From NCBI GenBank assembly GCA_964016885.1, contig OZ024741.1:55366001-55430000 (forward strand): 64,000 nt of DNA, read 5' to 3'. The position numbers and the translations under genes are program-made. How positions within the stretch are numbered: the stretch's first letter is position 1; each line of letters begins with the position of its first letter. Below, one piece after another: positions 1 through 64,000 of the stretch. The DNA is from Eledone cirrhosa (lineage: Eukaryota). The notes beneath the pieces were generated by a model. The model had not been told where the DNA came from. It searched no databases and saw only the letters and a program-made list of their open reading frames with translations.

Positions 1-2656
1 ATTAGAATATACAATACATACAATAGTATATAGAGTACATACATTAGAATATACAATACATACAATAGTATATAGATAACATACATTAGAATATACAATA
101 CATACATTAGTATATAGAGTACATACATTAGAATATACAATACATACATTAGTATATAGAGTACATACATTAGAATATACAATACATACAATAGTATATA
201 GAATACATACATTAGAATATACAATACATACATTAGTATATAGAGTACATACATTAGAATATACAATACATACATTAGTATATAGAGTACATACATTAGA
301 ATATACAATACATACATTAGTATATATATACATACTTTAGAATATACAATACATACAATAGTATATAGAGTACATACATTAGAATATACAATACATACAT
401 TAGTATATAGAGTACATACATTAGAATATACAATACATACATTCGTATATATATACATACATTAGAATATACAATACATACATTAGTATATAGGGTACAT
501 ACATTAGAATATACAATACATACAATAGTATATAGAGTACATACAGTAGAATATACAATACATACAATAGTATATAGAGTACATACAGTAGAATATACAA
601 TACATACATTAGTATATAGAGTACATACATTAGAATATACAATACATACATTAGTATATAGAGTACATACATTAGAATATACAATACATACATTAGTATA
701 TAGAGTACATACATTAGAATATACAATACATACATTAGTATATAGAGTACATACATTAGAATATACAATACATACAATAGTATATATATATACATACATT
801 AGAATATACAATACATACAATAGTATATAGAGTACATACAGTAGAATATACAATACATACATTCGTATATATATACATACATTAGAATATACAATACATA
901 CATTAGTATATAGAGTACATACATTAGAATATACAATACATACATTAGTATATAGAGTACATACATTAGAATATACAATACATACATTAGTATATAGAGT
1001 ACATACATTAGAATATACAATACATACAATAGTATATATATACATACATTAGAATATACAATACATACAATAGTATATAGAGTACATACAGTAGAATATA
1101 CAATACATACATTAGTATATAGAGTACATACATTAGAATATACAATACATACAATAGTATATATATACATACATTAGAATATACAATACATACATTAGTA
1201 TATAGAGTACATACATTAGAATATACAATACATACATTCGTATATATATACATACATTAGAATATACAATACATACATTAGTATATAGAGTACATACATT
1301 AGAATATACAATACATACATTAGTATATAGAGTACATACATTAGAATATACAATACATACAATAGTATATATATACATACATTAGAATATACAATACATA
1401 CAATAGTATATAGAGTACATACAGTAGAATATACAATACATACATTAGTATATAGAGTACATACATTAGAATATACAATACATACATTAGTATATAGAGT
1501 ACATACATTAGAATATACAATACATACATTCGTATATATATACATACATTAGAATATACAATACATACAATAGTATATAGAGTACATACAGTAGAATATA
1601 CAATACATACATTAGTATATAGAGTACATACATTAGAATATACAATACATACAATAGTATATAGAGTACATACATTAGAATATACAATACATACATTAGT
1701 ATATAGAGTACATACATTAGAATATACAATACATACATTCGTATATATATACATACTTTAGAATATACAATACATACATTCGTATATATATACATACTTT
1801 AGAATATACAATACATACAATAGTATATAGAGTACATACAGTAGAATATACAATACATACATTAGTATATAGAGTACATACATTAGAATATACAATACAT
1901 ACAATAGTATATAGAGTACATACATTAGAATATACAATACATACATTCGTATATATATACATACATTAGAATATACAATACATACAATAGTATATAGAGT
2001 ACATACAGTAGAATATACAATACATACAATAGTATATATATACATACATTAGAATATACAATACATACATTAGTATATAGAGTACATACATTAGAATATA
2101 CAATACATACATTAGTATATAGAGTACATACATTAGAATATACAATACATACAATAGTATATATATACATACATTAGAATATACAATACATACAATAGTA
2201 TATAGAGTACATACATTAGAATATACAATACATACATTAGTATATAGAGTACATACATTAGAATATACAATACATACATTAGTATATAGAGTACATACAT
2301 TAGAATATACAATACATACAATAGTATATATATACATACATTAGAATATACAATACATACAATAGTATATAGAGTACATACATTAGAATATACAATACAT
2401 ACATTAGTATATAGAGTACATACATTAGAATATACAATACATACATTAGTATATAGAGTACATACATTAGAATATACAATACATACATTAGTATATAGAG
2501 TACATACAGTAGAATATACAATACATACATTAGTATATAGAGTACATACAGTAGAATATACAATACATACAATAGTATATATATACATACATTAGAATAT
2601 ACAATACATACAATAGTATATAGAGTACATACATTAGAATATACAATACATACAAT
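1..2656. repeat. 42-bp minisatellite (dimer of two related 21-bp subunits), runs off the left edge
   Basis: Consensus ATTAGAATATACAATACATACATTAGTATATAGAGTACATAC, with recurrent 41-bp variants (TAGTATATATATACATAC, TTCGTATATATATAC). Confidence 0.97.
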
Positions 2657-2845
2657 ACATTTTGTATTATTTTCAAGATATATATTTATGAGTACGTAAC
2701 AGAGTAACGTATTGTGTATGAGTACATGAATGCTTGTTTCTATATGTGCTTGAGTTCTGTATATATATATGTATATATGTGTGTGTGTGTGTATTCACAG
2801 TGAAATATATATTATCTAACCATATATTCTACTATTAAACAAACT

Positions 2846-2943
<98 letters not shown>

Positions 2944-3102
2944 TGTGTGTGTTCTCAGTGAAACGTATATTACCTACACATATATATACACGGGTGCTAG
3001 CATATAAACTCCTATTAAACAACGTTTGAGTGAATCTATTAGATCCACTACAGAATTCTGATTGTGTAACGTAATTATCAGACACACAATTGGATCAGTC
3101 AA

Positions 3103-3146
<44 letters not shown>

Positions 3147-3155
3147 GTTATATAC

Positions 3156-3238
<83 letters not shown>

Positions 3239-3290
3239 GTATATATATATATATATATATATATAGTATATATATATATACGTATATAAC

Positions 3291-3423
<133 letters not shown>

Positions 3424-3448
3424 GTATATATATATATACGTATATAAC

Positions 3449-3515
<67 letters not shown>

Positions 3516-3540
3516 GTATATATATATATACATATATAAC

Positions 3541-3578
<38 letters not shown>

Positions 3579-3804
3579 CCGCATCATATCTTGTATATAT
3601 ACAGATAAATGGATTAGTTCTGCGTTATGAATTTTTATAGGAATATTTTTTACAAAAGAGAAAACAGCAACAACGACCCCCTCCCTCACTCATCTATAAA
3701 CACATTTCATAGCTTCAGCCTCTCGCTAAAAGTCTATAATAATCCTGATCTGGGTCGGTTGATACGTGCCAATCCTCTCACTCGCATTGTCTACCACAGA
3801 AGGA

Positions 3805-4000
3805 ATAATAATTGTTTCTACTTTTGGCACAAGGCCAGCAATTATTCCAGTGTGTTACTGGTACTTCATTTTTATCTACCCCGTAAGGATGACAGGCAAA
3901 GCTAACCTCGGCAGGATTTGAACTCAGACCATAAAGGGCCGTAGCTCTTTGCTACAAATCATGGCGTCAGACCCTCTATCGATACTGCTAATCCACCGCC
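3805..4000 (-). mobile_element. tRNA-derived SINE (octopod-type)
   Basis: Reverse complement has a B box (GAGTTCAAATCC) followed by the core GCCGAGGTTAGCTTTGCC...CCTTACGGGG and an (ATT)n tail; homologous to other copies in the window. Confidence 0.85.
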
Positions 4001-4061
4001 CAGAGAAGGAATAATAATAATCATGTTAATGGTGATGATGATGATGATGGTGATGATAATG

Positions 4062-4158
4062 AATAATAATGGTTTCAGATTTAGGCACAAGGCCAGCAAT
4101 TTATGGGGGAGGGGGTCGATTAAATCCCTGGCACTTTCTTTTATCGACCCCGTAAGTA
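4062..4158 (-). mobile_element. SINE 3' fragment
   Basis: GGCACAAGGCCAGCAATT...TTTATCGACCCCGTAAG shared with the other SINE copies. Confidence 0.75.
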
Positions 4159-4183
4159 TGATACTGCCAATCCACCAACCTTT

Positions 4184-4263
4184 TGTATTTTCATATGATG
4201 TATTTTCATATGATGTATTTTCATATGATGTATTTTCATATGATGTATTTTCATATGATGTAT
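4184..4263. repeat. 15-bp tandem repeat, about 5 copies
   Basis: TGTATTTTCATATGA repeated. Confidence 0.9.
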
Positions 4264-4271
4264 TTATATAT

Positions 4272-4545
4272 ATAATAAGAAAAAAGTGGAGATGTTACAT
4301 CAAGAATTTGTTGATCAGTTCTGGTTACAATTGTTTCAAAGACAGTTGGATCATGATCCGGGTTAATATTCCAGACTAGATTCCGCGTCTACCTCATCCT
4401 CAGAGCTGTGCTATCACAGCCAAAATCCACATAGGGTTTACACCTCCACTTTGTTCTTATCATATACACTCTGTTCTATCATTGAGTCCTTACTTTGGTA
4501 CCCTCACCACTTTTTTCTACGGATATACTGCGACTTCGGCTCATA
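4272..4545. mobile_element. Foldback PLE-type 3'-end insertion with a degenerate HHR on the minus strand (4322-4407)
   Basis: Inverted pair at ~4276-4295 / 4440-4459. Minus strand reads CTGAGGA...GAAA CAATTG TA; stem I pairs poorly. Flanked by TA runs. Confidence 0.6.
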
Positions 4546-4553
4546 TATATATA

Positions 4554-4644
<91 letters not shown>

Positions 4645-4648
<4 letters not shown>

Positions 4649-4860
4649 TGGTTACACCACAGTTAGTTCACCATACCGATAACAATTGTTTCACCTCGGC
4701 GGATCCTCAGCTCGTATAACCATGTCCATTACGAGCTGAGGATCCGCTAAGGTGAAACAATTGTTCTCGGTATGGTGAACTAAACCACTTCTACCTAACT
4801 CGTCCCATGGAGTGAGTGCTCTACCACTTCGGATATTACCTTCCAGTGTTCTACTACAAT
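4645..4860. mobile_element. Foldback insertion in (TA)n
   Basis: Arms ~4659-4716 and 4730-4783 are reverse complements; the sense tail continues to (TA)n at 4860. Confidence 0.85.
4732..4769 (+). ncRNA. Type I hammerhead ribozyme (minimal)
   Basis: cgag CTGAGGA tccgctaaggt GAAA caattg TT ctcg: stem I CGAG/CTCG, palindromic stem III ACAATTGT. Confidence 0.85.
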
Positions 4861-5432
4861 ATATATATATATATACCAACTAGAAATTGATTGACATATA
4901 TATATATAATGCAATGAAATATCTATGATCGTCGGCAAATCACTGATGAGGGACTTATTTTATTACATGTTATCCATGTGCAACCTGCAGTATTCTTCTC
5001 CCCATTTTTTCATATATATATATATATATATATATATCAAATAAACATATGAAACAATCACAGGGAATAATTTGTAAAGTGTGTAAGCACACACAGCTAG
5101 GTAGGTAACTAATTAAAGTTTAACTAGAACTTCAAATATAGATACCTTTTAAAATTATTAATCTTCCTTGTATATATTTCTTTAAAGAAATATATTTCAC
5201 CATTAATCCGTAAACTCACAGTAGTCAAATTTGGATCTTCAGCAAGGGAGAATATTTTACTATCTGTGTTTACACATCAAATGCAAATCTGTGAATGACC
5301 CGTCGCACGTGTTGCATTTTTAAGACTACACACATCGTACCAGCGTCATCCCAGTGGCGTGAATAGGATTATCGACAGCTAGAAATAGCAGCCAAGTCCT
5401 TTCAACTAAGTTAGCTCTACAATTAAGGAGCC

Positions 5433-5476
<44 letters not shown>

Positions 5477-5483
<7 letters not shown>

Positions 5484-6076
5484 TCAACAGGCACACGGTG
5501 AAACTTTCCTACTCAACCACACGCTCCGTAGCCCAGCACATAGCTGGCATAAATAGGAATAGGCTCACTGCCTCTAATACCACCGTAAACCCCGGAGCCA
5601 CCCAACAGAACCAGCACGCGGGACGCGTACATGTGGTGGGGCTTAAGAAGTCATGTAATTGCAGAGACCCATCACTATGCCCACTTAGTAATTAATGCAT
5701 GACGAAAGACGTGGTCTACAGGTGCAAGGTCACAACCCCTAACTCGGAGCAGCACTACATAGGATCCACAGCGACGAGCTTCAAAGATCGCTGGTATAAC
5801 CATCGCCATTCCTTTAACAGAATAGATAAGAGGAAATGTACGGCCCTTTCTGAATTGATCTGGAAGCTCAAACTTGAAAAGACCCCGCACTCTCTGGTCT
5901 GGTCCGTGGTTAGAAAGGTTCCCCCAGACAGAGGCGGGTCTGGTATTTGCAACCTCTGTCTTAGTGAGACACTCGAGATTCTTCATGGTGGAACCAAGCT
6001 ATTAAACAGAAGGGCCGACTTATTCGGTGCCTGCAGACACCTAAGGACGGGAACTTTCCTCAAGCTATATGGATAA
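5477..6076 (+). pseudogene. PLE C-terminal linker and GIY-YIG endonuclease, one in-frame TAA at 5693-5695
   Basis: KIFNRHTVKLSYS...CNCRDPSLCPL.*C...VVY...YIGST...FKDRWYNH...CNLCLSE...LLNRR...CRH. The CxCx5C linker and (TA)n association match my recollection of Hydra-clade PLEs. Confidence 0.88.
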
Positions 6077-7139
6077 ACCCCGGTTAAGGCCTCCCACCAC
6101 CCCACCCCCCTGTAGGTCCCCTACACCCCGTACCAATGACCAATGGACAACAACAACCGCCCATAGTTTGTGGTCCCTATGGTTGATGGTCCACCGTATC
6201 CTCTACTGGTTAGGAGTCATCTAAACCACGTTTTATTGAACCTGATTTTATATATATATATGTATATATTTTATGTGTGTATATATGTGTATTTTATGTA
6301 TATATATGTATATATCTTATATATGTATATATATATATATATGTGTGTGTATTTTATATATGTGTATGTATGTATATTTTGTGTGTGTATATATTTTATA
6401 TATGTATATATTTTATATATATATATGTATTTTATACATATGTATATTTTATATATAATTATGTATTTTATGTATATATATGTATACTTGTGCGTACATA
6501 TATATATATACACACCTGTATGGATTTGTGTGTGTAGATGTGTGTGTGTCTGAGGGGGTAGGTGTGAGTGTATGTACAAGTCAACCAACATAAGTCTTTT
6601 TATTTCTAAATTTTCTAAACTATCTAAGTATTGGACTCTAACCATTATTTTAAGTATTACCACCCCACATTAATTCCTCAATTTGTATGTGTGGATGTGT
6701 GTGTGTGTGTGTCTGTGGAGGTGGGTATGAGTGTACGTGCAAACCAACCTACATAAGTCTTTTTTTTTGTAAATTTTCTACTCTAACCATAATTTCCAGT
6801 AGCACCACTCCACATAAATTCCTCAATTTAAGAATGACCTGTAGTATCTATTTCATACTATTAACCTTAATTGAATATATATCTGACCAGGAATGCTTTT
6901 TTGGAAAATCAGTCATATGGAACTATTGTCATCTTGCCTGACGGTTTGAACTTTACAATACCACCTGCCTCTTTGAGGTCAAATACCAACACTACTAGCA
7001 TCTACAAACTGACCAATGAGAATTAAGACTATTCCTGCTGACAACATTAAATTATTCCTAACAAGCTCATATGTCCCAAGGCTCTGATACCAACGACACT
7101 ATAAACACAGAGCTGGCATATCTAAGAACTGACTAACTA

Positions 7140-7194
7140 ACTGCCTGATGAGGTCATAGCCATTCAATGGCTATCATCGAATATATATAGCAGT
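7140..7194 (+). ncRNA. Type I hammerhead ribozyme (GAAA core missing one A)
   Basis: actgc CTGATGA ggtc-atagccatt-c-aatggctat-catc GAA tatatata gcagt; stem I ACTGC/GCAGT; same layout as the intact 14570-14619 motif. Confidence 0.75.
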
Positions 7195-7249
7195 AAATAA
7201 AGGATTATGAGTTCATGCAATTGACTTATGTTTCGTCACTATATTTATA

Positions 7250-7415
7250 TATAGAAGAGCTTCCACAGGACTAGAAGTGTTTCATTCGTGATGATTTCTC
7301 ACGAATGAAACAGTTCTAGTCCTGTAGAAGCTCTTCTGTATTAAATCTTTTAAAATCTGCTATGTATTGAGTACCTTACTTACTGTGGTTACCTCCGATT
7401 CAACCCGGAATAAGT

Positions 7416-7416
<1 letters not shown>
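7250..7416. mobile_element. Foldback insertion, same family as 28643-28878
   Basis: Inverted arms meet at the HHR core remnant TGATGA (~7289); the tail ...GAGTACCTTAC...CCCGGAATAA is near-identical to 28831-28874. Confidence 0.85.
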
Positions 7417-7442
<26 letters not shown>

Positions 7443-7447
<5 letters not shown>

Positions 7448-7974
7448 ATATTAACAAATGGAAACTATATTTATAAAACCATATCTATTTTATTATACAT
7501 ATTTCAAGGATACCATGTTAAATCATGGTATGCCTTCATCAGACAAAATACAATATATACCAGTTTTATAAATAAATATTGACGTACCCTTTCAAAATGC
7601 AACAGTTACTTTTGGAAGACATCGGGATTTACCTATATTAGTAAGTCGTTGTGTTACAGAGAAGGAAAAAGGAAAAACACAACGACTTACTAATATAGGT
7701 AAACATCCCGATGTCTTCCAAAAGTAACTGTTGCATTTTGAAAGGGTACGTCAATATTTATTTATAAAACTGGTATATATTGTATTTTGTCTGATGAAGG
7801 CATACCATGATTTAACATGGTATCCTTGAAATATGTATAATAAAATAGATATGGTTTTATAAATATAGTTTCCATTTGTTAATATCGTATATTTACTCCA
7901 AATACTTGTCGAGTGCTTTATATCAGTTATAAAAATATTTACTTGTTGTATCCCAACAATTTAAATAGAACTTT

Positions 7975-7978
<4 letters not shown>
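7443..7978. mobile_element. Foldback insertion with ~210-bp arms
   Basis: 7443-7655 is a near-perfect reverse complement of 7676-7890; sense tail runs to (TA)n; related to 57228-57925. Confidence 0.9.
7783..7847 (+). ncRNA. Type I hammerhead ribozyme
   Basis: tattttgt CTGATGA aggcataccatg-atttaa-catggtatcctt GAAA tatgta TA ataaaata; antisense copy at ~7485-7550. Confidence 0.85.
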
Positions 7979-8062
<84 letters not shown>

Positions 8063-8875
8063 CATATATATAATATATATACACACACACACATATATAT
8101 ACGTGAAAATGTGTGTGTACAAGAGAGAGATAGTATCTATATATTCTTATCAAATTCAACAACAGTTGTCTGTGTGTCTGTGCGTCTGTGTCTGTGTTTG
8201 CGTGTGTTTGTGTGTCTGTGTCTGTGTGTGTGTCTGTGTGTCTGTGTCTGTGTGTGTGTCTGTGTGTCTGTGTCTGTGTGTGTGTCTGTGTGTCTGTGTG
8301 TCTGTCTGTGTGTCTTTGTTTGTGTGTCAGCCTGATATGACAATGCGACAACCATGCACACCATTGAAATTGCAGTCAAACCACCCGGACATTGGCAAAT
8401 TTATTTCTTCTGCTATCTCAATAAGAAACACAAATACAGTTAACACGTGTTTCTAGCAGGTGCACCTTACAGGTGCAATCAACATTACAAGTGATTGATT
8501 ATCGATCAAGTACACAGATCAAGTTTCCTGATAAGAAAACAAATGCAAGATAAACATCTACTTCATTATACACAACAATGTCATTCTCGACATGCTAGAA
8601 ATACCAATTAAATCGTCTTCACAACATAACCTACAATCAGAAAAAAAGGAAGGACATATTCAATATGTTACTTCGTGTGATTAAATTATTGGCGAGGTCA
8701 GATCTGATGTAATCGATTTATTATCGATAGTATGCCATACTAGACGACAAACGTTGAGTGTTGGGGGGGGATTTGACTGCCATTTATATATATATGTGTG
8801 CGTGTGTGTGTGTATGTATGTTCCCACACATACACACACGCACACACACATATATATATATACACATATATATAT

Positions 8876-8906
<31 letters not shown>

Positions 8907-8907
8907 G

Positions 8908-9035
8908 TAATTGTTTCTACTTTAGACACAAGGCCAGCAATTACCCAGTACATTACTGGTACTTTATTTTATCGACCCCGTAAGGATGAAAGGCAAAGTT
9001 AACCTCGGCGGGATTTGAACTCAGATTGTAAAGAG
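8908..9035 (-). mobile_element. SINE, 5'-truncated
   Basis: Same core and B box as 3805-4000. Confidence 0.85.
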
Positions 9036-9044
9036 TAATAATAA

Positions 9045-9272
9045 TAAATGCGAAGACTAAAATCCAAAGAGGGGAGGGCTCGATAAGGATAAATATATAT
9101 CAAATATATAAGAACCGTAGAGCAAATATTTATTAAAATAACAGATTAAAGTTTAAGCAAAGAATGGCTGCTTTCCCCCTTAACGGGATCTTCTGAAGTT
9201 TCAGAAGATCCCGTTAAGGGTGAAAGCAGCGATTCTTTGCTTAAACTTTAATCTGTTATTTTAATAAATATA
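9045..9272. mobile_element. Foldback insertion with HHR-like remnant
   Basis: Palindrome 9125-9271 centred near 9198; right arm reads CAGAAGA tccc gttaa gggt GAAA (non-canonical core). Confidence 0.75.
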
Positions 9273-9285
9273 TATATATATATAT

Positions 9286-9327
<42 letters not shown>

Positions 9328-9330
<3 letters not shown>

Positions 9331-9524
9331 AACCAGTAAGACCCCGACAGCTGAGCTCAAGCCGTTTCGACGGCTAATTCTGGACTCAGTCCAGAATTAG
9401 CCGTCGAAACGGCTTGAGCTCAGCTGTCGGGGTCTTACTGGTTCCTATTACCCACTCTACTACCTCAAGTATTGAGTACTTTGGTGCGTTATGGTCCACC
9501 TGGTTCCTTACCACATTTCCTTCG

Positions 9525-9527
<3 letters not shown>
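9328..9527. mobile_element. Foldback insertion containing the 3' half of an HHR
   Basis: Perfect palindrome 9328-9447; GAAA CGGCT-tgagctc-AGCTG TC gggg corresponds to stem III plus cleavage triplet; same family as 23771-23955 and 24040-24230. Confidence 0.85.
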
Positions 9528-9585
<58 letters not shown>

Positions 9586-9663
9586 TGTATTTAAAATGTT
9601 TAGCCTGCATTGAGCTTTTCTCACCTACCAAAAGTAATAGTGTAATCCTCCATATACAAGATT

Positions 9664-9706
<43 letters not shown>

Positions 9707-9764
9707 GTGAGTGTGTGTGTGTGTGTGTGTATAAATATCAATATATAAAATTATCTGTCTCTAC

Positions 9765-9853
<89 letters not shown>

Positions 9854-10038
9854 TACAAAAAAACACGTACATATATACGTACATACCAACATATATACAT
9901 CAACTCACATCGTTACCTCCACGTGGGTTAATTATTTTCACAGATCACTATAAACACTATGACCTATTTTCATCGTGTTTGTGTCTGCATAGATACAAAT
10001 ATATATATACACACACACACACATACACACATACACAC

Positions 10039-10137
<99 letters not shown>

Positions 10138-10529
10138 TGAGTGTGTTTGTAGTTTTATTTATTTAATTGTGAAGAGGGCTCTGTGGCCATGCCCATCACG
10201 GGTCCACTGGGACATACAATTGTCACTTTCGATGTGAGGATAGATTACGGAAATAGATGGTTGTCTGGCAAGCTGGTATTTTGTGCTATGTATGGGTGGG
10301 ACCCTATGGATATTGATGGAGGGGTGTGGAGGAAGTTGTTAATGTTTAACACACATATAATATTAAACATTCATCGTAAAAATCCCAGACATGGCTGTGT
10401 GATTAGTCGGTTTGTTTAACAAATAGGTTACTTCTGATTCAGTCTCACCGCAGAGCCCTTTCTACAATTGCCTCAAATTGATCAATATCCTATATACGAA
10501 ATTTGGTAGAAGGAAACTGTGTAAAGGAC

Positions 10530-10843
10530 CGATATATATATATATATATAAAAACGTAGTTAAGAAAGCCACAACAATGCAGAGGGAAATCTCGAGGTAG
10601 GAAGTGAAAGCTAGATAGGAAAAACAGGTGAAAGTGAAAATTGAGAGAGACAAAGATGAAAACAAAACAAAGGTAGAAGGGTTACCGTAGTGGAGATTTA
10701 ATCCCAATATTTCGGGCTCACGCCCATCAACGGGGGAAAGTTCCAAAAGGGAGGGAACAGGCCAAGCGGAGAAAGTTGTGAGCGTGAAATTAATAAACAT
10801 TTATTGTACTGCCTCTCTGTTTTGTCCCTGTTCAAATTTTTCC

Positions 10844-10848
<5 letters not shown>
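10530..10848. mobile_element. PLE-type 3'-end remnant: antisense HHR-like motif plus sense tail
   Basis: Minus strand 10703-10736 reads CCGTTGA t GGGC gtga GCCC GAAA ta TT ggg (degenerate core); tail 10780-10846 matches the reverse complement of 61205-61270. Confidence 0.55.
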
Positions 10849-10883
<35 letters not shown>

Positions 10884-11116
10884 TTAGAAACACACAGATA
10901 CATGCGGACACACACATATATACATGAATGCATCCGCACCCAACTGTGAGTTAAGGGTGCCAACTTCACCGATGTTGCTCAATGAATGACTGGGACAGAC
11001 CAATTCAGTTGAACTAGACTGAACCAGTATCAGAGTTAAAAATACATTATGAAGAGAGAAGAAACATTTAGATATAATTAGTAATAAAATGTATTATACC
11101 TAAACTGCTCCTAAAT

Positions 11117-11206
11117 TCCTCGACTACGTAGTTTCGTGGCATAAACAAAAACAATATATCATAAAGATATAGAGTCCCTGCGAGGTCTGCCGACTTATCA
11201 AGAGGA
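11117..11206 (-). ncRNA. HHR of the 595-bp unit (further copies at 11712-11801 and 12307-12396)
   Basis: Reverse complement of 12704-12793. Confidence 0.75.
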
Positions 11207-12703
11207 TACCTCATTTTACTAGTCTCAAGAACGCGTCTACACGACGTGAGAAAGAATCCCAAAAGGCGGAGGGGGAGATAGTCACGCGATATAACGGTCG
11301 AGAAACAGAGCTAAGCCTCTTATAACCCCGAAGAAAATACCACGGAGGCGGAGGGGGTATTTATATCGAGGCCGCAGAAGAGGTGGTGAAGAAGGCGAGA
11401 AGTATGAGTAATGGAAGCTTTCCAGCTGTCCCCACACTTCAAAGATTGCTCGACCAGAGGGAGTTATTAACAATATATTTAGAAACACACAGATACATGC
11501 GGACACACACATATATACATGAATGCATCCGCACCCAACTGTGAGTTAAGGGTGCCAACTTCACCGATGTTTCTCAATGAATGACTGGGACAGACCAATT
11601 CAGTTGAACTAGACTGAACCAGTATCAGAGTTAAAAATACATTATGAAGAGAGAAGAAACATTTAGATATAATTAGTAATAAAATGTATCATACCTAAAC
11701 TGCTCCTAAATTCCTCGACTACGTAGTTTCGTGGCATAAACAAAAACAATATATCATAAAGATATAGAGTCCCTGCGAGGTCTGCCGACTTATCAAGAGG
11801 ATACCTCATTTTACTAGTCTCAAGAACGCGTCTACACGACGTGAGAAAGAATCCCAAAAGGCGGAGGGGGAGATAGTCACGCGATATAACGGTCGAGAAA
11901 CAGAGCTAAGCCTCTTATAACCCCGAAGAAAATACCACGGAGGCGGAGGGGGTATTTATATCGAGGCCGCAGAAGAGGTGGTGAAGAAGGCGAGAAGTAT
12001 GAGTAATGGAAGCTTTCCAGCTGTCCCCACACTTCAAAGATTGCTCGACCAGAGGGAGTTATTAACAATATATTTAGAAACACACAGATACATGCGGACA
12101 CACACATATATACATGAATGCATCCGCACCCAACTGTGAGTTAAGGGTGCCAACTTCACCGATGTTGCTCAATGAATGACTGGGACAGACCAATTCAGTT
12201 GAACTAGACTGAACCAGTATCAGAGTTAAAAATACATTATGAAGAGAGAAGAAACATTTAGATATAATTAGTAATAAAATGTATCATACCTAAACTGCTC
12301 CTAAATTCCTCGACTACGTAGTTTCGTGGCATAAACAAAAACAATATATCATAAAGATATAGAGTCCCTGCGAGGTCTGCCGACTTATCAAGAGGATACC
12401 TCATTTTACTAGTCTCAAGAACGCGTCACAACGACGTGAGAAAGAATCCCAAAAGGCGGAGGGGGAGATAGTCACGCGATATAACGGTCGAGAAACAGAG
12501 CTAAGCCTCTTATAACCCCGAAGAAAATACCACTGCGGCCTCGATATAAATACCCCCTCCGCCTCCGTGGTATTTTCTTCGGGGTTATAAGAGGCTTAGC
12601 TCTGTTTCTCGACCGTTATATCGCGTGACTATCTCCCCCTCCGCCTTTTGGGATTCTTTCTCACGTCGTGTAGACGCGTTCTTGAGACTAGTAAAATGAG
12701 GTA

Positions 12704-12793
12704 TCCTCTTGATAAGTCGGCAGACCTCGCAGGGACTCTATATCTTTATGATATATTGTTTTTGTTTATGCCACGAAACTACGTAGTCGAGGA
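12704..12793 (+). ncRNA. Type I hammerhead ribozyme, U3-A8 core variant with extended stem II
   Basis: tcctc TTGATAA gtcggca...tgccac GAAA ctacgtag TC gagga; stem I TCCTC/GAGGA; stem III is the palindrome ACTACGTAGT. Confidence 0.78.
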
Positions 12794-12865
12794 ATTTAGG
12801 AGCAGTTTAGGTATGATACATTTTATTTCTAATTATATCTAAATGTTTCTTCTCTCTTCATAATG

Positions 12866-12927
<62 letters not shown>

Positions 12928-12970
12928 ATGAGAAAGTAGTTTCAGATGTTAAAGTCCTTTATTGATAATG

Positions 12971-13043
12971 CTGTGATACATATTTCAATGACGACAGTGG
13001 CCACACGATTCCGTGTACCCAGTGCCGTGACATCATCAGAGAT
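12971..13043 (-). ncRNA. Degenerate HHR in a PLE-type remnant
   Basis: Minus strand reads CTGATGA tgtcacggca...tgtcgtcatt GAAA tatgta TC; stem I is mismatched. Confidence 0.55.
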
Positions 13044-13204
13044 CTTCTTATGTAATAAGGGTACGTTCCCAAGGTAATCCAAATAGAAACGACAAGGGAG
13101 CGGACAAGGCGTGTGTTCTTGAATTGCCTGCCCGTTCCCCTGTGGTCAACATTCACCTCCGCAATTCTGCTCAAGCGCAAACGTATGTGTATATATATAT
13201 ATAT

Positions 13205-13380
13205 AGTGATAGAACACTTGTGGTTATATCCGCAGTAGTAGAGCAGTAGTAGAGCACTCAGTCCATGGAACGAGTTTGGTAGAAGTGGTTCCACAACTGT
13301 TAATCCACCATTTCATACAACAATTTGTTGAGGTGAAACACGTTATTCTCGGAAATGGCGGATTAACTGTTGTGTAACTG
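13205..13380. mobile_element. Foldback insertion related to the 4645-4860 family
   Basis: Antisense tail AACCACTTCTACC.AACTCGT.CCATGGA.TGAGTGCTCTAC matches 4783-4824; inverted pair ~13293-13314 / 13352-13373. Confidence 0.75.
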
Positions 13381-14296
13381 CTCCTCTCTATCTCTCTCTT
13401 CCCCCCCCTCTCTCTCTTTATATATATATATATATATATGAGTGGGTGTGTTTGTGTGTGCATTTACCTATGTCTATGTTACTAAACATTCCACACAGAA
13501 ATCAGACCTTAAAAAATACTGTGTTCGATATGATAAAGGTGGTGCTCTAGCATGGCTGCAGTTTAATGACTGAAGTCAATAAAAGACTGCAGGCATGTTA
13601 TGTATATATATCTAGCTGTATCTGGCAACGAGTAAGCCACTATTTAATCACGCCTAGAAATCTTCTCATTAATCACACACAGTCGTCATAAAACAAAGGA
13701 GACCTTGTATCATATTAGCTATGCTGCACTCTGTCCAGTAAGATATTACCTCGGGAATGCTTTTGATTATAACCTTGCTCAATCAAAGCTGACCTGAGAT
13801 TAAACAGCAACCGCAACAACATCGTGTTATGTGGTGTCATTGTGTGACTTCTCAACTTGTAATAAATGGTAGTCAAATCTTACTCAAATCCCACTATATC
13901 GCCTAAAAACCGATGCACTGCTCATACAAGATAATATATTTCAAGATTTATTATCTCTGTTGAAAAGATGTTATCATCATATTTGTACATCAGCCGGATC
14001 CTGGATGACTTTGTCTAAATATACACAACAATTATACTACGATCCTTTCAAAATCTTAAGCACCCGACCGGGTCACTATTTCTAACAAAATCCTGTCATA
14101 TACTTCGTGAATTTATTGGTAACATAATTAATATAGAGAGCCATGATATCTGAATTTATTAAATTCCATCAGTAATGAGATAATCTACTATACAGGAGAT
14201 ACTGCTCTGCCAACACCACTGAAGCAAGTCGTTCCAGGTGTGAATCCTTCGTCATGCACGACTAACGGGTGTGAAAATCATTTATTCATATATATA

Positions 14297-14672
14297 TTGT
14301 GTATATGTTGGTTGTTTACCGACACCTCAGTATTCATATTGGAGCACTCGACGAAGTACTCAGCTTGGTTTGGTTACTCCGGAGTAATGTAAAATAATTA
14401 AGTGGACATATCGGAGTTTTGACGGAGAAAAACACTTCAACATGTGACGCCAAAATTCGTTTGTTCGAATTCATATGATTTCAGTTCCTCAGAGAAATAA
14501 CAACCAGGAGCTGGACATATCGTATCTGTCTCTACCACATGTGTACCTGTCTCTACCACACCAATTCGGACTGCCTGAAGAGGTCACAGCTAATGTGACA
14601 CCGAAATATATATAGCAGTACATCTCTAATAAACGAAGCCAAATTTTAAATATTTGACTTAATTATTTTATA
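14297..14672. mobile_element. Two-arm PLE-type insertion, same family as 25680-25860
   Basis: 14297-14403 is antisense to the 25748-25855 tail; the right arm carries an HHR then AAACGAAGCCAAATTTTAAA.ATTTGACTTA. Confidence 0.8.
14570..14619 (+). ncRNA. Type I hammerhead ribozyme
   Basis: actgc CTGAAGA ggtcaca-gctaa-tgtgacacc GAAA tatata TA gcagt. Confidence 0.88.
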
Positions 14673-14748
14673 TATATATATAGTTCACGGCCAAGAGAAA
14701 GAATATAACAGTTCTTGTCCTGTAGAATTTATTTCTATAATAAAATGA

Positions 14749-14878
<130 letters not shown>

Positions 14879-15656
14879 GTGTGTGCGTGTGTGTGTATAA
14901 CAAAGTGTTTATCGCTCTACATGGCTGAACACAAGAAATGTAAATCTGAATGTTTTTAATATTAATAATAACTAGCAGAAAATTACCCTTCAGGTGGTGT
15001 TCTGCTAGCATATGTAGTGTGTATATTGATATTATACGCAAGTATATATACATGTAGATATGATACATCAAATAACATCGTAATTGACAATATATAATAG
15101 ATAGAAATTGAAGAGAATCTGTGTTACACTGTCTTATGTAATCAGTAACGTAATCCATGATACATTAAAAAAAGATGATATTATATATAAACTGCATTAG
15201 GGGAAAATTAGTGACGGAAATATATGAATGTTTATTTAAGCGATCGATAGCCGGAAGTTTTGACATTTGAAAATTTAAAAAAAGTGAATCTTTAAATAAG
15301 CAATAAAAAATATTTAATCAAGAATGACGAAATTTAGCAGATAAATTATGTAATATTCATTCATTATTTATTCAAAGTAATCCAACTTATTTTACATACG
15401 GGATAAAAAATTATATTCTAGATGGAGTCCCGCACTCCTTACTTTATTATAGTTTAAATATTCGATTCGTTATGCAAACAGCCTCTTAAGCCCTGTGAGT
15501 AGATTGAGCTCGTCATTCTTGCTCGTGTGTTGACATATAAACAGTGCAGTATACTGCTTACCTGCCAAGTGTCAGAGTTGTGAAAATATATGAAAAGCGA
15601 GTAATGGCCAGATTTGCCATAGTCTAATGACAAATAACTTTATCGCTCTAGCTCCT

Positions 15657-16595
15657 CGACAGCAGCAGCAAATGTGCCGCCGCCACCACTACCACCATCA
15701 ACACTATCAGTAGAAGCACCAACAACGACAGCAGCAGCAAGTGTGCCACCACCACCAACACCATCAACACTATCAGTAGAAGCACCAACAACGACAGCAG
15801 CAGCAAATGTGCCGCCACCACTACCACCATCAACACTATCAGTAGAAGCACCAACAACGACAGCAGCAGCAAGTGTGCCACCACCACCAACACCATCAAC
15901 ACTATCAGTAGAAGCACCAACAACGACAGCAGCAGCAAATGTGCCGCCACCACTACCACCATCAACACTATCAGTAGAAGCACCAACAACGACAGCAGCA
16001 GCAAGTGTGCCACCACCACCACCAACACCATCAACACTATCAGTAGAAGCACCAACAACGGCAGCAGCAGCAAATGTGCCACCACCACTACCACCATCAA
16101 CACTATCAGTAGAAGCACCAACAACGACAGCAGCAGCAAGTGTGCCGCCGCCACCACTACCACCATCAACACTATCAGTAGAAGCACCAACAACGACAGC
16201 AGCAGCAAGTGTGCCGCCACCACCACCAACACCATCAACACTATCAGTAGAAGCATCACCAATAACAACAGCACCACTATCACCAACACCACCATCACCC
16301 CCTCACAATACCACCAATAACAACAGCACCACTATCACCAACACCACCATCACCCCCTCGCAATACCACCAATAACAACAGCACCACTATCACCAACACC
16401 ACCATCACCCCCTCGCAATACCACCAATAACAACAGCACCACCATCACCCTCTCGCAATACCACCAATAACAACAGCACCACTATCACCAACACCACCAT
16501 CACCCCCTCGCAATACCACCAATAACAACAGCACCACTATCACCAACACCACCATCACCCCCTCACAATACCACCAATAACAACAGCACCACTAT
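15657..16595. repeat. Compound CAC/CAG-rich minisatellite (63-69-bp units, then ~60-bp units)
   Basis: About 9 copies of ACAGCAGCAGCAA.TGTGCC...CACTATCAGTAGAAGCACCAACAACG, then CAATACCACCAATAACAACAGCACCACTATCACC... units. Confidence 0.9.
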
Positions 16596-16925
16596 CACCA
16601 CCACCACCACCACCACCACCACCACCACCACCACCACCACCACCACCACCACCAACACCACACACCACCACCACTACCACCACCACCACCACCAACACCA
16701 ACACCACCACCACCACCACACACCACCACTACCACCACCACCACCATCATCACCACCACCACCACCACCAACGTGATTGAGGTGGTGGTGGTGGTGGTGG
16801 TTGAGATGGTGGTGGTTGATGTGGTGGTGGTGTTGGTGTTGGTGGTGTTGGTGGTGGTAGTGGTGGTGGTGGTGGTGGTGGTGATTGATGTGGTGGTGGT
16901 GGTTGATGTGGTGGTGGTGGTGGTC
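16596..16925. repeat. (CAC)n switching to (GGT)n at ~16772
   Basis: Abrupt strand switch of the same trinucleotide class. Confidence 0.85.
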
Positions 16926-17030
16926 ATAATTGTTTATCTACCAGTTCAGCCTTAGCTTTGATATTTAAAACAGAAAAGATAACATATGTATATATATAGG
17001 TATGTATTGTGCATATTTGTATACACCCTC

Positions 17031-17096
<66 letters not shown>

Positions 17097-17344
17097 CCAT
17101 GGATATACATGCCTACATGTGAAAGGGTGCATTATTTATGGAAGGAAGAGAGCAGGTCCTGGTGACCTTTTTTGGACCTCCCAACTGAAGGATGTTTAAA
17201 CAAGACTGGGAACCCTCTACCTGTCTTAGACTCTGTATATTTAATATTTTCAGATATAACCTTTAAAATTTCACCGCTCTCAGAACCTACACCTCCAGGA
17301 TCATCACAAACTCCACCAACAAATCCTAAAATAAAACTCTCTCC

Positions 17345-17422
<78 letters not shown>

Positions 17423-17505
17423 TGGTCTCTTTCTCTCTCTATCTATCTATCTTTCTATATATCTCTCTTGCTCTATCTATCTATCTATCTATCTATCTTT
17501 GTCTC

Positions 17506-18771
17506 GGTTTGCAACTCGGCACGTGGAGGGGCAGACCGATGCCCTCCGATGGCGTCGTCGGACGCTGGACGGAGGGCCCGGTGAAGTTGCTCGGGGTCTG
17601 GTTCGGACCGGACCTCCAGGTGGAGAAAAACTGGGCGGAGGTTACGAACAGGGTGTTTGCACTGACCCAGAAGTCGGCCAGTTGCAAACTATCCCTGAAA
17701 GGTCGGGCGGAGGTGGCGAACACCTACATAGCGTCCGTCATCTACTACCGCCTGACCGTAGTGCCCTGCCCAAGGGAAACCCTCACCAAGATGGAGCGCG
17801 CGCTCTTCCAATTCCTTTGGCAGAGGCGGACTCCTATAGTGAGGAGATCAATCTGCTGTCAACACCCTTCGAAAGGAGGGCTGGGGATGCCGTGGCTAAT
17901 GATGCGTAAACTCGCATTAAGGCTACGGCACCTCTACGTATTCCTCACCGGACAACCGGTGTGGGCCTCGTTTGTGAAACGAACCTTTCCCAGACTCGTC
18001 TCACTCACCGAGCTGCAATCCTGGGTCAAGCAAAGACCGAGAAAACTGGGCGCCTGGCACACTGAGTGTGCCCAGGCGCTCACCGCCCTCTGGCAGGCGG
18101 ATCCGGTTATCAGTGGAGACTCCACCGCAACATTCTATAGAGGGCTGGTACGCAGCAGGTGCGACGACGCCCTCGGAGAAGCCCTAGACATGGAGGAGGA
18201 CGAACTGGCCAGCCTGTTCGGTAGGACATTCAGCCCGGGACCTATGGACAACTTCCAGAAGTCCCTGGCCTGGCAGTGCTACCGAGGGGCTTTACCCGTT
18301 CGAGAAAGGCTCTACAAACACGGGCGCCCGGGTAGGGACCCCGCCAAAAAGATCTGTCCCAGATGCGTGTGCGACGAGGAAACCGTTGCACACGCATTGG
18401 TACACTGCTCGGGCGTAGCCGATCTGTGGGGCTATGTCGAACAACTGCTGTCAAGGGTGGGACCGATCCGGTTGACCACCGAGTCTATTGTAATGATCAA
18501 GCCGCCTCCCCCCTTCAAAGATGAAGCAGAGGAGGTGTTTCTGTGCGTAATAGCCATGGCGAAAGAGGTTGTATGGTGGACGCGTCTGAAAGGACTGAGG
18601 TCAGGCACCTTTCTCTCTGGCCAACAACTGGTCCGTTTCTTCCGATATCATTTCGGAAGAAGGATCAGGATGGAGAGAGAGGTGCTGCACCCCAGCCGTT
18701 TCTATGAAAGATGGGTGAAAGTGGCGAGAATGGCCCGTGTGAATGGGCCTTCACTCTACATCAGACTATAG
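17506..18771 (+). CDS. Tx1-like ORF2 C-terminal portion (RT thumb region and zf-RVT), partial
   Basis: VKLLGVWFG...LSLKGRAEVAN...FLW...GGLGMP...W....ALP....CPRC...ETVAHALVHC; stop-free for ~420 codons. The annotated N-terminus from 17422 is translated microsatellite. Confidence 0.85.
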   Translation, partial: GLQLGTWRGRPMPSDGVVGRWTEGPVKLLGVWFGPDLQVEKNWAEVTNRVFALTQKSASCKLSLKGRAEVANTYIASVIYYRLTVVPCPRETLTKMERALFQFLWQRRTPIVRRSICCQHPSKGGLGMPWLMMRKLALRLRHLYVFLTGQPVWASFVKRTFPRLVSLTELQSWVKQRPRKLGAWHTECAQALTALWQADPVISGDSTATFYRGLVRSRCDDALGEALDMEEDELASLFGRTFSPGPMDNFQKSLAWQCYRGALPVRERLYKHGRPGRDPAKKICPRCVCDEETVAHALVHCSGVADLWGYVEQLLSRVGPIRLTTESIVMIKPPPPFKDEAEEVFLCVIAMAKEVVWWTRLKGLRSGTFLSGQQLVRFFRYHFGRRIRMEREVLHPSRFYERWVKVARMARVNGPSLYIRL

Positions 18772-19033
18772 GTGAGGAAGATGAAAGACCAAGGGAGCAC
18801 CCCTTCTCTGTGCTCCTGAGGAGAAGGGTTGCACACTTTTTTCGGGGGTGTGTGCGACCCCCCAAGGCGCCTCCTCTCTATTGAGATTTTGTTATAAATT
18901 TTATTTTTTGTTATATCTTATTTTATTTTTATATTTTGTTATTGCCTCCTCCTTATTGAGGACGCCTTTTTGTGTAAACTCCCCCTTTGTACTTGTCCCA
19001 CTTTTGATGCCCTAGTGGCAAATAAAAGAAACA
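17506..19033 (+). mobile_element. 5'-truncated Tx1-clade (L1 group) LINE in (TC)n
   Basis: RT C-terminal region plus CCHC finger, AATAAA at 19021, and a 16-bp TSD TATCTATCTTTGTCTC at 17490-17505 and 19034-19049. Confidence 0.88.
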
Positions 19034-19107
19034 TATCTATCTTTGTCTCTCTCTCTTTCTCTCTCACTCTCTCTCTTTGTCTATCTCTCTCTCTCTCTAT
19101 CTCTCTT

Positions 19108-19144
<37 letters not shown>

Positions 19145-19860
19145 GTCTCTCTCTATCAGCTGTAGAAATGAGATGATAGGACTGGGGTCCCTATCATAAA
19201 ATTACCCAAGACACCTCCAAATACATATACCTTGGAGGACGCCAGCTAAACCTGTATAGGTGTGAGCTGTCACACACACACACACACACACATAGTGTGG
19301 TCGTAATTGGTTTTAAGACCTAGACCGTTTCTGATGAAAGCCCCCAAATTTACCTAATATTAATAGAGAATTATCACGACACAGGAAGCTGCAGGATTAT
19401 GAAAAGGCCCCTACATGTGTATTATAATACAGCTAGAAACTTGCCAAATCCATCTCATTCGTTGCTAAATATTCTAGCATGTGAGGAATGCTCAAGTTCT
19501 GGCGTTAGCCGTCTCAATGGCAGCAACGCTAATGAAATGATTTAAGCTTTAAAACCACTTTACATTGGATAATTTAAACCTGGTGGACCCCATCTCTCCC
19601 CATGTCTGAATACTGCCGATTTCATTCTAAGAGGAGAGACAGAGAGACAAAGAGTTGTTGAAGAATCGGCCCCATTACTAGGCAGATACGTTATTATTTG
19701 ACCCCGAAAGGGGAAAAGGGAAAGTTGCACTCAGGAAGCATAGAACCGGTAGAAATAACACAAAACACCGTATCAGACGCTCTAACGACTCAGATGCCTA
19801 CTACTCTCTACCACCGAAAAGACACACACACACACATACATACATATATATATATATATA

Positions 19861-20560
19861 CTAGCAGAATGGCCCGGCATTGATCGGGCTTCTAAACATA
19901 GATTGGCATGTTTATCCCTCCTTTCTGAAACAGTACAGAAAAGTACGGAATACCTCGGCCTGAGGATGGTGTCTACATTTTGTGCTTAGGCAAATTATTT
20001 TCCATTAAGATTTTTCAAAAACGTTCCCTCCCTTTTTTGTTGTTGATTTTGCTGCTGTTGGTGTGATAGCAGCTGTTGGTCGTACTACCAACACAATCTC
20101 GTCCTTCTTCAGCCAATCGTGTATATCCCATTCTGCCTCATCTACCTAAACAATAATTGTAGCACCTTCTTGTACACAATGTTCCTTGTTCTTCCGTGTC
20201 GGGCATATGTAAAGAGATTTGTCTTACTTCCCACTCTTGAGCAGCCAATGTATAGTTGCCCGTGTGAAAAACATGACTCTTCCAAAAGAAGACCAGCAAC
20301 AGCTAGGGTCTGACCCTGGGATTTGTTGATAGACATTGCAAAGCTGACACAGTTCGGCGAATGGTTCGTTGGTTGTCTGTTTCAAGTGCTCTTCTGGTGG
20401 CAGTATGTTCAGCATCTTGCGACCGTCGAATAGCAGATTCCACTGACGATTCGTTTTCCCGCCTTGTTCTTTTTCTTGCCGCTTTCGCAGTATTTCGGCC
20501 AATGGAGAATCTCTTCCTTTGAGGCATGACCTAAAAGCAGGACGAAGTACACTAAGACTA
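19861..20560 (-). mobile_element. Internally deleted Helitron (5' boundary uncertain)
   Basis: Minus-strand 3' end GCCCGATCAATGCCGGGC hairpin then CTAG|T; PIF1 helicase C-terminus; RepHel-like basic N-terminus directly upstream. Confidence 0.85.
20142..20345 (-). pseudogene. Helitron PIF1-family helicase C-terminal fragment
   Basis: FAMSINKSQGQTL...CFSHGQLYIGCSRVG...TRNIVYKKVL. Confidence 0.9.
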
Positions 20561-20771
20561 ACTGGTAGAGTAAGGAGTAAACACGTCAGTGATGCATGTA
20601 ATTTCCGAACAGCGGACTATGTAATTGCTGGCCTTGTCCCAAAAGTAGTGGGATTTTTTGAGTGGCATGTCGGCAGTAACAATGACGTAGAGCCGTCTGT
20701 GCTTTAGTGAAATAAATACGTTTGTTTATATTTTGATTTTGTGTATGCAAAAATATCTGTACACGAATATA

Positions 20772-20851
<80 letters not shown>

Positions 20852-20865
20852 TATATTCGTGTATT

Positions 20866-21110
20866 GTAGCGTAGGACAGAACAAAGGAGAGGCACAAAAC
20901 AAAGAAAAGAATCGCCAGTCACCGAAGAGGTCACATAATGTGTGACGAAAGAACTTTGACAATATATGAACAACTGTCCGGTTGTGGGACCAACCAACCA
21001 ACCGAAAATTTACAAATTTCTTAAATTTATAAATTTAATTTATAATAAATTGGAGTGGAAAGCAACTGGTGCGTGTATTTCTTATTGGCAACATGACCCT
21101 CCCAAAGTAT

Positions 21111-21115
<5 letters not shown>
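20866..21115 (+). mobile_element. PLE-type 3' fragment with HHR-like motif (20918-20960)
   Basis: gtca CCGAAGA g gtcaca-taatg-tgtgac GAAA gaac TT tgac; antisense homologue at 27058-27393. Confidence 0.75.
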
Positions 21116-21163
<48 letters not shown>

Positions 21164-21170
<7 letters not shown>

Positions 21171-22761
21171 AATAAAGTTAATATGTCTAAGGGTACTAGG
21201 TACCCCCAGAAATACATAGGTTGTCTATGATTCAAGGTGGTTCGATGGTATTAATTTGATATACCAGAACTAAATATCAAGATAAGCAGAACAAGTAAAA
21301 TTCAACCAATTTTTCAAAATAAATCAAAATTAATTTAAAATTAAAATTAATTAAAATTAAAAAATATAATATAAATATTTACCTATTCAGATGGCCCTTA
21401 CTGTACAGTTTCACTTTGCAAAACATTAGATATCCTATGGATATTAATGGAAAAACAAAGATCATCAGAGAAGCATTTTCCTTTCCTAGGGTTAAAAACC
21501 CAGGAACGATAAAATATATGACTTCTTCGCCAGCTAACACAGGCCTGAAAGGTCGTAAAAGTAACCCGTATGTACTCCGGATTGAAGTGAAGGCGGGAAA
21601 CCATAGACTTGTTGTCTATAGTTGCTACTAAAAAATAGCAGCTAAATAGAACAACAGATTTGTTCTCTACATAACGGAGTATAATGAATAAAGTTAATAT
21701 GTCTAAGGGTACTAGGTACCCCCAGAAATACATAGGTTGTCTATGATTCAAGGTGGTTCGATGGTATTAATTTGATATACCAGAACTTAATATCAAGATA
21801 AGCAGAACAAGTAAAATTCAACCAATTTTTCAAATTAAATCAAAATTAATTTAAAATTAAAATTAATTAAAATTAAAAAATATAATATAAATATTTACCT
21901 ATTCAGATGGCCCTTACTGTACAGTTTCACTTTGCAAAACATTAGATATCCTATGGATATTAATGGAAAAACAAAGATCATCAGAGAAGCATTTTCCTTT
22001 CCTAGGGTTAAAAACTCAGGAACGATAAAATATATGACCTCTTCGCCAGCTAACACAGGCCTTCTCTGATGATCTTTGTTTTTCCATTAATATCCATAGG
22101 ATATCTAATGTTTTGCAAAATGTAACTGTACAGTAAGGGCCATCTGAATAGGCAAATATTTATATTATATTTTTTAATTTTAATTAATTTTAATTTTAAA
22201 TTAATTTTGATTTATTTTGAAAAATTGGTTGAATTTTACTTGTTCTGCTTATCTTGATATTAAGTTCTGGTATATCAAATTAATACCATCGAACCACCTT
22301 GAATCATAGACAACCTATGTATTTCTGGGGGTACCTAGTACCCTTAGACATATTAACTTTATTCATTATACTCCGTTATGTAGAGAACAAATCTGTTGTT
22401 CTATTTAGCTGCTATTTTTTTAGTAGCAACTATAGACAACAAGTCTATGGTTTCCCGCCTTCACTTCAGTCCGGCGTACATACGGGTCACTTTTACGACC
22501 TTTCAGGCCTGTGTTAGCTTGCGAAGAGGTCATATAATTTATCGTTCCTGGGTTTTTAACCCTAGGAAAGGAAAATGCTTCTCTTATGATCTTTGTTTTT
22601 CCATTAATATCCATAGGATATCTAATGTTTTGCAAAGTGAAACTGTACAGTAAGGGCCATCTGAATAGGTAAATATTTATATTATATTTTTTAATTTTAA
22701 TTTTAAATTAATTTTGATTTATTTTGAAAAATTGGTTGAATTTTACTTGTTCTGCTTATCT

Positions 22762-22767
<6 letters not shown>
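21164..22767. mobile_element. Retrozyme-like tandem of a ~516-bp HHR-containing unit (1.7 antisense plus 1.4 sense copies)
   Basis: Period 21170 to 21686; inversion junction at 22061-22062; the right arm also wraps around the unit (22065 to 22582); both ends in (TA)n. Confidence 0.9.
21391..21476 (-). ncRNA. Type I hammerhead ribozyme with extended stem II (second intact copy at 21907-21992)
   Basis: atgcttct CTGATGA tctttg...caaagt GAAA ctgtacag TA agggccat; stem III is the palindrome ACTGTACAGT. The two right-arm copies each carry a core mutation (GTAA; CTTATGA). Confidence 0.85.
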
Positions 22768-22817
<50 letters not shown>

Positions 22818-22826
<9 letters not shown>

Positions 22827-23190
22827 CTTTAAGTCTCAGTCATTGTTATTTAAATGGAAGGTTTGTTGAAATGAATATCAAGCCACTACCTGCAGCCTCA
22901 GGCATTCAGGACGTATCGGAGCGCGCCTTTTGAAGTGTTCCAAAAAGCGGGGCTGGACTAATCTTCTTTAACCATCCTTGGAATCTCTTTGAGATAGTAC
23001 CTAGAGCGCCTATGACAATCGGGCGACCTTGATCTCATGGCAGTTCCAAATCCTTTTTAACTCCTACTTTAAATCCTGGTATCGGTTAATTTTCTCCCAC
23101 TCCTTTTCTTGCACTTTCGTATCAAATAGGCAGGCTACATCTACAATCAAGCACGATCTTTTTTCCTTGTCCAAAACCACACGATCGGAG
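22818..23190 (-). mobile_element. R4/Dong-like non-LTR retrotransposon 3' fragment (restriction-like endonuclease pseudogene)
   Basis: Manual translation: DRVVLDKEKRSCLIVDVACLFDTKVQEKEWEKINRYQDLK*ELKRIW...(frameshift)PIVIGALGTISK...LQKA. Confidence 0.8.
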
Positions 23191-23312
23191 GCCATAATCA
23201 GTTGATTCGGGTTTATTTAAAACTCCGTTATACATATTTCATTGAGGACTATCAGTTATGATAGCCTGAGCTCTTCAGACGGTAAAATCTATAAAAACTT
23301 GAAAACTTGGAA

Positions 23313-23357
<45 letters not shown>

Positions 23358-23742
23358 ATATTTGAAAAAAGGAAAAGATTGACTTCACTTGTAGTTCTAA
23401 ACAATTTGATTTAATTTTATAATATTATAATTTTACAATCTAGTTTTGTAGATCTAGTAAGTTCTTTGTTAACTTCGGAGGGAAAATTTTTAAAGATCCG
23501 TGGTTAACTTTCCTAGAGAACTTTCTCACATTCGTCGGTGGCGATTGTCAAACTGAGATCAAGGAAAGTTAACCAGGAATCTTTAAAAATCTTCCCTCCG
23601 AAGTTAACAAAGAACTTACTAGATCTACAAAACCTAATTGCAAAATTATTATATTATAAAATTAAATCAAATTGTTTAAAAAAACAAGTGAAGTCATTCT
23701 TTTCCTTTTTTCAAATATACCTAACTGAACCAAGGACCTCAC
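23358..23742. mobile_element. Foldback insertion; family also at 24800-25141 (-) and 26580-26845 (+)
   Basis: 23358-23514 is the inverted copy of 23562-23719; no canonical HHR core seen. Confidence 0.8.
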
Positions 23743-23770
23743 ACATTTTCATATATATATATATATATAT

Positions 23771-23951
23771 ATAACGAAGGAAATGTGGTAAGGAACCAGG
23801 TGGACCATAACGCACCAAAGTACTCAATACTTAGGGTAGTATAGTGGGTAATAGGAACAAGTAAGACCCCGACGGCTGAGCTCAAGCCGTTTCGACAGTC
23901 CAGAATTAGCCGTCGAAACGGCTTGAGCTCAGCCGTCGGGGTCTTACTTGT

Positions 23952-23955
<4 letters not shown>
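23771..23955. mobile_element. Foldback insertion, 9328 family, long arm on the left
   Basis: Antisense tail plus palindrome centred near 23897. Confidence 0.85.
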
Positions 23956-24039
<84 letters not shown>

Positions 24040-24043
<4 letters not shown>

Positions 24044-24230
24044 CGAAGGAAGTGTGGTAAGGAACCAGGTGCACCAGAGTACTCGATTACTTTCGGTAGT
24101 AGGGTGGGTAATAGGAAAAGGTTCACAATCCCGACGGCAGAGCTCAAGCCGTTTCGATGGCTATTTCTGGAGTCAAGAAATAGCCGTCGAAACGGCTTGA
24201 GCTCAGCCGCCGGGGTACTGAACATTTTCA
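24040..24230. mobile_element. Foldback insertion, diverged 9328-family member
   Basis: Palindrome centred near 24173 with the same GAAACGGCTTGAGCTCAGCCG motif. Confidence 0.8.
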
Positions 24231-24872
24231 TATATATATATATACACTGCATACATATATATTAATGTCATATATTTCTCTTTATGCATTGTTCCGTTTT
24301 TAAATATTTTTGTCAGAGTTTTTTAAGAGAGGTTAGAGGGGGATGTATTCTGATATTCTCCGAAGTCTGTGGAATGGTATAATAGTTGGAGTTACTTTAG
24401 TTGTTGGTTGGTAACGGAAGAGGTGTTTAGTTCCTTGTGTTATTGTGTTTATGTCATCTTAACGATTCCGTCTGCGAGAGTTTATTGTGAATAGCAACAG
24501 GCTTTGTATGGAAGGACGGGGGTTGGGGGCTGGGATTTCTAGGTGTATTCTCTGCCTGAACAACTGGAGGATAACAGAAAATACTCAACTTTAGCGGGTT
24601 TTGTCCTGTTTCTATCGTAAATGTTGAATAAACCTTACATACACACACGAAATTACACATATATAATATATATACATCTCCGAGCTACACACTCTATCAA
24701 GTAACATTACTCCAAAGACCTTTCAGAGGAACCCCATTTCGGCCGCTTGTATTCGTGATCGTATTATTTCAAATATGGATATATATATATATATATATAT
24801 ATATTTGAAAAAAAGGAAAAGAATGACTTCACTTGTAGTGTTAAAAATTTTATGATTTAATGTTATAATATA

Positions 24873-25035
24873 ATTGTTTCTACAATAGGCACAAGGCCAG
24901 CAATTATCCCAGTGTATTACTGGTACTTTATTTTATTGACCCCGTAAGGATGAAAGGCAAAGTTAACCTCGGCGGGATTTGAACTCAGACCATAAAGGGC
25001 CGTAACTCTATGCTGCAAAGTATGGCGCCCGACCC
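24873..25035 (-). mobile_element. SINE nested within a 23358-family copy
   Basis: SINE core interrupts the host element's TTATAATA repeat; host sequence resumes at ~25036. Confidence 0.85.
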
Positions 25036-25299
25036 TATATTATAATATTATGAGTTGGTAGATCCAGGAAGTTCTTTGTTAACTTCGGTGGGAAGAATTT
25101 TAGAGATTCCTGGTTAACTTGGGTTGGAGAACTTTCTCGCATGTATGGTATATGTGTAAAATATATATATATATGGGGTGTGTATATGGTATATATATAT
25201 ATGTATATTTGTATGTAGAAAAAATATATGTGTGTGTATATGTGGTGTATATATATGTATATAGGTATGTGTTTGAAATATATGCATACGTATGTATAG

Positions 25300-25360
<61 letters not shown>

Positions 25361-25679
25361 ATGTATATATGTATATGTACGTATTTGTATGCATGTATGT
25401 ATACGTATGTATGTATGTAGAAAATATATATTTGTATGTATGTGAGATATATATATATATATATATATATATGTGTATGTGTATGTATACATATATATGT
25501 GTGTATGTGCGTGTGTGTGTATGTATATATATGTATATATATATATATAAATAAATATATATATGTGTGTTTGTAAAATATGTATATATGTGTTTGGTGT
25601 ATGTATATATGTGTGGTATGTGTATATATATATATATACATATAAAATAAAATAAAATAAAATAAAATAAAAATAAAAT

Positions 25680-25855
25680 AAAATAAATAAGTCAAATGTT
25701 TAAAATGTGGCTTCGTTTATAAACGAGGCCAAATTTTAAACATTTGACTTATTTATTTTATTTTACATTACTCCGGAGTAACCAAACCAACCTGCGCACT
25801 TCGTCGAGTGCTCCAATCTGCATACTGAGGTGTTGGTATACAACCAACATATACT

Positions 25856-25860
<5 letters not shown>
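25680..25860. mobile_element. Foldback insertion (14297 family)
   Basis: Palindrome centred near 25719 followed by the sense tail. Confidence 0.8.
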
Positions 25861-25905
<45 letters not shown>

Positions 25906-26419
25906 ATGTGTGTGTATATATGTGTGTATATGTATATGTATATGGGTGTGTATGCGTATGTATGTGTGTATATATATATATATGTATATATGTGTATGTA
26001 TATATGTGTTGATATGTGTTTGTATGTAGTATATATGGACTGTAGATACATTTACATATAGGGAAGTGAATATGTGAGCCAGCATGTCCCCCCACACTTC
26101 CTCTCCCAGACCAATATCAACAACACATCTTTGACAAATATTCCCAAACTATCCTTCTTTTCTCTTTTTCCTGTCATCCCATTCTTATCAAAAGACATGT
26201 ACCTTACACATCATTAAAACACAGACAAGCACCTAAATTCATATTTGATATAGAAACCTGTAGAAGTTATTCTTTATGGATTTGGAAGGAAAGAGTTGAT
26301 TCAGCTATGCCATTATAAACTCATCAAAGGTCAGCTAATGAAATAAAACTAGCCGGAGAGTAGGTTTATGACAACCTTCTCAAACACCCTTATCTTACAA
26401 CCTCACCATTTTCTGAGTG

Positions 26420-26472
<53 letters not shown>

Positions 26473-27057
26473 TAATTCCTCATGACCTTCATCATCATCA
26501 TCAACACTCATTAACACCACACGCCACACCACAGACACATCCAAATCTCTCTCTTATATATAATCACACATTTCAACACAATCTCATCTGAGTTTGACAA
26601 TCGCCACAGACAGACGAATGCGAGAAAGTTCTCCAGGCCAAGTTAACCAGGAATCTTTAAAATTCTTCCCGCCGAAGTTAACAAAGAACTTACTGGATCT
26701 ACCAACTCATAATATTATAATATTATATTATAACAATTATATTATAACATTAAATCATAACATTTTTTAACACTACAAGTGAAGTCATTCTTTTCCTTTT
26801 TTTCAAATATACGTAACTGTACCAAGGATCTCACACATTTTACAATATATATATATATATATATACTATAAAGTATGTCCATAGAATCATTTGATAATAT
26901 ATATACACCATTTCCTCTCCCAATTAGCATAATTAACCTCACAAAAAATCAATTAGACCAGGCTATAAGATTAAAAGGCACCTATGAAGAAATAGTAAAT
27001 AAATAAACGACACCAATCTCTTCGCGGCCAACCAAATATATATATATACATATATAT

Positions 27058-27389
27058 ATTTCGTTTCTGAATTTGTTTAGCAAGATTCTTTATCTGAAAA
27101 CGTGTGTTGAAACCGATATTGTTATACTTTGGGAGGGTCATGTTGCCAATAAGAAACACACGCACCAGTTGTTTCACTTCAATTTATTATAATAAATTTA
27201 TAAATTTAGGAATTTATAAATTTCCGGTTGGTTGGTTGGTTGGTTCCACAACCAGATGGTTGTTTATATATTGTCAAAGTTCTTTCGTTACACATTCTGT
27301 GACCTCTTCGGTAACTGGGGATTCTTTTCTTTGTTTTTGTGCCTCTCCTTTGTTCTGTCCTACGCCATCTTGTTTCTGTGTGTGTCAGA

Positions 27390-27393
<4 letters not shown>
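27058..27393 (-). mobile_element. Antisense copy of the 20866 family, including its longer 3' tail
   Basis: Reverse complement matches 20866-21115 and extends to ...AATTCAGAAACGAAATATA. Confidence 0.8.
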
Positions 27394-27444
<51 letters not shown>

Positions 27445-27450
27445 CTACTT

Positions 27451-28878
<1,428 letters not shown>

Positions 28879-28987
28879 ATATATATATATATATATATAT
28901 ATTTGGTTGACATACGAAACTCCAGAGTAACAAGATTCAATATTTAGCATTAATAAAATAAATATATATAATAGATCATCATCAGCA

Positions 28988-29110
<123 letters not shown>

Positions 29111-29119
29111 TCTTCTTCT

Positions 29120-29440
29120 TGAAATTAATTCAGCTTCCTGTCTACCATCCCGCATAAACACGGCCCCGAGGTATTTCTCTACCTGCTTCAGTGGGACTCC
29201 ATTCACATGTAGAGTGCACTGTGCAGGCTTCTTTGAGAGGATCAGTGTCTCAATTTTCGCAGCAATGATTTTTATTCCAGCTATGCAGCACTCGACATCA
29301 AACCTATTAAGTGCAAGTCGGAGATCAACTTCTGTCGAGTTAATTAACACCATGTCGTCTGCAAATTGCAGCCCACTGATTTTACACTCATCAGTCATGA
29401 TACCATTTACAGCCCGGCTGCACATGGCAAACCTGTGTAG
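29120..29440 (-). pseudogene. RTE-clade LINE reverse transcriptase fragment
   Basis: LQFADDMVL...[11 protein letters not shown]...GIKI...K.ETL...LKQVEKYLG; flanked by (CTT)n and (GAA)n. Confidence 0.85.
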
Positions 29441-29470
29441 GTGAATGTGCAGTAGAGGTGTCTGCACTGT

Positions 29471-29587
<117 letters not shown>

Positions 29588-29692
29588 AATAGAAGAGCAA
29601 CTACAAGCGAAAAGCAACAACCACATCAACAAGAATCTGATGAATGCAATCATGTATAAAAAGACGTTCAACATTTCACACACATTTTTCAC

Positions 29693-29749
<57 letters not shown>

Positions 29750-29772
29750 AAGTGAGAGAGAGAGAGAGACGT

Positions 29773-29849
<77 letters not shown>

Positions 29850-30120
29850 CATACAGTATATATGTATATACATATATATGCATATACATATATATATATG
29901 TATATACATATATATACATATATATATACGTATATATATACATATATATACGTATAAATATATCTATACATATATATATATACGTATATATATACATATA
30001 TATACGTATATGTATATATACATATATATATATACGTATATGTATACATATATATATACGTATGTATATACATATATTTACATATATATATACATATATA
30101 TATATATAAACATATACACA

Positions 30121-30162
<42 letters not shown>

Positions 30163-30325
30163 TATATATGTACATATATACATACATACAGACATATACG
30201 TACATACATACATACATATACATACATACATACATACATACATACATACATACATACATACATACATACATGATGGCTGCCCCCTCGTTATCGAGTATGG
30301 CCATTGAAAAGAGAAAAAAAAAAAG

Positions 30326-30356
<31 letters not shown>

Positions 30357-30849
30357 TATACACACACATACATATATATATATACACACACATATATATA
30401 CACATGCATATATATTAATACATACATACATACATACATACATGAGAGTGTAGAAATTGAAATATTGAAATATTGAAAGATTGAAATCTAAACTGGAATA
30501 ATTTAGTAATTGGTGTTGTGTGTAATTTAGACTTGGTATGGAGTTGTAATAATGTCTTAGTAGGGTCTGATATATCAGATCTCATTAACTTGTCTTTTAA
30601 CCCAAATAACCTACAGTGCATCACTAATTATATTTACATATATATAAAATTGATGACGTTTTAAGCTGTTAGCTAACACATACAATGATTATCATTGGCC
30701 TCTCTGCTTGTAGGCTTTTTTAGATTTATATACTTTTATATTTTTATGTTTTTTTAAATAATTTTATTCAAACTAACAGTTTAGTGAACGGAATGTTTCT
30801 ACATACGTATATGTACGTATATAATAGTGTGATAAAAGAACAAACGCAC

Positions 30850-30936
<87 letters not shown>

Positions 30937-30986
30937 CATGGATACATGTATACATTTATATTCATATACAATATATATATGTATAC

Positions 30987-31040
<54 letters not shown>

Positions 31041-31049
31041 TATACATGT

Positions 31050-31090
<41 letters not shown>

Positions 31091-31102
31091 AACATATACA
31101 CA

Positions 31103-31168
<66 letters not shown>

Positions 31169-31410
31169 TATATGTATATATATATATACATACACGAATA
31201 TATACATACACAAACATATACACACACACACACACACATACACATATATATATATATACATATATCAATGGGCTTTACTCTGCTCCTATCTGGAATTGAA
31301 ATTGTCGTTTACATAAGGGGTGTGTGGGTGTTAATGGTACGGTGATTAAATATGGTTGTTCACTTAAAATTGATTAATCCATATAAACATAACACTTTAT
31401 TATTTGTGTT

Positions 31411-31449
<39 letters not shown>

Positions 31450-31549
31450 TTTACACACATACATGCGTAAAACATACACATACACATGCATGTACACACA
31501 TACACACACACACACACACACATACACATATATATATATATGTATATAT

Positions 31550-31613
<64 letters not shown>

Positions 31614-31677
31614 ATACTTTGGGAGGGTCATGTTGCCAATAATTCAGAAACGAAATATATATATATATATATATAAT

Positions 31678-31812
31678 AGGTAAACAGAAATAACAACACA
31701 AACCTTACAGTATATGGAAGGAATATATCAGTTTAACGCTTGAAATAGCAGGAAGAATGTCTAAACGTTTCGGACGCAGGTCCTTCATCAGAAGAAAAAA
31801 TGAGAATTTAGA
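31678..31812 (-). mobile_element. 3' end of the Neptune-like PLE family with HHR (31760-31795)
   Basis: Reverse complement matches 61036-61162; tctt CTGATGA a GGAC ctgc GTCC GAAA cg TT taga. Confidence 0.8.
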
Positions 31813-32084
31813 AAGATTGAGGGGACATGTAGTGTGTGTGGGGGAGGGAGTGGGGTGGTAGGGCCTTTGCATATAAACATATTTGTGTGTATATGCAGCC
31901 TAAATGTATATACATATACACAGATTCACACAAACATGAATATATTATAATTCACAAGGAAAATGTGGTAGGGACTTCGATGTTTTTGCTTGTGGTCGGC
32001 AAGATAAAATCATTGCTCAATTTTTATGTAATGAATGCACAATGATCAAATATTTGATTACTTTTATGTCCTGTAGCATTTAGA

Positions 32085-32635
32085 GGTATGTATGGTGCTA
32101 TTTAGAATTATGTCTGGAGTTATTTACAGTTATGTCTGGTGTTATTTTCAGTTATGTCTGGTGTTATTTACAGTTATGTCTAGTGTAATTTAGAGTTATG
32201 TCTTGTGTTATCTAAAGTTATGTCTGGTGTTATTTAAATTTATGTCTGGTGTTATTTAGACTTATATCATGTGTTATTTAGAGGTACGTCTGGTGTTATT
32301 TAGAGTTATGTCTGGTGTTATTTAGAGTTATGTCCTGTGTTATTTAGAGGTATGTCCTGTGTTATTTAGAGTTTTGTCTGGTGTTATTTAGAGTTTTGTC
32401 CTGTGTTGTTTAGAGTTATTTCTGGTGTTATTTAGAGTTATGTCAGGTCTTATTTAATGTTATGTCCTGTGTTATGTCTGGTGTTATTTAGTATTATGTC
32501 CTGTGTTGTTTAGAGTTACGTCTGGTGTTATTTAGAGTTGTGTCCTGTGTAGTTTAGTGTTATGTCCTGTGTTATTTAGAGTTATGTCTGGTGTTATTTA
32601 GAATTATGTCCTGTGTTGCTTAGAGTTATGTCCGG
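32085..32635. repeat. 22/23-bp degenerate minisatellite
   Basis: TGGTGTTATTTAGAGTTATGTC and a CCTGTG variant. Confidence 0.9.
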
Positions 32636-32834
32636 TATAATTTAGCGGAACGCCACTGCTGGTGGTTTTTGTGACAAACAACAATATTTGTGCTATATAG
32701 GTACAATTCTATGTCAGGTGATATGTTTTATATAATAACCTAGGGAGGATAAATCAAAAGGGTACGAAATAGAATAGAGCCACAACGTGACAAAATCAGT
32801 GTGATAGAGATGAAGTGAGAAAGAGATATAGAGG

Positions 32835-32925
32835 AGTAATCGATCCCAGTACTAGACTGGTCCATCTTTAATCGACCACGAATGGAGGCAAAGTTGACCT
32901 CGGTGAATTAGAACTCAGAGAACAG
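32835..32925 (-). mobile_element. Degenerate SINE fragment
   Basis: GGCAAAGTTGACCTCGG...GAACTCAGA. Confidence 0.65.
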
Positions 32926-33246
32926 AATGCGGAAACGAATATCGTAAATAGTAATTACACCTCATATGCTTGCATTCAGGATAATCAGCCAAGGGCTCAG
33001 AAGTAACAACTTGACAACTCCTTGATGAAGTTAGTAAACCTTCAATAGCATTCACATAGGTACTGACATACGTCGTATCTAGGATCTTTTAAATAGCTGT
33101 CAGGGCCATTCTCCTATCCAGTTCTAAATACAGCAGGTTTCTTCTGGATTTCTTCTATATACATATAGGTAAATATACATATAGATAGCTTGGAAATTTG
33201 CAACATTTTGGTTGATTGAGATTTCTTAAGAAAAACAGGAAAAGCA

Positions 33247-36200
33247 AGATAGGAATGGATCTTGTCCTCAACTTTGATTAGATAGGAATGGATCTTGTCC
33301 TTAACTTTGATTAGATAGGAATGGATCTTGTCCTTAACTTTGATTAGATAGGAATGGATCTTGTCCTTAACTTTCATTAGATAGGAATGGATCTTGTCCT
33401 TAACTTTCATTAGATAGGAATGGATCTTGTCCTCTACTTTGATTAGATAGGAATGGATCTTGTCCTTAACTTTGATTAGATAGGAATGGATCTTGTCCTT
33501 AACTTTGATTAGATAGGAATGGATCTTGTCCTCAACTTTGATTAGATAGGAATGGATCTTGTCCTTAACTTTGATTAGATAGGAATGGATCTTGTCCTTA
33601 ACTTTGATTAGATAGGAATGGATCTTGTCCTTAACTTTGATTAGATAGGAATGGATCTTGTCCTTAACTTTGATTAGATAGGAATGGATCTTGTCCTTAA
33701 CTTTGATTAGATAGGAATGGATCTTGTCCTCAACTTTGATTAGATAGGAATGGATCTTGTCCTTAACTTTGATTAGATAGGAATGGATCTTGTCCTTAAC
33801 TTTGATTAGATAGGAATGGATCTTGTCCTTAACTTTGATTAGATAGGAATGGATCTTGTCCTCAACTTTGATTAGATAGGAATGGATCTTGTCCTTAACT
33901 TTGATTAGATAGGAATGGATCTTGTCCTTAACTTTGATTAGATAGGAATGGATCTTGTCCTTAACTTTGATTAGATAGGAATGGATCTTGTCCTTAACTT
34001 TGATTAGATAGGAATGGATCTTGTCCTTAACTTTCATTAGATAGGAATGGATCTTGTCCTCTACTTTGATTAGATAGGAATGGATCTTGTCCTTAACTTT
34101 CATTAGATAGGAATGGATCTTGTCCTTAACTTTCATTAGATAGGAATGGATCTTGTCCTTAACTTTGATTAGATAGGAATGGATCTTGTCCTTAACTTTC
34201 ATTAGATAGGAATGGATCTTGTCCTCAACTTTCATTAGATAGAAATGGATCTTGTCCTGAACTTTCATTAGATAGGAATGGATCTTGTCCTTAACTTTGA
34301 TTAGATAGGAATGGATCTTGTCCTCAACTTTCATTAGATAGGAATGGATCTTGTCCTTAACTTTCATTAGATAGGAATGGATCTTGTCCTTAACTTTGAT
34401 TAGATAGGAATGGATCTTGTCCTTAACTTTGATTAGATAGGAATGGATCTTGTCCTTAACTTTGATTAGATAGGAATGGATCTTGTCCTCAACTTTCATT
34501 AGATAGGAATGGATCTTGTCCTCAACTTTCATTAGATAGGAATGGATCTTGTCCTCAACTTTGATTAGATAGGAATGGATCTTGTCCTCAACTTTGATTA
34601 GATAGGAATGGATCTTGTCCTCAACTTTGATTAGATAGGAATGGATCTTGTCCTTAACTTTGATTAGATAGGAATGGATCTTGTCCTCTACTTTGATTAG
34701 ATAGGAATGGATCTTGTCCTCTACTTTGATTAGATAGGAATGGATCTTGTCCTTAACTTTGATTAGATAGGAATGGAACTTGTCCTCTACTTTGATTAGA
34801 TAGGAATGGATCTTGTCCTCTACTTTGATTAGATAGGAATGGATCTTGTCCTTAACATTGATTAGATAGGAATGGATCTTGTCCTTAACATTGATTAGAT
34901 AGGAATGGATCTTGTCCTTAACTTTGATTAGATAGGAATGGATCTTGTCCTCTACTTTGATTAGATAGGAATGGATCTTGTCCTCTACTTTGATTAGATA
35001 GGAATGGATCTTGTCCTTAACTTTGATTAGATAGGAATGGAACTTGTCCTCTACTTTGATTAGATAGGAATGGATCTTGTCCTCTACTTTGATTAGATAG
35101 GAATGGATCTTGTCCTTAACTTTGATTAGATAGGAATGGATCTTGTCCTTAACATTGATTAGATAGGAATGGATCTTGTCCTCTACTTTGATTAGATAGG
35201 AATGGATCTTGTCCTTAACTTTGATTAGATAGGAATGGATCTTGTCCTCTACTTTGATTAGATAGGAATGGATCTTGTCCTCTACTTTGATTAGATAGGA
35301 AATGATCTTGTCCTTAACTTTCATTAGATAGGAATGGATCTTGTCCTCTACTTTGATTAGATAGGAATGGATCTTGTCCTTAAGTTTCATTAGATAGGAA
35401 TGGATCTTGTCCTTAAGTTTGATTAGATAGGAATGGATCTTGTCCTTAACTTTGATTAGATAGGAATGGATCTTGTCCTTAACTTTCATTAGATAGGAAT
35501 GGATCTTGTCCTCTACTTTGATTAGATAGGAATGGATCTTGTCCTTAACTTTCATTAGATAGGAATGGATCTTGTCCTTAACTTTGATTAGATAGGAATG
35601 GATCTTGTCCTCAACTTTCATTAGATAGGAATGGATCTTGTCCTTAACTTTGATTAGATAGGAATGGATCTTGTCCTTAACTTTCATTAGATAGGAATGG
35701 ATCTTGTCCTTAACTTTGATTAGATAGGAATGGAACTTGTCCTTAACTTTCATTAGATAGGAATGGATCTTGTCCTCAACTTTCATTGGATAGGAATGGA
35801 TCTTGTCCTTAACTTTCATTAGATAGGAATGGATCTTGTCCTTAACTTTGATTAGATAGGAATGGATCTTGTCCTTAACTTTGATTAGATAGGAATGGAT
35901 CTTGTCCTTAACTTTGATTAGATAGGAATGGATCTTTTCCTTTACTTTCATTAGATAGGAATGGATCTTGTCCTCAACTTTGATTAGATTGGAATGGATC
36001 TTGTCCTTAACTTTGATTAGATAGGAATGGATCTTGTCCTTAAATTTCATTAGATAGGAATGGATCTTGTCCTCAACTTTCATTAGATAGGAATGGATCT
36101 TGTCCTTAACTTTGATTAGATAGGAATGGATCTTGTCCTCAACTTTCATTAGATAGGAATGGATCTTGTCCTTAACTTTGATTAGATAGGAATGGATCTT

Positions 36201-39200
36201 GTCCTCAACTTTCATTAGATAGGAATGGATCTTGTCCTTAACTTTGATTAGATAGGAATGGATCTTGTCCTCAACTTTCATTAGATAGGAATGGATCTTG
36301 TCCTTAACTTTGATTAGATAGGAATGGATCTTGTCCTTAACTTTCATTAGATAGGAATGGTCTTGTCCTCAACTTTGATTAGATAGGAATGGATCTTGTC
36401 CTTAACTTTGATTAGATAGGAATGGATCTTGTCCTTAACTTTGATTAGATAGGAATGGATCTTGTCCTCAACTTTGATTAGATAGGAATGGATCTTGTCC
36501 TTAACTTTCATTAGATAGGAATGGATCTTGTCCTTAACTTTGATTAGATAGGAATGGATCTTGTCCTCAACTTTGATTAGATAGGAATGGATTTTGTCCT
36601 TAACTTTCATTAGATAGGAATGGATCTTGTCCTTAACTTTGATTATATAGGAATGGATCTTGTCCTTAACTTTGATTAGATAGGAATGGATCTTGTCCTT
36701 AACTTTCATTAGATGGGAATGGATCTTGTCCTCAATTTTCATTAGATAGGAATGGATCATTTCCTTTACTTTCATTAGATAGGAATGGATCTTGTCCTTA
36801 ACTTTGATTAGATAGGAATGGATCTTGTCCTTAACTTTGATTAGATAGGAATGGATCTTTTCCTCAACTTTCATTAGATAGGAATGGATCTTGTCCTTAA
36901 CTTTCATTAGATAGGAATGGATCTTGTCCTTAACTTTGATTAGATAGGAATGGATCTTGTCCTTAACTTTGATTAGATAGGAATGGATCTTTTCCTTTAC
37001 TTTCATTAGATAGGAATGGATCTTTTCCTTTACTTTCATTAGATAGGAATGGATCTTGTCCTTAACTTTGATTAGATAGGAATGGATCTTGTCCTTAACT
37101 TTGATTAGATAGGAATGGATCTTGTCCTTAACTTTGATTAGATAGGAATGGATCTTTTCCTTTACTTTCATTAGATAGGAATGGATCTTGTCCTTAACTT
37201 TGATTAGATAGGAATGGGATCTTGTCCTTAACTTTGATTAGATAGGAATGGATCTTTTCCTTTACTTTCATTAGATAGGAATGGATCTTGTCCTCAATTT
37301 TCATTAGATAGGAATGGATCTTTTCCTTAACTTTCATTAGATAGGAATGGATCTTGTCCTCAATTTTCATTAGATAGGAATGGATCTTGTCCTTAACTTT
37401 GATTAGATAGGAATGGATCTTGTCCTTAACTTTGATTAGATAGGAATGGATCTTGTCCTTAACTTTGATTAGATAGGAATGGATCTTGTCCTCAACTTTG
37501 ATTAGATAGGAATGGATCTTGTCCTTAACTTTGATTAGATAGGAATGGATCTTGTCCTTAACTTTGATTAGATAGGAATGGATCTTGTCCTCAACTTTGA
37601 TTAGATAGGAATGGATCTTGTCCTTAACTTTGATTAGATAGGAATGGATCTTGTTCTTAACTTTGATTAGATAGGAATGGATCTTGTCTTTAACTTTGAT
37701 TAGATGGGAATGGATCTTGTCCTCAACTTTGATTAGATAGGAATGGATCTTGTCCTTAACTTTCATTAGATAGGAATGGATCTTGTCCTTAACTTTGATT
37801 ATATAGCAATGGATCTTGTCCTTAACTTTGATTAGATAGGAATGGATCTTGTCCTTAACTTTCATTAGATGGGAATGGATCTTGTCCTCAATTTTCATTA
37901 GATAGGAATGGATCATTTCCTTTACTTTCATTAGATAGGAATGGATCTTGTCCTCAACTTTGATTAGATAGGAATGGATCTTGTCCTTAACTTTCATTAG
38001 ATAGGAATGGATCCTGTCCTTAAATTTGATTAGATAGGAATGGATCTTTTCCTCAACTTTCATCAGATACGAATGGATCTTTTCCTCAACTTTCATTAGA
38101 TAGGAATGGATCTTGTCCTTAACTTTCATCAGATAGGAATGGATCTTTTCCTCAACTTTCATTAGATAGGAATGGATCTTGTCCTTAACTTTCATCAGAT
38201 AGGAATGGATCTTTTCCTCAAATTTGATTAGATAGGAATGGATCTTGTCCTTAACTTTGATTAGATAGGAATGGATCTTGTCCTTAACTTTGATTAGATA
38301 GGAATGGATCTTGTCCTTAACTTTCATTAGATAGGAATGGATCTTGTCCTTAAATTTGATTAGATAGGAATGGATCTTGTCCTTAACTTTGATTAGATAG
38401 GAATGGATCTTGTCCTTAACTTTGATTAGATAGGAATGGATCTTGTCCTCTACTTTGATTAGATAGGAATGGATCTTGTCCTTAACTTTGATTAGATAGG
38501 AATGGATCTTGTCCTTAACTTTCATTAGATAGGAATGGATCTTGTCCTTAACTTTGATTAGATAGGAATGGATCTTGTCCTCAATTTTCATTAGATAGGA
38601 ATGGATCTTTTCCTTTACTTTCATTAGATAGGAATGCATCTTGTCCTTAACTTTGATTAGATAGGAATGGATCTTTTCCTCAACTTTCATTAGATAGGAA
38701 TGGATCTTGTCCTTAACTTTCATTAGATAGGAATGGATCTTGTCCTTAACTTTGATTAGATAGGAATGGATCTTGTCCTTAACTTTGATTAGATAGGAAT
38801 GGATCTTTTCCTCAACTTTCATTAGATAGGAATGGATCTTGTCCTTAACTTTCATTAGATAGGAATGGATCTTGTCCTTAACTTTGATTAGATAGGAATG
38901 GATCTTGTCCTCAATTTTCACTAGATAGGAATGGATCTTTTCCTTTACTTTCATTGGATAGGAATGGATCTTGTCCTTAACTTTGATTAGATAGGAATGG
39001 ATCTTGTCCTTAACTTTGATTAGATAGGAATGGATCTTTTCCTTTACTTTCATTAGTTAGGAATGGATCTTTTCCTTTACTTTCATTAGATAGGAATGGA
39101 TCTTGTCCTTAACTTTGATTAGATAGGAATGGATCTTGTCCTTAACTTTGATTAGATAGGAATGGATCTTGTCCTTAACTTTGATTAGATAGGAATGGAT

Positions 39201-42200
39201 CTTTTCCTTTACTTTCATTAGATAGGAATGGATCTTGTCCTTAACTTTGATTAGATAGGAATGGATCTTTTCCTTAACTTTGATTAGATAGGAATGGATC
39301 TTTTCCTTTACTTTCATTAGATAGGAATGGATCTTGTCCTCAATTTTCATTAGATAGGAATGGATCTTTTCCTTAACTTTCATTAGATAGGAATGGATCT
39401 TGTCCTCAATTTTCATTAGATAGGAATGGATCTTGTCCTTAACTTTCATTAGATAGGAATGGATCTTGTCCTTAACTTTCATTAGATAGGAATGGATCTT
39501 GTCCTTAACTTTCATTAGATAGGAATGGATCTTGTCCTCAATTTTCATTAGATAGGAATGGATCTTTTCCTTAACTTTCATTAGATAGGAATGGATCTTG
39601 TCCTCAATTTTCATTAGATAGGAATGGATCTTGTCCTTAACTTTCATTAGATAGGAATGGATCTTGTCCTTAACTTTCATTAGATAGGAATGGATCTTGT
39701 CCTTAACTTTCATTAGATAGGAATGGATCTTGTCCTTAACTTTGATTAGATAGGAATGGATCTTGTCCTTAACTTTGATTAGATAGGAATGAATCTTGTC
39801 CCTAACTTTGATTAGATAGGAATGGATCTTGTCCTTAACTTTGATTAGATAGGAATGGATCTTGTCCTTAACTTTCATTAGATAGGAATGGATCTTGTCC
39901 TTAACTTTGATTAGATAGGAATGGATCTTGTCCTCAACTTTGATTAGATAGGAATGGATCTTGTCCTTAACTTTCATTAGATAGGAATGGATCTTGTCCT
40001 TAACTTTGATTAGATAGGAATGGATCTTGTCCTCAACTTTCATTAGATAGGAATGGATCTTGTCCTTAACTTTCATTAGATAGGAATGGATCTTGTCCTT
40101 AACTTTGATTAGATAGGAATGGATCTTGTCCTTAACTTTCATCAGATAGGAATGGATCTTGTCCTTAACTTTCATCAGATAGGAATGGATCTTTTCCTCA
40201 ACTTTCATTAGATAGGAATGGATCTTGTCCTTAACTTTGATTAGATAGGAATGGATCTTGTCCTTAACTTTCATTAGATAGGAATGGATCTTTTCCTCAA
40301 CTTTCATTAGATAGGAATGGATCTTGTCCTTAACTTTGATAAGATAGGAATGGATCTTCTCCTTAACTTTGATTAGATAGGAATGGATCTTGTCCTTAAC
40401 TTTGATTAGATAGGAATGGATCTTGTCCTTAACTTTGATTAGATAGGAATGGATCTTTTCCTTAACTTTGATTAGATAGGAATGGATCTTGTCCTTAACT
40501 TTGATTAGATAGGAATGGATCTTGTCCTCTACTTTGATTAGATAGGAATGGATCTTGTCCTTAACTTTGATTAGATAGGAATGGATCTTGTGCTTAACTT
40601 TCATTAGATAGGAATGGATCTTGTCCTTAACTTTGATTAGATAGTAATGGATCTTGTACTCAATTTTCATTAGATAGGAATGGATCTTTTCCTTTACTTT
40701 CATTAGATAAGAATGGATCTTGTCCTTAACTTTGATTAGATAGGAATGGATCTTTTCCTCAACTTTCATTAGATAGGAATGGATCTTGTCCTTAACTTTC
40801 ATTAGATAGGAATGGATCTTGTCCTTAACTTTGATTAGTTAGGAATGGATCTTGTCCTTAACTTTCATTAGATAGGAATGGATCTTTTCCTCAACTTTCA
40901 TTAGATAGGAATGGATCTTGTCCTTAACTTTCATTAGATAGGAATGGATCTTGTCCTTAACTTTCATTAGATAGGAATGGATCTTGTCCTTAACTTTCAT
41001 TAGATAGGAATGGATCTTTTCCTCAACTTTCATTAGATAGGAATGGATCTTGTCCTCTAATTTCATTAGATAGGAATGGATCTTGTCCTCAACTTTCATT
41101 AGATAGGAATGGATCTTGTCTTTAACTTTGATTAGATAGGAATGGACCTTGTCCTTAACTTTGATTAGATAGGAATGGATCTTGTCTTTAACTTTGATTA
41201 GATAGGAATGGATCTTGTCCTTAACTTTGATTAGATAGGAATGGATCTTGTCCTTAACTTTAATTAGATAGGAATGGATCTTGTCCTTAACGTTGATTAG
41301 ATAGGAATGAATCTTGTCCTTAACTTTGATTAGATAGGAATGGATCTTGTCCTTAACTTTGATTTGATAGGAATGGATCTTGTCCTTAACTTTCACTAGA
41401 TAGGAATGGATCTTGTCCTTAACTTTGATTAGATAGGAATGGATCTTGTCCTTAACTATCATTAGATAGGAATGGATATTGTCCTCAAGTTTGATTAGAT
41501 AGGAATGGATATTGTCCTCAACTTTCATTAGATAGGAATGGATCTTGTCCTCAACTTTGATTAGATAGGAATGGATCTTGTCCTCAACTTTCATTAGATA
41601 GGAATGGATCTTGTCCTTTACTTTCATTAGATAGGAATGGATCTTGTCCTTAACTTTGATTAGATAGGAATGGATCTTGTCCTTAACTTTGATTAGATAG
41701 GAATGGATCTTGTCCTTAACTTTGATTAGATAGGAATGGATCTTGTCCTTTACTTTCATTAGATAGGAATGGATCTTGTCCTCAACTTTGATTAGATAGG
41801 AATGGATCTTGTCCTAAACTTTGATTAGATAGGAATGGATCTTGTCCTTAACTTTCATTAGATAGGAATGGATCTTGTCCTCAACTTTGATTAGATAGGA
41901 ATGGATCTTGTCCTTAACTTTGATTAGATAGGAATGGATCTTGTCCTTAACTTTGATTAGATAGGAATGGTTCTTGTCTTTAACTTTGATTAGATAGGAA
42001 TGGATCTTGTCCTTAACTTTCATTAGATAGGAATGGATCTTGTCCTTAACTTTCATTAGATAGGAATGGATCTTGTCCTTAACTTTGATTAGATAGGAAT
42101 GGATCTTGTCCTTTACTTTCATTAGATAGGAATGGATCTTGTCCTTAACTTTGATTAGATAGGAATGGATCTTGTCCTTAACTTTCATTAGATAGGAATG

Positions 42201-45200
42201 AATCTTGTCCTTAACTTTCATTAGATAGGAATGGATCTTGTCCTTTACTTTCATTAGATAGGAATGGATCTTGTCTTTAACTTTCATTAGATAGGAATGG
42301 ATTTGTCTTTAACTTTGATTAGATAGGAATGGATCTTGTCCTTAACTTTGATTAGATAGGAATGGATCTTGTCCTCAACTTTGATTAGATAGGAATGGAT
42401 CTTGTCCTTAACTTTGATTAGATAGGAATGTATCTTATCCTCAACTTTCATTAGATAGGAATGGATCTTGTCCTTAACTTTCATTAGATAGGAATGGATC
42501 TTGTCCTTAACTTTCATTAGATAGGAATGGATCTTGTCCTTAACTTTCATTAGATAGGAATGAATCTTGTCCTTAACTTTCATTAGATAGGAATGGATCT
42601 TGTCCTTTACTTTCATTAGATAGGAATGGATCTTGTCCTTAACTTTCATTAGATAGGAATGAATCTTGTCCTTAACTTTCATTAGATAGGAATGGATCTT
42701 GTCCTTAACTTTGATTAGATAGGAATGGATCTTGTCCTTAACTTTGATTAGATAGGAATGGATCTTTTCCTTTACTTTCATTAGTTAGGAATGGATCTTT
42801 TCCTTTACTTTCATTAGATAGGAATGGATCTTGTCCTTAACTTTGATTAGATAGGAATGGATCTTGTCCTTAACTTTGATTAGATAGGAATGGATCTTGT
42901 CCTTAACTTTGATTAGATAGGAATGGATCTTTTCCTTTACTTTCATTAGATAGGAATGGATCTTGTCCTTAACTTTGATTAGATAGGAATGGATCTTTTC
43001 CTTAACTTTGATTAGATAGGAATGGATCTTTTCCTTTACTTTCATTAGATAGGAATGGATATTGTCCTCAATTTTCATTAGATAGGAATGGATCTTTTCC
43101 TTAACTTTCATTAGATAGGAATGGATCTTGTCCTCAATTTTCTTTAGATAGGAATGGATCTTGTCCTTAACTTTCATTAGATAGGAATGGATCTTGTCCT
43201 TAACTTTCATTAGATAGGAATGGATCTTGTCCTTAACTTTCATTAGATAGGAATGGATCTTGTCCTCAATTTTCATTAGATAGGAATGGATCTTTTCCTT
43301 AACTTTCATTAGATAGGAATGGATCTTGTCCTCAATTTTCATTAGATAGGAATGGATCTTGTCCTTAACTTTCATTAGATAGGAATGGATCTTGTCCTTA
43401 ACTTTCATTAGATAGGAATGGATCTTGTCCTTAACTTTCATTAGATAGGAATGGATCTTGTCCTTAACTTTGATTAGATAGGAATGGATCTTGTCCTTAA
43501 CTTTGATTAGATAGGAATGAATCTTGTCCCTAACTTTGATTAGATAGGAATGGATCTTGTCCTTAACTTTGATTAGATAGGAATGGATCTTGTCCTTAAC
43601 TTTCATTAGATAGGAATGGATCTTGTCCTTAACTTTGATTAGATAGGAATGGATCTTGTCCTCAACTTTGATTAGATAGGAATGGATCTTGTCCTTAACT
43701 TTCATTAGATAGGAATGGATCTTGTCCTTAACTTTGATTAGATAGGAATGGATCTTGTCCTCAACTTTCATTAGATAGGAATGGATCTTGTCCTTAACTT
43801 TCATTAGATAGGAATGGATCTTGTCCTTAACTTTGATTAGATAGGAATGGATCTTGTCCTTAACTTTCATCAGATAGGAATGGATCTTGTCCTTAACTTT
43901 CATCAGATAGGAATGGATCTTTTCCTCAACTTTCATTAGATAGGAATGGATCTTGTCCTTAACTTTGATTAGATAGGAATGGATCTTGTCCTTAACTTTC
44001 ATTAGATAGGAATGGATCTTTTCCTCAACTTTCATTAGATAGGAATGGATCTTGTCCTTAACTTTGATAAGATAGGAATGGATCTTCTCCTTAACTTTGA
44101 TTAGATAGGAATGGATCTTGTCCTTAACTTTGATTAGATAGGAATGGATCTTGTCCTTAACTTTGATTAGATAGGAATGGATCTTGTCCTTAACTTTGAT
44201 TAGATAGGAATGGATCTTGTCCTTAACTTTGATTAGATAGGAATGGATCTTGTCCTCTACTTTGATTAGATAGGAATGGATCTTGTCCTTAACTTTGATT
44301 AGATAGGAATGGATCTTGTGCTTAACTTTCATTAGATAGGAATGGATCTTGTCCTTAACTTTGATTAGATAGTAATGGATCTTGTACTCAATTTTCATTA
44401 GATAGGAATGGATCTTTTCCTTTACTTTCATTAGATAAGAATGGATCTTGTCCTTAACTTTGATTAGATAGGAATGGATCTTTTCCTCAACTTTCATTAG
44501 ATAGGAATGGATCTTGTCCTTAACTTTCATTAGATAGGAATGGATCTTGTCCTTAACTTTGATTAGTTAGGAATGGATCTTGTCCTTAACTTTCATTAGA
44601 TAGGAATGGATCTTTTCCTCAACTTTCATTAGATAGGAATGGATCTTGTCCTTAACTTTCATTAGATAGGAATGGATCTTGTCCTTAACTTTCATTAGAT
44701 AGGAATGGATCTTGTCCTTAACTTTCATTAGATAGGAATGGATCTTTTCCTCAACTTTCATTAGATAGGAATGGATCTTGTCCTCTAATTTCATTAGATA
44801 GGAATGGATCTTGTCCTCAACTTTCATTAGATAGGAATGGATCTTGTCTTTAACTTTGATTAGATAGGAATGGACCTTGTCCTTAACTTTGATTAGATAG
44901 GAATGGATCTTGTCTTTAACTTTGATTAGATAGGAATGGATCTTGTCCTTAACTTTGATTAGATAGGAATGGATCTTGTCCTTAACTTTAATTAGATAGG
45001 AATGGATCTTGTCCTTAACGTTGATTAGATAGGAATGAATCTTGTCCTTAACTTTGATTAGATAGGAATGGATCTTGTCCTTAACTTTGATTTGATAGGA
45101 ATGGATCTTGTCCTTAACTTTCACTAGATAGGAATGGATCTTGTCCTTAACTTTGATTAGATAGGAATGGATCTTGTCCTTAACTATCATTAGATAGGAA

Positions 45201-48200
45201 TGGATATTGTCCTCAAGTTTGATTAGATAGGAATGGATATTGTCCTCAACTTTCATTAGATAGGAATGGATCTTGTCCTCAACTTTGATTAGATAGGAAT
45301 GGATCTTGTCCTCAACTTTCATTAGATAGGAATGGATCTTGTCCTTTACTTTCATTAGATAGGAATGGATCTTGTCCTTAACTTTGATTAGATAGGAATG
45401 GATCTTGTCCTTAACTTTGATTAGATAGGAATGGATCTTGTCCTTAACTTTGATTAGATAGGAATGGATCTTGTCCTTTACTTTCATTAGATAGGAATGG
45501 ATCTTGTCCTCAACTTTGATTAGATAGGAATGGATCTTGTCCTAAACTTTGATTAGATAGGAATGGATCTTGTCCTTAACTTTCATTAGATAGGAATGGA
45601 TCTTGTCCTCAACTTTGATTAGATAGGAATGGATCTTGTCCTTAACTTTGATTAGATAGGAATGGATCTTGTCCTTAACTTTGATTAGATAGGAATGGTT
45701 CTTGTCTTTAACTTTGATTAGATAGGAATGGATCTTGTCCTTAACTTTCATTAGATAGGAATGGATCTTGTCCTTAACTTTCATTAGATAGGAATGGATC
45801 TCGTCCTTAACTTTGATTAGATAGGAATGGATCTTGTCCTTTACTTTCATTATATAGGAATGGATCTTGTCCTTAACTTTGATTAGATAGGAATGGATCT
45901 TGTCCTTAACTTTCATTAGATAGGAATGAATCTTGTCCTTAACTTTCATTAGATAGGAATGGATCTTGTCCTTTACTTTCATTAGATAGGAATGGATCTT
46001 GTCTTTAACTTTCATTAGATAGGAATGGATTTGTCTTTAACTTTGATTAGATAGGAATGGATCTTGTCCTTAACTTTGATTAGATAGGAATGGATCTTGT
46101 CCTCAACTTTGATTAGATAGGAATGGATCTTGTCCTTAACTTTGATTAGATAGGAATGTATCTTATCCTCAACTTTCATTAGATAGGAATGGATCTTGTC
46201 CTTAACTTTCATTAGATAGGAATGGATCTTGTCCTTAACTTTCATTAGATAGGAATGGATCTTGTCCTTAACTTTCATTAGATAGGAATGAATCTTGTCC
46301 TTAACTTTCATTAGATAGGAATGGATCTTGTCCTTTACTTTCATTAGATAGGAATGGATCTTGTCCTTAACTTTCATTAGATAGGAATGAATCTTGTCCT
46401 TAACTTTCATTAGATAGGAATGGATCTTGTCCTTTACTTTCATTAGATAGGAATGGATCTTGTCCTTTACTTTCATTAGATAGGAATGGATCTTGTCCTT
46501 TACTTTCATTAGATAGGAATGGATCTTGTCCTTAACTTTCATTAGATAGGAATGGATCTTGTCCTTAACTTTCATTAGATAGGAATGGATCTTGTCCTTA
46601 ACTTTCATTAGATAGGAATGAATCTTGTCCTTAACTTTCATTAGATAGGAATGGATCTTGTCCTTTACTTTCATTAGATAGGAATGGATCTTGTCTTTAA
46701 CTTTGATTAGATAGGAATGGATTTGTCTTTAACTTTGATTAGATAGGAATGGATCTTGTCCTTAACTTTGATTAGATAGGAATGGATCTTGTCCTCAACT
46801 TTGATTAGATAGGAATGGATCTTGTCCTTAACTTTGATTAGATAGGAATGTATCTTATCCTCAACTTTCATTAGATAGGAATGGATCTTGTCCTTAACTT
46901 TCATTAGATAGGAATGGATCTTGTCCTTTACTTTCATTAGATAGGAATGGATCTTGTCCTCAACTTTGATTAGATAGGAATGGATCTTGTCTTTAACTTT
47001 GATTAGATAGGAATGGATCTTGTCCTTAACTTTCATTAGATAGGAATGGATCTTGTCCTTAACTTTGATTAGATAGGAATGGATCTTGTCCTTAACTTTC
47101 ATTAGATAGGAATGGATCTTGTCCTTAACTTTGATTAGATAGGAATGGATCTTGTCCTTAACTTTCATTAGATAGGAATGGATCTTGTTCTCAACTTTGA
47201 TTAGATAGGACTGGATCTTGTCCTCAACTTTCATTAGATAGGAATGGATCTTGTCCTCAACTTTGATTAGATAGGAATGGATCTTGTCCTCAACTTTCAT
47301 TAGATAGGAATGGATCTTGTCCTCTACTTTGATTAGATAGGAATGGATCTTGTCCTTAACTTTCATTAGATAGGAATGGATCTTGTCCTTAAGTTTGATT
47401 AGATAGGAATGGATCTTGTCCTTAACTTTGATTAGATAGGAATGGATCTTGTCCTCTACTTTGATTAGATAGGAATGGATCTTGTCCTCAACTTTCATTA
47501 GATAGGAATGGATCTTGTCCTTAACTTTGATTAGATAGGAATGGATCTTGTCCTCAACTTTCATTAGATAGGAATGGATCTTGTCCTTAACTTTGATTAG
47601 ATAGGAATGGATCTTGTCCTTAACTTTCATTAGATAGGAATGGATCTTGTCCTTAACTTTGATTAGATAGAAATGGATCTTGTCCTTAACTTTCATTAGA
47701 TAGGAATGGATCTTGTCCTCAACTTTCATTAAATAGGAATGGATCTTGTCCTTAACTTTGATTAGATAGGAATGGATCTTGTCCTTAACTTTGATTAGAT
47801 AGGAATGGATCTTGTCCTTAACTTTGATTAGATAGGAATGGATCTTGTCCTTAACTTTGATTAGATAGGAATGGATCTTTTACTTTACTTTCATTAGATA
47901 GGAATGGATCTTGTCCTCAACTTTGATTAGATAGGAATGGATCTTGTCCTTAACTTTGATTAGATAGGAATGGATCTTTTCCTTAACTTTGATTAGATAG
48001 GAATGGATCTTTTCCTTTACTTTCATTAGATAGGAATGGATCTTGTCCTCAATTTTCATTAGATAGGAATGGATCTTGTCCTTAACTTTCATTAGATAGG
48101 AATGGATCTTGTCCTTAACTTTCATTAGATAGGAATGGATCTTTTCCTTAACTTTCATTAGATAGGAATGGATCTTGTCCTCAATTTTCATTAGATAGGA

Positions 48201-51200
48201 ATGGATCTTGTCCTTAACTTTCATTAGATAGGAATGGATCTTGTCCTTAACTTTCATTAGATAGGAATGGATCTTGTCCTTAACTTTCATTAGATAGGAA
48301 TGGATCTTGTCCTTAACTTTGATTAGATAGGAATGGATCTTGTCCTTAACTTTGATTAGATAGGAATGAATCTTGTCCCTAACTTTGATTAGATAGGAAT
48401 GGATCTTGTCCTTAACTTTGATTAGATAGGAATGGATCTTGTCCTTAACTTTCATTAGATAGGAATGGATCTTGTCCTTAACTTTGATTAGATAGGAATG
48501 GATCTTGTCCTCAACTTTGATTAGATAGGAATGGATCTTGTCCTTAACTTTCATTAGATAGGAATGGATCTTGTCCTTAACTTTGATTAGATAGGAATGG
48601 ATCTTGTCCTCAACTTTCATTAGATAGGAATGGATCTTGTCCTTAACTTTCATTAGATAGGAATGGATCTTGTCCTTAACTTTGATTAGATAGGAATGGA
48701 TCTTGTCCTTAACTTTCATCAGATAGGAATGGATCTTGTCCTTAACTTTCATCAGATAGGAATGGATCTTTTCCTCAACTTTCATTAGATAGGAATGGAT
48801 CTTGTCCTTAACTTTGATTAGATAGGAATGGATCTTGTCCTTAACTTTCATTAGATAGGAATGGATCTTTTCCTCAACTTTCATTAGATAGGAATGGATC
48901 TTGTCCTTAACTTTGATAAGATAGGAATGGATCTTCTCCTTAACTTTGATTAGATAGGAATGGATCTTGTCCTTAACTTTGATTAGATAGGAATGGATCT
49001 TGTCCTTAACTTTGATTAGATAGGAATGGATCTTGTCCTTAACTTTGATTAGATAGGAATGGATCTTGTCCTTAACTTTGATTAGATAGGAATGGATCTT
49101 GTCCTCTACTTTGATTAGATAGGAATGGATCTTGTCCTTAACTTTGATTAGATAGGAATGGATCTTGTGCTTAACTTTCATTAGATAGGAATGGATCTTG
49201 TCCTTAACTTTGATTAGATAGTAATGGATCTTGTACTCAATTTTCATTAGATAGGAATGGATCTTTTCCTTTACTTTCATTAGATAGGAATGGATCTTGT
49301 CCTTAACTTTGATTAGATAGGAATGGATCTTTTCCTCAACTTTCATTAGATAGGAATGGATCTTGTCCTTAACTTTCATTAGATAGGAATGGATCTTGTC
49401 CTTAACTTTGATTAGTTAGGAATGGATCTTGTCCTTAACTTTCATTAGATAGGAATGGATCTTTTCCTCAACTTTCATTAGATAGGAATGGATCTTGTCC
49501 TTAACTTTCATTAGATAGGAATGGATCTTGTCCTTAACTTTCATTAGATAGGAATGGATCTTGTCCTTAACTTTCATTAGATAGGAATGGATCTTTTCCT
49601 CAACTTTCATTAGATAGGAACGGATCTTGTCCTCTAATTTCATTAGATAGGAATGGATCTTGTCCTCAACTTTCATTAGATAGGAATGGATCTTGTCTTT
49701 AACTTTGATTAGATAGGAATGGACCTTGTCCTTAACTTTGATTAGATAGGAATGGATCTTGTCCTTTACTTTCATTAGATAGGAATGGATCTTGTCCTCA
49801 ACTTTGATTAGATAGGAATGGATCTTGTCCTAAACTTTGATTAGATAGGAATGGATCTTGTCCTTAACTTTCATTAGATAGGAATGGATCTTGTCCTCAA
49901 CTTTGATTAGATAGGAATGGATCTTGTCCTCAACTTTCATTAGATAGGAATGGATCTTGTCCTTTACTTTCATTAGATAGGAATGGATCTTGTCCTTAAC
50001 TTTGATTAGATAGGAATGGATCTTGTCCTTAACTTTGATTAGATAGGAATGGATCTTGTCCTTAACTTTGATTAGATAGGAATGGATCTTGTCCTTTACT
50101 TTCATTAGATAGGAATGGATCTTGTCCTCAACTTTGATTAGATAGGAATGGATCTTGTCCTAAACTTTGATTAGATAGGAATGGATCTTGTCCTTAACTT
50201 TCATTAGATAGGAATGGATCTTGTCCTCAACTTTGATTAGATAGGAATGGATCTTGTCCTCAACTTTGATTAGATAGGAATGGATCTTGTCCTTAACTTT
50301 GATTAGATAGGAATGGTTCTTGTCTTTAACTTTGATTAGATAGGAATGGATCTTGTCCTTAACTTTCATTAGATAGGAATGGATCTTGTCCTTAACTTTC
50401 ATTAGATAGGAATGGATCTTGTCCTTAACTTTGATTAGATAGGAATGGATCTTGTCCTTTACTTTCATTAGATAGGAATGGATCTTGTCCTTAACTTTGA
50501 TTAGATAGGAATGGATCTTGTCCTTAACTTTCATTAGATAGGAATGAATCTTGTCCTTAACTTTCATTAAATAGGAATGGATCTTGTCCTTTACTTTCAT
50601 TAGATAGGAATGGATCTTGTCTTTAACTTTGATTAGATAGGAATGGATCTTGTCCTTAACTTTGATTAGATAGGAATGGATCTTGTCCTCAACTTTGATT
50701 AGATAGGAATGGATCTTGTCCTTAACTTTGATTAGATAGGAATGTATCTTATCCTCAACTTTCATTAGATAGGAATGGATCTTGTCCTTAACTTTCATTA
50801 GATAGGAATGGATCTTGTCCTTTACTTTCATTAGATAGGAATGGATCTTGTCCTCAACTTTGATTAGATAGGAATGGATCTTGTCTTTAACTTTGATTAG
50901 ATAGGAATGGATCTTGTCCTTAACTTTCATTAGATAGGAATGGATCTTGTCCTTAACTTTGATTAGATAGGAATGGATCTTGTCCTTAACTTTCATTAGA
51001 TAGGAATGGATCTTGTCCTTAACTTTGATTAGATAGGAATGGATCTTGTCCTTAACTTTCATTAGATAGGAATGGATCTTGTTCTCAACTTTGATTAGAT
51101 AGGACTGGATCTTGTCCTCAACTTTCATTAGATAGGAATGGATCTTGTCCTCAACTTTGATTAGATAGGAATGGATCTTGTCCTCAACTTTCATTAGATA

Positions 51201-54200
51201 GGAATGGATCTTGTCCTTAACTTTCATTAGATAGGAATGGATCTTGTCCTCTACTTTGATTAGATAGGAATGGATCTTGTCCTTAACTTTCATTAGATAG
51301 GAATGGATCTTGTCCTTAAGTTTGATTAGATAGGAATGGATCTTGTCCTTAACTTTGATTAGATAGGAATGGATCTTGTCCTCTACTTTGATTAGATAGG
51401 AATGGATCTTGTCCTCAACTTTCATTAGATAGGAATGGATCTTGTCCTTAACTTTGATTAGATAGGAATGGATCTTGTCCTCAACTTTCATTAGATAGGA
51501 ATGGATCTTGTCCTTAACTTTGATTAGATAGGAATGGATCTTGTCCTTAACTTTCATTAGATAGGAATGGATCTTGTCCTTAACTTTGATTAGATAGGAA
51601 TGGATCTTGTCCTTAACTTTCATTAGATAGGAATGGATCTTGTCCTCAACTTTCATTAGATAGGAATGGATCTTGTCCTTAACTTTGATTAGATAGGAAT
51701 GGATCTTGTCCTTAACTTTGATTAGATAGGAATGGATCTTGTCCTTAACTTTGATTAGATAGGAATGGATCTTGTCCTTAACTTTGATTAGATAGGAATG
51801 GATCTTTTACTTTACTTTCATTAGATAGGAATGGATCTTGTCCTCAACTTTGATTAGATAGGAATGGATCTTGTCCTTAACTTTGATTAGATAGGAATGG
51901 ATCTTGTCCTCTACTTTGATTAGATAGGAATGGATCTTGTCCTCAACTTTCATTAGATAGGAATGGATCTTGTCCTTAACTTTCATTAGATAGGAATGGA
52001 TCTTGTCCTTAACTTTCATTAGATAGGAATGGATCTTGTCCTTAACTTTGATTAGATAGGAATGGATCTTGTCCTTAACTTTGATTAGATAGGAATGGAT
52101 CTTGTCCTCAACTTTGATTAGATAGGAATGGATCTTGTCCTTAACTTTGATTAGATAGGAATGGATCTTGTCCTTAACTTTCATTAGATAGGAATGGATC
52201 TTGTCCTTAACTTTGATTAGATAGGAATGGATCTTGTCCTTAACTTTGATTAGATAGGAATGGATCTTGTCCTTAACTTTCATTAGATAGGAATGGATCT
52301 TTTCCTTTACTTTCATTAGATAGGAATGGATCTTGTCCTCAACTTTGATTAGATAGGAATGGATCTTGTCCTTAACTTTCATTAGATAGGAATGGATCTT
52401 GTCCTTAACTTTGATTAGATAGGAATGGATCTTGTCCTTAACATTCATTAGATAGGAATGGATCTTGTCCTTAACTTTCATTAGATAGGAATGGATCTTG
52501 TCCTTAAATTTCATTAGATAGGAATGGATCTTGTCCTTAACTTTCATTAGATAGGAATGGATCTTGTCCTCAACTTTGATTAGATAGGAATGGATCTTGT
52601 CCTTAACTTTCATTAGATAGGAATGGATCTTGTCCTTAACTTTCATTAGATAGGAATGGATCTTGTCCTTAACTTTGATTAGATAGGAATGGATCTTGTC
52701 CTTAACTTTCATTAGATAGGAATGGATCTTGTCCTTAACTTTGATTAGATAGGAATGGATCTTGTCCTTAACTTTCATTAGATAGGAATGGATCTTGTCC
52801 TTAACTTTCATTAGATAGAAATGGATCTTGTCCTTAACTTTCATTAGATAGGAATGGATCTTTTCTTTAACTTTGATTAGATAGGAATGGATCTTGTCCT
52901 TAACTTTCATTAGATAGGAATGGATCTTGTCCTTAACTTTCATTAGATAGGAATGGATCTTGTCCTTAACTTTCATTAGATAGTAATGGATCTTGTCCTT
53001 AACTTTGATTAGATAGGAATGGATCTTGTCCTTAACTTTCATTAGATAGGAATGGATCTTGTCCTTAACTTTCATTAGATAGGAATGTATCTTGTCCTTA
53101 ACTTTCATTAGATAGGAATGGATCTTGTCCTTAACTTTGATTAGATAGGAATGGATCTTGTCCTTAACTTTCATTAGATAGGAATGGATCTTGTCCTTAA
53201 CTTTCATTAGATAGGAATGGATCTTGTCCTTAACTTTGATTAGATAGGAATGGATCTTGTCCTTAACTTTCATTAGATAGGAATGGATCTTGTCCTTAAC
53301 TTTGATTAGATAGGAATGGATCTTGTCCTTAACTTTCATTAGATAGGAATGGATCTTGTCCTTAACTTTGATTAGATAGGAATGGATCTTGTCCTTAACT
53401 TTGATTAGATAGGAATGGATCTTGTCCTTAACTTTCATTAGATAGGAATGGATCTTGTCCTTAACTTTCATTAGATAGGAATGGATCTTTTCCTTTACTT
53501 TCATTAGATAGGAATGGATCTTGTACTCAACTTTGATTAGATAGGAATGGATCTTGTCCTTAACTTTGATTAGATAGGAATGGATCTTGTCCTTAACTTT
53601 GATTAGATAGGAATGGATCTTGTCCTCAACTTTGATTAGATAGGAATGGATCTTGTCCTTAACTTTCATTAGATAGGAATGGATCTTGTCCTTAACTTTC
53701 ATTAGATAGGAATGGATCTTGTCCTTAACTTTGATTAGATAGGAATGGATCTTGTCCTTAACTTTCATTAGATAGGAATGGATCTTGTCCTCAATTTTCA
53801 TTAGATAGGAATGGATCATTTCCTTTACTTTCATTAGATAGGAATGGATCTTGTCCTCAACTTTCATTAGATAGGAATGGATCTTGTCCTTAACTTTCAT
53901 TAGATAGGAATGGATCTTGTCCTTAACTTTGATTAGATAGGAATGGATCTTGTCCTTAACTTTCATCAGATAGGAATGGATCTTTTCCTCAACTTTCATT
54001 AGATAGGAATGGATCTTGTCCTTAACTTTGATTAGATAGGAATGGATCTTGTCCTTAACTTTCATTAGATAGGAATGGATCTTTTCCTCAACTTTCATTA
54101 GATAGGAATGGATCTTGTCCTTAACTTTCATTAGATAGGAATGGATCTTGTCCTTAACTTTGATTAGATAGGAATGGATCTTGTCCTCAATTTTCATTAG

Positions 54201-55185
54201 ATAGGAATGGATCTTTTCCTTTACTTTCATTAGATAGGAATGGATCTTGTCCTTAACTTTGATTAGATAGGAATGGATCTTGTCCTTAACTTTGATTATA
54301 TAGGAATGGATCTTGTCCTTAACTTTCATTAGATAGGAATGGATCTTGTCCTTAACTTTGATTAGATAGGAATGGATCTTGTCCTCAACTTTGATTAGAT
54401 AGGAATGGATCTTGTCCTCAACTTTGATTAGATAGGAATGGATCTTGTCCTCAACTTTGATTAGATAGGAATGGATCTTGTCCTTAACTTTGATTAGATA
54501 GGAATGGATCTTGTCCTCAACTTTGATTAGATAGGAATGGATCTTGTCCTTAACTTTGATTAGATAGGAATGGATCTTGTCCTTAACTTTCATTCGATAG
54601 GAATGGATCTTGTCCTCAACTTGGATTAGATAGGAATGGATTTTGTCCTCAACTTTGATTAGATAGGAATGGATCTTGTCCTTAACTTTGATTAGATAGG
54701 AATGGATCTTGTCCTTTACTTTCATTAGATAGGAATGGATCTTGTCCTTAACTTTGATTAGATAGGAATGGATTTTGTCCTCAACTTTGATTAGATAGGA
54801 ATGGATCTTGTCCTTAACTTTCATTAGATAGGAATTGATCTTGTCCTTTACTTTCATTAGATAGGAATGGATCTTGTCCTTAACTTTGATTAGATCGGAA
54901 TGGATCTTGTCCTCAACTTTGATTAGATAGGAATGGATCTTGTCCTTAACTTTCATTAGATAGGAATGGATCTTGTCCTTAACTTTGATTAGATAGGAAT
55001 GGATCTTGTCTTTAACTTTCATTAGATAGGAATGGATCTTGTCCTTAACTTTCATTAGATAGGAATGGATCTTGTCCTTAACTTTGATTAGATAGGAATG
55101 GATCTTGTCCTTAACTTTGATTAGATAGGAATGGATCTTGTCCTTAACTTTCATTAGATAGGAATGGATCTTGTCCTCTACTTTG
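33247..55185. repeat. 33-bp satellite, about 665 copies, with higher-order segmental duplications
   Basis: Consensus AGATAGGAATGGATCTTGTCCTTAACTTT(G/C)ATT; runs of rare variants recur at a 3728-bp offset. Confidence 0.98.
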
Positions 55186-55197
55186 GTTTAGCTGCTA

Positions 55198-55378
55198 TTA
55201 TTAGTGGCAGTATAGAGGGTCGGACGCCTTGCTTTGACGCATAGAGGTAATGCCCTTGCCATTCTGAGTTCAAATCGCGCCGAAGTTAACTTTGCCTTTT
55301 ATCCTTACGGGGTCGTTAAAATAAAGTACCAGTAATACACTGCGTAATTGCTGGCCTTGTGCTAAAATTAGAAACATC
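55198..55378 (+). mobile_element. Near-full-length tRNA-derived SINE
   Basis: A-box-like TAGTGGCAGTATAG, B box GAGTTCAAATC, and the shared core. Confidence 0.85.
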
Positions 55379-55615
55379 TATTAGAGATATCACAATTCTT
55401 TCTGCTCAGTTATCAAGCAGTCCACAAAGATATGTTAAGTTTTTCACCTCACTATAGTACATATGTGCATCTTTATGGCACACACAAACACACGTAAGCA
55501 CGTGTGTTTGTATGTGTGTGTGTGAAGGTAACACGTCTGTATCTACCTCTTAGTGTACTACGTGTAAATACCTATATAAAAGGGCGTTTATAAACATATG
55601 CATACATGCATATGG

Positions 55616-55736
<121 letters not shown>

Positions 55737-55882
55737 GAGAGTGGGAGAGAGAGAGAGAGAACTAGAGAGAGAGCATATATATGAATATATATGTATACGC
55801 CATGTATATATATATTTATATAGACCATATATATGAATATATATACGCTATATATGTATATATATGGTCGTTTTGGAAGCCT

Positions 55883-55950
<68 letters not shown>

Positions 55951-56407
55951 CATATATATACATATTGTATATAATGTAAAAGTGTGCATATCTATGTCAA
56001 GGGCCCATCTCCACACCCGACTGCCCCCTTGTCTATTTATTTTGTGTTCAGAGTATCATTATAATGTTTATTATCACATCCCTTGTAAAGGGCAACTATA
56101 TTTTTCATCTATACACAGGGCCCTTATTTCAATATACATACATACCTAGATACATATAAACTATTACATATATATATATATATATGTGTGTGTATATATA
56201 TATATATATATACACGTGTATATGTGTGTGTGTTTATGTCTCAAATGCTGTTTATTTATATTTCATGTATCTGTCGCTTTGTAACAAGTTCCGCCCCCCT
56301 CTCCCATTTATCTCTGTCGTCCACACAGGCCGCCATATTTCCCTCGTCTTTCTTCTTTCCCTATTTTCATTTCCCATCAACCTCTCTATCCCCCCCCCCC
56401 TCTATCT

Positions 56408-56463
<56 letters not shown>

Positions 56464-56892
56464 GGTGGCAATGTTTCCATTTTTCTACAGAAAGACGTGT
56501 TAATACGAAGGGTGCTCTTGTGAGAGTTCTTTATTTCATAAAATGTAAACATATATTTGGGGTTCAATCCTAGTTTAATCCAACGTCATATGTATGTGCG
56601 TTTGTACGTGAGTTTTTGTATAAACAAATATATACAAATATATACACACATATATATATACATATATATACATACATATATATATATATATATATATTCT
56701 CCCAGACCGCTCCACACATCTGGGAGTTCATAATGGAAGGTAGCTCATTCGTGTTATTTATGTGAGAGTACTTAATATCCAATGATATTAACACAACGAT
56801 GTCCGTCGTATAAACCCCTACACTACATTAACACATATACACACCCGCTCATCATCATATATGTGTATATATTATAACTATAGATAGATATA

Positions 56893-56923
<31 letters not shown>

Positions 56924-56938
56924 GTATATATATATATG

Positions 56939-56982
<44 letters not shown>

Positions 56983-56984
56983 TA

Positions 56985-57075
<91 letters not shown>

Positions 57076-57227
57076 ATGTGTATGTATTATATATATATAT
57101 ATATATAATATTAATAATAAGAACAGTGTTGTTATCATTGAGTATGAACTTTAGCAGAGGAATAAACTTTTAGCTCGATGCAATGGGGTTGACGTAGAGC
57201 TGATATATAAATATTAAATGTTTATAT

Positions 57228-57920
57228 ATATAATATTAATAAATGGAAAATATCTTTATAAAACCATATTTATTTTATTATAAGTATTTCAAGGGTACTA
57301 ATATTTAAGTACGCTTTCGTCAGATAAAATATAATAATTGGTGTAAAGATAGTGACATATAAGTGACATTATAATTCTCGCCTAAATATTATAAACACTT
57401 TCATATTCTTAAAATATATCAATAAATAAATATAATTTTATCATTCTTTCTATACCCATGTAAATATTTTTGGATGTAAATACGCATATTTCTATGAATA
57501 ATTCTAAAACAACTCTGCAATATTTAATAGCAATCCCTTTAAAAAGATTTAGATAAATATTTAAAATATATCTAGCGTCTAAACTTGACGGATCTTTTCA
57601 GTTATAACATTATCCTCATTAGCATATTTCACCTGAGTCTTGAAAAATGATATTCACTATCTTCAATGAACTTATAACATGAAGTTCACATGAAGATATG
57701 TCACTATCTTTACATCAATTATTGTATTTTATCTGACGAAAGCGTACTTAAATATTGGTACCCTTGAAATACGTATAATAAAATAAATATGGTTTTATAA
57801 AGATATTTTCCATTTATTAATATTATTGATATTAATGTTACTCCGGATAAAACCGTTGAGTGCTTCTAATCTATTGTAAAATTAACTTTGTTGAATAATC
57901 AACAAACCAATTAACTCATT

Positions 57921-57925
<5 letters not shown>
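57228..57925. mobile_element. Foldback insertion with spacer; HHR at 57725-57785 (+)
   Basis: ~57230-57360 is the inverted copy of ~57696-57826; tattttat CTGACGA...GAAA tacgta TA ataaaata. Confidence 0.85.
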
Positions 57926-57960
<35 letters not shown>

Positions 57961-58059
57961 TAATATCATGGAATATTTACTGCAGTTATCTATTGAGTGC
58001 TCTAAATCAGTTATAAACATTTATGTTTGTCGGAATTCCAACAAATTAAATATAACTTC

Positions 58060-58156
<97 letters not shown>

Positions 58157-58237
58157 GAAGTAAGTCCGTCGGAAAGGTCCTGAAAAAAAGTGTGCTCTAT
58201 GTAGGTTACAGAGCTTATTAGTTATGTAATAAACAAC

Positions 58238-58490
58238 ATAAGATAATTATTTCATTTACCAGTGGTTTCTTGAAAGCAAACATGTGTGTGTGCATGTGTG
58301 TTTATCTACTTTTATATTTTTTCTTTTTACTTTCCTTCTTCTGCCTCCAGCCTCACTTTCATATATATTATATTTTTGTTTTTAAAATCCACTGTCAATA
58401 AATACACCAGGATTTTTTCATTCTGATGACTGAAAGCAAATTTTGTTTGCTTTCAAGAAACCACTGGTAAATGAAATAATTATCTTATGA
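58238..58490. mobile_element. Foldback insertion; HHR at 58416-58476 (+)
   Basis: tttcatt CTGATGA c tgaaagcaaa-ttttg-tttgctttca a GAAA ccactgg TA aatgaaa; 58239-58282 is the inverted copy of 58444-58488. Confidence 0.85.
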
Positions 58491-58970
58491 AATTATGTTA
58501 AGACACAGTCACTTTTACATAATTGTTTTATTGCATATATATTTCAATGACATGGTTATGCAATCATTATATCATTAACTGTTCCCATGTGACATCTACA
58601 GGCGCTCATACAATTATGAGGTGTCGTTATGCACGTACGCAGATATGTGTGCATATATATAACTCAAAACATGCACATTCACATATACAATAACAACCAT
58701 ACCTGCACACACATGCACGCATGCATATCTGCCTAGGTGATGTTGATTAAATTCCAATGGAAGAGTCTTGCGTATGTTAAAATCCGACTCTCTCTCTATT
58801 GGTAAGAATTTATAAAATTATAAAACCAGAAGACCATACATACGAATATATATATATATATAAGTATTGAAGTTTCCGTTGAAAATTGAAAAAGTCATAG
58901 GAGTGAAGAGTGCTCTATGTAAGTACCAGAGCAAAATTTAATGTATAATAAACAATATTGTTTATTATAC

Positions 58971-59100
<130 letters not shown>

Positions 59101-59115
59101 GAGAGAGAGAGATAC

Positions 59116-59147
<32 letters not shown>

Positions 59148-59199
59148 GTGAGGTTTTTTTACAAAATGAAAAATAACCGAGGTGTCCTACACGAGTGAA

Positions 59200-59455
59200 A
59201 GTATAAAGAAAAAAAGATGAAATCGAAAATGCAACTGGAGTCTTATTTAAAAAAAATATATATATATTTATTTGGTTCCTTTACCGGTTTCGCATTTCTT
59301 CTGCTTTTCAAAAGTAGAGTTGAGATGGAGGGTCTGTGGTTTTTCTCACATTTGAGAAAAATCACAGACCCGGTAAAGGAACCAAATAAATATATATATA
59401 TATTTTTTAAATAAGACTCCAGTTGTATTTTCGGTTTTATCTTTTTTTCTTTATA
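59200..59455. repeat. Inverted repeat with a nested inner hairpin (59330-59371)
   Basis: ~59203-59288 pairs with ~59370-59455; no HHR core recognised. Confidence 0.8.
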
Positions 59456-59804
59456 TATATATATATAGTGGAGTGAGCATATATAGTCGGCATGTATTAG
59501 TTGTAAGAGAAGCTGCTAATGATCAAGAGAAAGCGATAGGAATCTACGGGTGTGATGATAGACAGGGTATTAAAAAAATTGGGGAGGTGAGTTGAGTCCA
59601 AGAGAGGAATAGGACCCAAGGCGGTGAATCAGATTTTGTTCAGTCCTTGTGCGCGAGGCCTGTGATCCATGAAGGACATCCAGGATTGAAACATGTAGGG
59701 AAGAATGACCAGGAGAACAGATATGACGGGCGACAGGAGTATCCAAACCGAGTGTTCGGCAAAACGGCCATACGGCGTCCCGTTTGTCCGATATATGAAG
59801 ATCC

Positions 59805-60477
59805 GCCGTAGATATCCCCTCACCCTGATCCAAGCTGCTCTCAGCCGCGCCTGTGTAAAAGACCGCACTACAGCCCTTTCAAACACCCGTGTTCCTTTCC
59901 CTCTCACCTACCACCCCATCACCCTACCACTCCGGTGACATATCCTCCGTTCCTTCCGTATCCTCTCTTCTGACCCCGCCACTTTTCGCTTTTTTCCAAA
60001 CCCACCCATTACTGCTTTTAAGCGCGCCCGCAACCTCCGCAACCTCCTGGTTCACAGTTCCTTTTCGTCCTCTCCCACGACTCCACCCAGCTCTCATCCT
60101 TGTTCCCGTTCCCGCTGCAACACTCGTCCCTTTATTTCCACCCTCACCACTCTTACAGGCCCTAACGGGTCTTTCCGTATCCGGCATTGCTTCACCTACA
60201 CCGGTGTTCCCTTTGCGGGTTTTTATATATCGTACAAACGGGACACCGTATGGCGGACCGTTTTGCGGAACATCTGAGGGACAGACCACGCGGTTTGGAT
60301 ACTCCTGTCGCCCGTCATTTCTATTCTCCTGATCATTCTTCCCTACATGTTTCAGTCCTGGGTGTCCTTTTACATAATGGATCACAGGCCTCGCGCAGCA
60401 GGACTGAACAAAATCTGATTCAACGCATTGGGACCTATTCCCCACTTGGACTCAACTCACCTCCTCAATTTTTCTAA
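59805..60477 (+). pseudogene. Neptune-type PLE thumb/linker plus GIY-YIG endonuclease (stop and frameshift)
   Basis: LTYHP...KRARNLRNLLVHS...PCSRSRCNT...CSLC..LYI(G)QTG..MADRFAEH...PVARHF...EQNLI..IGT.SP.GLN; the inverted copy retains YIGQTG. Confidence 0.88.
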
Positions 60478-60715
60478 TACCCTGTCCATCACCACACCCG
60501 TAGATTCCTATCGCTTTCTCTTGATCATTAGCAGCTTCTCTTACAACTAATACAGGCCGACTATATATGCTCACTAAACTTTTCCCTTCACCTGTATACA
60601 CACATACACACCCTTATATTAACATACTTTTGCTCATAGCTTCGTACTTACATGCACACACATTCTATTACTCACATATACACACACATTTCTTCTTAGC
60701 TTTGTCCGGACGTAT

Positions 60716-60802
<87 letters not shown>

Positions 60803-61044
60803 CACACACAAACACATGCTTACGCACGTGCCCAAGTATAGCTCTTTTTACAAACTTTTTTTTTCCATTTCAGGTAGACGCGCTCCATCATCCACAAAAC
60901 GCCACCACCAAATCATACACAAAACACCAGCACCAACAGTTTTGCAAGAGATGTCAACATAAATGGACCTGTTATTTTTATCTAAAGACATTTTTTCCAA
61001 TTCCATCCCGCCCGTCCACTCAATCTATCATATTTCTCATTCTT

Positions 61045-61080
61045 TCTTCTGATGAAGGACTAGCGTCCGAAACGTTAAGA
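61045..61080 (+). ncRNA. Minimal type I hammerhead ribozyme
   Basis: tctt CTGATGA a GGAC tagc GTCC GAAA cgt TA aga. Confidence 0.85.
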
Positions 61081-61164
61081 CCCTCTTCCTGCTATATCAA
61101 GCGTTAACCTAATATATCCCTTCCATATACTGTACTGATTGTGTTGTTATTTTTGTTTACCTTT

Positions 61165-61204
<40 letters not shown>

Positions 61205-61208
<4 letters not shown>

Positions 61209-61330
61209 GAAAAATTGAACAGGGACAGAACAGAGAGGCAGTACAATAAATATTTATTAAATTCACGCTCAGGAGAGTGGGGGTAGGTGGGGGGCGACGT
61301 TTCGGGCATAAGCCTTTCTTCAGGTGAAGT
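61205..61330 (-). mobile_element. PLE-type 3' end with HHR remnant
   Basis: Minus strand reads CTGAAGA aaggc ttat gccc GAAA cg TC; tail homologous to 10780-10846. Confidence 0.65.
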
Positions 61331-61369
61331 ATATATATATATATATATACTGTATATATATATATATAT

Positions 61370-61705
<336 letters not shown>

Positions 61706-61842
61706 TATATGTGTACATATATATATATATATCTAGTAACATTTATATACACACAGATGCATATCAATGCTAGCAAATATATAGGTTTTGTCTTATTAAC
61801 ATTGTGGTTCAATGCATGGGGTTGCAGAACAATAGTATGAGT

Positions 61843-62523
61843 GACGTAAAATAAGGAAATTATAAAATTAACTTACTTACTAAAAATCACTTCCAACTAA
61901 TTAGTTTCTGGAATGGAGTAAATATATTTTCCGAAGAAGAATATAGAAAATCATTCCGTCATCAGGAAAGTCTTTTTCCGTGTAAGTCTCCAGGCATAGC
62001 GAGGACTCTGGAAACTTATTAAAAAATAATTCATTGTGGTTCAATGCAAGGAAATAGCGAAGCGTGGACTGGATTCCTAGCCATTGAGAAAATCACAAAT
62101 GTTACTAGATATAAATTCCTTATAATTATCTCCAATTCATTTGTCGAGCAATATTTGGCCATGACTGCTACTATGGTAGTAGGCTGGCCGCTGTCTTATG
62201 AACCACTCGCTTTCCACTGATTGACCTCGATGTCACGTGATTGATTCTTTTTGAATTTGCCACAGACGTAGAGGCAGTGATTTTCTCAATGGCTAGGAAT
62301 CCAGTCCACGCTTCGCTATTTCCTTTCCACTGAATTATTTTTTAATAAGTTTCCAGAGTCCTCGCTATGCCTGGAGACTTACACGGAAAAAGACTTTCCT
62401 GATGACGGAATGATTTTCTATATGTTTCTTCGGAAAATATATTTACTCCATTCCAGAAACTAATTAGTTGGAAGTGATTTTTTAGTAAGTAAGTTAATTT
62501 TATAATTTTCTTATTTTACGTCT
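61843..62523. mobile_element. Foldback insertion with ~250-bp arms; HHR at 62393-62475 (+)
   Basis: actttc CTGATGA cggaatg...cattcca GAAA ctaattag TT ggaagt; stem III is the palindrome ACTAATTAGT. Confidence 0.88.
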
Positions 62524-62525
62524 CT

Positions 62526-62708
<183 letters not shown>

Positions 62709-62739
62709 ACACGGGTGTGTATGATTGTGTATAGAAGAT

Positions 62740-63126
62740 TATATTAATAAAAGGAATTCCAACTTTGTCTGATTTACTCGTTTTATTTACAATCCTTTAA
62801 AATTTATAATGATATTAGAATGAAATAGTATGGTAGAATATTAAATGTTAAATGTTAATTGAACAAGTAATTTCATGCTTTCGCAATCTTCAGGTTTATA
62901 TTCTGTGGTGACAGTCAAGTTTGCAATTTTCAACAGTTGAAAATTGCAAACTTGACTGTCACCACACAATATGAACCTGAAGATTGCGAAAGCATGAAAT
63001 TACTTGTTCAATTAACACTTAACATTTAATATTCTACCATACTATTTCATTCTAATATTATGAATTTTAAAGGATTGTAAATAAAACGAGTAAATCAGAC
63101 AAAGTTGGAATTCCTTTTATTAATAT
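62740..63126. mobile_element. Near-perfect ~385-bp palindrome; HHR at 62972-63010 (+)
   Basis: Centre near 62936; tgaac CTGAAGA t tgc-gaaa-gca t GAAA ttac TT gttca. Confidence 0.88.
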
Positions 63127-63157
<31 letters not shown>

Positions 63158-63179
63158 TAAAATAACAGATTAAAGTTAC

Positions 63180-63452
63180 CCTCTAAGAAGGAATATGACG
63201 TCACTTTCAGCTTATATCTGGAGTTTAAAAGACAACCACACCCAATATAAGTTACACTGGGAGATCCTAGCTAGGGCTAGATCGTATAACGGAAATAAAA
63301 GACCATGTGACATCTGCGCCGCTGAGGCCCTGGAAATACTCTACGCCACAGACCACATCTTAAACAAAAAATCTGAGGCAATTTCGGCTTGTAAACATAA
63401 ATTGCACAAAACTTTCCTGTATTACAGCCCCACGTTATACCCTAACGGATAG
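63180..63452 (+). pseudogene. Hydra-like PLE GIY-YIG C-terminal half; element probably continues past the window end
   Basis: TSLSAYIWSLK...WEIL...CDICAAEALEIL...ILNKKSE...CKH aligns by eye to 5699-6076. Confidence 0.85.
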
Positions 63453-64000
63453 TACGATTTATACGTGGATATTTTACGTCTTGATGTGGGAGCTAAGTAT
63501 ATGTTATGTTTATTCCTTTACTTATTTGCATAGGTAAGTATGCTTTACCCGTTTGTTTTGTGAAGGTACGTATACCTTCTCGTACGTATATTTGATTGTT
63601 TTGGCGTATAATTTGATATATTCTGGTACATAGGGTTTGGTTATGTGTATACGGGAGTTTTGCGTCTGTGTGAGTATGAGGGTTCGTACGTATGGTGGGT
63701 GTGGGTATACGTGTACTTCTTGTTTTAGTTGACTTACGTCTCCGAACATTCGTGTATTTATATGTAGGTATGTGTGTGCGCTTGTTATATACGTATTTAT
63801 TTATTTATATACGTTTATATAATTCTTTATATATTTGTATACACGCATACACACACACATATTTATATGTGCGTGGTTTTGTATACCTATGGTAAGGTTT
63901 TGCGTATGCTTGTGTATGTACTTATTTGTTTGCATGTATGTATTTATTTATTTCTATTACCTCTGTATTTATTTACTTGTTCTTAACTCTGTAGCGGAGA

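Follow-up and report, generated by a model that had tools for sequence, protein, structure and literature searches.

Cervera and de la Pena (2020, PMC7229834) proposed that the tandem units of animal retrozymes are formed when the reverse transcriptase (RT) of a Penelope-like element (PLE) copies a circular RNA into tandem cDNA. Li, Clavereau and Pollet (2026, bioRxiv 10.64898/2026.07.22.740005) give a range of 51–972 bp for the retrozyme unit, and their definition does not demand a canonical hammerhead core but includes minimal models. The same report describes in vitro tests in Xenopus, in which one of nine retrozyme dimers was cleaved.

In vitro studies of the Poseidon PLE of Anolis (Frangieh et al. 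2024, PMC11167929) revealed that its RT starts at two internal sites which bracket the genomic tail. Both DNA strands are cut and extended, the targets are AT-rich, and the protein is predicted to form a dimer. The hammerhead is dispensable in this system, RNA that has not been processed serves as the predominant substrate, and RNA-seq reads ending at the hammerhead cut were not found. Non-autonomous, multicopy head-to-tail derivatives of PLEs are also known (e.g., MRC1; PMC8557442; PMC3846280). Hammerheads with a U3-A8 core have been described in the Cercyon PLEs of Schistosoma (Cervera and de la Pena 2014, PMC4209133), and the minimal hammerheads of PLEs cleave weakly according to the same authors.

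The window considered here is a 64-kb stretch (64,000 nucleotides) of contig OZ024741.1 from Eledone cirrhosa. A sequence-only reading had described a tandem of 2.8 near-identical units followed by an inverted partial copy, and this layout is confirmed. Indeed, 10877-12533 is a seamless tandem of 595-bp units (2.8 units) read on the minus strand, in which the mismatches between neighbouring units are confined to 10977/11572, 11095 and 12428-12430. The inverted arm, at 12533-12868, overlaps the tandem by 1 nt and is 99% complementary to it. The reverse complement of 11473-12067 defines phases 1-595 of the unit; the outer ends of the insertion lie at phase 1 (10877) and phase 431 (12868), each fused to (TA)n. 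The features of the locus (10846-12924) are the following, A and B being the two fixed 3' ends of the family:

10846..10876, no strand: (TA)n target tract, left flank
10877..12533, minus strand: arm 1, made of 2.8 tandem units; truncated 5' at phase ~130, fixed end B at 10877 (phase 595+1)
10878..11041, minus strand: terminal "tail", phases 432-595, ~165 nt, at the end of arm 1 only
11118..11205, minus strand: type I hammerhead with U3-A8 core; cleavage predicted between 11122 and 11121
11713..11800, minus strand: type I hammerhead; cleavage predicted between 11717 and 11716
12308..12395, minus strand: type I hammerhead; cleavage predicted between 12312 and 12311
12533..12868, plus strand: arm 2, inverted 0.56 unit, from phase 96 (truncated 5') to fixed end A (phase 431)
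12545..12550, plus strand: TATAAA, weak promoter candidate
12553..12563, plus strand: GC box 1, CCCCCTCCGCC, candidate promoter element, kept in the 74%-identical older family
12635..12645, plus strand: GC box 2, CCCCCTCCGCC, candidate promoter element, kept in the older family
12705..12792, plus strand: type I hammerhead of the inverted arm, U3-A8 core, predicted GUC cut after 12788
12869..12924, no strand: target tract of the right flank, (TA)n followed by (TG)n

On its left, the insertion adjoins a separate high-copy repeat (10533-10845) which lies between (TA)n tracts and is deeply covered in run X1; its minus strand carries a GNRA-capped hairpin followed by GAAA, which resembles a degenerate hammerhead. 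Elsewhere the window contains a 21/42-bp satellite at its start (1-2654), a GC-richer 66-bp tandem with open frames and without Pfam match (15657-16273), and a stop-to-stop frame of 478 aa that matches zf-RVT weakly and is likely the 3' part of a LINE (17335-18771). A 22-kb satellite of 33-bp units (665 copies, 33247-55185) has long stop-free frames on the minus strand, with Pfam matches of the kind typical of repeats.

The 3.4 units of the insertion carry four type I hammerheads, one per unit, and the predicted GUC cut after 12788 is located where the sequence-only reading had placed it (after phase 351 in unit numbering). The motif consists of helix I, a U3-A8 core, a helix II with a long hairpin extension and a palindromic helix III. 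The core is thus a variant, and differs from the canonical C3-G8 type of coral, mussel and axolotl, in which loops 1 and 2 are in contact. A search of the unit against Rfam did not return the hammerhead family, either at the gathering score or at E<=10. No variation is seen in helices I and III or in the core among subfamilies that are 74% identical overall, 95.5% of the cells being paired, and the covariation count of the hammerhead (4 distinct rows) is not above the shuffle control. The unit has a GC content of 42%, and its predicted circular fold is more stable, relative to shuffled sequences, on the ribozyme strand (z of -7.6, 25 shuffles) than on the antisense strand (z of -2.3).

The earlier claim that the unit has no ORF also stands. 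The longest ATG ORF, of 76 aa, was rejected as a gene: its length is equalled in 17% of 300 shuffles, and it is missing from the older family. No RT or GIY-YIG ORF is present in the unit and no ORF is attached to any sampled copy. The internal promoter suggested by the same reading fared less evenly. TATAAA was rejected as a conserved promoter (it reads TATGAA in the commoner 591-bp subfamily and CATAAA in the older family), but the doubled GC boxes are conserved in the older family and are candidate promoter elements. The 595-nt unit, which had been thought unusually large for a circle, falls inside the published range of 51–972 bp, although it lies above a range of 150–450 bp that has also been published.

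The insertion at 10877-12868 is one copy of a young, very abundant non-coding family. A similarity search of the 3.0-Gb genome of the same species gave 1,733 candidates, of which 38 were scored and nearly all are 98-100% identical. The 3' half of the hammerhead has 5,045 exact matches genome-wide (0 for the control). The first 100 matches listed of these 5,045 correspond to 46 loci over 62 Mb, all of which were analysed; they form the unselected set, and extrapolation from it gives a family size of about 2,200-2,300 loci. Another 35 loci were picked as best matches, which brings the total to 81 distinct loci. Nine duplicate loci were dropped, as were a locally duplicated pair (L039), a fragment of the older family (in L073) and, at the 5' side of L018 and L066, 110 nt that resemble a microsatellite; indel-prone phases were masked.

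In the unselected set, 14 of the 46 loci belong to a 595-bp subfamily and 32 to a 591-bp subfamily; copies of these young subfamilies differ by 0.6-0.7% from their own majority. A gapped-pattern count of 3,006 mostly reflects the 591-bp subfamily, because the pattern is too short for the 595-bp one. The older family has a unit of 590 bp which is 74% identical to the young unit (1,819 candidates). At four loci (L212, L233, L238 and L073), intermediate subfamilies link the older 590-bp family to the young subfamilies, which suggests a long-lived non-coding lineage.

The insertions have their 3' ends at two fixed sites, which are separated by about 165 nt (the length of the 165-170-nt tail): site A is 80 nt past the predicted cut, and site B is 244-249 nt past it. 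Among the 46 unselected loci, 24 are single-armed and end at A (15) or at B (9). The other 22 are two-armed: 20 combine A and B, none is A+A or B+B, and two have a damaged end. When all 81 loci are considered, 42 of the 46 two-armed insertions are A+B, one is A+A and three are of other types; the same 42/46 bear the layout typical of PLEs, with a partial tandem, an inverted 5'-truncated copy and a tail at one end. Similarly, 12 of 14 two-armed loci of the older family are A+B, one is B+B and one is B+other, the query having demanded a B-bearing arm. Ends at A or B run into (TA)n in 122 of 124 cases, and no 3' end falls in a better TA-like stretch inside the unit (phase 548-556). Loose ends in (TA)n are also seen at the two sites, 12068 and 12232, in independent contigs assembled from short reads (run X1).

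The 5' ends are distributed differently: they spread round the unit (chi-square p of 0.18, unselected set). An impression from the selected set, that they cluster at the ribozyme cut, was rejected, as only 1/68 does so in the unselected set. Arms extend over 0.1-4.9 turns, the longest having 4.9 units; in 14/81 loci each of the two arms is longer than one unit. Overlaps at the inversion junctions are mostly of 0-10 nt. Twin priming of the L1 type on one linear unit was rejected, because both arms can exceed one unit; moreover, the start of an arm is unrelated to the end of the other arm. The view that the outer ends fall at different phases, each at a TA-rich site fused to (TA)n, thus needs amendment: the phases do differ and the ends are fused to (TA)n, but they are two sites fixed genome-wide and not any TA-rich site, and correspond to the tail and paired start sites known from PLEs (PMC11167929). 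Mapping of the ends in the sampled loci, in line with a check that had been put forward, found free phases at the 5' side but fixed 3' ends at A and B. The fixed 3' termini leave the interpretation as a circle standing, because the 5' ends are free and the arms are several units long.

Sequence variants within single insertions bear on the nature of the template. At sites covered by at least two passes, 101 variant events are common to all passes, 119 are found in a single pass and 6 are partial. Among the sampled loci, 26 shared variants are private to one locus (18 loci). When the two arms of an insertion are compared, 48 of 81 variant sites are common to both, against 4.2 expected from random arms; the other 33 differ between arms and are mostly single-pass changes. 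The subfamily is concordant between arms in 27 of the 27 scorable loci.

On the ribozyme strand, the shared variants comprise 24 A>G sites versus 5 T>C sites (p of 1e-6), whereas the singletons are unbiased (12 A>G versus 14 T>C; 3 versus 7 in the unselected set). The excess of shared A>G is also seen in the unselected set (22 versus 5, or 17 versus 5 when five sites of doubtful polarity are removed) and at shared sites with at least three passes (14 versus 0). A 5' G precedes 1/24 of the A>G sites and a 3' G follows 9/24 (p of about 0.03 for each), neighbours which we take to lean to the ADAR pattern. The clearest single example is L060, a two-armed insertion with several A>G changes of the tail hairpins that are common to all of its 8 passes. 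In every pass of the copy at 10877-12868, phases 98 and 295 are occupied by G, where the majority of its subfamily has A; the two variants are recurrent and may be those of a lineage. The predicted cut site is crossed in 202 passes with no indel. Taken at the level of sequence, the shared, A>G-biased variants point to one edited monomer that would have been copied repeatedly, and this monomer was most likely a circle. The variants could also reflect earlier or occasional monomer bottlenecks, instead of one per event.

A search of the genome for GIY-YIG domains returned 10,597 candidates, of which 150 were scored. ORFs of 636-1,096 aa that combine an RT with a GIY-YIG domain at the C terminus are present elsewhere in the genome, and their Cys-rich linker fits the Neptune clade, as named by Craig et al. 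2021 (PMC8557442). Several of these elements bear U3-A8 hammerheads. One of them, P1, is an autonomous 4.7-kb RT + GIY-YIG element with a U3-A8 hammerhead and fixed ends about 76 and 142 nt past its cut, in (TA)n. Its two-armed copies combine the two ends (A'+B') in 8 of the 8 loci where both were seen (21 examined), in agreement with the known features of PLE insertions and with the two internal starts of the PLE RT in vitro (PMC11167929). At least 40 copies of P1 (L121, L161-L210) have a 5' terminal repeat which continues into the body of the element, and they are about 97% identical. P1 has a 66-nt tail and a coding region usually split over two frames, and is a candidate for in vitro work. 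End fragments of P1 adjoin 595/591 copies at L003, L008, L029, L032, L047, L052 and L084, and the two elements pile into shared (TA)n tracts. Several further repeat families that carry hammerheads and end in (TA)n are present in the flanks of sampled loci (L126, L139, L142, L143, L141, L159 and L160).

The unit has no similarity to the terminal repeat of P1 (score of 22, shuffled mean of 25), and its comparison with 50 GIY-YIG loci, from the 150 scored of 10,597 candidates, gave only short matches at chance level. No coding element with an equal helix III was found among 30 of 52 variant matches examined, which all belong to the non-coding lineage. A resident Neptune-type PLE presumably supplies the enzyme to the 595-bp element.

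These data favor, with a probability of about 70%, a mechanism in which the RT/endonuclease of a Neptune-type PLE cleaved the two strands of a TA tract and, from both ends, rolled round a circular, A-to-I-edited 595-nt monomer. A tandem copy would be transcribed, with the GC boxes as candidate promoter, and successive hammerheads would release a monomer, probably acting as a dimeric ribozyme via the palindromic helix III. The monomer would then be ligated into a circle, and this highly paired RNA would acquire A-to-I edits, as the strand-specific A>G excess suggests. A PLE protein would nick both strands of (TA)n and prime internally, at site A for one DNA end and at site B for the other; the fixed ends and the A+B pairing are observed, the enzyme is presumed. 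A circle has no 3' end, but it could be primed because the RT initiates internally. Each cDNA would run for the observed 0.1-4.9 turns, crossing the ribozyme site seamlessly, and the two truncated cDNAs would be joined head to head through the short microhomology seen at the junctions, by a presumed repair route. Alternatively, one arm would be lost and its partner's 5' end would join (TA)n. The sequence-only reading had suggested a retrozyme-like circle that PLE machinery copies from one side of a (TA)n break and then from the opposite side, and it finds independent support in the mapping of the ends, the sharing of haplotypes and the A>G bias.

The same enzyme could instead have worked on an uncut, linear, multimeric read-through transcript, primings at A and B giving the two arms and monomer bottlenecks being only occasional. 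The A+B rule alone does not demand a circle; it is also obeyed by the autonomous 4.7-kb element P1. A multimeric template would moreover agree with the in vitro preference of the PLE RT for unprocessed RNA and with the model of Frangieh et al., based on a multi-copy mRNA (PMC11167929), and 119 variants are singletons. However, an edited linear multimer would leave A>G changes in single units, where no excess is observed, and the presence of the changes in all units is what a monomer copied repeatedly would leave. Arms of 4.9 units, and the 14/81 loci in which both arms exceed one unit, would require many long and uniform donors that all differ in haplotype (26 private shared variants in 18 loci). 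This explanation is unlikely. A slightly less probable one is that the template was a monomer cut by the ribozyme but held end to end, so that the RT jumped from its 5' end to its own 3' end with no covalent circle. In coral, mussel and axolotl, linear monomers occur alongside circles (PMC7229834), and such a template explains the sharing of haplotypes and edits equally well. The absence of indels in the 202 passes over the cut favors a covalent circle over end-to-end jumps, and 5' truncations lie at the cut in only 1/68 cases. Template jumps of non-LTR RTs usually leave ragged joints.

It is very improbable that ordinary PLE terminal-repeat fragments, or a satellite, were amplified and homogenised as DNA, by slippage, unequal exchange or gene conversion. 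Li et al. discuss local tandem amplification of units derived from pLTRs (bioRxiv 10.64898/2026.07.22.740005), and one local duplication was observed in the present family (L039), but such processes do not yield an A>G excess on one strand, arms that end at A or B after fractional numbers of units, or a lineage of subfamilies without a coding parent. As for an artefact of assembly or long-read fold-back, no read or contig was seen across 10877-12868, four sequencing runs (contigs, kind unrecorded) yielding none. The chance of such an artefact is nevertheless minimal: the flanks are not mirrored, equal ends recur at dozens of loci, the copies differ by point changes, and the short-read contigs of run X1 show both (TA)n loose ends independently. 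In run X4, one 620-nt contig over 11265-11889 covers a full 591-type unit plus an overlap, in the manner of a circular unitig; tandem DNA would give an equal assembly, and the kind of run is unrecorded.

It is conceivable, though doubtful at present, that the retrotransposition of animal PLEs in general runs on RNA circles made by hammerheads, a dimeric RT/endonuclease priming both ends of the break at two fixed sites of one circle and rolling round it. If so, this would explain the pseudo-LTRs, the partial tandems, the head-to-head inversions and the one-sided tail, for P1 and the 595-bp element alike, and A-to-I edits would be a main source of heritable change in such elements. The questions concerned are how retrozyme tandems form, what role the hammerhead plays in PLEs, and why PLE inserts are inverted and have a one-sided tail. 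The family offers countable evidence for rolling reverse transcription (the A+B rule, one haplotype per insertion, A>G marks and a seamless cut site), and its two named start sites make the model testable in the existing in vitro PLE assay.

Like the animal non-LTR retrozymes of PMC7229834 and bioRxiv 10.64898/2026.07.22.740005, the 595-bp element is made of tandem units that are non-coding and each carry a type I hammerhead, and it has a GC content below 50%, a predicted circle that is strongly self-paired, and PLEs in the same genome. It differs by its U3-A8 core and its dispersed, two-armed (TA)n inserts, where the described retrozymes have a canonical C3-G8 core and long arrays. No pLTR homologous to the 595-bp unit was found in the comparisons with P1, with the 50 GIY-YIG loci and with the 30 of 52 helix III variant matches.

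PLE insertions (PMC8557442; PMC3846280) likewise combine a tandem with a head-to-head inversion, have a tail at one end, target (TA)n and show no discernible target-site duplication. They carry an RT-EN ORF and a tail of 30-40 nt, in contrast to the 595-bp element, which has no such ORF and a tail of 165-170 nt. To account for inversions, an antisense template was considered by Arkhipova et al. 2013 (PMC3846280); in the present family the A>G bias points to a template of the sense strand. The two internal start sites, the extension of both strands and the AT-rich targets of the Poseidon PLE agree with what is proposed for the 595-bp element. However, its starts are adjacent and without strand preference, while the putative starts of the 595-bp element are 165 nt apart, with one per arm and a monomer-like template. 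The Cercyon hammerheads have the same U3-A8 covariation and a small palindromic helix III suited to dimeric cleavage; the 595-bp unit differs from them by its long helix II extension, and by the location of the motif in an independent non-coding unit.

A literature search, thin on subscription journals, found no report of edit sharing between retrozyme units or of a per-arm A+B rule. Judged from its sequence, the 595-bp element is a new family of animal non-LTR retrozyme, with predicted cleavage, putative circularity and a presumed partner enzyme. Both the type of element and the circRNA step proposed for it were known; what the family would add is genomic evidence for that step, in the form of two fixed ends and of edits shared between units.
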